Shown in pieces: positions 1-64,000 of a stretch of DNA of 64,000 nt (position 1 is the stretch's first letter; every line of letters starts with the position of its first letter). This DNA is from a virus. The translations under genes and the position numbers were made by a program. The notes beneath the pieces are model-generated. The model ran no database searches. It saw only the letters and a program-made list of their open reading frames with translations, and had not been told where the DNA came from. The DNA lies in IMG/VR virus record IMGVR_UViG_3300021960_009431. One strand, written 5' to 3'.

Positions 1-45
1 AAAGCAAACTTTTCACCTGATGTGTTAAAAGGTTGGCAAAAATAA
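1..45 (+). CDS. 3' end of upstream conserved T4-like phage gene (partial)
   Basis: Frame 1 reads KANFSPDVLKGWQK-stop; truncated by window edge. Confidence 0.5.
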   Translation, partial: KANFSPDVLKGWQK

Positions 46-50
46 AATAT

Positions 51-58
51 TATAAATA
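51..58 (+). promoter_or_regulatory. T4-type late promoter (TATAAATA)
   Basis: Exact gp55 late consensus about 30 nt upstream of AAGGA RBS and ATG at 89. Confidence 0.8.
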
Positions 59-88
59 GTATTGAAGTTAAGTCTAAGGAAAACCTTC

Positions 89-2473
89 ATGAAAAAAGCA
101 GTAATCGCCTGGGGTCGTATGAACCCCGTGACATCAGGTCACGAAAAATTAGTTAATAAAGTGAAATCTGTGGCTAGGCGAGAGCGCGGTGAACCTCAGA
201 TTTATCTTTCCCATACACAAAATGCTAAAAAAGATCCATTGCAATATAAAGATAAGATTGCAATGACTAAGAAAGCATTTGGTTCAGTAATGAAGCAATC
301 TGCTTCACGAACACTTATCCAATTAATGCAAGAATTACAGAAAGCTGGTTTTACCGAAATAACAATGGTGGCCGGTTCTGATCGTGTGTCTGAATATAAT
401 ACATTATTAAATAAATATAATGGTAAAGATTATACGTTCGATAAAATAAAAGTAATATCAGCTGGAGAAAGAGATCCTGACGCAGAAGGTGCAGTAGGAA
501 TGTCTGCTACTAAGCTGAGAAAAGCTGCAACAGATGGTAAGTTTGATGATTATACTGATGACCGTGGAAAAAAACAATTAGGTTTCAAATCAGGTCTTCC
601 TAAAGAATTACAAGGCGCTGATGCTAAAAGACTATACAAACTTGTAAGGAAGGGCTTACTAGTGGAAGAAATAGAAAGTATATTAGAAGAAGAATTAGAA
701 GACTTTACTGACATAGAGTTAGAAGAGTTTGTTAATGAAGTTGAAGACTGGGAAGAGCTAGATGAAGAGTATATTGAAGAGCGTGCTCCTTTAACTTTAC
801 AACAACGAATCAAAAAAGCAAGAATAATGAAACGTCTTGCTCCAAAATTAAAACGTCAGCGTCAGATTAAAAAGTTTAGAATGGCTCCTACTGAACGTTT
901 AGTACAACGTGCACGTAAGTTAGCTCGTAATCTTCTTCGCAAAAAGATGGCAGGTAAAAGAGGTGAAAACTATAATAAGTTATCAGCTTCTCAAAAAATA
1001 CAGGTTGATCAACTTATACAAAAGAAAGCTTCTTCAGTAGAGCGTATTGCAAAACGTTTACTACCTATGGTACGTAAAAAAGAAATTGAACGAATCAGAT
1101 CTGCTCATGGTTCTAAAAATGAAAATGTAGAAGTACTTCAAGCAGCTTTTGATTACTTTACAGAAGCAGCAAAAACACCTCAAGATTCTGATATTGCTGA
1201 CCGCAAAGGTACTCAACCTAAAAGATATCATTCTGGTTTATCTAAATCAACTAAAGCAGCTAGAGACGCACACTTTAAAAAAGGTGCAAAGATGGATGAC
1301 AATAATCCAGCTGCGTATAAACCAGCACCTGGGGATGCAACTGCTAAAACTAAACCATCTAAGTATACTAAAAAATATAAAGAACTCTTTGGAGAGCAAG
1401 ACGCATTAGATCGTACTCAAGAAAGAATTAAAAGAGAAAAAGAAACTAATAAACGTAGACACGATCGTCAGTTAGACAGAGCTCGTTCTCAAGATGCAAG
1501 AGCAGATGTTCGTAAAGCATCTCAAGATAACAAAGGTGTAAGCTCTTCTGTTTCTGAAGCATATGAGTTAACTGAAAAGTCTATGGATGCTCTTAAAAAT
1601 AAAGCAGCAAAGTCTGGTGTATCATATGGTACTTTAAAGAAGGTATATGATAGAGGTGTTGCAGCATGGCGTACTGGTCATAGACCTGGCACTACACCTC
1701 AGCAATGGGGATATGCTAGAGTAAACGCTTTTATTACTAAAAAGAAAGCCGGTAACTTAAACCATGATAAAGACTTAGCTAATGAGTATGTACCTGAAGA
1801 AAGAAAAGGTAAACAACTTGTACATCATGGAGAGACAACTAAAAACTTTGATATATGTCCTTCAGCTTTAAAAGCTTTCGATGATAATCAGAAAGCAGGT
1901 ATGAGTGATAAAGATGGTTTTCATGATGCAGTTGTAGCTGTTGATAAGTATCTAGGTTTTGAAAAATCTTTAACTCAAAAAGGAAGTGCATCAGAAGCAG
2001 ATATGGCCCGTATGAAAGCTATGGTTGATATTGCTAAACAAAAAATATCTGATGCTAGTCTTCCCGGTCATGATTATCATCAAACTCATTTAGACGCTGT
2101 TAAAGAACTAATGAAAGAAATGAATGAAGGTGATGGTTTATGGGCTAATATACATAAAAAGAGACGTGAAGGAAGAAAGCCTAGAAAAGCTTTCTCAAAA
2201 GGAGCTCCTACAAAACAAGATTTTAAAAATGCATCAGAGAATTTTCAAGATGGAAAAAATCCTCAAGACAAAGGTGACGCAGGCCGACATGGTTTAAAAG
2301 GTAAGACCAAAGCTCAATTAAAAAAGATTCGCTCATCAAGCACTGCTTCTAAAAGAAAAAAACAATTAGCTCACTGGATGATTAATATGCATCATAACGA
2401 AGAGCACGGAGCTGGTGAAGATGGTACAAATAAACTTACTAAAAAATATAAAAAGGACACACCGGGGCAATGA
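89..2473 (+). CDS. Cytidyltransferase-like (HxGH nucleotidyltransferase) domain fused to long multi-module charged region; putative internal head polyprotein
   Basis: N-term GRMNPVTSGH, VAGSDR, SAGERD, MSATKLR as in conserved T4-like cytidyltransferase; acidic linker, then basic modules incl. GHRPGTTPQQWGYARV (DUF5824-like); ATG 89 follows AAGGA. Confidence 0.75.
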   Translation: MKKAVIAWGRMNPVTSGHEKLVNKVKSVARRERGEPQIYLSHTQNAKKDPLQYKDKIAMTKKAFGSVMKQSASRTLIQLMQELQKAGFTEITMVAGSDRVSEYNTLLNKYNGKDYTFDKIKVISAGERDPDAEGAVGMSATKLRKAATDGKFDDYTDDRGKKQLGFKSGLPKELQGADAKRLYKLVRKGLLVEEIESILEEELEDFTDIELEEFVNEVEDWEELDEEYIEERAPLTLQQRIKKARIMKRLAPKLKRQRQIKKFRMAPTERLVQRARKLARNLLRKKMAGKRGENYNKLSASQKIQVDQLIQKKASSVERIAKRLLPMVRKKEIERIRSAHGSKNENVEVLQAAFDYFTEAAKTPQDSDIADRKGTQPKRYHSGLSKSTKAARDAHFKKGAKMDDNNPAAYKPAPGDATAKTKPSKYTKKYKELFGEQDALDRTQERIKREKETNKRRHDRQLDRARSQDARADVRKASQDNKGVSSSVSEAYELTEKSMDALKNKAAKSGVSYGTLKKVYDRGVAAWRTGHRPGTTPQQWGYARVNAFITKKKAGNLNHDKDLANEYVPEERKGKQLVHHGETTKNFDICPSALKAFDDNQKAGMSDKDGFHDAVVAVDKYLGFEKSLTQKGSASEADMARMKAMVDIAKQKISDASLPGHDYHQTHLDAVKELMKEMNEGDGLWANIHKKRREGRKPRKAFSKGAPTKQDFKNASENFQDGKNPQDKGDAGRHGLKGKTKAQLKKIRSSSTASKRKKQLAHWMINMHHNEEHGAGEDGTNKLTKKYKKDTPGQ

Positions 2474-2754
2474 AAACATTTAAACAATATTTCGCTGCCG
2501 AAGATATGTCTGGCATGTCTGTAAAATCTGGTCATAAAAGATCAGTTAAACAGGGCGCTGGTATGACTAAGAAAGGTGTCGCTGCATATAGAAGACGTAA
2601 CCCAGGTAGTAAGTTACAAACAGCTGTAACAACTAAACCTAGCAAATTAAAACCTGGAAGTAAAGCTGCTGGAAGACGAAAATCCTTTTGCGCTCGTTCA
2701 AAAGGCTGGACTGGAGAGCGAGGGAAAGCGGCTCGAAGAAGATGGAATTGTTAA
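2470..2754 (+). CDS. Small basic protein with capsid-targeting-like N-terminus (putative internal protein)
   Basis: MKTFKQYFAAE resembles T4 IP CTS MKTYQEFIAE; conserved RRKSFCAR...RWNC motif. Confidence 0.65.
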   Translation: MKTFKQYFAAEDMSGMSVKSGHKRSVKQGAGMTKKGVAAYRRRNPGSKLQTAVTTKPSKLKPGSKAAGRRKSFCARSKGWTGERGKAARRRWNC

Positions 2755-2767
2755 ATAGGAGAGTAAA

Positions 2768-4561
2768 ATGTCATTAGAAAGAACTATACGCGGCGTGTTG
2801 ACAGAACAAACAGCGCCAAAAGAAATCACTGAAGCAGGTCATGATGATGTATCTATGGCTAAAACTAAAGTAAAAATAGCTATGGCTGCAGTTCAAAAAA
2901 TGAGCGCCGAGTTAGATAAACTACCAGACGATGGTGATTTACCTTCATGGTGGGTAGGTAAAGTAGCTATTGCTGTAGATAAGCTAGACGGTATGGCTGA
3001 TTATCTTGATACTCAAGTAGAAGAGGTGCAAGAAGAAACTCTTCCCGGTAAAGGAAAAGACACCTGGATGAAAGATGGTGTTGAAATGTGTCCGGAAGAA
3101 TGTTGTGGGCAACCAGTAACAGAGTGTAAGTGCGGTACTGATTGTAAAACATGCAATTGTGCTGAAAGAAAAGAAATGATGAAAGCTGAAGCTACTATTC
3201 CTGATGGTCAAACTGCAATGACTAAGAAACCTGAGATTTCTAAAAGCGATAAAGATAAAATTGCTAAAATTGCTGATATGATGAGTAAAGAAAAGAAACC
3301 TAAAACTGAAGCATACAAAGAACCTCAAGGTCAAGCTAAGAGTATGATGTCTCCATTACACAAAGCTCGTATGGATAAAGAGAAAGCTGATCGTGATAGA
3401 GATGGAAAGCTTAAACCAGGTGTAGTTAAAGTTAAAAAAGAAGAAGTAGAGGTAGAAGAAGCTAAAAAAGTAAGCAGTATGCAAATTCATAAAGTGCTTG
3501 CTCCTACTAAAAATTCTCGCGAGGGTATTGCTGCTCTTAAAAAAGCATTTCGTGTGAATGATAGAGAAGCACAAATGATGATGAAGAAAGTTATGAACGA
3601 AGAAAGTCTCGATGAAATTTCTCGTACCATGACTCCTATGCGTAAGAAATTTGGCGGAACAGTTGATCCTAAAAAGTTTGATATGTATAAAAAGCATATT
3701 AAACAACATAGAGTAGATGAGCCTACAGTTCGTATGGTTATCGATAATCCAGATGATGCTGAATCAAAACGTATGATGAAAAATAAACATGTTGCTCAAG
3801 CTGTAAGTCTACGTAAAGCTGCTATGAAAGAATCAGTTGCTGGTAAAATTAGAAATGCTATGATGAAAAATGAAAAATTTGCCAACGCAGCTCAGCAAGC
3901 TGCTGTAATGGCTAAATTAAAAGCATCTGGTAAATATAAAAAAGAAGAAGTTCAAGAAGCTAAGAAGCCAGATGAAACTGTTAACATTCGTCAATCATTG
4001 AAAAAAGCTATCGATATGAGAGGGCAGAAAGAAGTTGTCTTTAAAGACGGTTCTAAAGCTAAAATCTCTGTACAAGATGCTGAAAAAGCAATGAAGATGC
4101 TTGATACTACAAGAATGGCGAAAGCTAAACAAGACCTTACTGTACGTATGATGAAGAGTCATCAAGACTTTAAAGATACACTTGCAGGTAAAAAACCTAA
4201 AGTAGATCCATTTGCTCTTAGAGTGAGAAAAGAAGACAACAATCCTAAAATTGTAAAACATTTAGAGATGGCTAAAAAAGCACGTGCTGAAGGTGATTAT
4301 GATAAAGCTAATTATCATACACAATTAGCGAGACAAATGCAAAGCGAAAATACTTTTATTTCTAAATTTAAAGAAGAGATAAAAGAAAAGAAACGTATGA
4401 GTGAGACTAAAGGAGCTCCTAAAGGTTATCACTTTACAAGATCTGGTCAACTTAAAAAAGGTGATGCAGGTCAAGATGGAGATGGAGGAAAAATGTTAAG
4501 ATCTGATCCATTAGATAAACAGAGAAAAAAGATTCCTCCACTACCTGAAAACGATAAATAA
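2768..4561 (+). CDS. Lys/Glu-rich multi-module protein, putative internal virion polyprotein
   Basis: GGAG RBS; modules separated by Glu-rich junctions; DLPSWWVGKV module and 8-Cys segment. Confidence 0.6.
   Translation: MSLERTIRGVLTEQTAPKEITEAGHDDVSMAKTKVKIAMAAVQKMSAELDKLPDDGDLPSWWVGKVAIAVDKLDGMADYLDTQVEEVQEETLPGKGKDTWMKDGVEMCPEECCGQPVTECKCGTDCKTCNCAERKEMMKAEATIPDGQTAMTKKPEISKSDKDKIAKIADMMSKEKKPKTEAYKEPQGQAKSMMSPLHKARMDKEKADRDRDGKLKPGVVKVKKEEVEVEEAKKVSSMQIHKVLAPTKNSREGIAALKKAFRVNDREAQMMMKKVMNEESLDEISRTMTPMRKKFGGTVDPKKFDMYKKHIKQHRVDEPTVRMVIDNPDDAESKRMMKNKHVAQAVSLRKAAMKESVAGKIRNAMMKNEKFANAAQQAAVMAKLKASGKYKKEEVQEAKKPDETVNIRQSLKKAIDMRGQKEVVFKDGSKAKISVQDAEKAMKMLDTTRMAKAKQDLTVRMMKSHQDFKDTLAGKKPKVDPFALRVRKEDNNPKIVKHLEMAKKARAEGDYDKANYHTQLARQMQSENTFISKFKEEIKEKKRMSETKGAPKGYHFTRSGQLKKGDAGQDGDGGKMLRSDPLDKQRKKIPPLPENDK
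4554..4560 (+). promoter_or_regulatory. Late promoter-like ATAAATA
   Basis: ATAAATA 30 nt upstream of AGGAG/ATG 4590. Confidence 0.45.
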
Positions 4562-4589
4562 CAGTAAAGAACCTAATAGGAGAATTAAA

Positions 4590-5105
4590 ATGGCAAATAT
4601 ATTTGGTAGTCATGGGTTGACAGACAGCTTATTAGACGCTGTTAGAGATGTACAATCAAAAAGCGATGGTGTATCTAAGCATGCTGCTTTTGGCTATGTA
4701 ACAGAAAAGAAAAAAATGGACCCTGTCGGTGATGCAGATGCAGATATCGACAATGATGGTGATGTAGATAAGTCAGATAAGTATCTACATAATCGTCGTA
4801 AAGCTGTTAAGAAAGCTATGGGTGGAAAAAAAGATGAAGTAGATGTCAATCCTAAAGATGACAATGTAAAAGAAGGTATAGACTCAGGGCTAGAAAATCC
4901 TCATAACTGTGCTACTCACGTTTACTCAGAGCAATGGGGTGACGGTACACCTGTTAAAACAATGCACGCAGATCCAGATGAAGCTGGAAATATTGCTTGG
5001 TATGATGTCATGTTCGAACATGGAATTGAGATGCGTGTTCCTATTGAGGAATTAAAAGTAATTAAATCGAGTCATCACGGCCATAAAAAGAGAGGAATGA
5101 AGTAA
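4590..5105 (+). CDS. Conserved T4-like phage protein with DxDxDG acidic loop (putative virion protein)
   Basis: DPVGDADADIDNDGDVDKSDKYLHNRRKA motif typical of marine T4-like phages. Confidence 0.6.
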   Translation: MANIFGSHGLTDSLLDAVRDVQSKSDGVSKHAAFGYVTEKKKMDPVGDADADIDNDGDVDKSDKYLHNRRKAVKKAMGGKKDEVDVNPKDDNVKEGIDSGLENPHNCATHVYSEQWGDGTPVKTMHADPDEAGNIAWYDVMFEHGIEMRVPIEELKVIKSSHHGHKKRGMK

Positions 5106-5626
5106 TGAGCGCATGGGGAAATAAAGATGATGTATCATCCGCAGGTACAGTTACTCTAGCAGGATTAGCTGTAACAGGATCAGGTACAGCTTTCGCAGTT
5201 GAGCAAAAAGTAGGTGATGTAATCACTATTGCAGATGCAGGCGGAGATGCTACTATTGCTACTATTACATCAGCAACAGCATTAACTCTAGTATCTAATA
5301 CTGAACTTACATCAGGTACGTTATCAGGTAAAAACTATACAGTTAGTGAAAAACCAAACACAGTAATTGAGACAGATACTAATACTACTGGTGCTCAAGT
5401 ATTTGGCGTATCATCTGCAGAGCAACTTGTTGATATTACTACGCAACAAACTATAGCAGAAAATAATCGTCAGATTGCTAACACTGCAGCTCACGCTGGA
5501 TGGGTTAAGCTTGGAGACATATATACTGATGCAAGTGGTAACGTACGTAGAAAGAATGAAACATTAGTTGCTATGTCATCTATCTCAGGTGATGCAGCTG
5601 ACGATACTACATTACCAGATAGTTAA
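5105..5626 (+). CDS. Putative virion structural/decoration protein
   Basis: Thr/Ala/Gly-rich beta protein; MSAWG...AHAGWV...ETLVAM motifs. Confidence 0.55.
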   Translation: MSAWGNKDDVSSAGTVTLAGLAVTGSGTAFAVEQKVGDVITIADAGGDATIATITSATALTLVSNTELTSGTLSGKNYTVSEKPNTVIETDTNTTGAQVFGVSSAEQLVDITTQQTIAENNRQIANTAAHAGWVKLGDIYTDASGNVRRKNETLVAMSSISGDAADDTTLPDS

Positions 5627-5644
5627 TAATTAGGAAATTGAATA

Positions 5645-6025
5645 ATGGCTGACAGAAAGATAACAGAGTTAACAGCTCTGACATCGCCTAACCAGAAGGA
5701 TCTTGTCTATATAATAGATGATCCTACTGGTACACCGGCGTCAAAGAAAATAAGTCTTTATAGTCTATTTGGTTCTGTTCCAGCTAATACATCTATTACT
5801 GGAACTCTTACTTCGTCAGGTAATACTGCAATTCAAGGTGCCAAGACTGTATTAAGTGCAGGTCAGATCACACTTTCAGCTGCTACTTCACCAGGAAGTA
5901 ACAATGCTACAACAGTGTTAGGTCGAGCTGATGGACAAGGAACTATATTTTGGGATAGCAATTATTTGTATGTGGCTACATCTAACACACAAATTAAAAG
6001 GGTAGCACTCTCAGTATTTTCGTAA
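5645..6025 (+). CDS. Putative virion structural (fibre-like) protein
   Basis: MADRKITELTAL start and GTIFWDSNYLYVA...KRVALS end typical of phage fibre/decoration proteins. Confidence 0.55.
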   Translation: MADRKITELTALTSPNQKDLVYIIDDPTGTPASKKISLYSLFGSVPANTSITGTLTSSGNTAIQGAKTVLSAGQITLSAATSPGSNNATTVLGRADGQGTIFWDSNYLYVATSNTQIKRVALSVFS

Positions 6026-6044
6026 TAATAAAGAATAATAATGA

Positions 6045-6431
6045 ATGATTGAAAATTTGACTGAACAAAACTTTTCGTTATTTGCAGCTCAAAGTTATAA
6101 TAATCCAAGTTGTTTGGATATACTAGAGTTTCAAGAAGATTTAAATAGAATAAAATATCTTAAAAGACTATTTAAAAGATATCATGAAAAAGGTGATCTT
6201 AAAGAAAGATTAGTTATTAATCATATTGTGGTATTATATAATGTTTTTGATAGAGATGCAGCAACTAGAATGTTGGTATTTAAGCTTGAAAATTATTTAC
6301 AGTACTTAAAGCCGTTTTTAGTTATGATGGGATACTGGCCACGTACTATAGATGGTATAAATGGTATCAGTATTGATGGAGAAGGTGTCCCAGCTAACAC
6401 TAACGTTGTAGAATTACTAAGGCGGATTTAA
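6045..6431 (+). CDS. Conserved T4-like hypothetical protein
   Basis: YNNPSC...EFQEDLNRIKYLKRLF...LKERLVINHIVVLYNVF motif. Confidence 0.65.
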   Translation: MIENLTEQNFSLFAAQSYNNPSCLDILEFQEDLNRIKYLKRLFKRYHEKGDLKERLVINHIVVLYNVFDRDAATRMLVFKLENYLQYLKPFLVMMGYWPRTIDGINGISIDGEGVPANTNVVELLRRI

Positions 6432-6968
6432 ATGGCTCAAGCAGTAGACTTATATGTACTTTATAGAATTATAAAAGACATTAGTACTCCGTTTAAAGAT
6501 ACTGATGCATATAAGCTTGGACTAGTCGACGAAAAAGGTAAAAGAAAAAAGAAAGCTTCTTCTTCAGAAGAGAAGAAAGCTACTGGCTATTATACAAGAT
6601 TTGTATTTAATATTAAAAGAGCATTAGGTAAAGTCGGTCTTGATAATAAAATTGGTACAGCTGCAGGTGCTCTTTTTCTATTTAAAGAATCACATACAGG
6701 TAAAGAATATTCACAAGAAGACATCATATTAGGTATTGAAGAAGAAGTGCAATACTTAGATGAGGTTACTATGAAGACATATTCTGAATTTTTTAGAGAA
6801 GATGCTCCAGCAATGTCAACAGGTGCTGCTGTAGCAGGTACAGGAGATGATCCTGTTCACTGGAAGAAAATGGGTCGACCTAGAGTAAAAGGCAAGGCTA
6901 TAAATGGAATTGCTTATCTAAAAAGGATGAATAAACAGCGTAGCGCTAATACTGCTATAAGGAGATAA
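6432..6968 (+). CDS. Conserved T4-like hypothetical protein with internal CTS-like start at 6771
   Basis: TPFKDTDAYKLGLVDEKG motif; internal GAGG + ATG giving MKTYSEFFRE. Confidence 0.65.
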   Translation: MAQAVDLYVLYRIIKDISTPFKDTDAYKLGLVDEKGKRKKKASSSEEKKATGYYTRFVFNIKRALGKVGLDNKIGTAAGALFLFKESHTGKEYSQEDIILGIEEEVQYLDEVTMKTYSEFFREDAPAMSTGAAVAGTGDDPVHWKKMGRPRVKGKAINGIAYLKRMNKQRSANTAIRR

Positions 6969-6970
6969 AC

Positions 6971-7672
6971 ATGCGTTGGTCACATCATTTTGCTAAAGTA
7001 TCTCAATTAGCGTACACTGATAATAATAAAGACGGTTTTAAAAAATTAGGTTATACAAGCTGTGCATTCTTTGATAAAGATGGAGCTCAAGGTTATGTGC
7101 TTTGGCATAATGACTATATCACTATTGCTTTCAGAGGTACTGAACCAAAAGAATTTAATGATATTAAAGCTGACCTGAAAGCATTCCATAGTAATGGATA
7201 TCATAAAGGTTTCTTACAAGAGTATAGAAAGCTTCATGATGATATCTATAAAAAAATTATCCAGATACAAAAAAAGAAAGAAAGACCAATTTATATTACT
7301 GGTCATTCTTTAGGTGGTGCAATGGCAACTATATGCGCTACTTATTTTTCAGAAGCAAAAGAATTATACACGTACGGATCACCAAGAGCATTATCTTGGA
7401 GTATGAGTAAAAAATTAAAAGTACCTCACAAAAGACATGTTAATAATAATGACATAGTACCTAAAGTACCATTTGCTTTTATGGGATGGAAACATACCGG
7501 TGAGTTATGTTATTTAAACATTCAAGGTGATGTATGTAAGATGTCTTGGTATCAAAGACTAAAAGATGGATTAACCGGAAGATGGAAAGCGTTTAAAAAA
7601 AGGCAACCTTTTGATGGAATTTGTGACCATTCTGTAGATGAATATGCTAAGTATCTTAAGGATGGTAAATAA
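6971..7672 (+). CDS. Class 3 lipase (alpha/beta hydrolase)
   Basis: IAFRGT, GHSLGG nucleophile elbow, TYGSPR, NNNDIVP (Asp), DHS (His). Confidence 0.9.
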   Translation: MRWSHHFAKVSQLAYTDNNKDGFKKLGYTSCAFFDKDGAQGYVLWHNDYITIAFRGTEPKEFNDIKADLKAFHSNGYHKGFLQEYRKLHDDIYKKIIQIQKKKERPIYITGHSLGGAMATICATYFSEAKELYTYGSPRALSWSMSKKLKVPHKRHVNNNDIVPKVPFAFMGWKHTGELCYLNIQGDVCKMSWYQRLKDGLTGRWKAFKKRQPFDGICDHSVDEYAKYLKDGK

Positions 7673-7884
7673 TGTTTAGTAAACAATGTAAATTACATTT
7701 AGAAGAAGTAGGAGAGACTCGTTGGCAGCATTTTAAACATGCCTGTTGGGTTTCCTGGCAACTTGAAAAAGCTGCTTATGCTTGTTTTATACATGCTTTT
7801 GTTCCTCGTTGGTTCACTACGTACGCTTCTGATAAATGTAAAGAGGTGCTAGAGAGTCGAAATGGTAAAAGCGAACATAAGTGA
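7672..7884 (+). CDS. Small protein, DUF6356-like
   Basis: HLEEVGETRWQHF...IHAFVP.WFTTYAS pattern. Confidence 0.6.
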   Translation: MFSKQCKLHLEEVGETRWQHFKHACWVSWQLEKAAYACFIHAFVPRWFTTYASDKCKEVLESRNGKSEHK

Positions 7885-8260
7885 AGATACAGTAATTGCA
7901 ACACCACTAAAGTCTATTTTAGGTATCGTTACAGCCGTAGCAATAGGTACATGGGCATACTTTGGTATTGTAGAAAGACTTAATCAGATAGAAACTAATA
8001 TTACATTAATGAATACTGATTTAGAAGAAAATACTGAATTTCGTATAAAATGGCCACGTGGTGAGATGGGAAGTCTTCCTGCTGATAGTGAACAGTTTAT
8101 GTTAATTGAACATTTAGCAGGTCAGTTAGATAAGATGATAGAAGATATTGAAAGCGGTAATGCTCCATACGATCAACAACAGAAACTAACTCTAGAATTT
8201 TATGAAAAACGAATAAGTAAACTAGAGGAAAAAATAGACCAGATAAAAAACGGACATTAA
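7862..8260 (+). CDS. Membrane-anchored hypothetical protein
   Basis: N-terminal TM helix followed by coiled coil. Confidence 0.55.
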   Translation: MVKANISEDTVIATPLKSILGIVTAVAIGTWAYFGIVERLNQIETNITLMNTDLEENTEFRIKWPRGEMGSLPADSEQFMLIEHLAGQLDKMIEDIESGNAPYDQQQKLTLEFYEKRISKLEEKIDQIKNGH

Positions 8261-8262
8261 AG

Positions 8263-8478
8263 ATGATAGAAATATTTAAAGGATTCATATTATTTTTATT
8301 TGTAGATGGTACACCAATAGAATATACTCCTAAAGATTCACTATCAGATTGTTTAAAGACGAAAAGAGAAATAGCAAGAAACATGGGTGATGCTGGAAGA
8401 TACTCTTGTGCACAAGGTCAAGTAAAGATACAAGATATAAATGGTACTAAACATCCTGTAGGGTTAGTAGAGGATTAA
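8263..8478 (+). CDS. Small hypothetical protein
   Basis: Translationally coupled ORF; two Cys. Confidence 0.5.
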   Translation: MIEIFKGFILFLFVDGTPIEYTPKDSLSDCLKTKREIARNMGDAGRYSCAQGQVKIQDINGTKHPVGLVED

Positions 8479-8955
8479 ATGAATAATAAATTTAGTATTG
8501 GTGTAGTAATAGCAATTGTATTACAAGTAAGTGCTTTCGTGTGGTGGACTGCCCAACAAGCACAGACTATTGATCAATTAAAAGGTGAAGTAGAAGAACT
8601 AACTGCAAGAACTGAAGTAGAAAAAGAAGTTATATTAATTAATGATGTTGAACAGATAAAAAAAGATATCGTTGAATTAAATCAAAAAACTCTAGATGCA
8701 ATATTAGAAACTAATGAACGTATAGATAATTTAGGTTCATTTGTAAACAGTCAAGATAAACTTATTAATGATACTTTTGCGGAACAAATGGCAGAAGAAA
8801 ATGGAAAAACTGTAAATACTTTTGCGATTGTAGAGGAATGGATAGATGAGCTTGACGTGGATGTAGAAATGGTTTATACATATATAGATAGTGAACTTAA
8901 AAAATTAGACAAAAAGCTTAGCGATAGAATAAAAGATCATGGACATACTGAATAA
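8479..8955 (+). CDS. Membrane-anchored coiled-coil protein
   Basis: N-terminal TM then heptad-rich region; GAGG RBS. Confidence 0.55.
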   Translation: MNNKFSIGVVIAIVLQVSAFVWWTAQQAQTIDQLKGEVEELTARTEVEKEVILINDVEQIKKDIVELNQKTLDAILETNERIDNLGSFVNSQDKLINDTFAEQMAEENGKTVNTFAIVEEWIDELDVDVEMVYTYIDSELKKLDKKLSDRIKDHGHTE

Positions 8956-9211
8956 ACTTTTTTCAGACACTTTATGGATATATACTAGTATAATAGGTGC
9001 TCTTATAGGAGCAGCTTTTCTAGCATACTTTCAAGGCACACATGCTGGATTATATTGTTATGGTAAGCTAGATCAGTTTTTAGACTGGTTAGTAGATAGA
9101 TGGGGATTAACTTGGTTTAAGCAACCAGAAGATGCATGGCGAAAAAAATATCCTTATGTGACAAAGAAAATAGACGAGATAGAGAAAAGATTAGATAGAC
9201 TGGAGAAGTAA
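8939..9211 (+). CDS. Small membrane protein (holin/antiholin candidate)
   Basis: One TM helix, charged C-terminus, immediately upstream of endolysin. Confidence 0.5.
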   Translation: MDILNKLFSDTLWIYTSIIGALIGAAFLAYFQGTHAGLYCYGKLDQFLDWLVDRWGLTWFKQPEDAWRKKYPYVTKKIDEIEKRLDRLEK

Positions 9212-9213
9212 TA

Positions 9214-10083
9214 ATGGGTTTTAAATTTGAATTTACTAAAGATATGTTAGCTGCTATGGTTAACAATTCTGATATCGACGAGTGGTTTGATGCTATGGAA
9301 AGAATCTTACCTGACTTTGATATTGATACCCCAGAAAGAGTCGCTGGATTTGTAGCTCAATGCGCGCACGAGTCAGCTGATTTCAAACGTCTCGAAGAAA
9401 ACTTAAATTATTCAGAAAAAGCATTAAATTCTGTTTTTGGTAGATACTTTGGAGAAGGTAAAAGAGATGCTGCTGAGTATGCTCGTAACCCAGAAAAGAT
9501 TGCTAACTATGTATATCAAGATGAGTTTAGATCTAGAAGAGGTGCATTAGGAAATACTAATCCAGGTGATGGATGGCGCTTTAGAGGTAGAGGTCTAAAA
9601 CAACTTACTGGTAGAAATAATTACAAAGCGTTTGCTAAATCATGCGGTATAACTGCTGAAAAAGCATCTGAGTATCTTGAAACCAAAAAAGGTGCAGTCC
9701 ATTCTGCATGCTGGTTTTGGAAAACAGCAAAATTAAATCGTTATGCAGATAAAAATGATATCCTAGGCATGACAAAAAAGATAAACGGAGGTACAATAGG
9801 TCTTGAAGATCGTACTAACCGTTACGAGAAGGCCATGGCTGTTATGACAGGTAAAGCACCTATCGTTCCTGCCGCGGCGCCATCAGCACCAAAGGGTAAT
9901 ATAGTTAAAAGAGGATCTACCGGTTTAACTGTTAAGGAGATCCAACGACTTATAGGTGTGAGCCCTGCTGATGGTGTATTTGGTCCAGGTACAGAAACTG
10001 CTGTAAAAGCCTGGCAAACTAAGAACGGTCTGACAGCAGATGGTATTGTCGGACCAGCGACGAAAGCTAAAATGAGTAAATAA
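9214..10083 (+). CDS. Endolysin, glycoside hydrolase family 19 with C-terminal peptidoglycan-binding domain
   Basis: AQCAHES, ENLNYS, DGWRFRGRGLKQLTGRNNY, INGGTIGLEDR; C-term DGVFGPGTETAVKAWQ...ADGIVGPAT (PG_binding_1). Confidence 0.93.
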   Translation: MGFKFEFTKDMLAAMVNNSDIDEWFDAMERILPDFDIDTPERVAGFVAQCAHESADFKRLEENLNYSEKALNSVFGRYFGEGKRDAAEYARNPEKIANYVYQDEFRSRRGALGNTNPGDGWRFRGRGLKQLTGRNNYKAFAKSCGITAEKASEYLETKKGAVHSACWFWKTAKLNRYADKNDILGMTKKINGGTIGLEDRTNRYEKAMAVMTGKAPIVPAAAPSAPKGNIVKRGSTGLTVKEIQRLIGVSPADGVFGPGTETAVKAWQTKNGLTADGIVGPATKAKMSK

Positions 10084-10478
10084 TGTTACGCTTATATTTG
10101 TTAATTTTTATTATGGGATTCATAGGTTCTGCTGCATATGGGGCTTATTGGTATTATAATGATACTCAACAACGTATTGCTACGTTAAGAGAAAACAATA
10201 CTAAGTTACAAAGTGTAGCAGAAACACTACAAGCTACTGTGGACACTATTAGTGCTGATAATGAGAGAAATACTGCACTTAATCAAGAATTAACCAAGCA
10301 GCTTCAAGCTGCTGAGGGCGGTTTAGATAGATTGAGAAGAAGATTAAGTCAAATTGATCTAACTCAAGAAGCATTAACTGACCCAGCAGACTTAGAGCGA
10401 CGTATTGACCGTGGAGTCGAGAGACTGATAAATGATTTTAAGAACGATACTAGTACTGAGCCTAGCACTTACGATTAG
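10083..10478 (+). CDS. Inner-membrane spanin (Rz-like)
   Basis: N-terminal TM, periplasmic coiled coil, directly after endolysin, overlaps lipoprotein gene. Confidence 0.75.
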   Translation: MLRLYLLIFIMGFIGSAAYGAYWYYNDTQQRIATLRENNTKLQSVAETLQATVDTISADNERNTALNQELTKQLQAAEGGLDRLRRRLSQIDLTQEALTDPADLERRIDRGVERLINDFKNDTSTEPSTYD

Positions 10479-10791
10479 CGCTTGTTCAGCATTTAAGCCA
10501 GAAAAAGAAATTGTAACTGAGACTAAAATAGTTCGTCAGAATATACCTATACAGGCAAGACCTAAACAAATAGATTTTCCTGAAGTAGATTGGTATGTAG
10601 TTACTGAAGATAATTTAGAAGAATTTCTTCAGCGCATTGAGCAAGATGCTGGTAAAATTGTCTGGATGGCTGTAACACCTAAAGGTTATGAAAATCTATC
10701 TGTAGGAATGCAAGAGCTAAGACGTTACATACTTCAACAAAAAGAAATTATAGTTTATTACGAAACAGCGCTTTCTGAAGTTCCTGAATAA
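10432..10791 (+). CDS. Outer-membrane spanin lipoprotein (Rz1-like)
   Basis: Signal peptide with lipobox ISAC; 47-nt overlap with i-spanin. Confidence 0.75.
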   Translation: MILRTILVLSLALTISACSAFKPEKEIVTETKIVRQNIPIQARPKQIDFPEVDWYVVTEDNLEEFLQRIEQDAGKIVWMAVTPKGYENLSVGMQELRRYILQQKEIIVYYETALSEVPE

Positions 10792-10831
10792 ATAAATACT
10801 ACATACCCATAATAACTATAATAACAGAGGT

Positions 10832-11230
10832 ATGTATATGGCTCCGGGAAAAACATTAGAAGCAGGTTCTATTTTCGCTCATCTTGATACTGATGGAGAT
10901 GGTATCATTACTGATGAAGAAATGGCTCGTGCAAAAGAGATAGCTGAGTTTGATCATCGTCGTAAGATGCAAGATAATGAAGATAAAAAAGAAGATCAGA
11001 TAAGATCTATGGCTTGGTTTGCTCTTTGGGGCATGCTTCTCTATCCTATTACAATTATTGCTACTTCTCTTGCAGGCCAAGAAAATGCTGCGCAATTAAT
11101 TAGTGATATCGCCCCTACATATTTTGTTGCAATAGCTGGTTTAGTAGCTGCATTCTTTGGTGCTCAAGCTTACTCTAAAGGTAAGAGCAATGGCAATGGC
11201 AATGGCAGTGATACTAAAGGAACTTATTAA
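10832..11230 (+). CDS. EF-hand plus two-TM membrane protein (holin candidate)
   Basis: DTDGDGIITDEE loop; two hydrophobic helices; ATAAATA upstream. Confidence 0.55.
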   Translation: MYMAPGKTLEAGSIFAHLDTDGDGIITDEEMARAKEIAEFDHRRKMQDNEDKKEDQIRSMAWFALWGMLLYPITIIATSLAGQENAAQLISDIAPTYFVAIAGLVAAFFGAQAYSKGKSNGNGNGSDTKGTY

Positions 11231-11247
11231 AATAAATAGGTGGCACA

Positions 11248-11553
11248 ATGCCAAGTCAAATTTTAGTTCAGGAACCAGTTTTAACTATGGAAAATAGATT
11301 AGATAAGATTGAGGAAAAGATAGACAAGCTTACTGATGCTATGGTCTCTATCGCACGTGCTGAAGTTAAGCTTCAGCAGATGGAAAAAAACTGGCAAACT
11401 AATTATGAACGAATGAATCGTTTTAGTGAGAAGCTTGATAGTATAGAAGATCAAGTAAAAGATAACGCTAATACTGTCGGTATAATAAATAAATTATTCT
11501 GGGTAGCTATAATAGCTATTGCTGGAGCAGTCGCAGCTCAAATGTGGATGTAA
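11248..11553 (+). CDS. Coiled-coil protein with C-terminal TM (XhlA/holin-associated-like)
   Basis: RLDKIEEKIDKL heptads, C-terminal hydrophobic helix. Confidence 0.5.
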   Translation: MPSQILVQEPVLTMENRLDKIEEKIDKLTDAMVSIARAEVKLQQMEKNWQTNYERMNRFSEKLDSIEDQVKDNANTVGIINKLFWVAIIAIAGAVAAQMWM

Positions 11554-11570
11554 ATAACTGTAAATAACAG

Positions 11571-11599
11571 TTGAACTACCTTTAAATTTATACTATAAT
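11571..11599 (+). promoter_or_regulatory. sigma70-type early promoter
   Basis: TTGAAC-N17-TATAAT upstream of primase. Confidence 0.75.
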
Positions 11600-11630
11600 C
11601 AACGTGTAGCGTTTGATGAATGGATTTATT

Positions 11631-12632
11631 ATGTCTGAATATATTGATGTTAAGTATATAAATTTACTCTCTCCCCGTCTAGATAGATATAAGATAAAGA
11701 ATAGCAGTCCTTTTACTGCTAACTTTAGATGTCCTGTGTGCGGTGATTCTAAAAAGAATAGACATAAAGCTAGAGGATATGTATTCTCTCGTAAAGGTGG
11801 TTTATTCTATAAATGTCATAATTGTGGTATGGGAACCTCTCTTGGCAATCTTATGAAAGAAATAGATCCTACTTTGTACAACCAGTATGTGATGGAAAGA
11901 TATAAAGAAGGTAATGTAAGACAGTCTCATGCTAACGTTACTACAGTAATGGATTTTGTACCTGAGTTTAAAAAGAAAAATCTTTTAGACGAGTTGCTTG
12001 ACCCGGTAAAAGGTAGTCCTGCTGAAGATTATTTACGCAATCGTATGATACCTGAATCATGCTGGAAAGATTTATATTATATAGATAATATAGAGAAAAT
12101 AGAACAACTGTCTGAGAAATATAAAGACCGTATTATTGGCAATGAGTCTCGCTTGGTCTTACCGTTTTTAGATAGAAGTGGTAAGTTAGTAGGTGTTACA
12201 TGTAGAGCATTGGGAGACGAAAGGCTCCGCTATGTTACCGTTAGGGTAAACGATGATCTTCCCATGATATATGGTCTAGATAAAGTAGATATAACTAAAG
12301 ATATATACGTTACAGAAGGTCCTATTGATAGTTTATTTTTAAATAATGCTGTAGCTGTAGGTAATACAGATTTAAAGCAAGTAAGTAATAACTTGCCTTT
12401 TGAACGATTAGTCTTTATATTTGATAATCAGCCTAGAAATATTGAATTAGTAAAGATAATGGAACGTGCTGCTGAGAGCGGAGCTCGTATGGTAGTATGG
12501 CCAGAAAATATTTTAGAAAAAGATATAAATGATATGATTCTTAAAGGAATAAACGTAGAAGAAGTTATAAGTACTACTACCTTCTGCGGCCTAGAATTGA
12601 AGTTGAAATTAACGAAATGGAAAAAAGTATAA
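11631..12632 (+). CDS. gp61: DNA primase (T4 gp61 family)
   Basis: Zn finger NFRCPVCGDS...YKCHNCG; TOPRIM VTEGPIDSLF, FDNQPRN, KDINDM. Confidence 0.93.
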   Translation: MSEYIDVKYINLLSPRLDRYKIKNSSPFTANFRCPVCGDSKKNRHKARGYVFSRKGGLFYKCHNCGMGTSLGNLMKEIDPTLYNQYVMERYKEGNVRQSHANVTTVMDFVPEFKKKNLLDELLDPVKGSPAEDYLRNRMIPESCWKDLYYIDNIEKIEQLSEKYKDRIIGNESRLVLPFLDRSGKLVGVTCRALGDERLRYVTVRVNDDLPMIYGLDKVDITKDIYVTEGPIDSLFLNNAVAVGNTDLKQVSNNLPFERLVFIFDNQPRNIELVKIMERAAESGARMVVWPENILEKDINDMILKGINVEEVISTTTFCGLELKLKLTKWKKV

Positions 12633-12633
12633 A

Positions 12634-13317
12634 ATGCATGCCAGACTTCTATCCCATAGCCAGCCCTCTTATCGTGTCCATGCCGGAGAAACGATGCACG
12701 GGCTTGACAACATCCAAGACCTCATCGCGTATTGCGCCCGTGTCTCCAACCCACAAAACCAAATTAACACCAAAACAACACCAAAACTCCTCGAATACCT
12801 TATCAAGCACAAGCACTGGTCGCCGTTCGAGATGGCAAGTGCTTGTGTAGAAGTAACAACAACAAGAGATATTGCAAGACAGTTTTTAAGACATAGATCA
12901 TTTTCATTTCAAGAGTACTCTCAACGATATGCTAATATAGAAGATTTAGATAGTGAGTTTATAGTTAGAGAAGCGAGACTGCAAGATGAAAAAAATAGAC
13001 AAAATTCTATACCATGTGAGAATGAAGAGCTTCGAATGTCATGGGAAGCTAAACAATTACAGATAATTCACGAATGTAAATTAGCATATAAGTGGGCTAT
13101 CTCAAATGGAATAGCTAAAGAACAGGCTCGAGCTGTATTACCAGAAGGCAATACTGTCTCTAAGCTTTATGTTAATGGCACAATTAGATCATGGATTCAT
13201 TACATTGAATTGCGATCCGCAAACGGTACACAAAAAGAACATATAGAGCTGGCTAGAGAGATAGCAATTGCTATTAGCAATATATTCCCTCTAGTAGATG
13301 AAATTATTAACCGATAA
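12634..13317 (+). CDS. thyX: FAD-dependent thymidylate synthase
   Basis: HWSPFE, RHRSFSFQEYSQRY signature, ARAVLP. Confidence 0.96.
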   Translation: MHARLLSHSQPSYRVHAGETMHGLDNIQDLIAYCARVSNPQNQINTKTTPKLLEYLIKHKHWSPFEMASACVEVTTTRDIARQFLRHRSFSFQEYSQRYANIEDLDSEFIVREARLQDEKNRQNSIPCENEELRMSWEAKQLQIIHECKLAYKWAISNGIAKEQARAVLPEGNTVSKLYVNGTIRSWIHYIELRSANGTQKEHIELAREIAIAISNIFPLVDEIINR

Positions 13318-13329
13318 GGAAGAAAACGA

Positions 13330-15549
13330 ATGCTAAAAGTCGTCCCCACTATTAAAGAAAACGATACGAGATCTTTGATGTCTCAAACTAAATTTTATGA
13401 GGCTTATTCGCGCTGGGACGATAGTAAGGATCGTTATGAAAGCTGGGAAGAATCGGTAACTCGTGTTATGGATATGCATCGCGATTACTATAAGGAAAAG
13501 ATGACACCTGAGCTATCTCAATTGATTGACGAAGCTGAATCACTTTACAAGCTAAAATACGCATTAGGTGCTCAACGTGCTCTACAGTTTGGCGGAGAGT
13601 CTCTTCTCAAACATCAAATGCGTATGTATAACTGTACAAGCACATATGCTGATAGACCTCGTTTTTTCTCAGAGCTATTTTATGTATTGTTATGTGGTGC
13701 GGGTGCAGGCTTTTCTGTACAGAAACATCATGTAGAAAAACTACCAAAGATTGCAGAACGTAAAAAGCAAGCTAAAGGTTGGGTAGTAGGAGACTCTGTA
13801 GAGGGCTGGGCAGATGCTCTCGGTGCATTGATGTCTTCTTACTTTGTAGATAATCAACAGTTTCCAGAAATGACTGGTCGTAAAATTTACTTCGACTTAA
13901 ATAATGTACGGCCGAAGGGTGCTATGATCTCTGGTGGTTTTAAAGCTCCAGGACCAGAACCTCTACGTAGAGCTCTAGATAATATTGAACATCTTATACA
14001 AGGTGTAGTATTATCTGGTAGAGATAGATTACAACCTATTGAAGTATACGATATTGCAATGTATGCAGCAGATGCTGTGCTTGCTGGTGGTGTAAGACGT
14101 TCTGCTACTATATGTTTATTCTCAAAAGATGATAAGGAGATGATGAATGCTAAGACCGGAAATTGGTTTACTGATAACCCTCAGCGTGGTCGTAGTAACA
14201 ACAGCGCTGTTATTGTACGAGACGAATGCACTAAAGAAGAGTTTAAAGAACTTATGCAATCAATTAAAGAGTTCGGAGAGCCCGGATTCTATTTCGTAGA
14301 AGATAAAGATTTTACTACTAACCCTTGTGTAGAGATTGGAATGTATCCACAGATTAATGGTGAGTCTGGATGGCAAGGATGCAACTTAACAGAGATTAAT
14401 GGTGGTAAATGTACTACTAAAGAAGAATTTTTTAAAGCGTGTCGTGCTGGTTCTATTATGGGAACCTTGCAAGCTGGTTACACTGATTTTAAATATCTAG
14501 ATGAAAATACTAAAGCTATTTTTGAAAGAGAGGCTCTACTTGGTGTATCAATTACTGGTTGGATGAACAACCCAGATATTCTTCTTGATAAAGAAATACA
14601 GATTGAAGGAGCTGAAATTGTTAAACAAGTTAATAGAGAAGTTGCTGCGCTTCTTGGAATCAATCCTGCGGCTAGAACCACTTGTGTTAAACCGTCCGGA
14701 AATGCTTCTGTATTACTCGAAACTGCTTCTGGCATTCATGCTGAGCATTCACCTAATTATATTCGGCATGTACAGCTAAACAAAGATACAGAAGTAGCTC
14801 AACTAATTGCTGCCACTAATCCATATATGATTGAAGAATCAGTATGGTCTGCTGGAAGAACAGATTATGTAGTAGGATTTCCTATTATTACTAAGAAAGG
14901 TTCTCTATATAAAGAAGAATTGTATGGTACTAGTCTATTAGAAAAAGTAAAATTAGTTCAGCAGAACTGGGTTGAAGCTGGTACTAATCCAGAGCTATGT
15001 GCTCAGCCTGATCTCCGTCATAATGTATCCAACACTGTAACTGTACCAGATTACATGTGGACAGAAGTAGAAGATTATGTGTATGATAATCGTCATAGCT
15101 TTGCTGGTATTTCTTTTCTTGGCGCATCTGGAGATAAAGCTTTTAATCAAGCACCTATGACTGAAGTCTTAACTGAAGAGCAAATTGTAAATAAGTATGG
15201 ACGCGCAGCCTTATTCGCTGCCGGGCTCATTGTTGATACTACAAAAGGTTTTAATGATCTATGGGAAGCAACATCTGTAGCAAGATTTAACGGTCAAACA
15301 GGTGGAGAAATGTCAGATCAAAGAGCTGATTGGATTAGACGTTTTGATAAGTTTGCAGGCAACTATTTTGAGGGAGAGGCAGAAGCAGCAGAACATTGTT
15401 TGAAAGATGTATTCTTACTTCATAAATGGACTAAAATTCAACAAAATTTACAACCTATTGACTTTGTATCCCAGCTTACAGAGAAGAAATATACAGATGT
15501 AGATACTATGGGGGCTATTGCTTGTGCAGCAGGTGCATGCGAAATCTAA
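13330..15549 (+). CDS. nrdJ: Ribonucleotide reductase, class II (adenosylcobalamin-dependent, RTPR-type)
   Basis: TNPCVEI, GCNLTEIN, TCVKPSG, C-terminal CAAGACEI; no nrdB adjacent. Confidence 0.85.
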   Translation: MLKVVPTIKENDTRSLMSQTKFYEAYSRWDDSKDRYESWEESVTRVMDMHRDYYKEKMTPELSQLIDEAESLYKLKYALGAQRALQFGGESLLKHQMRMYNCTSTYADRPRFFSELFYVLLCGAGAGFSVQKHHVEKLPKIAERKKQAKGWVVGDSVEGWADALGALMSSYFVDNQQFPEMTGRKIYFDLNNVRPKGAMISGGFKAPGPEPLRRALDNIEHLIQGVVLSGRDRLQPIEVYDIAMYAADAVLAGGVRRSATICLFSKDDKEMMNAKTGNWFTDNPQRGRSNNSAVIVRDECTKEEFKELMQSIKEFGEPGFYFVEDKDFTTNPCVEIGMYPQINGESGWQGCNLTEINGGKCTTKEEFFKACRAGSIMGTLQAGYTDFKYLDENTKAIFEREALLGVSITGWMNNPDILLDKEIQIEGAEIVKQVNREVAALLGINPAARTTCVKPSGNASVLLETASGIHAEHSPNYIRHVQLNKDTEVAQLIAATNPYMIEESVWSAGRTDYVVGFPIITKKGSLYKEELYGTSLLEKVKLVQQNWVEAGTNPELCAQPDLRHNVSNTVTVPDYMWTEVEDYVYDNRHSFAGISFLGASGDKAFNQAPMTEVLTEEQIVNKYGRAALFAAGLIVDTTKGFNDLWEATSVARFNGQTGGEMSDQRADWIRRFDKFAGNYFEGEAEAAEHCLKDVFLLHKWTKIQQNLQPIDFVSQLTEKKYTDVDTMGAIACAAGACEI

Positions 15550-15712
15550 TAGCCCGTGTATAAATGTATGTACTATAATCGACGGCTACTGTAAAGGTTG
15601 CCGTCGAACTGCATATGAGATAACTAGCTGGGCTAAGTATACCGATAATGAAAGAATGAATGTATTAATCGAACTGGATAAACGTGATGATAGAAATATG
15701 GGGAAAACCTAA
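15518..15712 (+). CDS. DUF1289-like Cys-rich protein
   Basis: SPCINVC...CKGCRRT..EI..W; start uncertain. Confidence 0.75.
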   Translation: MLVQQVHAKSNSPCINVCTIIDGYCKGCRRTAYEITSWAKYTDNERMNVLIELDKRDDRNMGKT

Positions 15713-15938
15713 TTGTACGTTTTGTGATCAAGCAAAAAGTTTATGTGAAAAAAGAGAATTAAAGTACACATATAAAATATTAGGAAAAGACTTCACACGA
15801 GAAGAGATCTTAGAAGAATTTCCTAACGCTAGAACTTTTCCACAAATAAAAATTAATAATATTGCTATAGGTGGTCATCAAGAATTAGCTTTATATATAG
15901 AAGATACTAGTTATAATGGAACGGGGTTTAGTTTATAA
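15684..15938 (+). CDS. nrdC: Glutaredoxin
   Basis: CTFC active site, RTFPQI, IGG. Confidence 0.9.
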   Translation: MMIEIWGKPNCTFCDQAKSLCEKRELKYTYKILGKDFTREEILEEFPNARTFPQIKINNIAIGGHQELALYIEDTSYNGTGFSL

Positions 15939-15940
15939 TT

Positions 15941-16357
15941 ATGAAAATTGGATTTACTTGCTCGGCATTTGATTTACTTCATGCCGGGCATATTCAAATG
16001 TTAAGAGATGCTAAATCTCAATGCGATTATTTAATTTGTGGCTTACAAGTTGACCCTGCTATGGACCGTCATACTAAAAATTCTCCAGTTCAAAGTTTAG
16101 TAGAGAGATATATACAACTGACAGCAGTTAAGTATGTTGATGAAATTATACCATACGAGACAGAAGATGACTTGAATGATTTGCTTGAAATACTTCCTAT
16201 TGATCTTCGTATTTTAGGTGAAGAATATAAAGAGAAAGATTTTACAGGAAAAGACGTTTGTAGACGGCGAGGTATAGAATTGTATTTTAATAAACGAGAT
16301 CACAGATTTAGTTCATCATCATTAAGAAAACGTGTACAAGAAAACAAATATTTGTAA
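15941..16357 (+). CDS. tagD: Glycerol-3-phosphate cytidylyltransferase-like protein
   Basis: FDLLHAGH, VKYVDEIIPY, RDHRFSSSSLR. Confidence 0.85.
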   Translation: MKIGFTCSAFDLLHAGHIQMLRDAKSQCDYLICGLQVDPAMDRHTKNSPVQSLVERYIQLTAVKYVDEIIPYETEDDLNDLLEILPIDLRILGEEYKEKDFTGKDVCRRRGIELYFNKRDHRFSSSSLRKRVQENKYL

Positions 16358-17013
16358 TGATAAAACCGTTTGTAAGTGATAATCTATTTGAAATAAATTA
16401 TGATGCAGAGATAATTTATGACAACATAGGCAATGTAATTTATATAGATAATATATTTAAAAATTATGATGAAATATTAGATAATGTCTATAATGTAAAT
16501 GTAGAAAGTTGGAAGAAATCAAGTAATTCAAGAAACTTTATAGATTATTATGATTGTAGATTATATTATATGAATCACAATTCGTTGAGTAAAGATGTAA
16601 ACTATTTTTACAATATAATGGAAAGATATTTTAATTTAGAAAATCATGATTTATCGTTTGAAAAAAGTTATACATTTAATTATTTTAAAAATAATATTAA
16701 AGGGTTAAAAAATAATTTCCAACATTACCCGCATTATGATCATGCATTTAATATTATATTTTATTTAGACACGGTGTGTGATGGTGGTACTATAATCTAT
16801 GAAAATCAAACTAATTGGATAAATAAAGAATCTGATAATTTATTTTGTGATATTAAAGATCTTAAAATAGAATATATTATAAAATCAAAACCAAACAGAG
16901 CAGTAATTTTTAATGGTAATAGATTACACGGCGGATATATAGAAAATCATGATGTGTATTACTATAATTGGAGAATAAATATGGTTAATTTTGTCGAGGC
17001 AGTTAATAAATGA
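16357..17013 (+). CDS. 2OG-Fe(II) oxygenase-like protein
   Basis: PHYD...GGT...NRAVIF...LHG...WR facial-triad pattern; very AT-rich. Confidence 0.7.
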   Translation: MIKPFVSDNLFEINYDAEIIYDNIGNVIYIDNIFKNYDEILDNVYNVNVESWKKSSNSRNFIDYYDCRLYYMNHNSLSKDVNYFYNIMERYFNLENHDLSFEKSYTFNYFKNNIKGLKNNFQHYPHYDHAFNIIFYLDTVCDGGTIIYENQTNWINKESDNLFCDIKDLKIEYIIKSKPNRAVIFNGNRLHGGYIENHDVYYYNWRINMVNFVEAVNK

Positions 17014-17189
17014 ACAGAAAGACATTAGAAGATTTTACATGTGATTCATGTGGAGCAGAATATACTGTCACATATGTGGAAGAAGATATTATGGAAGAGC
17101 CAGTATATTGTCCCTTCTGTGCTAACGAGCTAGATACTTATGACATTGAAGAAGAGTTTCAAGGCGAATTAAATTTCGAAGATGAGTAA
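17010..17189 (+). CDS. Acidic zinc-ribbon protein (59 aa, not in ORF track)
   Basis: MNRKTLEDFTCDSCGAEY...YCPFCANE...; fills the gap with coupled start/stop. Confidence 0.7.
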   Translation: MNRKTLEDFTCDSCGAEYTVTYVEEDIMEEPVYCPFCANELDTYDIEEEFQGELNFEDE

Positions 17190-17611
17190 TGTGGTTATAT
17201 AAAGGTAAGGAATTTACCTCTGATATGATTGACGACAATTTTGGTTTTGTATATGAGATTAGTGATTTAGATAATGGTAAGAAATATATTGGTAAAAAAT
17301 GGTTTTGGAGTACACGAAAGAGACCCCCATTAAAAGGTAAAACTAGAAAAAGAATAGTTAAAAGTGAATCTGACTGGCAGGACTACTTTGGGTCTAGTGA
17401 TGAAGTAAAACTGTTAGTAGAAGAATCTGGAAGAGAGAGATTTAGTCGAGAAATACTCCATCTGTGTAAAACAAAAGGTGAGTGTACTTATTTCGAAGCT
17501 AAGATTCAATTTGAAAGAGATGTATTATTAAGTGATGAATATTATAACGAATTTATAGGTTGTAAGATTCATTCCAAGCATGTGAGTACTTTACGAGATG
17601 ATAGTTCATGA
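17189..17611 (+). CDS. denA: GIY-YIG endonuclease, T4 endonuclease II-like
   Basis: FGFVYEI...KYIGKK, SDWQDYFGS, FSREIL, YYNEFI. Confidence 0.8.
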   Translation: MWLYKGKEFTSDMIDDNFGFVYEISDLDNGKKYIGKKWFWSTRKRPPLKGKTRKRIVKSESDWQDYFGSSDEVKLLVEESGRERFSREILHLCKTKGECTYFEAKIQFERDVLLSDEYYNEFIGCKIHSKHVSTLRDDSS

Positions 17612-18665
17612 AACTCCTACACCTGATGGTGAATTAGTTAAAAAATCTAATTTTAGAGAATATGTAATAAGTGGAAGAGAGTTTAAATATAGAGCTCCTC
17701 CTTGTGAAATAATTACATTTGAAGATGCAATAGCAGTAAGTGGTTCATGGGAACATGGATTAGCTGGTGTAGTTAAAGACGGTAAATTTTATCATGAACG
17801 CTTTACTAAAGATGCTCAAAATTTTAGAACTAAGAGTCCTTTTTGGACTAATGCATCCGGTGAATTTAATATTGATATTGAATATATAGAGCAAAAAAAT
17901 ACTAAAATAGAGCAATGCTTTACCTGGTTTAATATAGGTCAATATTGGCATTGGTTCTTTGAAGACCTCCCTCTTATAGAAGCATTTCGTCAAAGAGATG
18001 GAGTAATTTTTACTAATCATTTAACTCAGTGGCAGTTAGATAGTTTAGATTTCTTTCCTGATATAAAAAAACGAATTGTACAGTTAGATACCCCAATATC
18101 AATTAACTGTAAAAAAATTCATGTTGCAACCTATCCTGCGATATCCTATAGAGGTAAAGCTGCAACATGGGCTGTTGAATTCTTACGTGATAATTTAAAA
18201 GGTAATCCTATAGAAGATAGTCCTAAAAGAGTCTATATATCTCGTAATGATGCAATTGCAAGAAACGTAGATAATGATTCTGAAGTTATAGACGTATTAG
18301 TAAATGAGTATGATTTTTTCCCTATGAATACTCATAAAGAAAATTCTATGTCAGGAATGTCATTACAGCAGAAACTAGATATGTTTGCTACTGCTGATGT
18401 CGTAGTAAGTCCAACAGGTGCTGGGTTAACTCATACTCATGCTATGAAACCAGGATCTACAGTTATTGATTTTAATCATTCATTCGAAGTTTCAGAAGAG
18501 TGTGGATGGAATAATATTGCTATTCCATGCGGTTTAAACTGGCATACTTTTGAAGCTGAGACTACTAAAATGTCTGATAGACCAAAAAAGAAAAATTCTC
18601 ATATGAGAGTTGATATTAATAAGTTGAGAGAAACTCTAGATAATGCACTTAGTAAAGTATCTTAA
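17598..18665 (+). CDS. Glycosyltransferase family 61-like
   Basis: YWHWFFEDLP, RVYISR, Q..MFATADVVVSPTGAGLTH. Confidence 0.8.
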   Translation: MIVHETPTPDGELVKKSNFREYVISGREFKYRAPPCEIITFEDAIAVSGSWEHGLAGVVKDGKFYHERFTKDAQNFRTKSPFWTNASGEFNIDIEYIEQKNTKIEQCFTWFNIGQYWHWFFEDLPLIEAFRQRDGVIFTNHLTQWQLDSLDFFPDIKKRIVQLDTPISINCKKIHVATYPAISYRGKAATWAVEFLRDNLKGNPIEDSPKRVYISRNDAIARNVDNDSEVIDVLVNEYDFFPMNTHKENSMSGMSLQQKLDMFATADVVVSPTGAGLTHTHAMKPGSTVIDFNHSFEVSEECGWNNIAIPCGLNWHTFEAETTKMSDRPKKKNSHMRVDINKLRETLDNALSKVS

Positions 18666-19383
18666 AGGTCATTCTGGCGCTACTGTATCATTATATAAAG
18701 ACAAAACAACATATAAAGTAGTAAAAGAAAACTATAGTAAAGCACGTGAGAGCGTGGATATCCTTGAGTCTCTCCCATTCAACACACCAAAAGTATATGA
18801 AGTAACTAATGATAAAATAGTTATGGAGTATATTAATGGACAAGATATGGCTTCTTATCTTTTATCTGCAACAGATAAAGACGTAGATAAATTAATAGAA
18901 TTTCTATCTGAGTATATTAGTTGGTGTCTAGATAATTCTGAATACCTAGACTTTTATGAAAGTGTAGCAAGTAAAGTTTTATCATTAGGAAAAGATATTA
19001 ATTTAAATTATATACTAAGTGAAGAATGGTCAAACATACCTTACAGTACTATTCACGGTGATTTTACTTTAGAGAATATTATATTTGCTAATGATAGATT
19101 TTATCTTATAGATGCTAATCCTACTGAATTAAAAAGTATATACTTTGACGCAGTAAAACTAAGACAAGATATAGATTGTTTATGGTTTGTAAGAAAAGAA
19201 AAGAATAAACTACATTATAGAATAGTATGTGAAAAAATTAGTAAAGAATTAAAAAAACGCTTTAACTTTATGCAAAATGATACTATAATGGTATTAATGC
19301 TAGCTAGAATTTTACCATACTGTAAAGATAATTTTACTAGAAATTTTATTACTAAGGAAATACAAAAGATATGGCAGTTATAG
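18643..19383 (+). CDS. APH/choline-kinase-fold phosphotransferase
   Basis: GHSGA glycine loop, MEYING, HGDFTLENI, LID. Confidence 0.75.
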   Translation: MHLVKYLKGHSGATVSLYKDKTTYKVVKENYSKARESVDILESLPFNTPKVYEVTNDKIVMEYINGQDMASYLLSATDKDVDKLIEFLSEYISWCLDNSEYLDFYESVASKVLSLGKDINLNYILSEEWSNIPYSTIHGDFTLENIIFANDRFYLIDANPTELKSIYFDAVKLRQDIDCLWFVRKEKNKLHYRIVCEKISKELKKRFNFMQNDTIMVLMLARILPYCKDNFTRNFITKEIQKIWQL

Positions 19384-20411
19384 TACCTTGCGCTGGTAGA
19401 AGTTCTAGGTTTCCTGGAACTAGACCAAAATACTTACTTACATTATATAATGGGCAGCTAATGGTAGAAAAAGCTGTTGATCCTTATGTGACTACAGAAG
19501 ATATTCATATTGTTATTTTAAAAGAGCATGCAGATCAATATGATGCATTTACAGCATTAAAATTAATCTATGGTGATCGTCCTAATGTAACTATTCATGT
19601 AATTGAAGAAGTAACATCTGGACCAGCAGAGACTGTATATCATGTAGCTAAGCAGTTAAAACCTAACGAGCCTATTTTAATTCAAGATTGTGATAGTTTT
19701 TTTAATGGTAAAGTTTCTAGCTCAAATCAAGTAAGTGTTGCTGATTTGAGAAAATTTAAAGATGTTACTAATGTAGCTGCGAAATCATATGCAGTACTTA
19801 ATGATCAAGACATGCTAACTAATATTATTGAAAAATCTGTTTCAAGTAATTTTATATGTGTAGGAGGTTATGAGTTTGCTGCTGCAAGTGAGTATTGTAT
19901 TAATTTTGAGCAGTTAAAAGAATATGCAAAAGGAGCAGAAATATTTGTTTCACATATTATTAAGAATATGCTTAATACTACAACATTTAATATTCATCAA
20001 GTAGATGAGTTTATTGATTGTGGTACATATACTGAATTTGTAAATTATAATCAATCTAAACCTACAATATTTTGTGATTTAGACGGTACTGTATTTGTTA
20101 ATCAATCTCATTATTTTAAGAACAATTATAGTAATAAACCAGTAGTAATTCCAGCTGCTGTAGAGTATTTACTTAATAAGCAACTACAAGGAAGTAAAAT
20201 TATATTTACCACATCAAGACCAGAAGAGTATAAAGATATTACTCTTGAAGCTTTAAGAGAATGTGGTTTTGAAAATATAAACGTGCTGTTTAATATGCCG
20301 CATGCACCACGGATGGTTATAAACGACAACAGTAAAACTAATCCGTATCCAACCGCTCTTGCTATGAATGTGCCAAGAGATGATAATTCATATTGGGAGA
20401 AGATACTATGA
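19371..20411 (+). CDS. Sugar nucleotidyltransferase fused to HAD phosphatase
   Basis: IVPCAGRSSRF..PK, GPAETV, DCGT; C-term FCDLDGT, FTTSR, RMVIND. Confidence 0.8.
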   Translation: MAVIVPCAGRSSRFPGTRPKYLLTLYNGQLMVEKAVDPYVTTEDIHIVILKEHADQYDAFTALKLIYGDRPNVTIHVIEEVTSGPAETVYHVAKQLKPNEPILIQDCDSFFNGKVSSSNQVSVADLRKFKDVTNVAAKSYAVLNDQDMLTNIIEKSVSSNFICVGGYEFAAASEYCINFEQLKEYAKGAEIFVSHIIKNMLNTTTFNIHQVDEFIDCGTYTEFVNYNQSKPTIFCDLDGTVFVNQSHYFKNNYSNKPVVIPAAVEYLLNKQLQGSKIIFTTSRPEEYKDITLEALRECGFENINVLFNMPHAPRMVINDNSKTNPYPTALAMNVPRDDNSYWEKIL

Positions 20412-21406
20412 TTACATTTACAGAATTTGCTAAAAAAAGAAACTTAATTGAAGATTCAGATGTATTAAGTCGTATTGATACAATGGAAAGCAATTTAACT
20501 AGAGAAAACTTTAAAGATTGTGCTATAGGAATGTTTATGGCTATCTTTGAAGAATATCCAGATGATGATATCTTTACAGGGCATAAATTTTTTCATACTA
20601 AAGTAGTTAAACCATCTTTTACTCGCCCTGATTTTATGGAAAAAGGGTTGCATCCTTTTCGTATGGTAATGGCTCGGCACGCTGAAAGATTGCGAGCAGA
20701 TGGAATACCTGAGTTTGATACTGAGGGTGTTACTATGTATGAAGATTTCTGTAGTGATGAGCATCATAAAAAAATTAAATCAGAAATAGAAAATAATTTT
20801 CCTATAATGGAAAATAAACAACCAGTAAATAGTTATGATCAAATAATTAAATATGATAGTTTAAACCGTTTAGTAAATGGGTCTAGATTATTTGAAATAT
20901 GTGCAAATGCAGCACATAGAAATGCAGATGATGATGCAGCATTAGAACATTTTAAGTTAACAACATATATTCAGAGACTAGAAAATATTCCAGGACCAAA
21001 CGATATTCAAAAAGTATGTCATAGTGATGTATTTTACCCTTGTGTTAAGTATTGGTATTTTCCAGATGCAGTTGAAGAAGATCAAGGACCATTTTTATTC
21101 GCTAGAAATAGTGTTGAATTAAATTATGATATTCTTAATTTTCATTATAGAGAATCTGTAGAAGTAGTTAATAATAGATGGGATCAAAGACGTAATAAAG
21201 GTCATGGAGAAGGATCTTTTAGAGCTATTGATAATGATTTAGAAGATATGAATCTTAGCTTAGAACCCATAACATGTAAACCTAACACATTAGTAATTGC
21301 TAATACAAGTGGTTTTCATTGCAGAGGTGATGCAAAGCAAAGACATATCAGAAGTGCTGTCCATGGAGCTATTAGAGTAGAAACACCATATGATACCTAT
21401 GCTTAA
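20408..21406 (+). CDS. PhyH-like 2OG-Fe(II) dioxygenase
   Basis: HSD...KYWYF...GPF...NTLVIANTSGFHCRG. Confidence 0.7.
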   Translation: MITFTEFAKKRNLIEDSDVLSRIDTMESNLTRENFKDCAIGMFMAIFEEYPDDDIFTGHKFFHTKVVKPSFTRPDFMEKGLHPFRMVMARHAERLRADGIPEFDTEGVTMYEDFCSDEHHKKIKSEIENNFPIMENKQPVNSYDQIIKYDSLNRLVNGSRLFEICANAAHRNADDDAALEHFKLTTYIQRLENIPGPNDIQKVCHSDVFYPCVKYWYFPDAVEEDQGPFLFARNSVELNYDILNFHYRESVEVVNNRWDQRRNKGHGEGSFRAIDNDLEDMNLSLEPITCKPNTLVIANTSGFHCRGDAKQRHIRSAVHGAIRVETPYDTYA

Positions 21407-22331
21407 ACCTATAACTTATGCTTATCTAGAAACTACTAATTATTGTAATCTAGATTGTAGTTTCTGTAACCGTAAAGATGTTATTGGACCTCTTAAACAT
21501 ATGCCTTTAGATCAATGGGTAGAGTTGTTAGAGAAAATTAAACACCATCCTATTAAAGAAGCTAAGCTAATGGGTATGGGTGAACCGTTTTTACATCCAA
21601 AATTTGATGAGATCTGTAGACTATGGAAAGAATATTTTCCTGATTCTTTCTTGATTGTTGCAACTAACTGTCAATATAAATTTACTGATAAAATAGAAAG
21701 AGCGTTTAAGCATATTGACTTAGTATACTTTAGTATTGACGGTTATAAAGAATCATATGAAAGAGATCGATCCCCTGCTAAGTGGGAGAAGCTAATGACA
21801 TTTCTCGAAGGTTTTAAAGAAGTCAATAGAGGTAAATCAAGAGTAACTTGTAATTATGTTGTCAACCCAGATAATATTCAAGACATTCAAACTATCTATG
21901 ATGAGATTGTTGTTCCATATGGACTAGAAGAACTACGACTTAATATTGCGCAATGTTGGGAAGAAGGTGGTTCTATGGATGATAGTTATTCTGAAGAACA
22001 GCTTACATACTTAAGAGATAATTGGCGAGAAAATATTAAAGGTAAATCTGAATGGGATTTTAATAAATGTTTTTGGCCTCAAGAAGGATTATACACTACT
22101 GTAGAAGGTAGAGTATTAATGTGTGCTCTTAATACTGAAGCAAGAAGCTTTGGCAATATTTTTGAGCAAGATTTAGATGAAATAAGAAACAGCTTTGATT
22201 ATCAAGCTGTAAAAAACGGTTGTGAAACTAACTGTCCTACCAAGCATTGTCAGACGTGCTCATATAAACAGTTGATACCAATCTTACAAAAGCTAGGTGT
22301 ACATAATGAAGTATCGGAAGCATCTCGATAA
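21390..22331 (+). CDS. Radical SAM protein with SPASM/twitch domain
   Basis: CNLDCSFC (CX3CX2C), MGEPFLHP, C-terminal Cys cluster. Confidence 0.9.
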   Translation: MIPMLKPITYAYLETTNYCNLDCSFCNRKDVIGPLKHMPLDQWVELLEKIKHHPIKEAKLMGMGEPFLHPKFDEICRLWKEYFPDSFLIVATNCQYKFTDKIERAFKHIDLVYFSIDGYKESYERDRSPAKWEKLMTFLEGFKEVNRGKSRVTCNYVVNPDNIQDIQTIYDEIVVPYGLEELRLNIAQCWEEGGSMDDSYSEEQLTYLRDNWRENIKGKSEWDFNKCFWPQEGLYTTVEGRVLMCALNTEARSFGNIFEQDLDEIRNSFDYQAVKNGCETNCPTKHCQTCSYKQLIPILQKLGVHNEVSEASR

Positions 22332-23313
22332 TGTAGAAAGAATTTCAAGTCCTTCTATAGATCATAGTAAAATTAGATTAAATTCTGCAGAACGAGATCT
22401 GCCTATAGATCAAAATATCTGGAATAAGTACATAAACAGTTTAAAAGAAACTGATGTAAGATACTATCCAGATACAGAATATGCAAAAGAATTAATTGCA
22501 AAGCATGAAGGAGTAAAATCCGGACAAATTACATTAGGATCAGGTTCTGATCAAGTAATAAGAAATGTCTTTGAATGTTTTGTAAATCCAGATGAAAATG
22601 TAGTAACTACCGATCCGTGCTTTCCAATGTATGGAGTTTATGGTAATATCTATAATTTAAATGTAAAAAAAGTACCTTATAGATATGATAAAAAAGATGT
22701 ATCAGCTATTTTATCTGCTATAGATTTTAAAACCTCATTAGTTATATTAAGTAATCCAAGTAGTCCAATTGGAGACTCATACTCTCCTTCAGAACTAAAA
22801 TCTATTATTATTAGAGCAAATGATATGGGTGCTATAGTAGTTATAGATGAAGCTTATATACAGTTCGCTACAAATACTATTAGTTTATCATCTCACGCTT
22901 GGTCATATAGTAATTTAATAGTTATTAAGACATTCTCTAAAGCTGTAGGTGCTGCAGGTATACGTTTTGGCTATGGTATTTCTAATTGTAAGATAACTAA
23001 AATACTTCATAAAGTAAAAAGTATGTATGAGATAACAGGACCAACTATTAAATGGGTAGAAACAGTAGTAAATAATTATACTGAGATTGCTTTATACTGT
23101 GAAAAAGTAAAAATTAATAGAGAGTTGTTAGCTGATAAGTTAAGAGATTATTATGATGTTGTTACAGGTGAATGTAATTGGATTCATACAACTAAAATAG
23201 ATTATCCTGAAGATATTGAAACTAGAACATGTAGTCTGCCTTGGAGTGATCAAGTATGGACTCGTCTCTGTGTGCCTGCTGATACAACAACATTATTGAG
23301 ATTATTAAAATGA
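22306..23313 (+). CDS. PLP-dependent class I/II aminotransferase (HisC/CobD-like)
   Basis: LGSGSD, SNPSSPIG, IDEAY, KTFSKAVGAAGIRFGY. Confidence 0.85.
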   Translation: MKYRKHLDNVERISSPSIDHSKIRLNSAERDLPIDQNIWNKYINSLKETDVRYYPDTEYAKELIAKHEGVKSGQITLGSGSDQVIRNVFECFVNPDENVVTTDPCFPMYGVYGNIYNLNVKKVPYRYDKKDVSAILSAIDFKTSLVILSNPSSPIGDSYSPSELKSIIIRANDMGAIVVIDEAYIQFATNTISLSSHAWSYSNLIVIKTFSKAVGAAGIRFGYGISNCKITKILHKVKSMYEITGPTIKWVETVVNNYTEIALYCEKVKINRELLADKLRDYYDVVTGECNWIHTTKIDYPEDIETRTCSLPWSDQVWTRLCVPADTTTLLRLLK

Positions 23314-24116
23314 AAATAGCAGTTTGTTATAGTGGCCAACTTAGAGCAATGCCTTATTGTATTGATAGTCTACAAGTAGCTTTTCCTGATTGTGATGTTG
23401 ACACATATGCGACTGTATGGGATTATGATGATACATCTGATCTTTTAAAAATACCAAACCTAGTAAAATTTGAATATACTAATAATTTTAAGCTTAGTAA
23501 ATATTCAGAGTTTGAAATTAAAGCTATTGAAGAAGGGTTTAAAAATGTATCTCAGGTTGAAAATTGGGCTCCTATTCCTGTATGGAATTTAACCAGAATA
23601 GAATTAATGGCTCAAAATAGTTTTAAGTTAATTAATAGAGATTATGATTATATTGTAAGAGCAAGATATGATACTAAATTCTTAAAAGATATAACTGGTT
23701 TATTAAGTAAAGATTATATCTTACTTACAGAAGATGTAGGAGGATCAGCTGAATGGGATACATGGAAGGACACACGAAGCGTATTTGATGGATTTGCTGC
23801 AGGAAGTCAAGAAAAAATGACTAAATATTATGGGTTTGCAGATTGGCTTCCTAATTACTTTAATCATCACTCTGAAACTTTAAAAGCAGAAAGAACATTG
23901 GGTTGGTATCTAGCTAAAGAAGCTAAAGTAAATACCGGTTTTACAATAGATATATTAGGTATTCAAGTTAACGAAAATGAATGGTATAATAGAAATAATC
24001 CTATTAAAACTAATTCTCTCAAAACTAAACAAATAGGTACGTTTGATTTCTATAAAAGTGATTTAGAAAAAAATCACCCTTCTGTATATAAAAAAATAGT
24101 GGATAAATTTAAATGA
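23310..24116 (+). CDS. Putative glycosyltransferase (MKIAVCxSGQxR family)
   Basis: MKIAVCYSGQLR, YDYIVRARYD, DGFAAG. Confidence 0.6.
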   Translation: MKIAVCYSGQLRAMPYCIDSLQVAFPDCDVDTYATVWDYDDTSDLLKIPNLVKFEYTNNFKLSKYSEFEIKAIEEGFKNVSQVENWAPIPVWNLTRIELMAQNSFKLINRDYDYIVRARYDTKFLKDITGLLSKDYILLTEDVGGSAEWDTWKDTRSVFDGFAAGSQEKMTKYYGFADWLPNYFNHHSETLKAERTLGWYLAKEAKVNTGFTIDILGIQVNENEWYNRNNPIKTNSLKTKQIGTFDFYKSDLEKNHPSVYKKIVDKFK

Positions 24117-24967
24117 AGATAGCTGTTGTATATAGTGGAGAGCCTAGATCGTTTGCTAAAGTAAAACCTCAACATGATCAATTCTTTGATGGTGTAGAAG
24201 TAGATACATATCATTCTACCTGGTCTAAAACATCTAATGAACAGGTAGAGATTATTAGGAATGTCAGTTCTAATAGAAAAAATTTATCTTTTGTTGACTA
24301 TAATATTCCTGAAAGACCAGATTTAGTAAGATTCGAAAAACTACTTCTTAATTTAAAACAAAATCATCCTATCTTTATGCTTGGACGTATTCAATATATG
24401 ACAAGTATGGCTCTTTACTATGTATCGTGGGAAGAATTAAATACGTATGATTTTATAGTTAGAATGAGATATGATTTTGAGTTTGAAGGTAAGTTTACTG
24501 ATCTTATTCCAAATGATGTAATGAATAATGATATCTTTATTACTCGAAAAATGGGAGGTAAATCTAGTCCGATAAACATATGGGACGGTTTTGCTTTCGG
24601 TAAGCCATACGCAATGAGCTTTTATTTTGATTTTAACAAATGGATACCATTTAGTTTATTTAATAAAGATATTCAAGGATGGAAGTTTCAACCAGAGTTT
24701 GCATACGGTACTTATTTAAGACATGTACAATTAAATGTAAGAGATTGCCAGGTTCAACCGCACCATATATATTGGGAAGGTATGAATGTAGACGATCATC
24801 GAATAACAAGAACTATTCAATATTATAGAGATTTAGTAAATTTTCATCCTGAGTACTACGCTCAAAGAAATGGTAAATTAATAATAGAAAATGATAGTCC
24901 TACTGTATCCGATGAATTAATTATAAGTAAATTAGCTGAAGAGGGGTATAAATGTGTTGAAGTATAA
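24113..24967 (+). CDS. Putative glycosyltransferase, paralogue of previous gene
   Basis: MKIAVVYSGEPR, YDFIVRMRYD, DGFAFG. Confidence 0.6.
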   Translation: MKIAVVYSGEPRSFAKVKPQHDQFFDGVEVDTYHSTWSKTSNEQVEIIRNVSSNRKNLSFVDYNIPERPDLVRFEKLLLNLKQNHPIFMLGRIQYMTSMALYYVSWEELNTYDFIVRMRYDFEFEGKFTDLIPNDVMNNDIFITRKMGGKSSPINIWDGFAFGKPYAMSFYFDFNKWIPFSLFNKDIQGWKFQPEFAYGTYLRHVQLNVRDCQVQPHHIYWEGMNVDDHRITRTIQYYRDLVNFHPEYYAQRNGKLIIENDSPTVSDELIISKLAEEGYKCVEV

Positions 24968-25598
24968 CAGACAAACACCTTGTGTATATCATCATATCAA
25001 AGTAATGTTTCATGGTATACCTAAAAATGCCTCTACTAGTGTAAAAAATATTTTATATGAAGCAAACTGGGGTAAGCCTTTTGATGGAAATAAACAATGG
25101 ATACATAAAGGAAACGAAAAGGGAGGTTCAATTTACCCTTCAATTGATATGGTTGTGTCTAATAAGTTTAAACCTTATAAACATTTTACTGTTGTTAGGA
25201 GTCCTTATCTACGGTTTATAAGTTTTTATAATGATTTATTTTTAGGAAAGACTAATATAAGAAATAACATTCCTCCATTCTATATAGATAACAATATTAA
25301 TTTAAGTAAAAAACCTGTAGATGAAGTATTGGATATTATACAGAGTTTTGATGATAATGAAGCAGATGAGCATTTTGCTTCTCAATCATCGTTTGTATAT
25401 GGAGAAAATGTAGAATACATAAAAATGGAAAACTTGCAAAAAGAATGGGAATCATTTAGTAAAAAAATAAACATTGCATTCCAGCCGCTTCCAGTATATA
25501 ATAAATCAGATAATGCAGTACTGCTTACTGACAATCAAAAAGAAAAAATTTATAAAAGATATCAGCAAGATTTTGAAAGGTTCAATTATGAGCGATAA
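24954..25598 (+). CDS. Sulfotransferase (Sulfotransfer_2-like)
   Basis: IPKNASTSV 5'-PSB loop; VRSPYLRFISFY 3'-PB motif; HFASQ; YQQDFERFNY. Confidence 0.85.
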   Translation: MLKYNRQTPCVYHHIKVMFHGIPKNASTSVKNILYEANWGKPFDGNKQWIHKGNEKGGSIYPSIDMVVSNKFKPYKHFTVVRSPYLRFISFYNDLFLGKTNIRNNIPPFYIDNNINLSKKPVDEVLDIIQSFDDNEADEHFASQSSFVYGENVEYIKMENLQKEWESFSKKINIAFQPLPVYNKSDNAVLLTDNQKEKIYKRYQQDFERFNYER

Positions 25599-26325
25599 GG
25601 TAAGAATTTTTATTGGCTCTTCTGCTAATGGTGAAGACGCAGAAGCTGAAATGACATATGAATATTCATTACGTAAGAATACAGACAGGGAGGTAGAAAT
25701 TACATGGATGAAGCAAACTCACGACGAGTCGTCGATATGGGGTGGATGGGCAACAGAACGATGGTCTACTCCCTTCTCTGGGTTTCGATGGGCTATTCCG
25801 GAGGCATGTGGCTTTAAAGGAAGAGCAATCTATACAGATTGTGATATGATTAATTTTAGAGATATTGGAGACTTGTTAGATGAAGATCTTCAAGGAAAAC
25901 CGGTCGGTGCTAGACCTGGCACTCGCTTTGGCGGCCATGAGTTTTGTGTTATGGTGTTCGATTGTGCTGCTTTTGAACCTTATTCCATACCTGTTAGCAG
26001 GATGAAAGCTATTGCAGAATCACATCATCGTATGATTGGTAATTTTTCTGGAAACTCTCAACTAGTTCATAATTTAGATCCTCGATGGAATTGCTTAGAC
26101 GGAGAAAATTATGCAGTAGAAGATATTTGGCATCTACATTACACTAAGATGGCTTCTCAACCTTGGCAGCCTGATTGGTTTAAAGGTACAGCAGAAAAAC
26201 ATGCTCGTCCTGAACTTGTTGAGCTCTGGCATAAAACAAGAGAAGAAGCTTCTGAAGCTGGTTACGTTTCTGGTAATTATCTTCCTGAAGAGAAATACGG
26301 TGAATATAATATTATAGGAATGTAA
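25588..26325 (+). CDS. GT-A fold glycosyltransferase (GT8-like)
   Basis: STPFSGFRWAIP, RAIYTDCDM (DxD), WNCLD, LHYT..QPW. Confidence 0.75.
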   Translation: MSDKVRIFIGSSANGEDAEAEMTYEYSLRKNTDREVEITWMKQTHDESSIWGGWATERWSTPFSGFRWAIPEACGFKGRAIYTDCDMINFRDIGDLLDEDLQGKPVGARPGTRFGGHEFCVMVFDCAAFEPYSIPVSRMKAIAESHHRMIGNFSGNSQLVHNLDPRWNCLDGENYAVEDIWHLHYTKMASQPWQPDWFKGTAEKHARPELVELWHKTREEASEAGYVSGNYLPEEKYGEYNIIGM

Positions 26326-26726
26326 TGTTAAGAAATATTGTAAATAAAATACCTGAATTTTGTTTAAGTCATTGGTTATTAAGAATACCTTTGTCAATTG
26401 TATTTTTACAGCAAGGTATAAGTAAACTTCCATTTAGTGTAGAAGATGCTACAGCAATGGAATTGCCTGCTCTTGTTTGGTGGTTTGTTGTTTATGGGGA
26501 AATAGGTGCAGGGCTAGGTTTACTTGTAGGTGGTTTAACGTTAAAGTACAAAGAAATATTTGATTTACTTACTCGTTTTTCTGGTATTACTATGTGTTGT
26601 ATTATGACAGGAGTAATATGGACATTACAACCAGAAAGCTTCTTAGAAGTAATTTTATATGATAATTTTCATGTATTACTTTGGGTAGGCGGTTTATATT
26701 TTGCTCTCAGAGGAAACAGAACATAA
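26325..26726 (+). CDS. DoxX-family membrane protein
   Basis: LLRIPLSIVFLQQGISK, GEIGAGLGLLVG, TRFSG; 4 TM. Confidence 0.8.
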   Translation: MLRNIVNKIPEFCLSHWLLRIPLSIVFLQQGISKLPFSVEDATAMELPALVWWFVVYGEIGAGLGLLVGGLTLKYKEIFDLLTRFSGITMCCIMTGVIWTLQPESFLEVILYDNFHVLLWVGGLYFALRGNRT

Positions 26727-27622
26727 TGGACGTTAACGTTTATATTGATAGTGCTAACGATAACAAATTTATAAAAATGCTTTCTGATTTTACTATTGGA
26801 GCTAAACGTTCCGGTGATAATATAAGATCAGTAAAAGGTGATTATGAGAAAGCAGATGTACATGTAATATTTGGATCTTGGAAAGATAGAGATGTACTTC
26901 ATCACAATGTAAAGAGATCTGTAGTAGAAAAAGCTAAAAAGTTTGTCTGTATAGAAACACCGCTTGTAGGAAGAAAAGCTGTAAAAAACGTAGGTGATGA
27001 TGTTTGGTATAGAGTTGGTGTAAATGGTTTTCTTGCTGATACTGGAAACTTTAATAATAAAAATAGACCTTCTGATAGATGGCATAAAATAAAAAAAGAA
27101 TTAAATGTAGAGTTAAAACCCTATCAAACTGCCGGTGAGTATATTTTAGTAACATTACAAGTACCAGGTGACGCGTCATTAAGAGGATGTGTAATTGAAG
27201 AATGGTGTTGGGAAGTATGTCATACTATAAGAAGATATACTAAACGTCCTATACTAATTCGTACATCTCAAGTACCTAAGCAGTTTAATTTTGAGCTTCT
27301 AAATAAGCTTACAGATCGTTTAGATAATATAGCATTTCAAGAAGGAACAAAAGAAAATTTAATTCCTACTTTAGAGCAATGCTGGGCAACAGTAACATAC
27401 TCATCAGGTATGGGTATAGACAGCTACATAAATGGTGTTCCAAGTTTTACATTGGATAAAGGTAACTTTGCATACTGTTTAGGTAATACTAACTTAAAAC
27501 ATATAGAGAGCCCTGATCTCCCTGATAGACAACAGTGGTTAAGTAATCTCTGCTATGCACAATGGTGTGAGCATGAGATGCAAGAAGGTAAAGTGTGGAA
27601 TCATCTAAAAGAAGTTTTGTAA
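26726..27622 (+). CDS. Capsule-synthesis (KpsS/GT107-like) glycosyltransferase
   Basis: YILVTLQVPGDASL...VTYSSGMGIDSYINGVP; the usual HP motif appears replaced (RTSQ). Confidence 0.6.
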   Translation: MDVNVYIDSANDNKFIKMLSDFTIGAKRSGDNIRSVKGDYEKADVHVIFGSWKDRDVLHHNVKRSVVEKAKKFVCIETPLVGRKAVKNVGDDVWYRVGVNGFLADTGNFNNKNRPSDRWHKIKKELNVELKPYQTAGEYILVTLQVPGDASLRGCVIEEWCWEVCHTIRRYTKRPILIRTSQVPKQFNFELLNKLTDRLDNIAFQEGTKENLIPTLEQCWATVTYSSGMGIDSYINGVPSFTLDKGNFAYCLGNTNLKHIESPDLPDRQQWLSNLCYAQWCEHEMQEGKVWNHLKEVL

Positions 27623-27810
27623 AGACTATAACTTGGCGTATCTGTGCTACTCTTATTACTTTTTTTGTAGCTTGGATAGTAACAGGAAGTATAGAATTTG
27701 GTATTGCTGTTGGAGCTATTGAATTCTGGGTAAAATTAATTTTTTATTACTTGCATGAGAGAGCATGGAGTAATTTGAGTTGGGAAAAATATTATGAGAA
27801 TAGAAAATGA
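27595..27810 (+). CDS. DUF2061-family membrane protein
   Basis: [14 protein letters not shown]...[12 protein letters not shown]. Confidence 0.85.
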
Positions 27811-28822
27811 ATTGAAATTAGACTATAGTAATGTTTTAATAAGACCTAAGCGAAGCACTCTTGGTTCTCGAAAAGAAGTAAAACTTTCAAGAGAGTTTAA
27901 ATTTAGAAACTCAGTTAGTGAATATGAAGGTATTCCTATCATGGCTGCTAATATGGATGGCGTAGGTACATTTGAAGTAGCTCTAACATTAGCTAAAAAT
28001 GATATCTTTACTTGCTTAGCTAAGTCTTATCATTCAGAAGACATCGTTGATTTTTTTAAACCTTTTGATCCTATGCGTTCAAATAATATAGCTATGAGTA
28101 TAGGTATATCAGATTTAGACGAAGAAAAATTTCAATACGTTTATCAAGAGTTAGGTACTACACTAAAATATGTATGTATTGATGTAGCAAATGGTTATAG
28201 CGAACGGTTTAGTAACTTTGTAAGAAAGTTTCGAAAACAATATCCTTACATTACTATAATTGCAGGTAATGTAGTTACTGGTGAAATGACAGAGGAGTTA
28301 ATCTTAAATGGAGCTGATATTGTTAAAGTGGGTATTGGTCCCGGGTCTGTTTGCACTACTCGCATTCAAACTGGTGTTGGATATCCGCAGCTATCAGCAG
28401 TCATCGAATGCGCAGACGCTGCCCATGGACTCGGCGGTCACATTATTGCTGACGGTGGGTGTACTAGCCCTGGAGATGTCGCTAAGGCCTTTGCAGGTGG
28501 AGCAGATTTTGTTATGCTTGGCGGCATGCTTGCTGGGCACGATGAGGGCGGTGGTGACGTAATTAACGGTAAAGTTACATTTTATGGTATGAGCTCTAAA
28601 GCTGCTAATGATAAACATTTTGGGGGATTAAAAGAGTATAGATCTTCAGAAGGAAGAGAAGTAAGTATTGACTATAAAGGTGATATCAATACTACTATGC
28701 AAAATATACTTGGAGGTTTAAGATCTGCTTGTACTTATGCAGGAGCTCAGAAACTTAAACAATTAAGTAAGTGTACAACTTTTATACGGTGTAATGATAC
28801 GCACAATAGGATTTATGAATGA
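27794..28822 (+). CDS. guaC: GMP reductase
   Basis: [45 protein letters not shown]. Confidence 0.95.
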
Positions 28823-29241
28823 GAATACTAATTATGGGTTTGCCAGGATCTGGTAAGACTCATCTTGCTACTAGATTACAACATCATTTAAATGACTGTG
28901 CTTGGTATAATGCAGATGCTATTCGTAAAATGGCTGACGATTGGGACTTTAGTGATGCTGGACGCTTGCGTCAAGCTGAACGTATGAATACATTAGCTAC
29001 ATTTGAAGGAATTAGAGGTCGAAATGTAATATGCGATTTTGTATGTCCTACTAATGAAACGCGAAAGCTTTTTAGTCATGAAGTTATGATCTGGATGAAT
29101 ACAATTGAAGCTGGTCGCTTTGAAGATACAAATAAAATGTTTGAACCTCCAGAAGATGCTACTTATGTGGTAAAAGGATTTCAAACAGATGAAGAAATTA
29201 AAAAATTCGCTGTGAGGTTAAAAGAAAATTATGGTATTTAA
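28819..29241 (+). CDS. cysC: Adenylylsulfate kinase-like P-loop kinase
   Basis: [31 protein letters not shown]. Confidence 0.75.
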
Positions 29242-29644
29242 TCAGTTTGCACCTACAACACAAATGCTAGGACGATGGCAACCTTGGCATGACGGTCATA
29301 CAGCGCTATTTAAAAAGGCTTTACTTGAAACAGGTCAAGTTTGTATTCAAATTAGAACTGTGCCTCAAGATGAAGATGCTAGTGCTGGAAGAACAATGCT
29401 ACAGGATGATAACCCTTTTACTGTAGATGATGTTACTCGAAACATTAGAGTAGCTCTTGATAAAGAAGGCTTTACCTTAGGTGAAGAATATATTATAATG
29501 AAAGTGCCTAATATAGTTGATATTAGTTATGGAAGAGGAGTCGGTTATACATTTACTGAGCATGATTTAGGAGAAGATATTCATAATATATCTGCTACTA
29601 AGGTAAGAGCTCAGCTAAGAGCAGAAGGTAAACTACACAGATGA
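29231..29644 (+). CDS. HxGH nucleotidyltransferase (cytidyltransferase-like)
   Basis: LGRWQPWHDGH, ISATKVR. Confidence 0.75.
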   Translation: MVFNQFAPTTQMLGRWQPWHDGHTALFKKALLETGQVCIQIRTVPQDEDASAGRTMLQDDNPFTVDDVTRNIRVALDKEGFTLGEEYIIMKVPNIVDISYGRGVGYTFTEHDLGEDIHNISATKVRAQLRAEGKLHR

Positions 29645-30408
29645 AATTTGAATGTGTCACATCTATGAATAGCAAATATTATAATCAAGTTGGTTATAAA
29701 ATGCTATCAAGCTGGTTAGATAAATGGCCAAAAGATATTAACTTAAGAGTTTATCATGAAGATTCATTAATAAATGGTAATGCTAAAAATTTAAGCTATC
29801 ATAATTTATTTAAAGAAGAACCAGAGTGTGAAGCATTTGTAAATAGACATAAAGATCGTCCAGATCAGCAAAACTCATTAGAGCTTCATAAAGGTGCAGT
29901 AAGATTTTCTTATAAAACGTTTAGTATTTTAAATGCAGGTATAACTTCTAATGCAGATTATCTTATATGGGTAGATGCTGATACTTTTACTCATACAAAA
30001 GTAACTCATGATTTTCTTAATGAGCTTGTAGAAGAAAATAAATATCTGACTTATCTTGGACGAGGTAATAATTACAGTGAATGTGGTTTTGTAATATATA
30101 ATTTAAACCATCCAGTTCATAACGCATTTTTTGAAACCTGGAGACATCTCTATGTAAGTGATGAAGTATTTAAACTAGAGCAATGGCATGATTCATTTGT
30201 ATGGGATCAAATAAGATTAACATATGAAAATAACGGTGTTACAGAAAATATTAATTTATCACCTTGGGGTAAAGATTATGAGCATGTATTCATTAATAGT
30301 GTATTAGGTGATTATATGGATCATATGAAAGGCCCAAGAAAAAATGAAGGAAGATCAAGAGAAAATGATCTTTTTACAGAAAAGAAAGGTAAATATTGGT
30401 GGACATAA
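29641..30408 (+). CDS. GT-A fold glycosyltransferase-like protein
   Basis: AVRFSYK, LIWVDADT (DxD), SECGF, WHDSFVWD, DHMKG. Confidence 0.7.
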   Translation: MKFECVTSMNSKYYNQVGYKMLSSWLDKWPKDINLRVYHEDSLINGNAKNLSYHNLFKEEPECEAFVNRHKDRPDQQNSLELHKGAVRFSYKTFSILNAGITSNADYLIWVDADTFTHTKVTHDFLNELVEENKYLTYLGRGNNYSECGFVIYNLNHPVHNAFFETWRHLYVSDEVFKLEQWHDSFVWDQIRLTYENNGVTENINLSPWGKDYEHVFINSVLGDYMDHMKGPRKNEGRSRENDLFTEKKGKYWWT

Positions 30409-31080
30409 ATGGATGTAAAAATTTTTCTAGATCCAATTCATCACATTATTATTGACGACTTTTATAGTAATGAAGAATTAAAATATATTACTAATGAATT
30501 AGATTGGGTATACCCGTTATTAACCACTCCGGAGAACTCGGGAGGAGCTAAATCAAAAGATGAAAATGGTAATTTAGTAGAATTAAAAAATAATAGAGCA
30601 TTATTTTTAGATGCATTATACAAAGATGAAGCAGCATCACCTATAGCCGCGATAACATCTAATAAGCTCATGTCCGAACAGTTTCGCGATACAGTTGGTG
30701 CAGGAATCTCACATTATTATGATTTATATAATCTTCTCAATAAAAAATCATTTTTAATATCTTACTATGAAAAATCTAATTATTATGATTATCATCACGA
30801 TTTAGGATTATTTACAGCTCTAACATACCTTTGGAAAGAACCTCGTGCTTTTGAAGGTGGAGAAATTAAATTTAAATTAAAAGATAATACAGAATTTAGA
30901 CCTGGAATAAAAAATAATAGATGTATTATTTTTCCATCATATATAAAGCATGCAGCTGAAGAAGTGTATATGGATGATTCAAATTTAGATCAAGGAATGG
31001 GAAGATACTGTATATCATGTTTTCTACATTTTGATCTTGATAAAGCGCACCAAGATAAAGAAAATTCGATCTCCAGATAA
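30409..31080 (+). CDS. 2OG-Fe(II) oxygenase (P4H-like)
   Basis: YHHD, FEGGEI, IIFPSYIKH, GRYCIS. Confidence 0.85.
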   Translation: MDVKIFLDPIHHIIIDDFYSNEELKYITNELDWVYPLLTTPENSGGAKSKDENGNLVELKNNRALFLDALYKDEAASPIAAITSNKLMSEQFRDTVGAGISHYYDLYNLLNKKSFLISYYEKSNYYDYHHDLGLFTALTYLWKEPRAFEGGEIKFKLKDNTEFRPGIKNNRCIIFPSYIKHAAEEVYMDDSNLDQGMGRYCISCFLHFDLDKAHQDKENSISR

Positions 31081-31083
31081 TGC

Positions 31084-31144
31084 TAACTTGTTGATTTCCT
31101 TAGAAAACAAAATAGTTGCACTATAGTACGAGAGTTCATATAAT
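31084..31144 (+). promoter_or_regulatory. IHF-consensus box plus sigma70 early promoter
   Basis: TAACTTGTTGATT (31084) then TTGCAC-N17-TATAAT (31116-31144), GAGGAG RBS. Confidence 0.75.
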
Positions 31145-31171
31145 ATATGTGTTATCTGAGGAGATATGTGT

Positions 31172-31594
31172 ATGAACTATATAGAAGTCAAGGGTGGTAA
31201 GAAAGATCGTAAAGAGCTTGCTGAAGCTGTTGTATGCTGGTATCTTAAGAAAGTAATGCCACGCTATAAAACTCTCGATATTCAAGTAAAATTGTCGACA
31301 TGTATGGATCGAGGAGCTTATGGTTACTGTATGGAGTTAGATGATAATCGAACGTTTGAGTTAGAGATAGATAAAAATCTCAGACTTTTTGATTTTGTAT
31401 CTACTATATGTCATGAAATGACTCATCTTAAGCAATATGCGCGTAGTGAAATGAAACAATTAGATGACGGACGTATCCGTTGGAAGAAAGTAGTATACCC
31501 TTCAGGGTATGACTATAATAAATCTCCATGGGAGAAAGAAGCTTTTAAAGTGGAGACTGAATTAGCAATGCAATGTTTTGCGGAGGTATTATGA
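31172..31594 (+). CDS. Zincin-like metalloprotease (HExxH)
   Basis: TICHEMTHLKQY, SPWEKEA. Confidence 0.75.
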   Translation: MNYIEVKGGKKDRKELAEAVVCWYLKKVMPRYKTLDIQVKLSTCMDRGAYGYCMELDDNRTFELEIDKNLRLFDFVSTICHEMTHLKQYARSEMKQLDDGRIRWKKVVYPSGYDYNKSPWEKEAFKVETELAMQCFAEVL

Positions 31595-32619
31595 ATACAA
31601 AATTAACGCTAGTAGAAAATGAACCTGAAGCTGACGATGTCGGTTTTAGTTTAGGTTCAGATAGCTCAGGCGTAACTGTAGATGAGTTATCTAAGAACGC
31701 TATGGGTGGTACCGAACTAATGAAATACGGTCTTTATGACCGTCTTTCTCCTAAGTATAAAGATAAAGTACAGATTATCTGCTCTCGAGTGCGTGAAGTA
31801 GATGAGCATAGACCTTCTGTATTATGGTTACATGATCTCTTTAATGATCCTGAAGCTGTTCATCTTAAAGATGAGGAAAGTCGCAAACGGTTTGATAAGT
31901 TAGTATTTGTTTCTAACTGGCAATGGAATCAGTACAATATGGCTATGGGTATTCCTCACAGTGAGGCGTTAGTATTACGTAATGCAATAGAGCCTATTGA
32001 ATCTCATACTAAACCTAATGATGGTAAGATTCGACTTATCTATCACACTACACCTCATCGCGGTTTAGAGATTCTAGTACCTGTAGTTGAGCATCTAGTT
32101 AAATTCTTTCCTGAGATTCATCTAGACGTTTACTCTAGTTTTAAAGCTTATGGCTGGCCTCAGAGAGATGAGCCATACGAAGCTTTATTTGATAAAATTA
32201 GAGAGCATCCTAATATGACTTATCATGGATATCAATCTAATGATAAAGTACGTGAGGCATTAAAACGAGCTGATATTTTTGCTTACCCTAATATCTGGCA
32301 AGAGACATCATGTATTGCTGCTATTGAAGCAATGAGTGCTGCTTGTGCTGTTGTATGTCCTAATTATGCTGCTTTACCCGAAACGACTGGCAATTTTGCA
32401 TTTAGTTATCAATATCATGAAGATATTCAACAACATGCAAATATCTTTGCTAATGTTCTTGGTAAGGTAATTGAACTATATAAAAATGATGAAGAGAAGA
32501 CAAGAGCGAGATTACAGTTTCAAAAAATGTGGACTGATAATTTTTATTCTTGGCAAAACCGTGTAGGTGAATGGGAAGGACTGATTAATGGAATCATCGC
32601 AAGTAAAGAAGCCTCGTAA
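31591..32619 (+). CDS. GT-B glycosyltransferase (family 4-like)
   Basis: GGTE, LWLHD, TPHRGL, YPNIWQETSCIAAIEAM, AALPET. Confidence 0.88.
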   Translation: MNTKLTLVENEPEADDVGFSLGSDSSGVTVDELSKNAMGGTELMKYGLYDRLSPKYKDKVQIICSRVREVDEHRPSVLWLHDLFNDPEAVHLKDEESRKRFDKLVFVSNWQWNQYNMAMGIPHSEALVLRNAIEPIESHTKPNDGKIRLIYHTTPHRGLEILVPVVEHLVKFFPEIHLDVYSSFKAYGWPQRDEPYEALFDKIREHPNMTYHGYQSNDKVREALKRADIFAYPNIWQETSCIAAIEAMSAACAVVCPNYAALPETTGNFAFSYQYHEDIQQHANIFANVLGKVIELYKNDEEKTRARLQFQKMWTDNFYSWQNRVGEWEGLINGIIASKEAS

Positions 32620-33091
32620 AAAAAGAAAACCAATGACTCCGGAGCAGCGTCAAGCAGCTGCGGAGCGTCTCGCATTAGCGCGTGAAAAAAAACTGAAAGA
32701 CAATCCTCCTAAAAATCTTTCTCTGCACTCCTCTATTAGAGATTTGCCTGAAAGTGATCCTTTACATCCTAAAAAAGTAAGACAATGGATTAAGACTCAA
32801 AAAGATTTACGTGCATCATATAGACGAGAAGTGAGAGCAAATACTAAAGGAGCTCAATCAAGACTTTCTAGTTGTGATGGATATATAAAAAATATGGAAC
32901 GTTATCTTCGAAATGGTGAATGGGTAGATATGTTTTTTGGTGAGCATCAAACTAATAAAATTAAATATAAAGTATCTAAAAAAGGTATGGCATATTATTC
33001 TGATGGTACTGCTAAAAGAACTATAGGTTATTTCTATGAAGACATAGGGTGTGAATGGACAAAAGAGATGGCTGATGAGTTTCCTAAATAG
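32588..33091 (+). CDS. Conserved basic hypothetical protein
   Basis: RKPMTPEQRQAAAERLALAR motif common in T4-like phages. Confidence 0.6.
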   Translation: MESSQVKKPRKKRKPMTPEQRQAAAERLALAREKKLKDNPPKNLSLHSSIRDLPESDPLHPKKVRQWIKTQKDLRASYRREVRANTKGAQSRLSSCDGYIKNMERYLRNGEWVDMFFGEHQTNKIKYKVSKKGMAYYSDGTAKRTIGYFYEDIGCEWTKEMADEFPK

Positions 33092-33095
33092 TCAT

Positions 33096-33434
33096 ATGAC
33101 TAATAATATACTCAAATTTCCAGGTAGGCTTAAACGTACATTACCTGCAAATACTGATAACACAGTAGAGGATAAAAGACGAATAAAAGAAAATAAAACT
33201 TTATTCGTTGACCGCCTTACAGATCACTATGGTTTGCAATTAATTAATAAGTTAGCAATGCATGGTTTTGATGTTGATAACGATAAATTTATGTATGATT
33301 ATATATTTACTATGGAAACATTAAGAGCTTGCTTACTACGTAGTGTAGGAGTAATGCACCCGTTACAGAAATTAAGTGATAAATCAGAAGATCTGATAGG
33401 TGATAGCGATTTTAATATAGAAGAAGATGAATAA
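33096..33434 (+). CDS. Hypothetical protein
   Basis: NNILKFP start; HPLQ motif; upstream of rnh. Confidence 0.55.
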   Translation: MTNNILKFPGRLKRTLPANTDNTVEDKRRIKENKTLFVDRLTDHYGLQLINKLAMHGFDVDNDKFMYDYIFTMETLRACLLRSVGVMHPLQKLSDKSEDLIGDSDFNIEEDE

Positions 33435-33438
33435 ACAG

Positions 33439-33467
33439 TTGCATTTTACTGCGATATAGGATACAAT
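33439..33467 (+). promoter_or_regulatory. sigma70-type early promoter
   Basis: TTGCAT-N17-TACAAT upstream of rnh. Confidence 0.7.
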
Positions 33468-33503
33468 AATATATTATGAAAAAAATGAAACTGGAGAATA
33501 ACT

Positions 33504-34361
33504 GTGCTACTTGTAGACTTCAACCAAGTCGTCATAAGCAATTTTATGGCGCAAGTTGGAAATCATACTAATATTCCTTTAGATGAAGGTTTACTTAGAC
33601 ATATGATTCTAAATACGATTCGCGTGAATCGTAATAAATTTACTAAACAAAATAGTAATATGATTATCTGCTGCGACAGTAAAAAATACTGGCGTAGAGA
33701 TATCTTTCCTTATTATAAAGCTAGTCGTAAAAAAGATAGAGAAAAATCTGGTGTAGATTGGTCTACTATGTTTAATACTTTATCTCTTGTCCGGCAAGAG
33801 CTTATAGATCACTTTCCATATAAAACCCTTATGGTAGAAGGCGCTGAAGCTGATGATATCATAGGTACGATAGTGCATAAGTATAATCAGTATGAGAAAG
33901 AAATAGTAATCCTTTCAAGTGATAAAGACTTCATGCAACTTCAGATTTACCCTAATGTAAAGCAATACAGTCCTGTACATAAAAAGTATATTCGTACTGC
34001 CGATCCTGAATTATATCTCAGAGAGCATATTATTAAAGGAGATAGAGGTGATGGAGTACCTAATATTGCCTCTGCTGATGCTACCTTTGTTAATGGTGGG
34101 CGTCAAAAACCAATGAGAAAAAAGTTAGTAGATCAAATAGCAAATACTAATGTGCTTACTACTAATGAAGTAAATGAAGAGATAAAACGAAATTATGCTC
34201 GTAACCAGCAGTTAGTAGATCTATCTTATACCCCTCAAGAACTACAAGATGAAATAGTTAGTGCTTATACTAATTATGAAGTAAAAGATCGAAGCGGATT
34301 ATTTAACTACTTTGTAAATAATAAGCTAAAAAACCTTATGGAAAATTTAGGTGAGTTTTAA
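33504..34361 (+). CDS. rnh: RNase H / 5'-3' exonuclease (T4 rnh)
   Basis: LLVDFNQ, YWRRDIFPYYKASR, AEADDII, SSDKDFMQL, GDRGDGVPN. Confidence 0.93.
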   Translation: MLLVDFNQVVISNFMAQVGNHTNIPLDEGLLRHMILNTIRVNRNKFTKQNSNMIICCDSKKYWRRDIFPYYKASRKKDREKSGVDWSTMFNTLSLVRQELIDHFPYKTLMVEGAEADDIIGTIVHKYNQYEKEIVILSSDKDFMQLQIYPNVKQYSPVHKKYIRTADPELYLREHIIKGDRGDGVPNIASADATFVNGGRQKPMRKKLVDQIANTNVLTTNEVNEEIKRNYARNQQLVDLSYTPQELQDEIVSAYTNYEVKDRSGLFNYFVNNKLKNLMENLGEF

Positions 34362-34789
34362 TGAATTTAAGCGTACATGAACAATTAAAAGATGTTGAAA
34401 AGCAAAAGTCTAAAAAAGAAAAAATAGCTAAACTGAACGAGTATATTAACTCAACAAAAGCTTTAGCTATTATTTTAGACTTAACATTTAATCCTAAAAT
34501 TAAATGGTTACTTCCTCCAGGAGCACCTCCATATAATCCTTCTGATCATTTAGACAATCAGAATGTTCTTAAGAATGATGCTCGTAAATTGCAATACTTT
34601 ATAAATACTCGTGAAGGCAATAATATGAAGCCTTTACGACGCGAAACAATGTTTATTGAACTATTAGAATCTGTTAATAAACATGACGCTAAGTTGCTTA
34701 TTTCTATCAAGGATGGGAAGTTACCCTACAATGGTATCACAAAGAAACTGGTCCAAGAAGCACTCCCAGAACAAACAAAGAACTGGTAA
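34361..34789 (+). CDS. Conserved T4-like hypothetical protein
   Basis: WLLPPGAPPY...RRETMFIELLES...LLISIKD. Confidence 0.65.
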   Translation: MNLSVHEQLKDVEKQKSKKEKIAKLNEYINSTKALAIILDLTFNPKIKWLLPPGAPPYNPSDHLDNQNVLKNDARKLQYFINTREGNNMKPLRRETMFIELLESVNKHDAKLLISIKDGKLPYNGITKKLVQEALPEQTKNW

Positions 34790-34952
34790 GACATATCGTC
34801 GTAAATCTTGGAACGACGATTACGGTGAACATACAATTGAAAGTGTTAGCAAGAAGCAGGTGCTTTCAGAGCGAAAGCGGCGCTTTAAGCAAAACATAAA
34901 GCGAGCAATACAAAATGAAGAATACGACGAAATCGAAGACTTCTACGAGTAG
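34683..34952 (+). CDS. Small hypothetical protein (true start probably near 34750)
   Basis: Fills gap between neighbours; charged. Confidence 0.35.
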   Translation: MTLSCLFLSRMGSYPTMVSQRNWSKKHSQNKQRTGKTYRRKSWNDDYGEHTIESVSKKQVLSERKRRFKQNIKRAIQNEEYDEIEDFYE

Positions 34953-35526
34953 AGCTTTTATCATTGGTAATGGTAAATCTCGCGAAGGTTTCGACTTAGA
35001 GCAATTACGACCGTATGGAGACATTTACGGGTGTAATGCTCTTTATCGCGATTTTGAACCTGACTGGCTTATTGCAATAGATGATGCAATAACTAAAGAG
35101 ATTCAAGATAGCGACTTTCCTCAAAATAAATTTATACATCCAATATATGAAGAGCAATTTGAGCATCCTGAATTCAATCCTTTTACAAGATTGCGCTCTA
35201 ATGCTGGAATGAACGCTATGATGGAAGCACTTAAGCATGGAAAGCGGGAGCTTATATGTTTAGGTTTTGACTTTGTTATTAATAATGAATTATCTGTCAG
35301 TAATTTATATGATGGTACAAACGCTTACGGACCTGAAACTCGTACAGCAGTTCAAGATAATTTAAGAAGAGTAAAGTATCTAGATTGGTTTGCTACAAAA
35401 AATAATGTGGCAACTATTCGAATGATCTTACCTAAAGTAGATAATCTAAAAGTACATAAAATGAATTCTAAAAATATACGAGGTATGTTTATAGACAATT
35501 TAATTGAGTATTTAAATGAAAATTGA
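34915..35526 (+). CDS. Cst/Maf(DUF115)-like Rossmann glycosyltransferase candidate
   Basis: AFIIGNGKSR, IYGCNALYRDFEPD, ICLGFD. Confidence 0.6.
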   Translation: MKNTTKSKTSTSRAFIIGNGKSREGFDLEQLRPYGDIYGCNALYRDFEPDWLIAIDDAITKEIQDSDFPQNKFIHPIYEEQFEHPEFNPFTRLRSNAGMNAMMEALKHGKRELICLGFDFVINNELSVSNLYDGTNAYGPETRTAVQDNLRRVKYLDWFATKNNVATIRMILPKVDNLKVHKMNSKNIRGMFIDNLIEYLNEN

Positions 35527-36097
35527 TCTTTTTAGTACACCTATAACTGTTAATGAATTAAATGAGCAAGTTTTAATTAGTACTAGACGTGCATTAGAAG
35601 AATATCTAAAAGATATAAATTATACTACTTTTGATTCTACTACAAAAACAACGTATCAATTAGATAATATTTTTTCAAGACCAGAGTATAATAAATTAAA
35701 AAAATCTGTTCTTATATATGTTAACGACTACATTACATCTAATAAAATAGATATAGATATTTCAAACTGTGAATTAGATGGTTGGGTTAATATATCAAAT
35801 AAATTTGATTATCAAGAATATCATAATCACAGTAATCCAAAAAATATATTAAGCGGTAATATCTTTATTAATAGTGATGAAAAACAGAAATATGGTAGAC
35901 TAGTTTTTTATAATCCTTTCTCTAATTTAATTCGTTATTCAAGATTAGATTGTAATAATTCTAGTTTTACGGAAAAATATTTTATTAAACCAGAAATAGG
36001 AAAAGTGGTTATTTTTCCTTCCTGGCTTAATCATTCTGTTGAACATAATGACTCAGAAGTAACAAGAATAACAATTTCCTTTAATATAAAATTATAA
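35516..36097 (+). CDS. Putative 2OG-Fe(II) oxygenase (TIGR02466-like)
   Basis: WVN...YHNH...LSG...IFPSWLNHSV...RITISFN. Confidence 0.85.
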   Translation: MKIDLFSTPITVNELNEQVLISTRRALEEYLKDINYTTFDSTTKTTYQLDNIFSRPEYNKLKKSVLIYVNDYITSNKIDIDISNCELDGWVNISNKFDYQEYHNHSNPKNILSGNIFINSDEKQKYGRLVFYNPFSNLIRYSRLDCNNSSFTEKYFIKPEIGKVVIFPSWLNHSVEHNDSEVTRITISFNIKL

Positions 36098-36100
36098 ATA
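36093..36100 (+). promoter_or_regulatory. T4-type late promoter (TATAAATA)
   Basis: Exact consensus upstream of GGAG/ATG 36124. Confidence 0.6.
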
Positions 36101-36123
36101 AAAATGTCTGATATGGAGAATTG

Positions 36124-36435
36124 ATGCCGACTTACACTTTTCAAGACAAAAAAACTGGCGATACCTGGGAAGAAATCTGTTCCTGGAATGATCGCTGCGC
36201 CTTCCTCGAAGAAAATCCTCACATTAAAACTATTATAGTGAAGGCTCCTGCCATGGTAGGAAGTCGATATATTAGTGGCATCAAAAATGATGGAGGATGG
36301 AGTGAAAATTTGTCTCGCATAGCTGAAGCACATCCTGGTAGTGCTTTAGCTGCTCAACATGGCCCAAAAGATTCAACGACAGTGAAAACGAGACAAGCTG
36401 TAGAAAAATGGAGGAAGCAGACTGGTAAAACATAA
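36124..36435 (+). CDS. FmdB-like small protein
   Basis: MPTYTFQDKKTG...FLEENPH...RIAEAHPGS. Confidence 0.65.
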   Translation: MPTYTFQDKKTGDTWEEICSWNDRCAFLEENPHIKTIIVKAPAMVGSRYISGIKNDGGWSENLSRIAEAHPGSALAAQHGPKDSTTVKTRQAVEKWRKQTGKT

Positions 36436-36453
36436 CTCACGAGAGGTACTAAT

Positions 36454-37245
36454 ATGGCCATTGCTGTTGAACTTATTGAACAAGAATTTGATAAAGATAT
36501 AGAAAAAGCAATTACAAGAGCACAAAGAAAAAGATTAAAAAAACAAAAGTACCAACAGAAAAAGCAATTGATAGATATAACGACTATTGATCCGCGCACC
36601 GAAAATCAAGCAAGAGTGTTTGATTCGTTCGATAGTGGAGATAATTTATTACTTCACGGTGTAGCAGGAACAGGAAAAACATTTGTATCTCTCTATCTCG
36701 CATTAGACGATGTGTTTAATGGAGATGATATGAAACGGTCTGTAACAATTATTAGATCAGTAGTTCCAACTCGAGATATGGGTTTCTTACCAGGTAAAGA
36801 GACAGAAAAGACAGCTGTATATGAACAACCTTACCAAGCTATTTGTAGAGAGTTAACCAATAGAGGTGATGGCTATGATGTTCTTAAACAGCGAGGTGTA
36901 ATTAAGTTTACTACTACCTCTTACATTAGGGGATTAACATTAGATAATACTACTCTAGTTGTAGATGAGTGTCAGAATATGACATTTCATGAGCTAGATA
37001 GTATCATTACAAGAGTTGGTGAAAATACTAGAATTATATTTTGTGGTGATTTTAGACAGACTGACTTAAATAAACCGCATGACCAATCTGGAATAAAAGA
37101 GTTTATGAATATTCTAGGGCGTATGAATGGGTTTAACTCCGTAGAATTTGATTACGATGATATTGTAAGATCAGGTTTGGTTAAAGAATATATTATGGCT
37201 AAGGATAAATATGACAATTTATTACCAACGAAACGAGCAGTTTGA
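36454..37245 (+). CDS. phoH: PhoH-family ATPase
   Basis: GVAGTGKT, MGFLPG, YIRGLT, VDECQN, ITRVG, GDFRQTD, DIVRSGLV. Confidence 0.95.
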   Translation: MAIAVELIEQEFDKDIEKAITRAQRKRLKKQKYQQKKQLIDITTIDPRTENQARVFDSFDSGDNLLLHGVAGTGKTFVSLYLALDDVFNGDDMKRSVTIIRSVVPTRDMGFLPGKETEKTAVYEQPYQAICRELTNRGDGYDVLKQRGVIKFTTTSYIRGLTLDNTTLVVDECQNMTFHELDSIITRVGENTRIIFCGDFRQTDLNKPHDQSGIKEFMNILGRMNGFNSVEFDYDDIVRSGLVKEYIMAKDKYDNLLPTKRAV

Positions 37246-37912
37246 AAAACATTATAGTGTTAATGAACTAATTGAATCAGCAACTCCGCAAAACTCAAAT
37301 TGGTTGAATAGTATTCCGCCAATTCGACGGGGATTTAAAACATTAAAAGAATGGTTTTTATCACCAGACTCATTAGAAGGTGATGGTATCCCTAGCACTA
37401 TTCGTATGTGCCCAGGTATAAAAGCGTATCTTGATAAATGTATACTTGTTAAATTTTCACACGAGTTACTACTTCAAACAACCTCGCGAGGTCAACTAAA
37501 ATATCAAATCCCGCAAAATAATAGATGCAATATTGTAGTAGAAATCCATAACCCAGATCAATACAGTTCATCTTCATCTAATTTGTTTAACGATAAAATT
37601 AATGTTAAATTCGTTTTACCGTTGAATATACATGTAGATAAAGATAATTATATGATGCCTCAAGTTCCTTATTATCATACAAGTGTGCCTTACGATGTAA
37701 TGCCAGGTATTATTACAAACCGTAATATAGTTAACGAAACAGCTGTAAATGTTATGTTTCCTAAAATAGATGCTGTATATCATTTCAAACAAGGTGACCC
37801 GTTTTGTTACATATATAATTTAAAAGATAATAGAATTAAGCTAAAAGCAAATAATAATAATCTTGCTCGTAAAACCTTCTTAAATAACTTTAATAGAAAT
37901 AAAAATGTTTAA
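37211..37912 (+). CDS. Hypothetical protein
   Basis: TIRMCPGI...VMPGII...KQGDP pattern seen in marine phage accessory genes. Confidence 0.5.
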   Translation: MTIYYQRNEQFEKHYSVNELIESATPQNSNWLNSIPPIRRGFKTLKEWFLSPDSLEGDGIPSTIRMCPGIKAYLDKCILVKFSHELLLQTTSRGQLKYQIPQNNRCNIVVEIHNPDQYSSSSSNLFNDKINVKFVLPLNIHVDKDNYMMPQVPYYHTSVPYDVMPGIITNRNIVNETAVNVMFPKIDAVYHFKQGDPFCYIYNLKDNRIKLKANNNNLARKTFLNNFNRNKNV

Positions 37913-38570
37913 TCATATAAATCCTCCTGAGCTTCAAGAGCTTGAAACTGAAACTATTAATGGAAAAAGATACTACGTCACTCCTAGTGGTAAAAAATAT
38001 CCTTCTGTAACTACAGTCTCAGGTTTTGCTTCAGCAAAATCTATAGTAGAGTGGCGTAAAAGAGTAGGAGCAGAAAAAGCTAATAAAATATCTACTCAGG
38101 CAGCAGTTAGGGGAACAGCTGTACACAAACTATGTGAAGACTATATTAATAATATAGATAATTATAAAGAAAAACATATGCCTGTAAATATACAAGCATT
38201 TAATTCCATAAAACCATTACTAGATAAACATTTAAATAATGTAGTTATGCAAGAATGTCCGTTGTATTCTGATTATTTAGAAGTTGGAGGAAGAGTTGAT
38301 TGTATTGCTGAGTGGGACGGATTGATGTCTGTTATAGACTTTAAAACGTCACGAAAAATAAAAAAGAAAGAATGGATTAAAGGATATATGATGCAAGAAT
38401 CAGCATATTGTGTCATGTTTGAAGAGCGAACTAAAATACCAATTAGACAAATAGTTACTGTAATTACTGTAGATAATGAAGATCCACAGTTGTTTATAGA
38501 AGATAGAGATAATTATATTTGGGATTTTATTGATTTAAGAAAAAAATTTAGAGAAGTTTATGGTAATTAA
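37905..38570 (+). CDS. PD-(D/E)XK exonuclease
   Basis: KYPSVTTV, RGTAVH, GRVDCIAE, IDFKTS, QESAY. Confidence 0.88.
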   Translation: MFNHINPPELQELETETINGKRYYVTPSGKKYPSVTTVSGFASAKSIVEWRKRVGAEKANKISTQAAVRGTAVHKLCEDYINNIDNYKEKHMPVNIQAFNSIKPLLDKHLNNVVMQECPLYSDYLEVGGRVDCIAEWDGLMSVIDFKTSRKIKKKEWIKGYMMQESAYCVMFEERTKIPIRQIVTVITVDNEDPQLFIEDRDNYIWDFIDLRKKFREVYGN

Positions 38571-39175
38571 TGTTACAAGATTTTAGTCCTTTACAAGTAG
38601 AAAATAAAGAAACATTTATATTATGTGGTCAAATTTGTGATAATATATGTGATAAATTAATAGAAGTATACAATAACAAAACCCCTGATCGAGGCAAAAT
38701 TGGTACTATGTTAGAGGGTGGAGGTTATGTAAATAGAGTAGATACAACTGTTAAAGATAGTTATGATGTTGCTTTAGATCCAGATGATGTAAGCCCCTAT
38801 GTTATAGATGTATTTGAGTTAGTAAAGCAGTACATCAGAAAATATGATATTTTAGCTAGTAAATTTCAGAATTATAAAATAAATGAAACGATTAATATTC
38901 AAAAATATCCTCCAGACGGAGGGTTTCATCAGCCTCATTATGAAAGAAACTATGAAGGTGAAACTCAAAGACATTTTGTTTTTATGACTTATCTAAACAC
39001 TATTGAACAAGGTGGAGAAACACATTTTAAATATTATAACGGAGGAGTGCAGCCCAGAAAAGGTTTAACTCTTTTATGGCCTGCAGATTGGACTCATACA
39101 CATTATAGTATTCCTGCACCTAAAGAAGAAAAAATGATTATAACAGGATGGATTAATTATGAGTCCGGTAATTAA
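38570..39175 (+). CDS. 2OG-Fe(II) oxygenase
   Basis: IQKYPP.GGFHQPHYE, FMTYLN, GGETHF, WPADWTHTH. Confidence 0.85.
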   Translation: MLQDFSPLQVENKETFILCGQICDNICDKLIEVYNNKTPDRGKIGTMLEGGGYVNRVDTTVKDSYDVALDPDDVSPYVIDVFELVKQYIRKYDILASKFQNYKINETINIQKYPPDGGFHQPHYERNYEGETQRHFVFMTYLNTIEQGGETHFKYYNGGVQPRKGLTLLWPADWTHTHYSIPAPKEEKMIITGWINYESGN

Positions 39176-39749
39176 TATATTTTCTACACCTATTTTTCAC
39201 ACTAAATTAAATACAATGTGTGACGATAGGATAAAAATGACTCTTGATTTAGTTTCTAATTATGATTATTCGGGAAGAGAGCCTGCGACTCATTCGAGTA
39301 TATTTCACCACCCCCATCTTCTTGATGTAAAAAGAGAGATACAAGATTTAGTATTAGGATTTGGAAAAAACGTTTTTAATCATTTAATAGACGGGATTGA
39401 AATAACAAACTCTTGGTCAAATAATATGTTTAATGGTAAATCAATCGATACACATTTTCATGCTAACAGTTACATTAGCGGGTCTGTTTATCTCTCTCAC
39501 GGCACACCTATCACATTTTATGATTCTAATGAATTATTTTGTATACAACCAAAATCAATAGAAAATGAATATAAAATTTCACCTTCACCTGGGGACCTAG
39601 TATTATTTCCTTCTAAGTTAAAACATGGAGTTCATCAGGAAGAAAATGCTCCTACAAGATATTCTATAGCCTTTAATACTTTTCCAACTAGAAATATCGA
39701 CGGGGTTAACAGTATAGATTCTTTTGTTAAAGATCCTTATTTTTTGTAG
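39159..39749 (+). CDS. Putative 2OG-Fe(II) oxygenase (TIGR02466-like)
   Basis: SWSN...HFHANSYISG...LFPSKLKHGV...RYSIAFN. Confidence 0.85.
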   Translation: MSPVINIFSTPIFHTKLNTMCDDRIKMTLDLVSNYDYSGREPATHSSIFHHPHLLDVKREIQDLVLGFGKNVFNHLIDGIEITNSWSNNMFNGKSIDTHFHANSYISGSVYLSHGTPITFYDSNELFCIQPKSIENEYKISPSPGDLVLFPSKLKHGVHQEENAPTRYSIAFNTFPTRNIDGVNSIDSFVKDPYFL

Positions 39750-40293
39750 CTCTTACATATTCAATGTAATTATGTAAGCGACCTCTTCTCCATCCGGTAG
39801 GAATTTCTCCGTAACATCTTTTCTCTTCTTTTGTGAAAGCATTACAAATCCATATCCACCCACCTTTGTTATTATTATTTACTGATTTAAGAAGTTTAGT
39901 CTCTTCAGAATCAGTAACTCCTTCGCGATGGTGTTTATGGTATTTGTAATGCTCTTTTAATTTTTTAGAGACAGTTTCTTTGACATGATCCGGTCTAGGT
40001 TTTCCATATTGACTATTGCCTTCTCCAGATGTAGCTTCAGACATTTTACGACGAGTTTCCTCAGATCTGCGAACAGGACCTTTACGCTCAATACGCTTAG
40101 TTACCCAGTGATTAGGTTTAGCCTCAGATCTATTATATAACTCACATTTATATTGTTTTTTATACATTTCTGCACGAATCAGTAGCTTCTCAAGCACAGA
40201 ATTTGATTCAAGAAGCTCAAGATTTCGAGTATTTTGCATAGATTCTTCGAGAATTAGCTGATTTTCATTGGAATTATAATACAAATAAAACAT
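39727..40293 (-). CDS. NUMOD3-repeat DNA-binding protein (degenerate homing-endonuclease-like)
   Basis: SEETRRKMSEA..GEGNSQYGK and SEETKLLKS repeats; WICN...IPTGWRRGR tail; no intact nuclease motif. Confidence 0.7.
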   Translation of the reverse strand: MFYLYYNSNENQLILEESMQNTRNLELLESNSVLEKLLIRAEMYKKQYKCELYNRSEAKPNHWVTKRIERKGPVRRSEETRRKMSEATSGEGNSQYGKPRPDHVKETVSKKLKEHYKYHKHHREGVTDSEETKLLKSVNNNNKGGWIWICNAFTKEEKRCYGEIPTGWRRGRLHNYIEYVRATKNKDL

Positions 40294-40362
40294 AACTTAT
40301 TGATATCTAATGAAACCTTTTTTCATAAAACAGTTGCTATTAAAGTATTTAGTTCATATAAT
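40293..40362 (+). promoter_or_regulatory. IHF-consensus box plus sigma70 early promoter
   Basis: TAACTTATTGATA (40293); TTGCTA-N17-TATAAT (40334-40362). Confidence 0.75.
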
Positions 40363-40389
40363 ATATGTATGTTAAGAGGAGATATAAAA

Positions 40390-40800
40390 ATGGAATTTAC
40401 TTATTGCGATGATACTTTCAGCGATCTTTTTAAAGATGTAAATGGCTTTCGTCCTAGAGGTTCTTTAATGCAAGAATGGGAAGATCGTACTCCCCGTCAG
40501 AAGCAAGAGCTTTGGAATGCTCTTTGTGATGAGCTTGCAGATAACGAGAAAGCTGATCGTAAAGCTGAGGTAGAAGCTATTGAACGCTTCGAAGCTCGTA
40601 TTCAAGATGTAATTGGTCTTGGTGCTGGTGATCATAAGACAGCTCTTCGTTGGATTTCTTCTCAAGAAACTTTCTATCACGAACAATGTGTAGAGCATTT
40701 TGTTTGGGAACAAGGTGTCTTGTTTACAGACTATGGTCGTAAGCTTATTAAAGAGCTTGCTGAAGTAGTAACTTATAAAGAAATGGACTGGGCTGCATAG
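40390..40800 (+). CDS. Early hypothetical protein
   Basis: GAGGAG RBS then ATG 40390; SDLFKDVNGFRPRG motif common in T4-like early genes. Confidence 0.65.
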   Translation: MEFTYCDDTFSDLFKDVNGFRPRGSLMQEWEDRTPRQKQELWNALCDELADNEKADRKAEVEAIERFEARIQDVIGLGAGDHKTALRWISSQETFYHEQCVEHFVWEQGVLFTDYGRKLIKELAEVVTYKEMDWAA

Positions 40801-40967
40801 TGGAGCAAATATATGAATGGGCGTATAATAAATACAATTATACGCCTTTAGAATTTAGAAAAGCGTGTTGTGAGGGGAGATTGTCCGCACATGAATATTA
40901 CATTGACAAAGGGTACTTCGATGACGATGAACTCAGACAAATGGGAATACCGACTAAAGCATCTTGA
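40800..40967 (+). CDS. Small hypothetical protein (55 aa)
   Basis: GTG overlapping upstream stop; open to TGA 40967. Confidence 0.4.
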   Translation: MEQIYEWAYNKYNYTPLEFRKACCEGRLSAHEYYIDKGYFDDDELRQMGIPTKAS

Positions 40968-41109
40968 ATTAACTCATCTTGAGCTTGACTCGCGAATCAA
41001 AAAAATGGAACAATTGCATGAAAATGATTTGCTTATTAGACAAATGAAAAAGCAAAAGCTAAAATTAAAAGAGCAGATTGAAAATATCCGAAAAGATTTA
41101 GATTTTTAG
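40921..41109 (+). CDS. DUF465/YdcH-like coiled-coil protein
   Basis: HLELDSRI...MKKQKLKLKEQI. Confidence 0.7.
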   Translation: MTMNSDKWEYRLKHLELTHLELDSRIKKMEQLHENDLLIRQMKKQKLKLKEQIENIRKDLDF

Positions 41110-41119
41110 TAAAAAACAG

Positions 41120-41148
41120 TTGCACTTTAATTCTATTGAGACTAGTAT
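41120..41148 (+). promoter_or_regulatory. sigma70-type early promoter
   Basis: AAAAACAG-TTGCAC-N17-TAGTAT, GAGGAG RBS downstream. Confidence 0.7.
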
Positions 41149-41173
41149 AAGTTATCAATAGAGGAGATATATT

Positions 41174-41380
41174 ATGGTTGATTTGTACGAAGATATCGAT
41201 AAGTTAGGTGAAATACTTCAACTTCTAGGTAAGCGCAATGAAGCTGATACCTTCATGGCTTATCATTCTATTTCTGAGCTTCTTAAAAAGAAAGCTAAAA
41301 TGGTAAATAAATTTGAGCGAGAGCTCGATGCTGAATATGCGATCATTGAAGCTGGTCTTGGAGAAGGGCAGGTAGTATAA
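41174..41380 (+). CDS. Early hypothetical protein
   Basis: Strong RBS, first gene after promoter. Confidence 0.6.
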   Translation: MVDLYEDIDKLGEILQLLGKRNEADTFMAYHSISELLKKKAKMVNKFERELDAEYAIIEAGLGEGQVV

Positions 41381-41547
41381 TGTGGTGGGTTGAAGTAAGG
41401 TTCGATATGAAAGGCAGAGAACGTTGGGAGGGCTTGACCTATGATCAAGCTCACTCAGTTTATGGTAAATACTCAGGACGTAAAGCTAATGCTTGGTATG
41501 TACGAATGGGTCAAATGGAGGAAACTAATGTTAGCTTATTGCGATAA
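41380..41547 (+). CDS. Small hypothetical protein (55 aa)
   Basis: TAATG coupling; MWWVEVRF... Confidence 0.45.
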   Translation: MWWVEVRFDMKGRERWEGLTYDQAHSVYGKYSGRKANAWYVRMGQMEETNVSLLR

Positions 41548-41737
41548 AATTGCTGACTTAATTCATAAATCTCTATTAAAGTTCGACCCTGATGGTATTG
41601 TTGGCTTTGTGAATGGTGTTAGTATGGATCTTCATCCTTCTGATGGATATCTTGTTTCTACTAAAAAAACTATCAAGGTTTCTGATATGAATGGCAAATG
41701 GTATAAAATTTCTGTAGAAGAAATAGATGCTAACTAA
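41528..41737 (+). CDS. Hypothetical protein
   Basis: GGAGG RBS before ATG 41528. Confidence 0.55.
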   Translation: MLAYCDKIADLIHKSLLKFDPDGIVGFVNGVSMDLHPSDGYLVSTKKTIKVSDMNGKWYKISVEEIDAN

Positions 41738-42146
41738 TATAGATAACATATTAGATGCTGATATTGCTCACCCAGTTATTAAGAAGGCAGCTAGAAAACT
41801 GAAAAAAGATCAGTACTTCATGCCTTCTGAATTCTTTTTAAAATTAACTCGTCATGACTCAGAAGTTCTTGGTGAAATGGCAGCTATTTTAACTGATGAA
41901 GAGATTCCTGATGCACAAAAAGGAGACGAGTATAATAATATTATTTTATTAGCATCTATTCTCTCTATGGCTGAAGGAGTTTATCTTGAAACAGAAGACG
42001 ATGCTTTTGAAGCTACGAGAATGGCAGCAATAATGTGTATTGCAAATCATTTACATCGTAGAGGACATGTAGCTTGTTATTTTGATAACTTTACATTTGG
42101 TCCTGAAGGTTTAGAAAAAGTTATTATGGAGAGAATTAATGAGTAA
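41727..42146 (+). CDS. Hypothetical protein
   Basis: Coupled ORF, 139 aa. Confidence 0.55.
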   Translation: MLTNIDNILDADIAHPVIKKAARKLKKDQYFMPSEFFLKLTRHDSEVLGEMAAILTDEEIPDAQKGDEYNNIILLASILSMAEGVYLETEDDAFEATRMAAIMCIANHLHRRGHVACYFDNFTFGPEGLEKVIMERINE

Positions 42147-42519
42147 GCTTGATAAGGTTGTGATAGGTGGAATATATCAATATGTTCATGAGTCAGGTGA
42201 TATAGTTTACAGAGGAAGTACAACTCATAAAGAAAATCGTTACGGTACTATTTTAGAAAATGTAGATAGTTGGCATCGTCAAGGTGAACGATTTAAAAGT
42301 AATTGGAAATATTCTTGGACAGTTTTTAGAAGTAACCTTCGAAGACCGTTTGGTGATAAAGTAACTATTGAATGGTGTGTAGAACCAAAAGAAATGATGT
42401 ATGGTGAATTACTAGAATTAGAAGGTAACAAAATAAGAGAAGGTCATGATATAGGTCAATGTTATCTTAATCATGATCCTGACCCACTAGCAACTTGGAA
42501 AAAATATAACAAAGGATAA
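42139..42519 (+). CDS. GIY-YIG-like nuclease domain protein
   Basis: GGIYQY...IVYRGST, E...CYLN. Confidence 0.5.
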   Translation: MSKLDKVVIGGIYQYVHESGDIVYRGSTTHKENRYGTILENVDSWHRQGERFKSNWKYSWTVFRSNLRRPFGDKVTIEWCVEPKEMMYGELLELEGNKIREGHDIGQCYLNHDPDPLATWKKYNKG

Positions 42520-42537
42520 AAATGATCCAGGAGACTT

Positions 42538-42759
42538 ATGAATCTGACTTTATTGAAATGGGCTGCAACATTGACTCTAATAGTAGGAGCAACAACCGCA
42601 GCACTAAACATATATCCAATGTACATAATTCTGAACACATTTGGCGGGATATTGTGGACTACTGCAGGAATTATTATGAAGGACAAGCCGCTGATAGCGA
42701 CAAATAGTTGTTTAACTTTAATTTATGGTTTAGGTGCATTATATGCGATTTATATTTGA
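42538..42759 (+). CDS. Small multi-TM membrane protein
   Basis: LKWAAT...NIYP...KDKPLIATN; AGGAG RBS. Confidence 0.6.
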   Translation: MNLTLLKWAATLTLIVGATTAALNIYPMYIILNTFGGILWTTAGIIMKDKPLIATNSCLTLIYGLGALYAIYI

Positions 42760-43462
42760 TGTTGACGGTACATTAACTCCTAGTAGACAGCGCATAGATT
42801 TAGGCTTCGAAAAATATTTCATGGACTTCTGCGAAGATAATGAAGTATATTTTGTTACTGGATCAGATAGACAAAAGACTTTGGATCAGCTCGGCGTTGA
42901 AATATACGACCGAGCTGTTCGTGTATATAATTGTTCAGGTAATAGTGTATGGGAAAAAGATGTCTGTGTGCACGGAAAAACCTGGGTTCCTGAACCTGAA
43001 GTCTATGATGAGTTAATCTATCTTATGATGGATACAAAATACCCTTATGAATTTACTGGACGTCATATTGAAGGAAGACCTGGCTGTCTTAACTTTTCTG
43101 TAGTTGGACGAAATGCTGATTGGCTTCATAGACAAAAGTATAAAGAGTTTGATAAAAAGAATAATGAACGTGCAATGATGGTAGAACGGTTTAACTCTAA
43201 GTTTCCTGACCTTCAAGCTACTATAGGAGGAGAAACTGGTCTTGATATTTTTCCTAAAGGATGGGATAAAAGTCAAATAGCTAAAATGCATTTTGAAGAT
43301 TGCTCAGATGTTTATTTCTTCGGTGATAAAATGGAAGAAGGAGGTAATGACCTTACTCTTGCTGAAGAAGTAATAAAAAGAGGGGGTCAAGTTTTTGCTG
43401 TAACCGATTATATGGATACTTGGGACACTCTCCTAACTCTCAATACTAATTTTGATAAATAA
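42743..43462 (+). CDS. HAD-IIB phosphomannomutase (eukaryotic PMM-like)
   Basis: FDVDGTLTPSR, VTGSD, NFSVVGRNA, GGETGLDIFPKGWDK, FFGDKM..GGND. Confidence 0.85.
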   Translation: MRFIFDVDGTLTPSRQRIDLGFEKYFMDFCEDNEVYFVTGSDRQKTLDQLGVEIYDRAVRVYNCSGNSVWEKDVCVHGKTWVPEPEVYDELIYLMMDTKYPYEFTGRHIEGRPGCLNFSVVGRNADWLHRQKYKEFDKKNNERAMMVERFNSKFPDLQATIGGETGLDIFPKGWDKSQIAKMHFEDCSDVYFFGDKMEEGGNDLTLAEEVIKRGGQVFAVTDYMDTWDTLLTLNTNFDK

Positions 43463-43529
43463 CTAAAACTGATTGAAGTTCTAAGATATACTATGGATTT
43501 ACTAACTTTAATAGTAGAAAGTAGTATGA

Positions 43530-44012
43530 ATGATAGATCCAGTAACAGCAATAGCTGGTGCTACCGCAGCTTATAATGGTATTAAGAAAGCGATTGGCGT
43601 CGGCAAAGAATTACATGATATGGCAGGCACATTGAGTCAATGGGCTGGCGCAATGTCTGATTTAGATTTTTCTCATAGTCAGGCAGAAAATCCACCATTG
43701 TTCAAGAAAATATTTGGTGCAAGCCAAGTAGAACAATCCGCATTAGAAGCATGGGGACATAAGCAAAAAGCTAAGGAGATGCGTGAGGAGCTTCGTTCTC
43801 ACATTTCTCTGTTTTATGGACCCTCAGCCTGGGATGAAATAGTACGTATTGAAGGAGATATGCGTAAAAAGCGTAGAGAGCAAGTTTACGCTGCTGAAGA
43901 GAGAAAACAAAAAATAATTGAATGGACCGTTGGTTTATTGCTAGCCGTAGCTTTATCAGCAGTATTAGGTTTTATTATTTACATGATAGGATTAGGTAAC
44001 GGTTCTTGGTAG
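43530..44012 (+). CDS. Conserved marine phage membrane-anchored protein
   Basis: MIDPVTAIAGATAAY...; C-terminal TM; ATAAATA upstream at 43455. Confidence 0.6.
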   Translation: MIDPVTAIAGATAAYNGIKKAIGVGKELHDMAGTLSQWAGAMSDLDFSHSQAENPPLFKKIFGASQVEQSALEAWGHKQKAKEMREELRSHISLFYGPSAWDEIVRIEGDMRKKRREQVYAAEERKQKIIEWTVGLLLAVALSAVLGFIIYMIGLGNGSW

Positions 44013-44194
44013 AGTTAGCGCTATCAATAGTAGCAGCTACTCATATATGGATTAACGGTAGTAACGTTTTAGTTAAAGTGTGTAAATATTATGCCGAACG
44101 AGATATAAGTAGATTGTATTATCATTTTCCATACACAGTAACGATAGGTTATGATCAAAGATGTCCTCTAAAAATAAAAGTACCCAAAAAGTAG
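44006..44194 (+). CDS. Small hypothetical protein
   Basis: Coupled ORF. Confidence 0.4.
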   Translation: MVELALSIVAATHIWINGSNVLVKVCKYYAERDISRLYYHFPYTVTIGYDQRCPLKIKVPKK

Positions 44195-44397
44195 GGATTA
44201 TTAAAAGAATATTTAGTGATGAGTATGTGATTACAATATGGATAGAGGGAACAATAGGTAAAGAAAAAAATGTGTTTCACCTATCTGAGCTTAACAAGCT
44301 AACAAATACTCACTTAAAAGGTAAAGATATGCAAGGGCATGGCATTGAGTACAAATCAGTCAAGCCTTTTGATTACTTAGTTAAAAAGATTTATTAA
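44161..44397 (+). CDS. Small hypothetical protein
   Basis: Coupled ORF. Confidence 0.5.
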   Translation: MSSKNKSTQKVGIIKRIFSDEYVITIWIEGTIGKEKNVFHLSELNKLTNTHLKGKDMQGHGIEYKSVKPFDYLVKKIY

Positions 44398-44537
44398 TGC
44401 GTTGGTATGATTATGCAGTATGTATTTGGTTTGCTTGGCAGATAGCCGGAGGGTTATTTTATCTTAATTTAGTGACGATAATTTTTGGAATGATTGGATA
44501 TAAATTATATGAGGATTACAGAGTCGGAAAGTTCTGA
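44397..44537 (+). CDS. Small membrane protein (46 aa)
   Basis: TAATG coupling; MRWYDYAVCIWFAWQIAGG... Confidence 0.45.
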   Translation: MRWYDYAVCIWFAWQIAGGLFYLNLVTIIFGMIGYKLYEDYRVGKF

Positions 44538-44862
44538 GGATCTAAATAATAGATCTTCAACAGCAATAACGGAAAATTTGCTTAATACTTATTTCTTCAA
44601 ACAAGTTAAAATTAATATTAACTTGGCTGTTCCCCTCTATCTAATAGCTGCATATGCCTACTATATAGAAGATGATCCTTTAATTTCAGATGACTGTTTC
44701 GATTGGTTAGCTAAATTATTAAAAGAGCATTGGGAAGAGATTACTCATTATCATAAAAAATATCTTACTCTCGATGATCTTAATGCCGGGACATTCCTTG
44801 GCGAGTACCCTTCAATAGTGAAAGGTGCTGTAAGTGATTTGAGAATAAGTAATGTCTTATGA
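44494..44862 (+). CDS. Stand-alone NAD-ligase domain Ia-like protein
   Basis: AYAYYIEDDPLISDDCFD matches LigA Ia YY..D.P.I.D..YD; start probably downstream (TTG near 44578). Confidence 0.7.
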   Translation: MDINYMRITESESSEDLNNRSSTAITENLLNTYFFKQVKININLAVPLYLIAAYAYYIEDDPLISDDCFDWLAKLLKEHWEEITHYHKKYLTLDDLNAGTFLGEYPSIVKGAVSDLRISNVL

Positions 44863-45076
44863 AGATGATAGTTTAAAAGAATCAGCTAGATTGTTCTGGT
44901 TGATAAAGGGTCATTTAAAAACTACGGATGATACTTTAAGAAGTAGTCATAACAGTTATTTTAAACGCCTCTGGGTAGCTGGGTCTAACGGAGCTCCTTT
45001 ATATGAGTATGAAGATGGTTTTGAAGAAGCTTGGATAGAGTATCAAAACAATGTATCTCACAAAGAAAAGAAATAA
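44852..45076 (+). CDS. Hypothetical protein
   Basis: Coupled ORF. Confidence 0.5.
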   Translation: MSYEDDSLKESARLFWLIKGHLKTTDDTLRSSHNSYFKRLWVAGSNGAPLYEYEDGFEEAWIEYQNNVSHKEKK

Positions 45077-45159
45077 ATATATTTTATATGATCTTAATGA
45101 AAAGATACTAATAATTACATCTCATAAAGGTGTAGTGAAAGAAATAATGGAAGCACAGC

Positions 45160-45861
45160 GTGATGTTGAAAATAAACAATCAGTATTTAAATCCAGTGAT
45201 ATTGATTCCGGCGAGATATGATTCTTCGCGCTTTCCTGGTAAACCTTTAACTCTCTTAAATAATAAACCAATGGTGTCGATGGTATACGATAAATGTATA
45301 GCATCTGGTTTTGATGTGTTTGTAGTTACTGATAGCAGACAAGTATCTCATTGTATACCTTATAAACATGTAATATTTACTGATGATGCTTTTAATGGTA
45401 CAGAGAGATGTAAGTTAGCATTAGCAAATGAAAAATTAATGCAATATGATACTATTATTAACGTTCAAGGGGACATGCCAGACATTACTCCTGATATTAT
45501 TCATTCAGTTTATAATTGTTTAAAACAAGGTTGGGATATTGCAACTGCTTATACAGAGATGCCTGAGCATCTTCTCTCTGACCCTAATTCAGTTAAATTA
45601 ATTCATAATACCTCATTTGCAAACTGGTTTGGAAGAGGAACTAATTATGGTTCTCATCATCTAGGTGTATATGGCTATACTAGAGATATTCTCAAACATT
45701 ACCCTAAAGAAGAATCTAAGCATGAGAAAATAGAAAAACTCGAGCAACTCCGTTGGCTTGATTCAGGCACAACTATTGGAGTAACTCGAGTCGATTTTAA
45801 CGGTATTGAGATCAACTCTCCAGAAGATGTTGATCGATGGCATGCTAACCAATCTTCATAA
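45160..45861 (+). CDS. kdsB: 3-deoxy-manno-octulosonate cytidylyltransferase (CMP-Kdo synthetase)
   Basis: IPARYDSSRFPGKPL, NGTERC, INVQGDMP, HLGVYGY, EKLEQLRWL. Confidence 0.9.
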   Translation: MMLKINNQYLNPVILIPARYDSSRFPGKPLTLLNNKPMVSMVYDKCIASGFDVFVVTDSRQVSHCIPYKHVIFTDDAFNGTERCKLALANEKLMQYDTIINVQGDMPDITPDIIHSVYNCLKQGWDIATAYTEMPEHLLSDPNSVKLIHNTSFANWFGRGTNYGSHHLGVYGYTRDILKHYPKEESKHEKIEKLEQLRWLDSGTTIGVTRVDFNGIEINSPEDVDRWHANQSS

Positions 45862-46327
45862 GAAACTGACCTATTCTACCTACAAACGGTAATAGAGCTA
45901 AAGCCATTATTAAATTCATTCCTGTATGTGCTACTGCTATTCGTAACGTATCCCCTTTAGGCATACCATCTGATACAAAGAATCCAGCAAGCCATATTGT
46001 TCCTGTAGTCCCTATGTTAGCTCCTAACACAGCAGCTACAGCAGCAGGTAAAGGAAGAGCTCCAGATGCTACTAATGCAATAATTGCTGTAGTTGATAAT
46101 GATGACGATTGCCATAATAAAGTCATGACTATTCCACCGATAAACATATAAATCGGATTACCTAAAAAGAATTGTAGGTGGTCCATATTACCCATTGACT
46201 TCATACCTCCTGAGAAAGTTTTGAGGCCAATATAAAAAATCACCAGTCCAACAAGAGCGGTGATTACGGGGTTTCCTAGATCCATTTTCTTTACCTTTTT
46301 CCATAGTTTATTTGCTTTATTACTCAT
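45845..46327 (-). CDS. Na+/Pi cotransporter family protein (single repeat)
   Basis: WQSSSLST, LGANIGTT motifs; multiple TMs; AGAGG RBS on minus strand. Confidence 0.85.
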   Translation of the reverse strand: MSNKANKLWKKVKKMDLGNPVITALVGLVIFYIGLKTFSGGMKSMGNMDHLQFFLGNPIYMFIGGIVMTLLWQSSSLSTTAIIALVASGALPLPAAVAAVLGANIGTTGTIWLAGFFVSDGMPKGDTLRIAVAHTGMNLIMALALLPFVGRIGQFLMKIG

Positions 46328-46402
46328 TGATACCTCTTAAATAACCAATATAGTAATTTAGGCTGTCTAGTATATAAATTCATAAAACTTTCATATTTCT
46401 AC

Positions 46403-46472
46403 TAACTCCTTGTAAACAAATAAAACCTTTTTTCACAAAACAGTTGCATTACGCCTTAGAATATACTATATT
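46403..46472 (+). promoter_or_regulatory. Degenerate IHF-like box plus sigma70 early promoter
   Basis: TAACTCCTTGTAA (46403); TTGCAT-N17-TATATT (46444-46472). Confidence 0.7.
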
Positions 46473-46499
46473 ATATGTATAGAAAGAAGGAGATATCAA

Positions 46500-46766
46500 A
46501 TGATCAAGTCAATCTGGTGCGAAGATGTAACAATACCTGCAGAGATGAAAGCAGGCTCTCGCTTGACTTATAATTATATTTCAGGTGGAAGCTATCCTGA
46601 TTATAACTTCTCTGAAGTATCATCTTTTATTGCAATTGCTGAGCAATCAGATATTGAACGTGCTGTAGAGTCTCTTTTGACTCAAGCTGATGATCATAAC
46701 CATGTCTTTATCGAAGGTTTTGATCGTAAAGAAGATGGATCATTTGAAGTCGTATTAGGTTCTTAA
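46500..46766 (+). CDS. Early hypothetical protein
   Basis: AAGGAG RBS; HNHVFIEGF...LGS end. Confidence 0.6.
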   Translation: MIKSIWCEDVTIPAEMKAGSRLTYNYISGGSYPDYNFSEVSSFIAIAEQSDIERAVESLLTQADDHNHVFIEGFDRKEDGSFEVVLGS

Positions 46767-46779
46767 GAGGAGATATAGA

Positions 46780-47169
46780 ATGACTGATAGTTTATATATG
46801 AATGTTAAAGATGGAATTACATATGAAGAAGCAATGAACTTTAAGTTTATTCCTGTAAGCGCTGAACAAGCTGAGTTAATTACTAGAGCTGATCGTTCAC
46901 ATTTTGATAAATCTGGAATCTATAGAGTGCTTTCAGGTTCTCGTGGAGTTATCGAAGAAGTTGTTCTTCAAGAAGGTAAGCTTGAAATCTTAACTAAAGA
47001 AGAAGCTACTCAATGTATGATTGACGATGATATGGATGAAGAAGAAATCCAAGGTGCAAAAGATTATATCGAGGAGTGGTATTATATAGATATTGATCCT
47101 GAATTTAGTGGAGCTCTTGTCTATGGTTATACCGAAGAAGATTATGATACTTTTGTACAAGTTATATAA
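46780..47169 (+). CDS. Acidic hypothetical protein
   Basis: GAGGAG RBS. Confidence 0.6.
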   Translation: MTDSLYMNVKDGITYEEAMNFKFIPVSAEQAELITRADRSHFDKSGIYRVLSGSRGVIEEVVLQEGKLEILTKEEATQCMIDDDMDEEEIQGAKDYIEEWYYIDIDPEFSGALVYGYTEEDYDTFVQVI

Positions 47170-47381
47170 TGTCAAAGTATGATAATCGTCATGGAGGTCC
47201 TTATGATCGAGGAGGAGCAGACAGCTATTATCGTCGTGGTTTGAGACCTCATTACTTTGTAGGTGATACATATCGATCTGAAGCTGTTATGGAAGATGGT
47301 ATGACATCTGAAGAAATAGAAGCTTACCTTGCCGGTTACGATGATAACGAAAAAATAGGAAATTATAAAGATTATGGTTAA
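47169..47381 (+). CDS. Conserved small phage protein
   Basis: RHGGPYDRGGADSYYRR...EAYLAGY motif. Confidence 0.65.
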   Translation: MSKYDNRHGGPYDRGGADSYYRRGLRPHYFVGDTYRSEAVMEDGMTSEEIEAYLAGYDDNEKIGNYKDYG

Positions 47382-47571
47382 AACTGTACACTATGTTGGA
47401 TTTAGAGGAGATGAGTACGTTCGTGCTCATCGCATCTTTGGTAGTCCTGCAATGATTCATAAAGTGTACGACACTCGAGTATTTACTGAAGTAGGTCATG
47501 ATGATGTAGTTATTTTCGGGCCTAAGTATAAGTATTCAGAATATGTATGGGACGCTAGTGGGGACTGCTAA
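47374..47571 (+). CDS. Conserved small phage protein
   Basis: VHYVGFRGDEY..A.RIFG.P..IH..YD.R motif. Confidence 0.6.
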   Translation: MVKTVHYVGFRGDEYVRAHRIFGSPAMIHKVYDTRVFTEVGHDDVVIFGPKYKYSEYVWDASGDC

Positions 47572-47789
47572 TGGAAGTAGTTTTTTTCGTTTTAATATTT
47601 TTTATCGGCGCTGTTGTATTTTTTACCTGGAGTGAATTGCAAGGCGTCGATAAAGTTATGTGGCAAAAAGATACTGAGATGAAACAAAAAGTCCGTAAGC
47701 TTGAGTCTGATATTGTAGATTTAAATCGTACTATCAGTGAATTAAAACATGAACTAGCAGAAAGTGAGAAAGAAGATGAACAGCTTTGA
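47571..47789 (+). CDS. Small TM plus coiled-coil protein
   Basis: Hydrophobic N-terminus, heptads. Confidence 0.5.
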   Translation: MEVVFFVLIFFIGAVVFFTWSELQGVDKVMWQKDTEMKQKVRKLESDIVDLNRTISELKHELAESEKEDEQL

Positions 47790-47863
47790 AAATTTGGTAA
47801 TGGAAGATATCTTAAAATGGAAATCACAAAAAGGAATCGATTTTGTTGCTGTTAAAGATTTAA

Positions 47864-48046
47864 TTGAAGCTTATTGGAAGGATTATTTTAATGGACAGCG
47901 GCTTGTTGGAAATGAGAATTTTGAATGCATCGGATAAGGCTGCTGAAGCTCGATATCGCGTAGTAGAGTTAGAGAAAACTGTAAGTGAGCTTTGTAAAAA
48001 AGTTTCTGAACTAGAAAAAGCTTTGAAAGATAATAATGCAGCTTAA
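47864..48046 (+). CDS. Small coiled-coil protein
   Basis: ORF track; start likely ATG 47891. Confidence 0.4.
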   Translation: MKLIGRIILMDSGLLEMRILNASDKAAEARYRVVELEKTVSELCKKVSELEKALKDNNAA

Positions 48047-48674
48047 TCATTTACATGAACACCAGCATATGTATTTTTATTACTGGGGCCCTCTACTTTG
48101 TAGAATTGATATAGATGAGAATCTGTATAATTTTATATCATCTTGTGTAAATAAACCTCAACAAGAAAATAATAGGTTTAAACATAACGTAGATAAGTTA
48201 GAAAGAGAGTATGAACTGACCGGTAATGAGAAAATAACATTTAACGAATTATTTTCTCCTTATATCACAAAATATGTTGAAGCACATAATAAAACATGGC
48301 AACCTTATGCTAAACCGGTTAAAGATGAATTTGTATGTGCTAATGCATGGATAAACTTTCAAGGAAATAACGAAAGCAGATCTCTTCACACTCACGTAGA
48401 TAGCGATTTATCATTTGTAATATACTATGATATTCCTGATATTTTAATGAAAGAAGCCTCACTAGCTGAAACTGATGTTGTTCCTGGAGCTATCACTTTT
48501 TATAACGAATTACCTAAACCTCCTGAACCTCTATTTAAAAATATTAAATTAATTTCTCATATGCCTAAAATAAAAGAAGCATTTATATTCCCAAGTTCTC
48601 TTCCTCACATGGTTAACTCATTTAAATCTGAATGTACAAGAATATCAATTGCAGGTAATTATATAAGGAAATAG
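48036..48674 (+). CDS. Putative 2OG-Fe(II) oxygenase
   Basis: AWINFQ...HTH..DLSFVIY...IFPSSLPHMV...RISIAGN. Confidence 0.85.
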   Translation: MQLNHLHEHQHMYFYYWGPLLCRIDIDENLYNFISSCVNKPQQENNRFKHNVDKLEREYELTGNEKITFNELFSPYITKYVEAHNKTWQPYAKPVKDEFVCANAWINFQGNNESRSLHTHVDSDLSFVIYYDIPDILMKEASLAETDVVPGAITFYNELPKPPEPLFKNIKLISHMPKIKEAFIFPSSLPHMVNSFKSECTRISIAGNYIRK

Positions 48675-48676
48675 AA

Positions 48677-48877
48677 ATGTGGGTACTAATATGGTTAGCA
48701 ATGGGGAACAGTGCGAATATTGAATATTTTCATGTCGATAGTTATGATAATAAAGATAAATGTATATCAGCTATGAAAAATGCATCTGTTTTAGTTACTA
48801 ATAAAAATCAAACTATAGATTGTTTATGGGTTTCAGGTTTAAGGACCGCACCAATAGAAAAAGGAGTGCTTGATTAA
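48677..48877 (+). CDS. Small hypothetical protein
   Basis: MWVLIWL...C...C pattern. Confidence 0.5.
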   Translation: MWVLIWLAMGNSANIEYFHVDSYDNKDKCISAMKNASVLVTNKNQTIDCLWVSGLRTAPIEKGVLD

Positions 48878-49110
48878 TGAGTGATGATGATTATGAGACT
48901 GAAGAGTTATATGATAAAGTTATAGGTATCGCAGGAGAGCTTTGTGCTAAGCATCCTGGATTGGCTGTTGCTGCAGTGCTTAATACTGTATCTTTAACTC
49001 TATATAAAACTATTCTTACTCCTGAAGAGTATGAAAATATGATGGCTACTATTGATAGTAATACACATAGAATTAAACCATTGATTAAAACTGAACAGAG
49101 AGTGCATTAA
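48877..49110 (+). CDS. Small hypothetical protein
   Basis: AAGGAG RBS. Confidence 0.55.
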   Translation: MSDDDYETEELYDKVIGIAGELCAKHPGLAVAAVLNTVSLTLYKTILTPEEYENMMATIDSNTHRIKPLIKTEQRVH

Positions 49111-49127
49111 CTCTCTTGGAGTGACTT

Positions 49128-50321
49128 ATGCCAAATATTACGATAACGACTAGCCCGTCTGGTCGTAGTCCTGAGAATAAATATTTTTTCGGTAATCGAA
49201 CTCGAAAGTTAGACTTATCTCGTCCAAAATATAACAAGATTGGAAGTGAAGTAGACTTTTGGGAATTCTATGAAGATATGATTGATCAAGAGTACCACCA
49301 TTATCTTGTGTTCTATTCTGCTGGTAGATGTTTTAGCGTTGAGACTAATGATGACCGGCATGCGCAGTTTGTTCGTAATATGTTTAATGTGATAGATGAT
49401 GATCCTTTGCATGATTATGCAGATTGGAAGATCATTCATAATACATTACTTGATGTTGAACCAACCATATATGTTCACTTAGATGAAAAGATTATGTTAA
49501 TTAGTGGTACAACATTCTTAGGTGAAATCAAAAAGGGTGTGTTTGGTATTCTTGGATTTGAACTGCCAGAAGAAGACAAACTACCAATGCACTGTGCAGC
49601 ATTCACATATAAAGATACAACCAATCTAATGTTTGGTTTGAGCGGAACAGGAAAGACAACTCTGTCTAGTGATCCAGATTATAAACTAATTAGTGATGAT
49701 GAAGTCTACTGGCACAGCGATGGAATTGGTATGATCGAAACTGGTTGCTATGCTAAGTCAGAAGGTCTGTCACCAGAAACTCATAAGACTATTTTTGATG
49801 CTGTTGAATTAGCTAAGAGTAAAGATACTCTAGTAGTTGAGAATCCAGGTGCACCTAATGCTAGATTAAGCTATCCTATAAATTGTGTAGAGAATGCTTA
49901 TCATACTTCTCAGCAATTCAACCATCCAGATAATATATTCTTTCTTACTATGGATGCTAAAGGCGTCTTTCCTGCTGTTAGTAAGATAAGCGGTGAGACA
50001 GTCCGTAAGTTTTTTGAAACCGGATACACAAGTCAGATGCCAGGAACAGAAGCGGGAACTGATGTAATAAAGCCATTATTTAGTCCATGTTATGGATCTC
50101 CATTTATGCCCAGACAGGTAAAAGAATACAGTGATATGCTCATGCAGAAAGTAGAGCAAGTTGATTGTAATGTTTATCTAATCAATACAGGAATGGATAA
50201 GGATGGAAAAAGATATCCTCTAGAATATACCCGACAATGTATCAAAGACGCTATTCAAAAAACAAGTACAGATGAAAGCGAAACAGTTCTTGGTATATTA
50301 GAGGGTCTAATTAATGCGTGA
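49128..50321 (+). CDS. pckA: Phosphoenolpyruvate carboxykinase (ATP), shortened
   Basis: GRSP, GEIKKG, PMHC, GLSGTGKTTLS, ISDDE, GCYAK, FSPCYGSPF, YLINTG. Confidence 0.88.
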   Translation: MPNITITTSPSGRSPENKYFFGNRTRKLDLSRPKYNKIGSEVDFWEFYEDMIDQEYHHYLVFYSAGRCFSVETNDDRHAQFVRNMFNVIDDDPLHDYADWKIIHNTLLDVEPTIYVHLDEKIMLISGTTFLGEIKKGVFGILGFELPEEDKLPMHCAAFTYKDTTNLMFGLSGTGKTTLSSDPDYKLISDDEVYWHSDGIGMIETGCYAKSEGLSPETHKTIFDAVELAKSKDTLVVENPGAPNARLSYPINCVENAYHTSQQFNHPDNIFFLTMDAKGVFPAVSKISGETVRKFFETGYTSQMPGTEAGTDVIKPLFSPCYGSPFMPRQVKEYSDMLMQKVEQVDCNVYLINTGMDKDGKRYPLEYTRQCIKDAIQKTSTDESETVLGILEGLINA

Positions 50322-50425
50322 GATGACTCTTGAACAACTTAGAAAAATTCTTACTGATAACAATATTGAGTACTATGTTACTAGTAGCGATAATGGAATT
50401 GTAAAAATTAACTTTTTGGTGAAAG

Positions 50426-50866
50426 ATGAAGTTTAAAAATAAAATATATCTTGATTATTCTGATGTCCTTTCAATGTGTCATAACCTTGAAGATATTGCA
50501 TCTAAATTAAAACCTGATCTAATTGTAGGAATTGTTAGAGGGGGACTGCTCCCTGCTCTTCATTTGTCTCATGCTTTAGAACGTCCTATGGAAACAGTAA
50601 CATGGCAAACTAGAGATGAATCTCGTCAGCAGTATTGTGACATTATTCAACAAGCAATTGATACAGGAAAGACAGTATTATTTGTAGATGATATTAACGA
50701 TACAGGACGAACGTTTAAAGATCTAGCAAAAGCATATAATACTAATACTAAACCCGATGTACATTTTATCTCATTAGTAGAGAAGACAGCTTCAAATTTC
50801 TTTGGTACAGCTGCACTAACTTTAGACGATCCAAGATGGATTGTATTTCCATGGGAAAAAGATTAA
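50426..50866 (+). CDS. Purine phosphoribosyltransferase (Gpt-like)
   Basis: IVRGGLLPA, LFVDDINDTGRT, WIVFPWE. Confidence 0.88.
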   Translation: MKFKNKIYLDYSDVLSMCHNLEDIASKLKPDLIVGIVRGGLLPALHLSHALERPMETVTWQTRDESRQQYCDIIQQAIDTGKTVLFVDDINDTGRTFKDLAKAYNTNTKPDVHFISLVEKTASNFFGTAALTLDDPRWIVFPWEKD

Positions 50867-50899
50867 TGAATAAGAAAATTATAAAGAAAGATAAGGAAG

Positions 50900-51244
50900 A
50901 TGAATAAATGGATTTTAACACTATTCTTAGCTTTAGCACCTCTATCGGTTAACGCTCAAGACCAAACAAAATGGTACCCGTTTTCTTTTCCATGCGGACC
51001 ATATGAACCTCTACTAAAATTACTAGCAAAGCAACAAGAGTTTCTTTTATTTACCTCTGTGGGACAAGTCTTTGGAGTTGATGGGAAAGTTTATCGTGGT
51101 GTAACGATGTTATTTACTAATCAAGACACTGGTAACTGGACATATATTATAAGATGGAATGAAGGGTCTGCATGCATGCTTTCAACAGGTTCAAACTTCA
51201 GACCTTATGATGGAGTTATTCCAGATATTAAGAAAGATCTGTAA
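50900..51244 (+). CDS. Secreted hypothetical protein
   Basis: Signal peptide; TGNWT...ACMLSTG. Confidence 0.55.
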   Translation: MNKWILTLFLALAPLSVNAQDQTKWYPFSFPCGPYEPLLKLLAKQQEFLLFTSVGQVFGVDGKVYRGVTMLFTNQDTGNWTYIIRWNEGSACMLSTGSNFRPYDGVIPDIKKDL

Positions 51245-51576
51245 TGAAATATGTAATTGATATTGATGGAACCATATGCGAAGAAATTATCTTAGCAGAT
51301 GGGAAGAAAGATTATGCTAATCATATTCCTGATATGAAGCGAATAAGAAAAGTAAATCGATTATTTGATCTAGGTCATACGATTAAGTATATGACTGCTA
51401 GAGGGTGTGTAAGTGGTATTGACTATTATGATTTAACTAAGAAGCAATTAGATGATTGGGGATGTAAGTATCATGAGCTTAGCGTAGGAGAAAAAGAGAA
51501 CTACGATGTATGGATAGATGATAAAGCATTCTGGTCAGAGAACTTCTTTAGAGAGACAGGAGCATCATATGAGTGA
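51244..51576 (+). CDS. Small HAD-superfamily phosphatase
   Basis: IDIDGTIC, MTARG, YDVWIDDKA. Confidence 0.85.
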   Translation: MKYVIDIDGTICEEIILADGKKDYANHIPDMKRIRKVNRLFDLGHTIKYMTARGCVSGIDYYDLTKKQLDDWGCKYHELSVGEKENYDVWIDDKAFWSENFFRETGASYE

Positions 51577-51721
51577 AAACTATTGCACGACAAAAGGTCT
51601 AGGTTGGGCCTTCTTAATTATTATTATTGGAATGGCAGGCCTGCCTATTCTTGGGTCAGCAATCGCTTATCCGGATAACTGTAAACAATCAATTCTCATT
51701 CCTTGTCTGGGATTAGAATAA
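51569..51721 (+). CDS. Small membrane protein
   Basis: AGGAG RBS before ATG 51569; one TM. Confidence 0.45.
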   Translation: MSENYCTTKGLGWAFLIIIIGMAGLPILGSAIAYPDNCKQSILIPCLGLE

Positions 51722-52509
51722 TGAATAAGTTTATTGCTGCAATGGATCATAGCGGAGGTTCTACTGGAGGAGTCCTAGAGAGATACGGGCAACAGTATAC
51801 AGAAGATAATAAGATGGACTTGGTCCATGAGATGCGTCTTCGTATGGTTAACTCTCCTGATTTTACTAGAGATAATATCTGGGCTGCGATACTATACAAA
51901 GATACTATCGATAAAGGTATGGTTCCTGTTCTAAAGAATAAAGGAATAGAAGCTATCTGTAAGATTGACTCAGGTTGTGAAGAGGATGGTACTCTAAAAG
52001 ACTTTGATATTGATGCAATGATTCAGTATTCAGTAAGTAATGGCTGCTATGGTACTAAGATGAGAAGTATTGTAAAGACAGAAAATATTATGATTCCTCT
52101 ACTAAAACAACAATTCGAATTAGCAAAAGAAATAGCATCTATAGGTCTTGTTCCGATCATTGAACCAGAAGTTCCTATTGATCATCCTAATAAAGCAAAT
52201 ATCGAATCCTGGTTATTAGAATATCTTAAAATACTATTAAGAGATTTTAGTTCGCATTGCATACTTAAATTAACACTCCCTGAGGTGCCAAACTTATATA
52301 AAGAATTAGATAGTGAATGGGTAAAACTAGTTGGTCTCAGTGGAGGGTATACAACGAAAGAAGCATGCAGTCGTCTTGCTGTTAACGATAATATGACAGC
52401 AAGCTTTTCTAGGGCGCTTAGCGAAGGACTATATATTAGTCAGAGTGATAAAGAATTTAACCAAAAAATATCTGATAATATCAGAGAAATAAACAAAGCA
52501 GGGATGTAA
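51721..52509 (+). CDS. fda: Fructose-bisphosphate aldolase class I (bacterial Fda type)
   Basis: FIAAMDHSGGST, KIDSG, GTKMRS, PIIEPEV, LKLTLP, LSGGY, ASFSRAL. Confidence 0.88.
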   Translation: MNKFIAAMDHSGGSTGGVLERYGQQYTEDNKMDLVHEMRLRMVNSPDFTRDNIWAAILYKDTIDKGMVPVLKNKGIEAICKIDSGCEEDGTLKDFDIDAMIQYSVSNGCYGTKMRSIVKTENIMIPLLKQQFELAKEIASIGLVPIIEPEVPIDHPNKANIESWLLEYLKILLRDFSSHCILKLTLPEVPNLYKELDSEWVKLVGLSGGYTTKEACSRLAVNDNMTASFSRALSEGLYISQSDKEFNQKISDNIREINKAGM

Positions 52510-52865
52510 TGATACTAAGAACAGCATTTATTTTAAGTCTATTAGCCTCACCTTTATTTGCAAATGACAAAGCTTTTAAGAAATGTAAAGCTTGTCATAG
52601 TATAGAGGAAGGTGCGAAGAATGGTACTGGTCCGAACCTATGGAACATAATGAATCGCGGTACAGGTGTCAACGAAGACTACAAGTATAGCAAGAAGTTT
52701 CTAAAATGGGCTGAAGAGAATCCTGTGTGGACTGTAGAGTTGATGGATCAATGGCTTACAAATAGTAAGAAGACAGTGAAAGGCACTAAGATGAATTACA
52801 GAGAAAAGAAAGAGAATAAACGTGCAGAAATTATTGAATATCTTCAAAGCATGGGTGAAGAATAA
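52509..52865 (+). CDS. Cytochrome c2-like class I c-type cytochrome
   Basis: Signal peptide, CKACH haem motif, GPNLW, GTKM distal Met. Confidence 0.92.
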   Translation: MILRTAFILSLLASPLFANDKAFKKCKACHSIEEGAKNGTGPNLWNIMNRGTGVNEDYKYSKKFLKWAEENPVWTVELMDQWLTNSKKTVKGTKMNYREKKENKRAEIIEYLQSMGEE

Positions 52866-53227
52866 TGAATTATAAAAATAAACCTATTGGGTGGGCAACT
52901 ACCCTTACAGGACTTGCAAGTCTTCCACGAGAGATGTGGGACAGTGTAATGACAATCGAGAACTCTCCGCTTCGGAAACTAGATCCTATGGTAGCACATA
53001 TGATCTTTCAATGCCTGTTCTTTATTTGGAGTGGCCTGTTTGCTGTAATGGTTGGCAGTTTTATAGCGTTTGGCATTAGCGCAGCAATTCATGTCCTATT
53101 GATCACTGGTATTACAATTACGGCTGTAACATTCCGTCAAGCTGAAAACAATCCAGACTCAATTAATAAATTACTACAGTCAGGATCTAAGTATAATGGC
53201 CGTTCAGCAGATGGAGAACATTACTGA
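52865..53227 (+). CDS. Conserved membrane protein
   Basis: WDSVM...SPLR...HMIFQCL..IWS; two TM. Confidence 0.6.
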   Translation: MNYKNKPIGWATTLTGLASLPREMWDSVMTIENSPLRKLDPMVAHMIFQCLFFIWSGLFAVMVGSFIAFGISAAIHVLLITGITITAVTFRQAENNPDSINKLLQSGSKYNGRSADGEHY

Positions 53228-53427
53228 TGAAAGAACAATTAGTCAAAGCAGCACGGATGCATGCCGAAGGTGAACTAGAACGTGCGAAAACTAACATTAT
53301 GGTTTATATGAACCAGTCAGTTGGTATTGGAGAACATAGCGATATTGTAGAAGCCATTCAAGAAGAATTAGATAAGATGGCAGCAGCGACAGATCGTATT
53401 GAAATGCTAGAAAGACACTTCGAATGA
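53227..53427 (+). CDS. Conserved T4-like small protein
   Basis: VGIGEHSDIVEAIQEELDK motif. Confidence 0.65.
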   Translation: MKEQLVKAARMHAEGELERAKTNIMVYMNQSVGIGEHSDIVEAIQEELDKMAAATDRIEMLERHFE

Positions 53428-53428
53428 A

Positions 53429-54037
53429 ATGAATATTATTGATGCATTCCCATCTCCGATTAGTTATAATAAGAATGTTCTAACGCTAGAACAATCGAAA
53501 TCTATTGTAAAATTTTGTGATGATCATTCAGAATTATTTCATGAGCATCCTAAACTTAACAGTTATTCACGTACAACATACAGCAATACATCTATAGATT
53601 CGAATGCATTGTTTGTTAAAATGTTTGTTGATCTAGTTGATGGTGGATTAGATATTATTGAGAATGTGAATGCATTAGCTAATGAGTACTCTGATAAGAT
53701 AGGTTCAGTACCTGTTAAATTAACAGATATGCTCATTACTATACAAGACAAAGGAGGTATGGTATTACCTCATCAACACGGAAAAGCTTTGCATTCAGTC
53801 GTCTTGTATGCGCATACTTCAGAAGATTCGAATAACATATATTTTTATAATCCTAACCCATATACAAGTCTTAACCATTATACAGAGAATAATAAGTACT
53901 CTCATTTATATTACAATTTTAATCCACAGATAGGTGATTGTATTATTTTTCCGGGATGGATGTCTCATGGCACTCATAATGAGATTAATAATATGAACGG
54001 TCGTATAGTTCTTAACTTTAACTATACAGATATGTAG
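53429..54037 (+). CDS. Putative 2OG-Fe(II) oxygenase (TIGR02466-like)
   Basis: PHQH...IIFPGWMSHG...RIVLNFN. Confidence 0.8.
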   Translation: MNIIDAFPSPISYNKNVLTLEQSKSIVKFCDDHSELFHEHPKLNSYSRTTYSNTSIDSNALFVKMFVDLVDGGLDIIENVNALANEYSDKIGSVPVKLTDMLITIQDKGGMVLPHQHGKALHSVVLYAHTSEDSNNIYFYNPNPYTSLNHYTENNKYSHLYYNFNPQIGDCIIFPGWMSHGTHNEINNMNGRIVLNFNYTDM

Positions 54038-54047
54038 AAAGAAGAAA

Positions 54048-54284
54048 ATGAGTGAAATAAGCTCTATTGTTAATATATCAATGTTAGAAGGCGTAAGTAG
54101 AAATATGCCTTTTAATACACCTAATGAACAACAATCATTAAAGGGTGCGAGTAATAAGATGCCTTTTAATAATGATTCAACTCAACAAGATTATAAGTCA
54201 GAAATCTATTATAATTACAATTCTAGAGGTGAGAGAGTAATGATTCAACAGGTAGGCCAGAAGGTTAATATAACAGTCATATGA
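54048..54284 (+). CDS. Small hypothetical protein
   Basis: ORF with duplicated MPFN motif. Confidence 0.45.
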   Translation: MSEISSIVNISMLEGVSRNMPFNTPNEQQSLKGASNKMPFNNDSTQQDYKSEIYYNYNSRGERVMIQQVGQKVNITVI

Positions 54285-54415
54285 TAGTAGTAACAGGCAT
54301 TATAGACGATAAACGTTACGAGAAGACATTCAACTGTGTATTAGATGCTATGGATTATAGAGATCATCTAGATGCACATTATGCCAGGAAAGTAAATATG
54401 CGAATCTTTTCGTAA
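54281..54415 (+). CDS. Small hypothetical protein (44 aa)
   Basis: ATGA coupling with upstream stop. Confidence 0.4.
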   Translation: MIVVTGIIDDKRYEKTFNCVLDAMDYRDHLDAHYARKVNMRIFS

Positions 54416-54514
54416 TCTAGCAAAGTATAGAGATTCATTGGGATTATCGGTCCCTCCCCAAGAGAATATAGCGTAGCCCCTCTCTCCTAAGTGCTCTCTA
54501 GTGGGAAATAGTAC

Positions 54515-54543
54515 TTGCACTACAATCAGTTAGAGTATATAAT
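54515..54543 (+). promoter_or_regulatory. sigma70-type early promoter
   Basis: TTGCAC-N17-TATAAT. Confidence 0.7.
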
Positions 54544-54573
54544 CATCGTGTAGATGTTAAAGAAAAAAAATAC

Positions 54574-54633
54574 TAACCTATTGATAACTAACGAAACCTT
54601 TTAGTTGCACTATGTCTCATAAGATACGATAAT
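54574..54633 (+). promoter_or_regulatory. IHF-consensus box plus sigma70 early promoter
   Basis: TAACCTATTGATA (54574); TTGCAC-N17-GATAAT (54605-54633). Confidence 0.75.
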
Positions 54634-54660
54634 AAGTTATCAAATGAGGAGATATACATT

Positions 54661-54996
54661 ATGAAAGTTACAGTATTCCATAAAGACTTCGAAGATAACA
54701 GCTTCACTCGCGTTGCAGTAGTTAATGTTCCAGAGACATATGCTGACGATGATTCAGCTGCTCTTGAGTATGCTTATCGTTATACTAATAATGTAGTAGG
54801 TAGCTGGTCTATGAAGATTGGTGGCGATGCTAACGATAATGTAGAAGTAACTGCTCCTCTTCATGTAACAGATGATGGCCGTACTATGGGTCTTCGTTCT
54901 TCTATGATGGGTGATCGCTTCTATGTTGAAGGTGGTGATGCTTATGAGTGTGCGATGCTTGGGTTCGAGGCTCTTCCAGTATTGGAGGATGTATAA
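54661..54996 (+). CDS. Early hypothetical protein
   Basis: GAGGAG RBS; LEYAYRYTNNVVGSWS...GLRSSMMGD motif. Confidence 0.65.
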   Translation: MKVTVFHKDFEDNSFTRVAVVNVPETYADDDSAALEYAYRYTNNVVGSWSMKIGGDANDNVEVTAPLHVTDDGRTMGLRSSMMGDRFYVEGGDAYECAMLGFEALPVLEDV

Positions 54997-55079
54997 TGGG
55001 TGCGCTAGTAGGTTGTGCATTGTTCTTTATCGTATTAGTTGTAGTAACAGCAGTCGTTGAGGGCTTCTTTATAAAATGA
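54996..55079 (+). CDS. 27-aa single-TM peptide
   Basis: GGAGG RBS, TAATG coupling, hydrophobic. Confidence 0.45.
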   Translation: MGALVGCALFFIVLVVVTAVVEGFFIK

Positions 55080-55207
55080 AATGGTTCTTTCTTGGCATGC
55101 TGGTAATGGCTCTTATGGACCATACCGGCTTTATGTCTGGTACGTATCTAATAGAGCTCATACAGAGCATCATACTAGCAATAGCGAATTGGGTAACAAC
55201 ATTATAA
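55076..55207 (+). CDS. 43-aa hydrophobic peptide
   Basis: ATGA coupling; MKWFFLGMLVMALMD... Confidence 0.45.
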   Translation: MKWFFLGMLVMALMDHTGFMSGTYLIELIQSIILAIANWVTTL

Positions 55208-55359
55208 TGGATGATAATATGACAGATGAGCAGTTGATTAAAGAGTGGCTTGAGAAGAACGAAGTGACAGAGTGTGAACCGTTCGAGCGTACTTGTCCTG
55301 AACAGCTGGTGTGGAAGCGTACTAAAGGTACTAAGAAGCAACAGAAGAAGAAGTCCTGA
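55207..55359 (+). CDS. Small hypothetical protein
   Basis: TAATG coupling; LIKEWLEKNEVTEC motif. Confidence 0.55.
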   Translation: MDDNMTDEQLIKEWLEKNEVTECEPFERTCPEQLVWKRTKGTKKQQKKKS

Positions 55360-55365
55360 AAGAGG

Positions 55366-55490
55366 CCGCGTATAAAAAAGTTTCTAGAGAGAGAACCATA
55401 TACGGGGGGCGATACGCAAAGCTGTCTCTAGTGAGTTTACTTCCCCTATATAAAACGAAACCAAAAGCCGCAGAGAAAATTTGCGCGCGG
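55366..55490. other. GC-enriched structured intergenic element (candidate ncRNA, origin or packaging site)
   Basis: Complementary segments 55384-55393/55422-55431, 55398-55409/55441-55451, 55366-55370/55486-55490. Confidence 0.4.
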
Positions 55491-55513
55491 AAAAATAGGA
55501 GTTTACCATCCCC

Positions 55514-55720
55514 ATGTTTTTAGAGTTATACGTCGATTGGCCAATGGTACTATTTTATACTGTAGGTACTATATTTGGCCTCTGGGTAGGTCGTAAGATG
55601 AAGAGTGATGAAGTTGTAGAGAATACAATTGACTATCTCATAGAGAATAAACTGGTGCGCTGGAAACAAGATGAAAATGGTGAAATAGAGTTGTTGCAGA
55701 TAGATGATAAAAGTATTTGA
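55514..55720 (+). CDS. Small membrane protein
   Basis: AGGAG RBS; one TM; TIDYLIENK. Confidence 0.55.
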   Translation: MFLELYVDWPMVLFYTVGTIFGLWVGRKMKSDEVVENTIDYLIENKLVRWKQDENGEIELLQIDDKSI

Positions 55721-56273
55721 AAACTTACTATCAGCTGAGCTTGCTGATGAGATTGAGAATGAGCTTCTTGGTGGCTCTCATGAATGGTATTTAATGGGTA
55801 ATGTGACATATGATGATGTACCAGGAGTAGATGATGTACAAGCTGGCTTCAATCATTCACATATTCAATATAGTCAAGTAACTTCCAAAAGAGTATTTCG
55901 CTATCTAACTATTCCTTATACAGTAATTGCTAAATTAGATATTAGTGTGTCTAATATAACTCATGGCAGAGCATGGTTGCATTATCCATCTCTTAAACCT
56001 GGTACATTTAATAGTATGCATAATGATCAGACCGAACCACATATATCAATTATATACTATGTAAATGATTCAGATGGTGATACTATATTCTTTGATAAAG
56101 AGGATAGAGAAACTATCATACACAGGCAGACACCTAAAAAGAATACTGCAGTAATATTCTCTGGTGATATACCGCATTGTTCTTCTACGCCGTCTAAATG
56201 GAGAAGTGTATTTAATTTTGTTATAGAGCCTGTAGATTGGCAAAAAGAAGTGCAGAAACTAGTTGCCTTATGA
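55704..56273 (+). CDS. 2OG-Fe(II) oxygenase
   Basis: MHND...IYYVNDSDGDTIFF...PKKN..VIFSG..PHCS...R. Confidence 0.85.
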   Translation: MIKVFENLLSAELADEIENELLGGSHEWYLMGNVTYDDVPGVDDVQAGFNHSHIQYSQVTSKRVFRYLTIPYTVIAKLDISVSNITHGRAWLHYPSLKPGTFNSMHNDQTEPHISIIYYVNDSDGDTIFFDKEDRETIIHRQTPKKNTAVIFSGDIPHCSSTPSKWRSVFNFVIEPVDWQKEVQKLVAL

Positions 56274-56291
56274 TTGAAAAGTTCCGATAAT
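56263..56291 (+). promoter_or_regulatory. sigma70-type early promoter
   Basis: TTGCCT-N17-GATAAT, GAGGAG RBS downstream. Confidence 0.65.
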
Positions 56292-56320
56292 ATTATTATA
56301 GTAAGTGAGGAGACTATATT

Positions 56321-56959
56321 ATGATATATGCAACTTCGGATAGACCTTATGTAGAGAAGTGTAGAGCTCTTGGTTGGGATGATGATACTACTCAGAAGTA
56401 TCTAAATTATCGTACTAAACGTTCTAGTACTATTCGTAGAGGTCGTACTGCATTTAAAGATTCTAACCAATCTAAGGTATATAAGTCTGAATACAAATAT
56501 CATAAGACTCACGGTTATGGTCAGAAGTATAAGACTATCGAAGAATGTGAGAAGTATGTAAAGCGTATTACTAAGTCCAAGCTGTGGGCCGAGCTTTGTG
56601 GTGGTGATCGTAAAGTCATTACAGTAGCTAGTTTTAGAGCGCGCCGCTGGGCTGGAATGGCTTACGGCAGTCATATTAACCTCTCTGTATCTGGTTATAA
56701 TCAATACGTAATACTTCATGAGCTTGCTCACTGTTGCGGTAACATGCATCATGATGTGTCTTTCCGCCGAGACTTAGTGAGACTAATCTCTCGCTTTCTA
56801 GGACGCGAACAAGCTAAGCATCTTAAGCAGTGTTTTCTTAGCGACGGTCTTAAGATGACTATTAAGTCTACTGTTAAGGAGCCTGAAGTATGGCTCGCTT
56901 CATTTAATAAAATGGCCGCTATGCGGCGCAAGTTGCCTTCGGCAAGTCAGGAGTCCTAA
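56321..56959 (+). CDS. SprT-like/HExxH metallohydrolase
   Basis: DSNQSKVYKSE, VILHELAH...HH..F. Confidence 0.7.
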   Translation: MIYATSDRPYVEKCRALGWDDDTTQKYLNYRTKRSSTIRRGRTAFKDSNQSKVYKSEYKYHKTHGYGQKYKTIEECEKYVKRITKSKLWAELCGGDRKVITVASFRARRWAGMAYGSHINLSVSGYNQYVILHELAHCCGNMHHDVSFRRDLVRLISRFLGREQAKHLKQCFLSDGLKMTIKSTVKEPEVWLASFNKMAAMRRKLPSASQES

Positions 56960-56960
56960 T

Positions 56961-57152
56961 ATGAAGGTCTGGTCTTCTGATATTATTAAAACGAAAGGGC
57001 ATTGGGCTACCGGTACTGTATGGAATGTCTTATCGTCTAATAAGAAAGACTCTTATAGTATTGAGATGTCTGACCGAGGCTTTACGTGTGACTGTCCTGC
57101 GTTTCGAAAATGTAAGCATATAAAAGAAGTAGAAGAGAGATTTGCTATATGA
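56961..57152 (+). CDS. SWIM zinc-finger protein
   Basis: CDCPAFRKCKHI. Confidence 0.8.
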   Translation: MKVWSSDIIKTKGHWATGTVWNVLSSNKKDSYSIEMSDRGFTCDCPAFRKCKHIKEVEERFAI

Positions 57153-57829
57153 GCATAGTTCCAATAAAAAATTTAGGTGCTAGTATTGGTCGCACTACTC
57201 TTGATGATAGTTTGATTGAAGATCTTATACAGCATTCGGAAAACTTACATAGAAGAGCTAATGGGTCTCTAGCTGGTAAAATTGAAGACGAAAAATTTTA
57301 TGAAGAAGAAAGTAGAGCATACTTCGAGAAACAATTATTAACTTATGCTGTTAACTTTTATGATGAGTGTGAAAAAGATAAAGGTTTTGTAGTTGATATA
57401 GAATTAAAAAAAATGGCTCAGTGGAGATTAGACGCTCTATGGGTTAATAGACAAGAACCTGGCGAGTATAATCCTATACATGAGCATTCTGGTAATATCT
57501 CATTTGTTATATACTTGCAAATACCTCACGGTATGTATGAAGAGGTAAATCCAACAAACGGTAGCCCTCCAGGATCTATTTCTTTTCGCTACGGCTCAGA
57601 TAATAGAATGTATCCAGCATGGCCTGGAACGGATGGGAAGCTTTCTGAAAGATATGTAATATCGGAATTAGAAACGCCGTTGCGACCATTAACTAATCTT
57701 GAGCTTAAACCAGAAGTAGGAGAAATGTTTATCTTTCCTTCTTTTTTAGCACACAGTGTAGAAGCTTTTTACAGTCCGGGAACAAGAATATCTGTTTCTG
57801 GTAATTTTAGTTTAGATTTTATAAAATGA
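57149..57829 (+). CDS. Putative 2OG-Fe(II) oxygenase
   Basis: LWVNRQ..GEYNPIHEH...ISFVIY...IFPSFLAHSV...RISVSGN. Confidence 0.85.
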   Translation: MSIVPIKNLGASIGRTTLDDSLIEDLIQHSENLHRRANGSLAGKIEDEKFYEEESRAYFEKQLLTYAVNFYDECEKDKGFVVDIELKKMAQWRLDALWVNRQEPGEYNPIHEHSGNISFVIYLQIPHGMYEEVNPTNGSPPGSISFRYGSDNRMYPAWPGTDGKLSERYVISELETPLRPLTNLELKPEVGEMFIFPSFLAHSVEAFYSPGTRISVSGNFSLDFIK

Positions 57830-58503
57830 ATGATTTAATATTATTTCCAAGCTTGCCAAGATCAGGCTCTACTCTTTTATCTAGTATACTGAATCAACAT
57901 CCACAAGTGTATGTTACCCAGACGTCAAATTTTGTTGATGTATTATGGAAAAATAATTCATGCTGGGAAAGTAATACACCTGAATCTAATGTAAGTTATT
58001 TTACAAATATAAAAGATGACTATTTAAAACAAATAACTAATTTATATTTTTCTCACTATACAGATAAAGATATAATTGTGGATAAAAGCCGTTATTGGTT
58101 TAATCTCAATAATTTACATATGTACTATACAGTGTATGGAAAATATCCTAAAATAATTTGCACTGTAAGAGATAGAGATGAAATAATTAACTCGTTTATT
58201 AATGTAGCACAAAAGAGTCTTATTACTTTTAATGGACATCATCAAAGAAATTTAATAGATAAATTTTATAATGAGTATCAACAAATTAAAAAAACTCATT
58301 TTAAAGACTGTTTTCACTATATTGAATATAATTCGATTGTAGATGATACTGATAGTGTAATGAAACAGCTTTGTAAATATTTAGAAATATCAGATTTTAA
58401 ATTTGATTATAATAATGTTGAATCTAATTTAGAAGCAGAGTTAGATAGTATGATAGGATTTAAAAATTTACATTATGTTCGTAATGAGATAAAAAGGAGA
58501 TAA
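57826..58503 (+). CDS. Sulfotransferase (Sulfotransfer_3-like)
   Basis: SLPRSGSTLLSSILNQHP, VDKSR.W, KIICTVRD...S. Confidence 0.85.
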   Translation: MNDLILFPSLPRSGSTLLSSILNQHPQVYVTQTSNFVDVLWKNNSCWESNTPESNVSYFTNIKDDYLKQITNLYFSHYTDKDIIVDKSRYWFNLNNLHMYYTVYGKYPKIICTVRDRDEIINSFINVAQKSLITFNGHHQRNLIDKFYNEYQQIKKTHFKDCFHYIEYNSIVDDTDSVMKQLCKYLEISDFKFDYNNVESNLEAELDSMIGFKNLHYVRNEIKRR

Positions 58504-58505
58504 TA

Positions 58506-58799
58506 ATGGCTAAACGAGGAGAGCTAAAACCTGTAGATGCAGATGAGTACCGTATTCGCTCTAATGCGAAGTATTATACTGTAGTTGGATTTAGACCTGG
58601 AGAAGGTAGAAAGCTTTTTCAGACGTTTGAGAATTTATTATGGGCTAAAGAATATTGTAAGGAGCTGTTACGTGATGGTTCTTTACGTCTTCGTGCTACA
58701 ATGATATATGCTGTCGATGAATATGATCGTAATGCATTAGTTGGTACTATGAACTTAGATGAAATTTGGAAAGATGTGGAGGTTAAACGTTATGCGTGA
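58506..58799 (+). CDS. Hypothetical protein
   Basis: AAGGAG RBS. Confidence 0.55.
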   Translation: MAKRGELKPVDADEYRIRSNAKYYTVVGFRPGEGRKLFQTFENLLWAKEYCKELLRDGSLRLRATMIYAVDEYDRNALVGTMNLDEIWKDVEVKRYA

Positions 58800-59052
58800 A
58801 GAGCTAATTACTAAATTAAAGGAAAATGTTTGTGTAGTTTCTTTCAAGAAGAAAGATGGAACTAATCGTAATATGAAATGCACTCTTAAAGAGAGTGTTG
58901 TTCCAAAAGCAACTAAAGAAGATCCTTTATCACAAAAAAAGATTCGTGCTTTAAATGAAGAAGTAGTCCCTGTATGGGATGTTGAGAAAGAAGGTTGGCG
59001 TTCTTTTAGAGTTGATTCAGTTATAACAATTGGTATTTGTACTGAAGCATGA
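58792..59052 (+). CDS. SH3/WYL-like beta-barrel protein (DUF2693-like)
   Basis: VSFKKKDGTNRNMKCTL...VWDVEKEGWRSFRVD. Confidence 0.8.
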   Translation: MREELITKLKENVCVVSFKKKDGTNRNMKCTLKESVVPKATKEDPLSQKKIRALNEEVVPVWDVEKEGWRSFRVDSVITIGICTEA

Positions 59053-59270
59053 CTCAGGAGCGTTATTATACGTATATGTTACGGAGGTATAAAGAGCATA
59101 TGAAAGAACTTAGAGAAGATCGTATGGATGAAAAAAAGCTTAACGTTGCTATCCATCATTATGCAGAAACTCATAGTATGACAAATGAACAAGTACATAA
59201 TATGATTCAAGAAAGTGCAGCAGCTAAGCAACTAGTAATTAATTACTATTGGGAAAAATTTACTTTATGA
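59049..59270 (+). CDS. Hypothetical protein
   Basis: Coupled ORF. Confidence 0.45.
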   Translation: MTQERYYTYMLRRYKEHMKELREDRMDEKKLNVAIHHYAETHSMTNEQVHNMIQESAAAKQLVINYYWEKFTL

Positions 59271-60049
59271 GAATTATTGCTGGTCCATGTCAACATGAAT
59301 CACTTGAGCAGTCATTAGAGATTGCTCGAGTATGTAAATGGGTTTGTGATCAATACGGCTTTGAATATATTTTTAAAGCATCATTCGATAAAGCTAATCG
59401 TACTTCTATGAACGGTATTAGAGGTGCTGGACTTATTAATACACTAAACGACTTTAGAAGATTAAAAGATGCAATACCAAATCTTAAAATTCTTACAGAT
59501 GTACATGATGTAGACCAAATTGAAAAGTTAGAGATGGATGAATTCTGTGGCTTAGTAGATGTATTACAAATTCCAGCTTTCTTATGCCGGCAAACAGATC
59601 TTATTCGCAAAGCTTGCGAGACTGATTGTATTGTTAATATTAAGAAAGGCCAGTTTCTTGCACCATGGGACATAAAAGGTATATTATCTAAAACAGAAGG
59701 TGCTAAAGAAGTATGGATAACTGAAAGAGGAACTAGTTTTGGTTATAATAATCTTGTTGTCGATTTTAATGGTTTGCAGTACATGCTTGATAACTATAGC
59801 GTTCCGATTGTATTTGATGCAACACACTCGTGCCAGAAACCTGGTGGAAGCGGTGAAAGTTCAGGTGGCAATCGTGCTTGGGTCCCAGGGCTCACTCGTG
59901 CTGCTTCTGCTTTGGGCATATCTAACTTCTTCTTAGAAGTGCATCCAGATCCAGATAACGCACCCAGTGATGGTCCTAATATGATTAAGTTAGAAAATTT
60001 TCAATCAGTAATAGATAGTATAGATAGGTTTAAAAATGAAAGCAGGTAA
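59267..60049 (+). CDS. kdsA: Kdo-8-phosphate synthase
   Basis: IIAGPC, KASFDKANRTS, QIPAFLCRQTDL, KKGQFL, ERG..FGY, DATHS, SDGPN. Confidence 0.95.
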   Translation: MRIIAGPCQHESLEQSLEIARVCKWVCDQYGFEYIFKASFDKANRTSMNGIRGAGLINTLNDFRRLKDAIPNLKILTDVHDVDQIEKLEMDEFCGLVDVLQIPAFLCRQTDLIRKACETDCIVNIKKGQFLAPWDIKGILSKTEGAKEVWITERGTSFGYNNLVVDFNGLQYMLDNYSVPIVFDATHSCQKPGGSGESSGGNRAWVPGLTRAASALGISNFFLEVHPDPDNAPSDGPNMIKLENFQSVIDSIDRFKNESR

Positions 60050-60383
60050 AGTATGGGGGATGACAGAGCTCGTTGAAGCTAATGGTGCTCTTGAATTTCA
60101 TCGGATCGAGATGAATAAAGGTGGTGTATGTAGTAAACACTTGCACGAGTTTAAGTGGAATGGTTTTTATGTAGAGTCAGGTCGTATGCTTATTCGTGTA
60201 TGGCAGAAAGATTATGATTTAGTAGATGAAACTATTCTTGAACCTGGTGATTATACAAAAGTTAAACCTGGAGTCTATCATCAGTTTGAATGTCTTGAAG
60301 ATGGTGTAGCGTTTGAACTATATTGGGCTGAGTTTAACCATAGCGATATTAAACGTGAAACAGTAGGTTTTTCTCAAAAATAA
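60036..60383 (+). CDS. Cupin (sugar isomerase-like)
   Basis: KVWG, CSKHLHEFK.NGFYVESG, PGVYHQF. Confidence 0.8.
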   Translation: MKAGKVWGMTELVEANGALEFHRIEMNKGGVCSKHLHEFKWNGFYVESGRMLIRVWQKDYDLVDETILEPGDYTKVKPGVYHQFECLEDGVAFELYWAEFNHSDIKRETVGFSQK

Positions 60384-60386
60384 TAG

Positions 60387-60416
60387 TTGCCTTTTAAGTA
60401 AAAGGTATTATATTAT
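60387..60416 (+). promoter_or_regulatory. sigma70-type early promoter
   Basis: TTGCCT then TATATT/TATTAT at 16-18 nt; GAGGAG RBS. Confidence 0.6.
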
Positions 60417-60441
60417 ATATTATAGATAGAGGAGAATATCA

Positions 60442-60954
60442 ATGAAAAATATTTTAGCTAGTGCAGCATTAGTTGCTTTAACTTCTGGTTGCGTCAATGC
60501 GCAGAGTTATACTGAAGTTGTTAAAGGTAATGTCATTGCTGTAGAAAATTTAACTCGTGTAGTTAGCGTTCAAAAACCTCATAGGAGTTGTTATACTGTA
60601 GATGTTCCTGTATATGGAAATAGTGGTGGGGGATCTACTAACGATACTATTGTAGGGGCTCTTATAGGTGGAGCTATCGGTAATCAATTTGGTAACGGTA
60701 GTGGCAAAGATGCTGCTACAGTGCTAGGTGCTATTGTCGGTGCTGATGTAGCTAATAAGAATAATAGAAATTCTAATGTAGTTGGCTATCGTCAAGAGAA
60801 TAGATGTACTACTGAATATATTACTGAACTACAAGAGCGTACCGCTGGTTATAAAGTTACTATTGAAGTAGATGGTACTACGTTTACCACTATCTCAAAT
60901 AGAAAGCATCGTGTAGGTCAAAGAGTAGAAGTTCAAAAACGATACGATTACTAA
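60442..60954 (+). CDS. Glycine-zipper 2TM envelope protein (YcfJ-like, possible lipoprotein)
   Basis: GALIGGAIGNQFGNGSGKDAATVLGAIVG; LTSGC lipobox-like signal. Confidence 0.82.
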   Translation: MKNILASAALVALTSGCVNAQSYTEVVKGNVIAVENLTRVVSVQKPHRSCYTVDVPVYGNSGGGSTNDTIVGALIGGAIGNQFGNGSGKDAATVLGAIVGADVANKNNRNSNVVGYRQENRCTTEYITELQERTAGYKVTIEVDGTTFTTISNRKHRVGQRVEVQKRYDY

Positions 60955-60958
60955 TATT

Positions 60959-61504
60959 ATGAATATTTTTATTTTGGATCGCGACCCGTATAAAGCGGCT
61001 CGACAGATGTGTGATAAACATGTAGTAAAGATGGTAACTGAAACCGCTCAGTTACTATCTACATGTCATCGATTACTAGATGGTGATATGTATATTGCTC
61101 GAACTAAAATCGGTCGTCGAATAAAGCGCTGGCGCTTGTATGATGATAGAGAGCAATTACTGTACAAAGCCTCTCATATTAATCATCCATGTAATATTTG
61201 GTTAAGAGAGACTAAAGGTAACTACGAGTGGACGTTCAATCACTTTATAGGTTTATGTGATGAGTATAAACATAGATATGGACGTGATCATAAAGCAGAT
61301 ACTGATTTCAGATTCTTTCTACATAGATTTCCTGACAACTTAAAAGACGGTTTGAGGACTGAATTTGCTCAGGCAATGCCGGATGAATGTAAGCAAAAAG
61401 ATGTTGAACTTGCTTACAAAAGATACTATAATATGTATAAAGCAGATATCGCTAAATGGAAATCTGGCTTAGTACCTGAATGGTTTGTAGGAGAGTTAGT
61501 ATGA
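60959..61504 (+). CDS. Pyrimidine-dimer DNA glycosylase / endonuclease V-like family protein
   Basis: MNIFILD...CDKHVVKM..ETAQLLST...HINHPC.IW...EY..RYG..H. Confidence 0.75.
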   Translation: MNIFILDRDPYKAARQMCDKHVVKMVTETAQLLSTCHRLLDGDMYIARTKIGRRIKRWRLYDDREQLLYKASHINHPCNIWLRETKGNYEWTFNHFIGLCDEYKHRYGRDHKADTDFRFFLHRFPDNLKDGLRTEFAQAMPDECKQKDVELAYKRYYNMYKADIAKWKSGLVPEWFVGELV

Positions 61505-61923
61505 GTATGCATATGATTAAAGGTGTTGCGGTTCATGGATCTAAGAAGCGTAAGTCTAAAAAGAAAATTGATATGAAAGAGATGGAAGTAAAAATGCGTC
61601 AGTATAATAAAGATATGCGACGTAAAGGACTTCATAGTTGTCAGTTTGAGACTGTAGAAGATTATGTTAATAACCTTACTGGTAAAGTTAAAAAAGTGAA
61701 ACAGGAGTTTAAGCCTTATGAACCGAAGACAACGGTCAGACGTACAACGCAGGTTATCCCTAGCAAATCGACGGACAGCATACCTGGCGCGGCAGCGCGA
61801 AAAGAGCGGCAAGTCTACTCCGGAGACTATGTCGTCGGTATCGCCTCAATGCATAAGTCGAACTTCGTCCCAGTAGGTCGTGGTGATGATCCTAAAGCTT
61901 ATGCTCAAATGAGACGAAATTAA
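61501..61923 (+). CDS. Conserved basic hypothetical protein
   Basis: YSGDYVVGIASMHKSNFVPV...MRR motif. Confidence 0.65.
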   Translation: MSMHMIKGVAVHGSKKRKSKKKIDMKEMEVKMRQYNKDMRRKGLHSCQFETVEDYVNNLTGKVKKVKQEFKPYEPKTTVRRTTQVIPSKSTDSIPGAAARKERQVYSGDYVVGIASMHKSNFVPVGRGDDPKAYAQMRRN

Positions 61924-61946
61924 TTTTAGTTTTGTGAAAAAAACAG

Positions 61947-61975
61947 TTGCACTTTATTCTGAAAGAGTCTATTAT
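61947..61975 (+). promoter_or_regulatory. sigma70-type early promoter
   Basis: AAAAACAG-TTGCAC-N17-TATTAT; AAGGAG RBS. Confidence 0.72.
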
Positions 61976-62005
61976 ATATTATAAGTTGTTAATAAGGAGA
62001 TACTT

Positions 62006-62197
62006 ATGAATATAGATTTTGATAAAGTCAAAGTTTTAAACGTAGACGGAATTGATATGAAAGATTATCCTAAGTTCTGTGATGCGTATATTGATGAAGC
62101 TCTTATTGATGGTGTACGAGCATCAGATGAAGAGTTAGATGTTATTAATGAGAATAGCTACTTTCTAATGGATGCTATTCATAACCATATTAATTGA
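62006..62197 (+). CDS. Small acidic early protein
   Basis: GIDMKDYPKFCDAYI...ELD..NE motif. Confidence 0.6.
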   Translation: MNIDFDKVKVLNVDGIDMKDYPKFCDAYIDEALIDGVRASDEELDVINENSYFLMDAIHNHIN

Positions 62198-62209
62198 GGA
62201 GAATTAAAT

Positions 62210-63151
62210 ATGTCACATCAAGTTGAAACTATGGCTTATGCCGGTGAAGTTCCTTGGCATGGATTAGGTGTTAAAGTTAATGATGATCTCACTGTAGATG
62301 AGATGATCGCGGCTGCTGGTCTCGATTGGACCGTTAGTAAGCAGCCTACTTTTTATCGCATTGGCGATGAAGAAATAGCGACAGGTAAGTATGCTCTTAT
62401 CAGGGATACAGATAAGCAGTTCCTGTCGAATGTCTCCGACGGGTGGGAGCCGTGTCAGAATGTTGATGCGTTTTCTATCTTTGAGGAGTTTGTAGAGCGC
62501 AATGAACTAGAAATGCATACAGCAGGTTCATTGAAGGACGGCAGAGTAGTCTGGGGTCTTGCAAAAATGAAAGATCAGTTTGCTTTGTTTAACGATGATG
62601 TGACGGAACAGTATCTCCTCCTCGTCAATCCGCACACGTTCGGTAACGGCATTCACGTCCGCTCTACCCCTATTCGAGTTGTTTGTAATAACACTCTATC
62701 ATTTGCTCTTGGTTCAGCATCTGATGTTAAATCAACTCAGAATCATCGTAAGATGTTTGACGTAGATCAAATGAAGCAAGCTATCGGACTTACTCGTGAG
62801 AAGCTTGCTCAGTATGAGACTATGGCTTCATTTCTTGCTAGTAAGCAGTTTAGTGAAGAAAAGTTTAAAGAGTATCTTAACGTTGTATTTCCTAATTTCT
62901 CTAAGAAAGAAGGAGCTGAGTTAAATCTTTCTCGTAATGCTAATCGTGCATTAGAGATTGTAGACACTCAACCTGGTGCAGAATTTGGACGAGGCACTTG
63001 GTGGCAAGCTTTTAATTCAGTTACTTACTTGACTGATCATGAGCTTGGTCGTAGTCAAGATTCTCGGTTGAACTCTGCTTGGTTAGGAGTTAATAAAGAT
63101 CGTAAGAATATGGCTTTAGAAAAGGCTGTTGAGTTTGCAGAAGCAGCATAA
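62210..63151 (+). CDS. DUF932 (LGT_TIGR03299-like) protein
   Basis: MAYAGEVPWHGLG, AGLDWTV, TAGSLKDGR, TPIRVVCNNTL, GTWWQAFNSVT...DH. Confidence 0.9.
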   Translation: MSHQVETMAYAGEVPWHGLGVKVNDDLTVDEMIAAAGLDWTVSKQPTFYRIGDEEIATGKYALIRDTDKQFLSNVSDGWEPCQNVDAFSIFEEFVERNELEMHTAGSLKDGRVVWGLAKMKDQFALFNDDVTEQYLLLVNPHTFGNGIHVRSTPIRVVCNNTLSFALGSASDVKSTQNHRKMFDVDQMKQAIGLTREKLAQYETMASFLASKQFSEEKFKEYLNVVFPNFSKKEGAELNLSRNANRALEIVDTQPGAEFGRGTWWQAFNSVTYLTDHELGRSQDSRLNSAWLGVNKDRKNMALEKAVEFAEAA

Positions 63152-64000
63152 AATAAACAACATTGTTGTAGTAGGGGGCGGTAGTGCTGGTTGGCTTACC
63201 GCTCTTACTGTTCATGCATATCAACCTGATAAAAATATAGTATTAATCGAAAGCGATGATATTGGTATATTAGGTGCAGGTGAAGGAACTATTCCTCATT
63301 TCACAGAAGCAATGCTTAATATTTTAAATATTGATTTTACTGATTTAATTAATAACACAAACGGTACAGTAAAAAATTCTATTAAATTTACAGGTTGGAA
63401 TAAATCTAATATAGATTTTCACCACACGTTTAATGCATTTGGCCCTCTATCTTATAATTCTTATAATGATAAACAAGATCAAACTTCTTTATTAATATCT
63501 CATCTATATGCTAATAATGATAATATTATTAATAAAGAAGCCATATCTTCACTAAGTGAAGAAACTAAAGTTCCTATTCTCAAAGATAATCTAGAAAGAT
63601 TAGCACCATTTGCTGTTCATTTTGACGCTCAGTTGTTAGCAAAATATTTACGTACACTAGCTATAGAAAGAGGTGTAACTAGAGTAGAAGGAATTATTGC
63701 ATCGTATGATGAGGATAATTCTGGTGATATTACTAATGTAATATTAAAAGATGGTAAAAATATACCATGTGATTTTATATTTGATTGTTCTGGTTTGCAT
63801 AGACAAATAATTGGTAAGCATTATAACAGTGAATGGATTTCTTATAAGGACAGCTTACCAGTAAATAGAGCATTACCATTCTTTATTAAAACTGATAATG
63901 ATCATAATCTTCATCCATACACTGAAGCTATTGCAATGAAGTATGGTTGGGTTTGGAAAATTCCTGTACAAGGTAGATATGGTTGTGGTTATGTTTTTGA
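63135..64000 (+). CDS. Flavin-dependent (tryptophan) halogenase family protein, runs off window (not in ORF track)
   Basis: TTG start overlapping previous gene; IVVVGGGSAGW, GAGEGT, TVKNSIKF, FIFDCSG, GWVWKIP (WxWxIP). Confidence 0.88.
   Translation, partial: MQKQHKINNIVVVGGGSAGWLTALTVHAYQPDKNIVLIESDDIGILGAGEGTIPHFTEAMLNILNIDFTDLINNTNGTVKNSIKFTGWNKSNIDFHHTFNAFGPLSYNSYNDKQDQTSLLISHLYANNDNIINKEAISSLSEETKVPILKDNLERLAPFAVHFDAQLLAKYLRTLAIERGVTRVEGIIASYDEDNSGDITNVILKDGKNIPCDFIFDCSGLHRQIIGKHYNSEWISYKDSLPVNRALPFFIKTDNDHNLHPYTEAIAMKYGWVWKIPVQGRYGCGYVF

Follow-up and report, generated by a model that had tools for sequence, protein, structure and literature searches.

Gene content of the helicase–primase locus

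The window (the whole 64-kb stretch of viral DNA analysed, IMG/VR record IMGVR_UViG_3300021960_009431) belongs to a pelagimyophage, kin of HTVC008M, a T4-like phage whose host is SAR11. The Kyanoviridae include abundant T4-like phages of SAR11 and marine cyanobacteria. The genes follow the order helicase, candidate cargo locus, primase; cyanomyoviruses share this position, and synteny places a corresponding helicase-to-primase locus in Syn9 and S-SCSM1. No head genes are present within the 64-kb window. The original prediction described three adjacent ORFs, whose coordinates and sizes are right. The locus in fact holds four, the extra one being a 94-aa ORF that overlaps the stop codon of ORF 89 by 4 nt. 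The features are as follows.

51..58, plus strand: T4-type late-promoter-like box TATAAATA, upstream of ORF 89
62..87, plus strand: conserved small hairpin with the Shine-Dalgarno sequence of ORF 89 (compensatory changes, covariation)
89..2473, plus strand: ORF 89, 794 aa, predicted nucleotidyltransferase and six more modules separated by candidate cut sites
89..670, plus strand: module 1 of ORF 89, residues 1-194, predicted HxGH nucleotidyltransferase with a NadD/PPAT-like fold (PHROGs, Pfam, Foldseek)
671..1165, plus strand: acidic linker, residues 195-231, and very basic helical module, residues 232-359 (charge, model)
1166..1798, plus strand: conserved modules, residues 360-436 (ending Phe-Gly-Glu) and 437-570 (with DUF5824)
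1799..2470, plus strand: clade-specific added modules, residues 571-680 and 681-794
2470..2754, plus strand: ORF 2470, 94 aa, T4-CTS-like leader of 11 residues with a terminal Glu, followed by a basic DUF6321 module
2768..4561, plus strand: ORF 2768, 597 aa, made up of about 11 small modules, most of them helical (junction Glu, homology breaks)
4590..5105, plus strand: ORF 4590, 171 aa, leader-like N-terminus to E39, DxDxDG-type acidic module, His/Cys module after E95

The late promoter that had been predicted corresponds to the TATAAATA box, with the ATG at 89 beginning 30 nt further on. The box is rare in the window (3 copies against 14.8 expected) and lies no more than 91 nt upstream in 13 of 28 ORF 89 orthologues. 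Just one of 35 leader-bearing ORFs is preceded by it, so these ORFs seem to be co-transcribed without individual promoters. The outer stem of the hairpin at 62-87 varies between clades by compensatory changes and its inner pair covaries; the energies are weak. RNAalifold on the 5' UTR recovered the inner pair alone, because an indel displaces the outer stem. A TTG at 62, which would give ORF 89 a leader, was rejected as the start codon, as its frame is broken in one relative (L002) and the Shine-Dalgarno sequence fits the ATG at 89.

Module 1 of ORF 89 matches phrog_395 and phrog_3041, and scores 17.8 bits against Pfam CTP_transf_like, under the cut-off of 21. Its enzyme domain has no PDB match by sequence, and the fold was identified by structure search alone: the model matches both NadD and CoaD at a Foldseek probability of 1.00. 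The Rossmann-like fold match and the motifs, Thr-Ser-Gly-His at residues 15-18 (G17 and H18 invariant) and Ser-Ala-Thr-Lys-Leu-Arg near residue 140, assign the module to the HxGH nucleotidyltransferases, as judged from the model. It ends at E194, a residue invariant in 25 orthologues, where the AlphaFold pLDDT falls from 85-93. In this clade ORF 89 lacks a leader: the protein opens directly with the enzyme fold.

Candidate cut sites in ORF 89 follow E194, E231, E359, E436, possibly E496, E570 and E680. The helical module at residues 232-359 has a net charge of +27, and the hydrophobic-x-Glu site at 231 is retained in the subfamily bearing it. At 436, [FY]-[GD]-E is retained in 22 of 27 orthologues although the downstream sequence differs. 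The Pfam match to DUF5824 (residues 468-562; 69.4 bits, cut-off 25) encloses E496; this Glu is present as originally listed, and is the weakest junction of that list. In HTVC008M-type phages the protein stops at the equivalent of the 570 boundary. The last module (residues 681-794) begins Gly-Asp-Gly-Leu-Trp after E680; it is found after Glu in four unrelated contexts and as a stand-alone gene in HTVC008M (gp128). Across residues 1-565 the module order is identical in all relatives.

ORF 2470 contains DUF6321 at residues 29-83 (37.8 bits, Pfam cut-off 28.5). Together with ORF 89 it represents a split version of genes that are fused in relatives, the split lying exactly at the leader.

ORF 2768 has no Pfam, PHROG or PDB match, tblastn against phage records returned nothing, and Foldseek gives nothing below an E value of 0.4 for its model. 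Its 642 database relatives mostly cover just 8-77% of the protein, and no homologue appears in the published virion proteomes compared. The junction Glu codons lie at 2831, 3035, 3188, 3308, 3458, 3614, 3872, 3956, 4232, (4373) and 4403. Homology start points along the protein form 17 peaks; 10 of them coincide with Glu, among them each of the five highest (E141, E181, E369, E536 and E546). The first module corresponds to stand-alone genes of 81-89 aa in relatives, and the module order differs in one relative (L004). The N-terminus is a hydrophobic heptad ending at E13, a Glu that is not conserved in L002-L004.

Homologues of ORF 4590 include Syn9 gp185 (1.3e-18) and the S-SCSM1 virion protein ORF92 (3.4e-11), and the order of its two modules is constant from pelagiphages to Syn9. 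The small, mostly very basic modules expected from the original prediction do not describe the whole locus: by prediction, ORF 89 begins with a folded nucleotidyltransferase of 194 aa, and ORF 4590 is acidic, as are pieces one to three of ORF 2768. Relatives carry Zeta-like kinase and ParB-like modules at this locus. Pfam and PHROGs searches detected no peptidase domain in the locus ORFs.

Module boundaries and glutamate joints

Across 80 related contigs, modules are reordered, dropped or stand-alone, and comparison of relatives thus shows directly the shuffling between phages that had been proposed. All 13 of the junction Glu residues originally listed are present. Raw counts of hydrophobic-x-Glu are 22 in ORF 89 (13.2±3.1 in shuffled sequences), 16 in ORF 2768 (12.1±2.8) and 5 in ORF 4590 (2.6±1.4), with no significant excess over shuffles in the latter two. 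Since these counts are not far above chance, the motif alone proves nothing, and its positions were used as evidence instead.

A hydrophobic-x-Glu site lies within one residue of 405 of 2318 homology breakpoints, against 174.7±12.6 expected, the sequences being related and the breakpoints not independent. The corresponding ratios at the same breakpoints are 0.97 for Asp and 0.71 for Lys. Shared segments start or end on Glu 4.6-6.1 times as often as expected, with no excess of Asp or Lys; Glu accounts for 23.6% of identical pairs at segment starts and 31.7% at segment ends, compared with 5.2% inside. Outside the locus, one of 33 segment ends falls on Glu. Breakpoint and segment-end statistics therefore agree that module boundaries in homologues coincide with Glu junctions, a coincidence on which the original prediction had been made to depend.

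A hydrophobic residue occupies P3 at 43% of sites with non-homologous upstream sequence and at 62% of module ends, against a background of 30.5%. About half of the joints obey this rule; the KAE, KTE and KNE joints of ORF 2768 break it. AlphaFold models put all but one of the 17 proposed junctions in linkers of low pLDDT. The models of ORF 2768 and ORF 89 have pTM values of 0.25 and 0.34, with 10 of 10 and 6 of 7 joints, respectively, in segments of pLDDT below 50, and the picture they give is, as modelled, one of beads on a string.

In T4, a short address tag directs a handful of individual proteins into the head, among them proteins that disable host defences. A T4-CTS-like leader stands at the start of 58 distinct proteins, against 6 of 1369 control ORFs. 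Its best copies agree at 7 of 10 residues with the T4 CTS, which was defined by experiment (PMC9026906); the T4 IPII and IPIII reference sequences were those of NC_000866. As had been anticipated, stand-alone modules behind such a leader were found in relatives. In the 49 cases compared, the final Glu of the leader aligned with an internal hydrophobic-x-Glu 24 times (3.8±1.9 expected). The DUF6321 module is carried by at least 7864 longer proteins. In the best 120 of these it is C-terminal, and it is preceded by Glu in all 33 distinct contexts, with a hydrophobic P3 in 32. The full leader-like heptad is weakly enriched at internal sites (132 against 90), with three matches in the ORFs of the window, including one within the enzyme fold. 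On account of this weak enrichment we rejected a reading in which each joint is a full internal CTS.

The same proteins could be read as multi-domain virion or head-internal proteins that are left whole or lose their leader only, their joints being Glu-rich flexible linkers that tolerate recombination. The near-chance raw counts are consistent with this, as is the rise of Glu over about ±8 residues around breakpoints, beyond a single position. Recurrent acidic linkers such as Lys-Lys-Glu-Glu-Val-Glu are also present, and Glu-rich flexible or helical linkers could be the source of part of the Glu signal. However, Asp is without excess and Lys is depleted at the joints, and hydrophobic residues are enriched at P3 specifically, including at joints with non-homologous upstream sequence. 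Further, one and the same Glu closes a removable T4-like leader and forms the internal joints, and genes split exactly at joint sites. We therefore regard intact proteins as unlikely at this locus. The constant module order in residues 1-565 of ORF 89 and in ORF 4590, which also favours intact proteins, hints that these particular modules form single working proteins.

Protease and virion proteins

HTVC008M encodes Peptidase_S77, the gp21-type protease (gp088), as do 4 of 5 long related contigs, and the capsid-protein maturation site retains Leu-x-Glu at the T4 position. ORF89-93, ORF95 and ORF97 of the syntenic block in S-SCSM1 are marked as virion proteins by mass spectrometry (PMC9602691). 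S-CREM2 virions contain a cytidylyltransferase (PMC10665884) and S-SM1 virions contain T4-GC190 (PMC3037559). Homologues of ORF 89 and ORF 4590 are thus among published cyanophage virion proteins, with four independent proteomes overall. These studies report presence only (PMC9602691, PMC10665884, PMC3037559), and peptide-level data were not found in the supplement of PMC9602691.

The authors of the S-SCSM1 study allow for carry-over of abundant proteins into virion preparations (PMC9602691). This concession, together with the lack of a leader on ORF 89, would suit late cytoplasmic proteins that are never packaged, for example proteins of nucleotide metabolism and DNA-binding peptides, the N-terminal motif serving some other purpose. 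Against it stand the recurrence of homologues in four independent virion proteomes, the virion assignments across the S-SCSM1 block and the match of the leader to the experimentally defined T4 CTS (PMC9026906), which together make a purely cytoplasmic role highly improbable. Release of the modules by internal translation starts or by another protease is scarcely credible: some joints do have an in-frame Met and a full leader (ORF 6432-6968 and the 288-aa enzyme-DUF6321 fusions), but most lack a Met or ribosome-binding site, the ORFs have no peptidase domain and the signature agrees with the S77 rule.

Proposed capsid loading and related systems

Judged from their sequences, it is probable that the long late proteins enter the capsid and are cleaved into pieces at the Glu joints. 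We consider it reasonably probable that the locus is a variable capsid-cargo (internal protein) locus, whose modular chains are loaded in the prohead, cut after Glu by the protease and retained. The loading of these proteins, the cuts, the delivery into the host and the role of the pieces are what we infer in the following scheme. The locus would be transcribed late, probably from the TATAAATA box, to yield chains of small independent modules: one putative nucleotidyltransferase, a large number of basic helical peptides and a small number that are acidic. These chains would join the prohead with the scaffold core, loaded by T4-CTS-like leaders where these are present, of the kind seen at the start of ORF 2470. 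The prohead protease, of the gp21 type (Peptidase S77), would then cleave after Glu at the hydrophobic-x-Glu joints between modules, and the released pieces would remain in the head with the DNA. As the protease would separate the modules anyway, fusing, splitting and reordering genes at the joints would be cheap, which would explain the rampant shuffling. The original idea of a cargo polyprotein thus holds up in the shuffling, the Glu-joint boundaries and the leader-bearing stand-alone copies; it needs qualifying in that some conserved module pairs may act as one protein.

More tentatively, and with somewhat less than even confidence, the helicase-primase locus of Kyanoviridae may be a plug-in system for capsid cargo. 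Any module flanked by hydrophobic-x-Glu and provided with a CTS-like leader, even an internal one, would be loaded and released by the protease, gene rearrangement would be nearly neutral, and a combinatorial set of enzymes and basic peptides would reach the host with the DNA. The cargo set may comprise the NadD/PPAT-like transferase, a Zeta-like kinase, a PAP2 phosphatase, a ParB-like protein and basic peptides. If true, strings of interchangeable modules cut by the head protease would account for the variability of the locus, and thousands of unannotated, very abundant ocean proteins, such as those carrying DUF6321, would gain a role. Exact cut sites would also be predicted and could be checked against existing virion mass-spectrometry data, and the arrangement would offer a natural design rule for loading multiple cargoes into T4-type capsids.

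One close likeness is to T4 IPI, IPII, IPIII and Alt, which have an N-terminal leader of about 10 residues ending in Glu, the one compared above with the best copies. The T4 internal proteins also share basic and highly variable cargo and a plastic locus under late control, as well as a Glu-specific S77 prohead protease, which on the pelagimyophage side is that of HTVC008M and the related contigs. T4 makes a single cargo with one cut, whereas modules are strung together here with joints resembling cut sites; leaders also occur internally, and a leader of the T4 type is found on ORF 2470 but not on ORF 89, the first ORF. T4 gp22, gp67 and gp68, and the inner-body or ejection proteins of phiKZ, 201phi2-1 and SPN3US, receive several x-x-Glu cuts from a gp21-type protease. 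The cleaved fragments of such T4 core and giant-phage head proteins stay in the head (PMC5694885, PMC9026906). Unlike the proteins described here, these are fixed structural or ejection proteins with propeptides, with no mosaics of interchangeable modules, and in the giant phages the protease is of the S80 type and Ala, Ser or Gly is preferred at P3.

Polyvalent proteins (Iyer et al. 2017, PMC5512222) likewise join many unrelated effector domains in one late-expressed polypeptide, and it has been proposed that they accompany the DNA on delivery and are processed to give units (PMC5512222). The locus resembles them in having several unrelated domains per polypeptide in a late/packaging gene context. 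Polyvalent proteins are processed in cis by their own metallopeptidase, whereas processing here would occur in trans by the head protease, acting on a defined joint motif, the locus ORFs having no such domain. Finally, T4-GC190, a cytidylyltransferase/NMNAT-like core virion protein of cyanophages (Syn9 gp184, S-SCSM1 ORF91), has a homologous enzyme domain (38-39% identity) at the same genomic position, and has itself been detected in virions by experiment. The cyanophage proteins have a leader, an N-terminal extension of about 100 aa and an SH3-like tail, while ORF 89 lacks a leader and continues into six other modules.

Organisation of the locus

The closest cultured relative of the window phage is Pelagibacter phage HTVC008M (T4-like, Kyanoviridae), whose gene order the window follows from gp130 on, the primase gene lying at 11616-12632; the 64-kb window contains no head genes. 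Syn9 (gp182-gp186) and S-SCSM1 (ORF89-ORF93) carry an equivalent block between the gp41 helicase and gp61 primase genes. Four closely packed ORFs, named by start coordinate, open the window. The original prediction listed three, all of which are present along with 13 of its 13 named junction Glu residues, but it kept apart a fourth that adjoins them (ORF 2470):

51-58: TATAAATA box, upstream of a Shine-Dalgarno sequence and ATG 89
89-2473, plus strand: ORF 89, 794 aa
2470-2754, plus strand: ORF 2470, 94 aa, overlapping the stop of ORF 89 by 4 nt
2768-4561, plus strand: ORF 2768, 597 aa
4590-5105, plus strand: ORF 4590, 171 aa

The best account of the locus, and a fairly probable one, is that its products are capsid cargo polyproteins with predicted prohead-protease sites between the modules. 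TATAAATA is strongly under-represented in the whole window (3 copies in 64 kb against 14.8 expected), a scarcity expected of an octamer that works as a late promoter and is avoided at other sites.

Between the late-promoter box and ATG 89 lies a small conserved hairpin (62-87) that contains the Shine-Dalgarno sequence. It is common to 12 related loci, where the outer stem carries compensatory changes and the inner pair covaries, and it may act as a translational operator or as an element at the 5' end of the late mRNA for the cargo.

Domains, leaders and mobile modules

ORF 89 opens with an HxGH nucleotidyltransferase (residues 1-194). This region has strong matches to PHROG 'cytidyltransferase' families, and its AlphaFold model (pLDDT 85-93) is matched by Foldseek to NadD and PPAT with probability 1.00; Pfam CTP_transf_like scores under its cut-off. 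E194 closes the enzyme fold and is unchanged across 25 orthologues (42-88% identity), while its flanks vary. DUF5824 occupies residues 468-562 and DUF6321 sits in ORF 2470, while ORF 2768 matched no family in Pfam or PHROGs, no phage record and no solved fold. Modules had been described as mostly very basic, which holds for most proposed pieces (pI 9-11.6) but not for the enzyme, three N-terminal pieces of ORF 2768 or any of ORF 4590, all of which are acidic.

A leader resembling the capsid-targeting sequence (CTS) of T4 IPII/IPIII (NC_000866) and ending in Glu starts 58 distinct locus proteins, compared with 6 of 1369 control ORFs. The first 10 residues of the T4 leader are enough for capsid loading (PMC9026906). 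Carriers include DUF6267 proteins, Zeta/AAA_33-type kinases, PAP2 phosphatase and ParB_N-like proteins. ORF 89 of the window's clade has no leader; orthologues in other clades bear four different N-terminal extensions. Leader-bearing enzymes, namely a DUF6267 protein (408 aa), a Zeta-toxin/AAA_33-type P-loop kinase, a PAP2 phosphatase and a ParB_N-like protein, are encoded just upstream of the cytidylyltransferase gene in four related contigs:

L002:119-1345
L037:5155-5832
L080:5728-6363
L010:3002-3436

The window phage probably carries such genes upstream of the window.

ORF 2470, which begins with a leader, is the clearest case of correspondence between leader and joint. Ocean metagenomes are extremely rich in its DUF6321 module, which occurs in at least 7864 longer proteins. 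In the best 120 of these it is C-terminal, preceded by Glu in 33 of 33 distinct upstream contexts, with a hydrophobic residue at P3 in 32 of the 33. In abundant 288-aa proteins the enzyme runs straight into a complete internal leader followed by this module, and enzyme polyproteins of 825-875 aa also end in it; ORF 89 and ORF 2470 are therefore a split form of such fusions, divided exactly at the leader. Some modules occur both behind leaders and inside longer proteins, and for these the leader Glu falls on an internal hydrophobic-x-Glu in 24 of 49 cases (3.8±1.9 expected).

Comparison with 80 related viral contigs demonstrates that the modules are real and mobile. Pieces of ORF 2768 are reordered in one contig (L004), its first module is a stand-alone gene of 81-89 aa in four others (L021, L044, L048 and L068), and its 642 database relatives mostly share only 8-30% of its length, in many cases with 75-90% identity. 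ORF 4590 modules lie at varied positions within proteins of 188-982 aa. The predicted shuffling between phages is thus borne out for these two ORFs. For ORF 89 it applies only beyond residue 570, where the sequence becomes clade-specific, since residues 1-565 keep a single architecture in all relatives. A fixed order of modules in parts of ORF 89 and ORF 4590 points to some joints being left uncut, or to some pieces acting together.

In a separate observation, ORF 6432-6968 (178 aa) contains at 6771-6800 an in-frame Met followed by a near-perfect T4-CTS-like leader ending in Glu. This mid-ORF leader appears to belong to a further fusion of leader and cargo, separate from the present finding.

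Glu at module joints and the candidate protease

Module boundaries in homologues coincide with the predicted Glu junctions above chance. Among 2318 internal homology breakpoints from 720 non-redundant proteins of the loci, 405 lie within one residue of a hydrophobic-x-Glu, against 174.7±12.6 for random positions, counts that shared ancestry of the sequences inflates; with Asp or Lys in place of Glu the ratio was 0.97 or 0.71, respectively. A second comparison took segments that start or stop inside both proteins and looked at their outermost aligned columns. Glu-Glu accounts for 23.6% of identical pairs in the first column and 31.7% in the last, against 5.2% in segment interiors, whereas neither Asp nor Lys exceeds expectation, despite equal or higher match scores. 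Away from the locus, Glu is found at just 1 of 33 segment ends. Within ORF 2768, homology starts form their five highest peaks at E141, E181, E369, E536 and E546.

P3 is hydrophobic at 62% of module ends and at 43% where the upstream sequence is non-homologous (background 30.5%), with no hydrophobic excess at the positions next to P3. A hydrophobic P3 is absent at about half of joints, and raw counts of the joint motif are near chance. Glu is moderately elevated across about ±8 residues around breakpoints, and Glu-rich linkers therefore account for part of the signal.

HTVC008M encodes a homologue of the T4 prohead protease gp21, and Peptidase_S77 is present on 4 of 5 long related contigs. The T4 capsid-protein maturation site (Leu-Thr-Glu, then Ala) aligns to Leu-x-Glu in HTVC008M and two relatives. 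Together these make a Glu-specific cutting rule with a hydrophobic P3 plausible for this lineage.

The pTM of the AlphaFold models is low (0.25 and 0.34); small helical units predicted with confidence alternate with low-confidence stretches. Segments with pLDDT <50 make up 35% of ORF 2768 and 29% of ORF 89 and hold 10 of 10 and 6 of 7 proposed joints, respectively; these segments partly track changes in alignment depth, so joint placement is not independent of the homology evidence.

Virion proteins and related systems

The proposed mechanism is an extension of the T4 CTS/gp21 system, and resembles both the multi-site processing of giant-phage inner-body proteins (PMC5694885) and the polyvalent-protein concept (PMC5512222). 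Unlike all three, the locus places leaders before or among strings of interchangeable cargo modules and is proposed to rely on the head protease in trans. In our literature search, no paper on cyanophages or pelagiphages described a CTS or cargo polyproteins.

In cyanophage S-SCSM1, ORF89, 90, 91 (NMNAT-like), 92, 93, 95 and 97 are listed among the virion proteins on the basis of mass spectrometry (PMC9602691). S-SCSM1 ORF91 begins with a leader and matches the enzyme of window ORF 89 (E 1.7e-36), ORF92 matches ORF 4590 (E 3.4e-11), and ORF95 matches the next window gene, at 5105. The cytidylyltransferase of S-CREM2 was likewise detected in virions (PMC10665884), and T4-GC190, a cyanophage-core 'cytitidyltransferase', in S-SM1 particles (PMC3037559). 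These three papers give no cleavage sites, and peptide-level data were not found.

Syn9 gp185 (Syn9 150885-152474) is annotated 'cytidyltransferase', yet is devoid of such a domain. It begins with the two-module unit seen in window ORF 4590 and continues into low-complexity stretches rich in Ala/Lys and in Ser.
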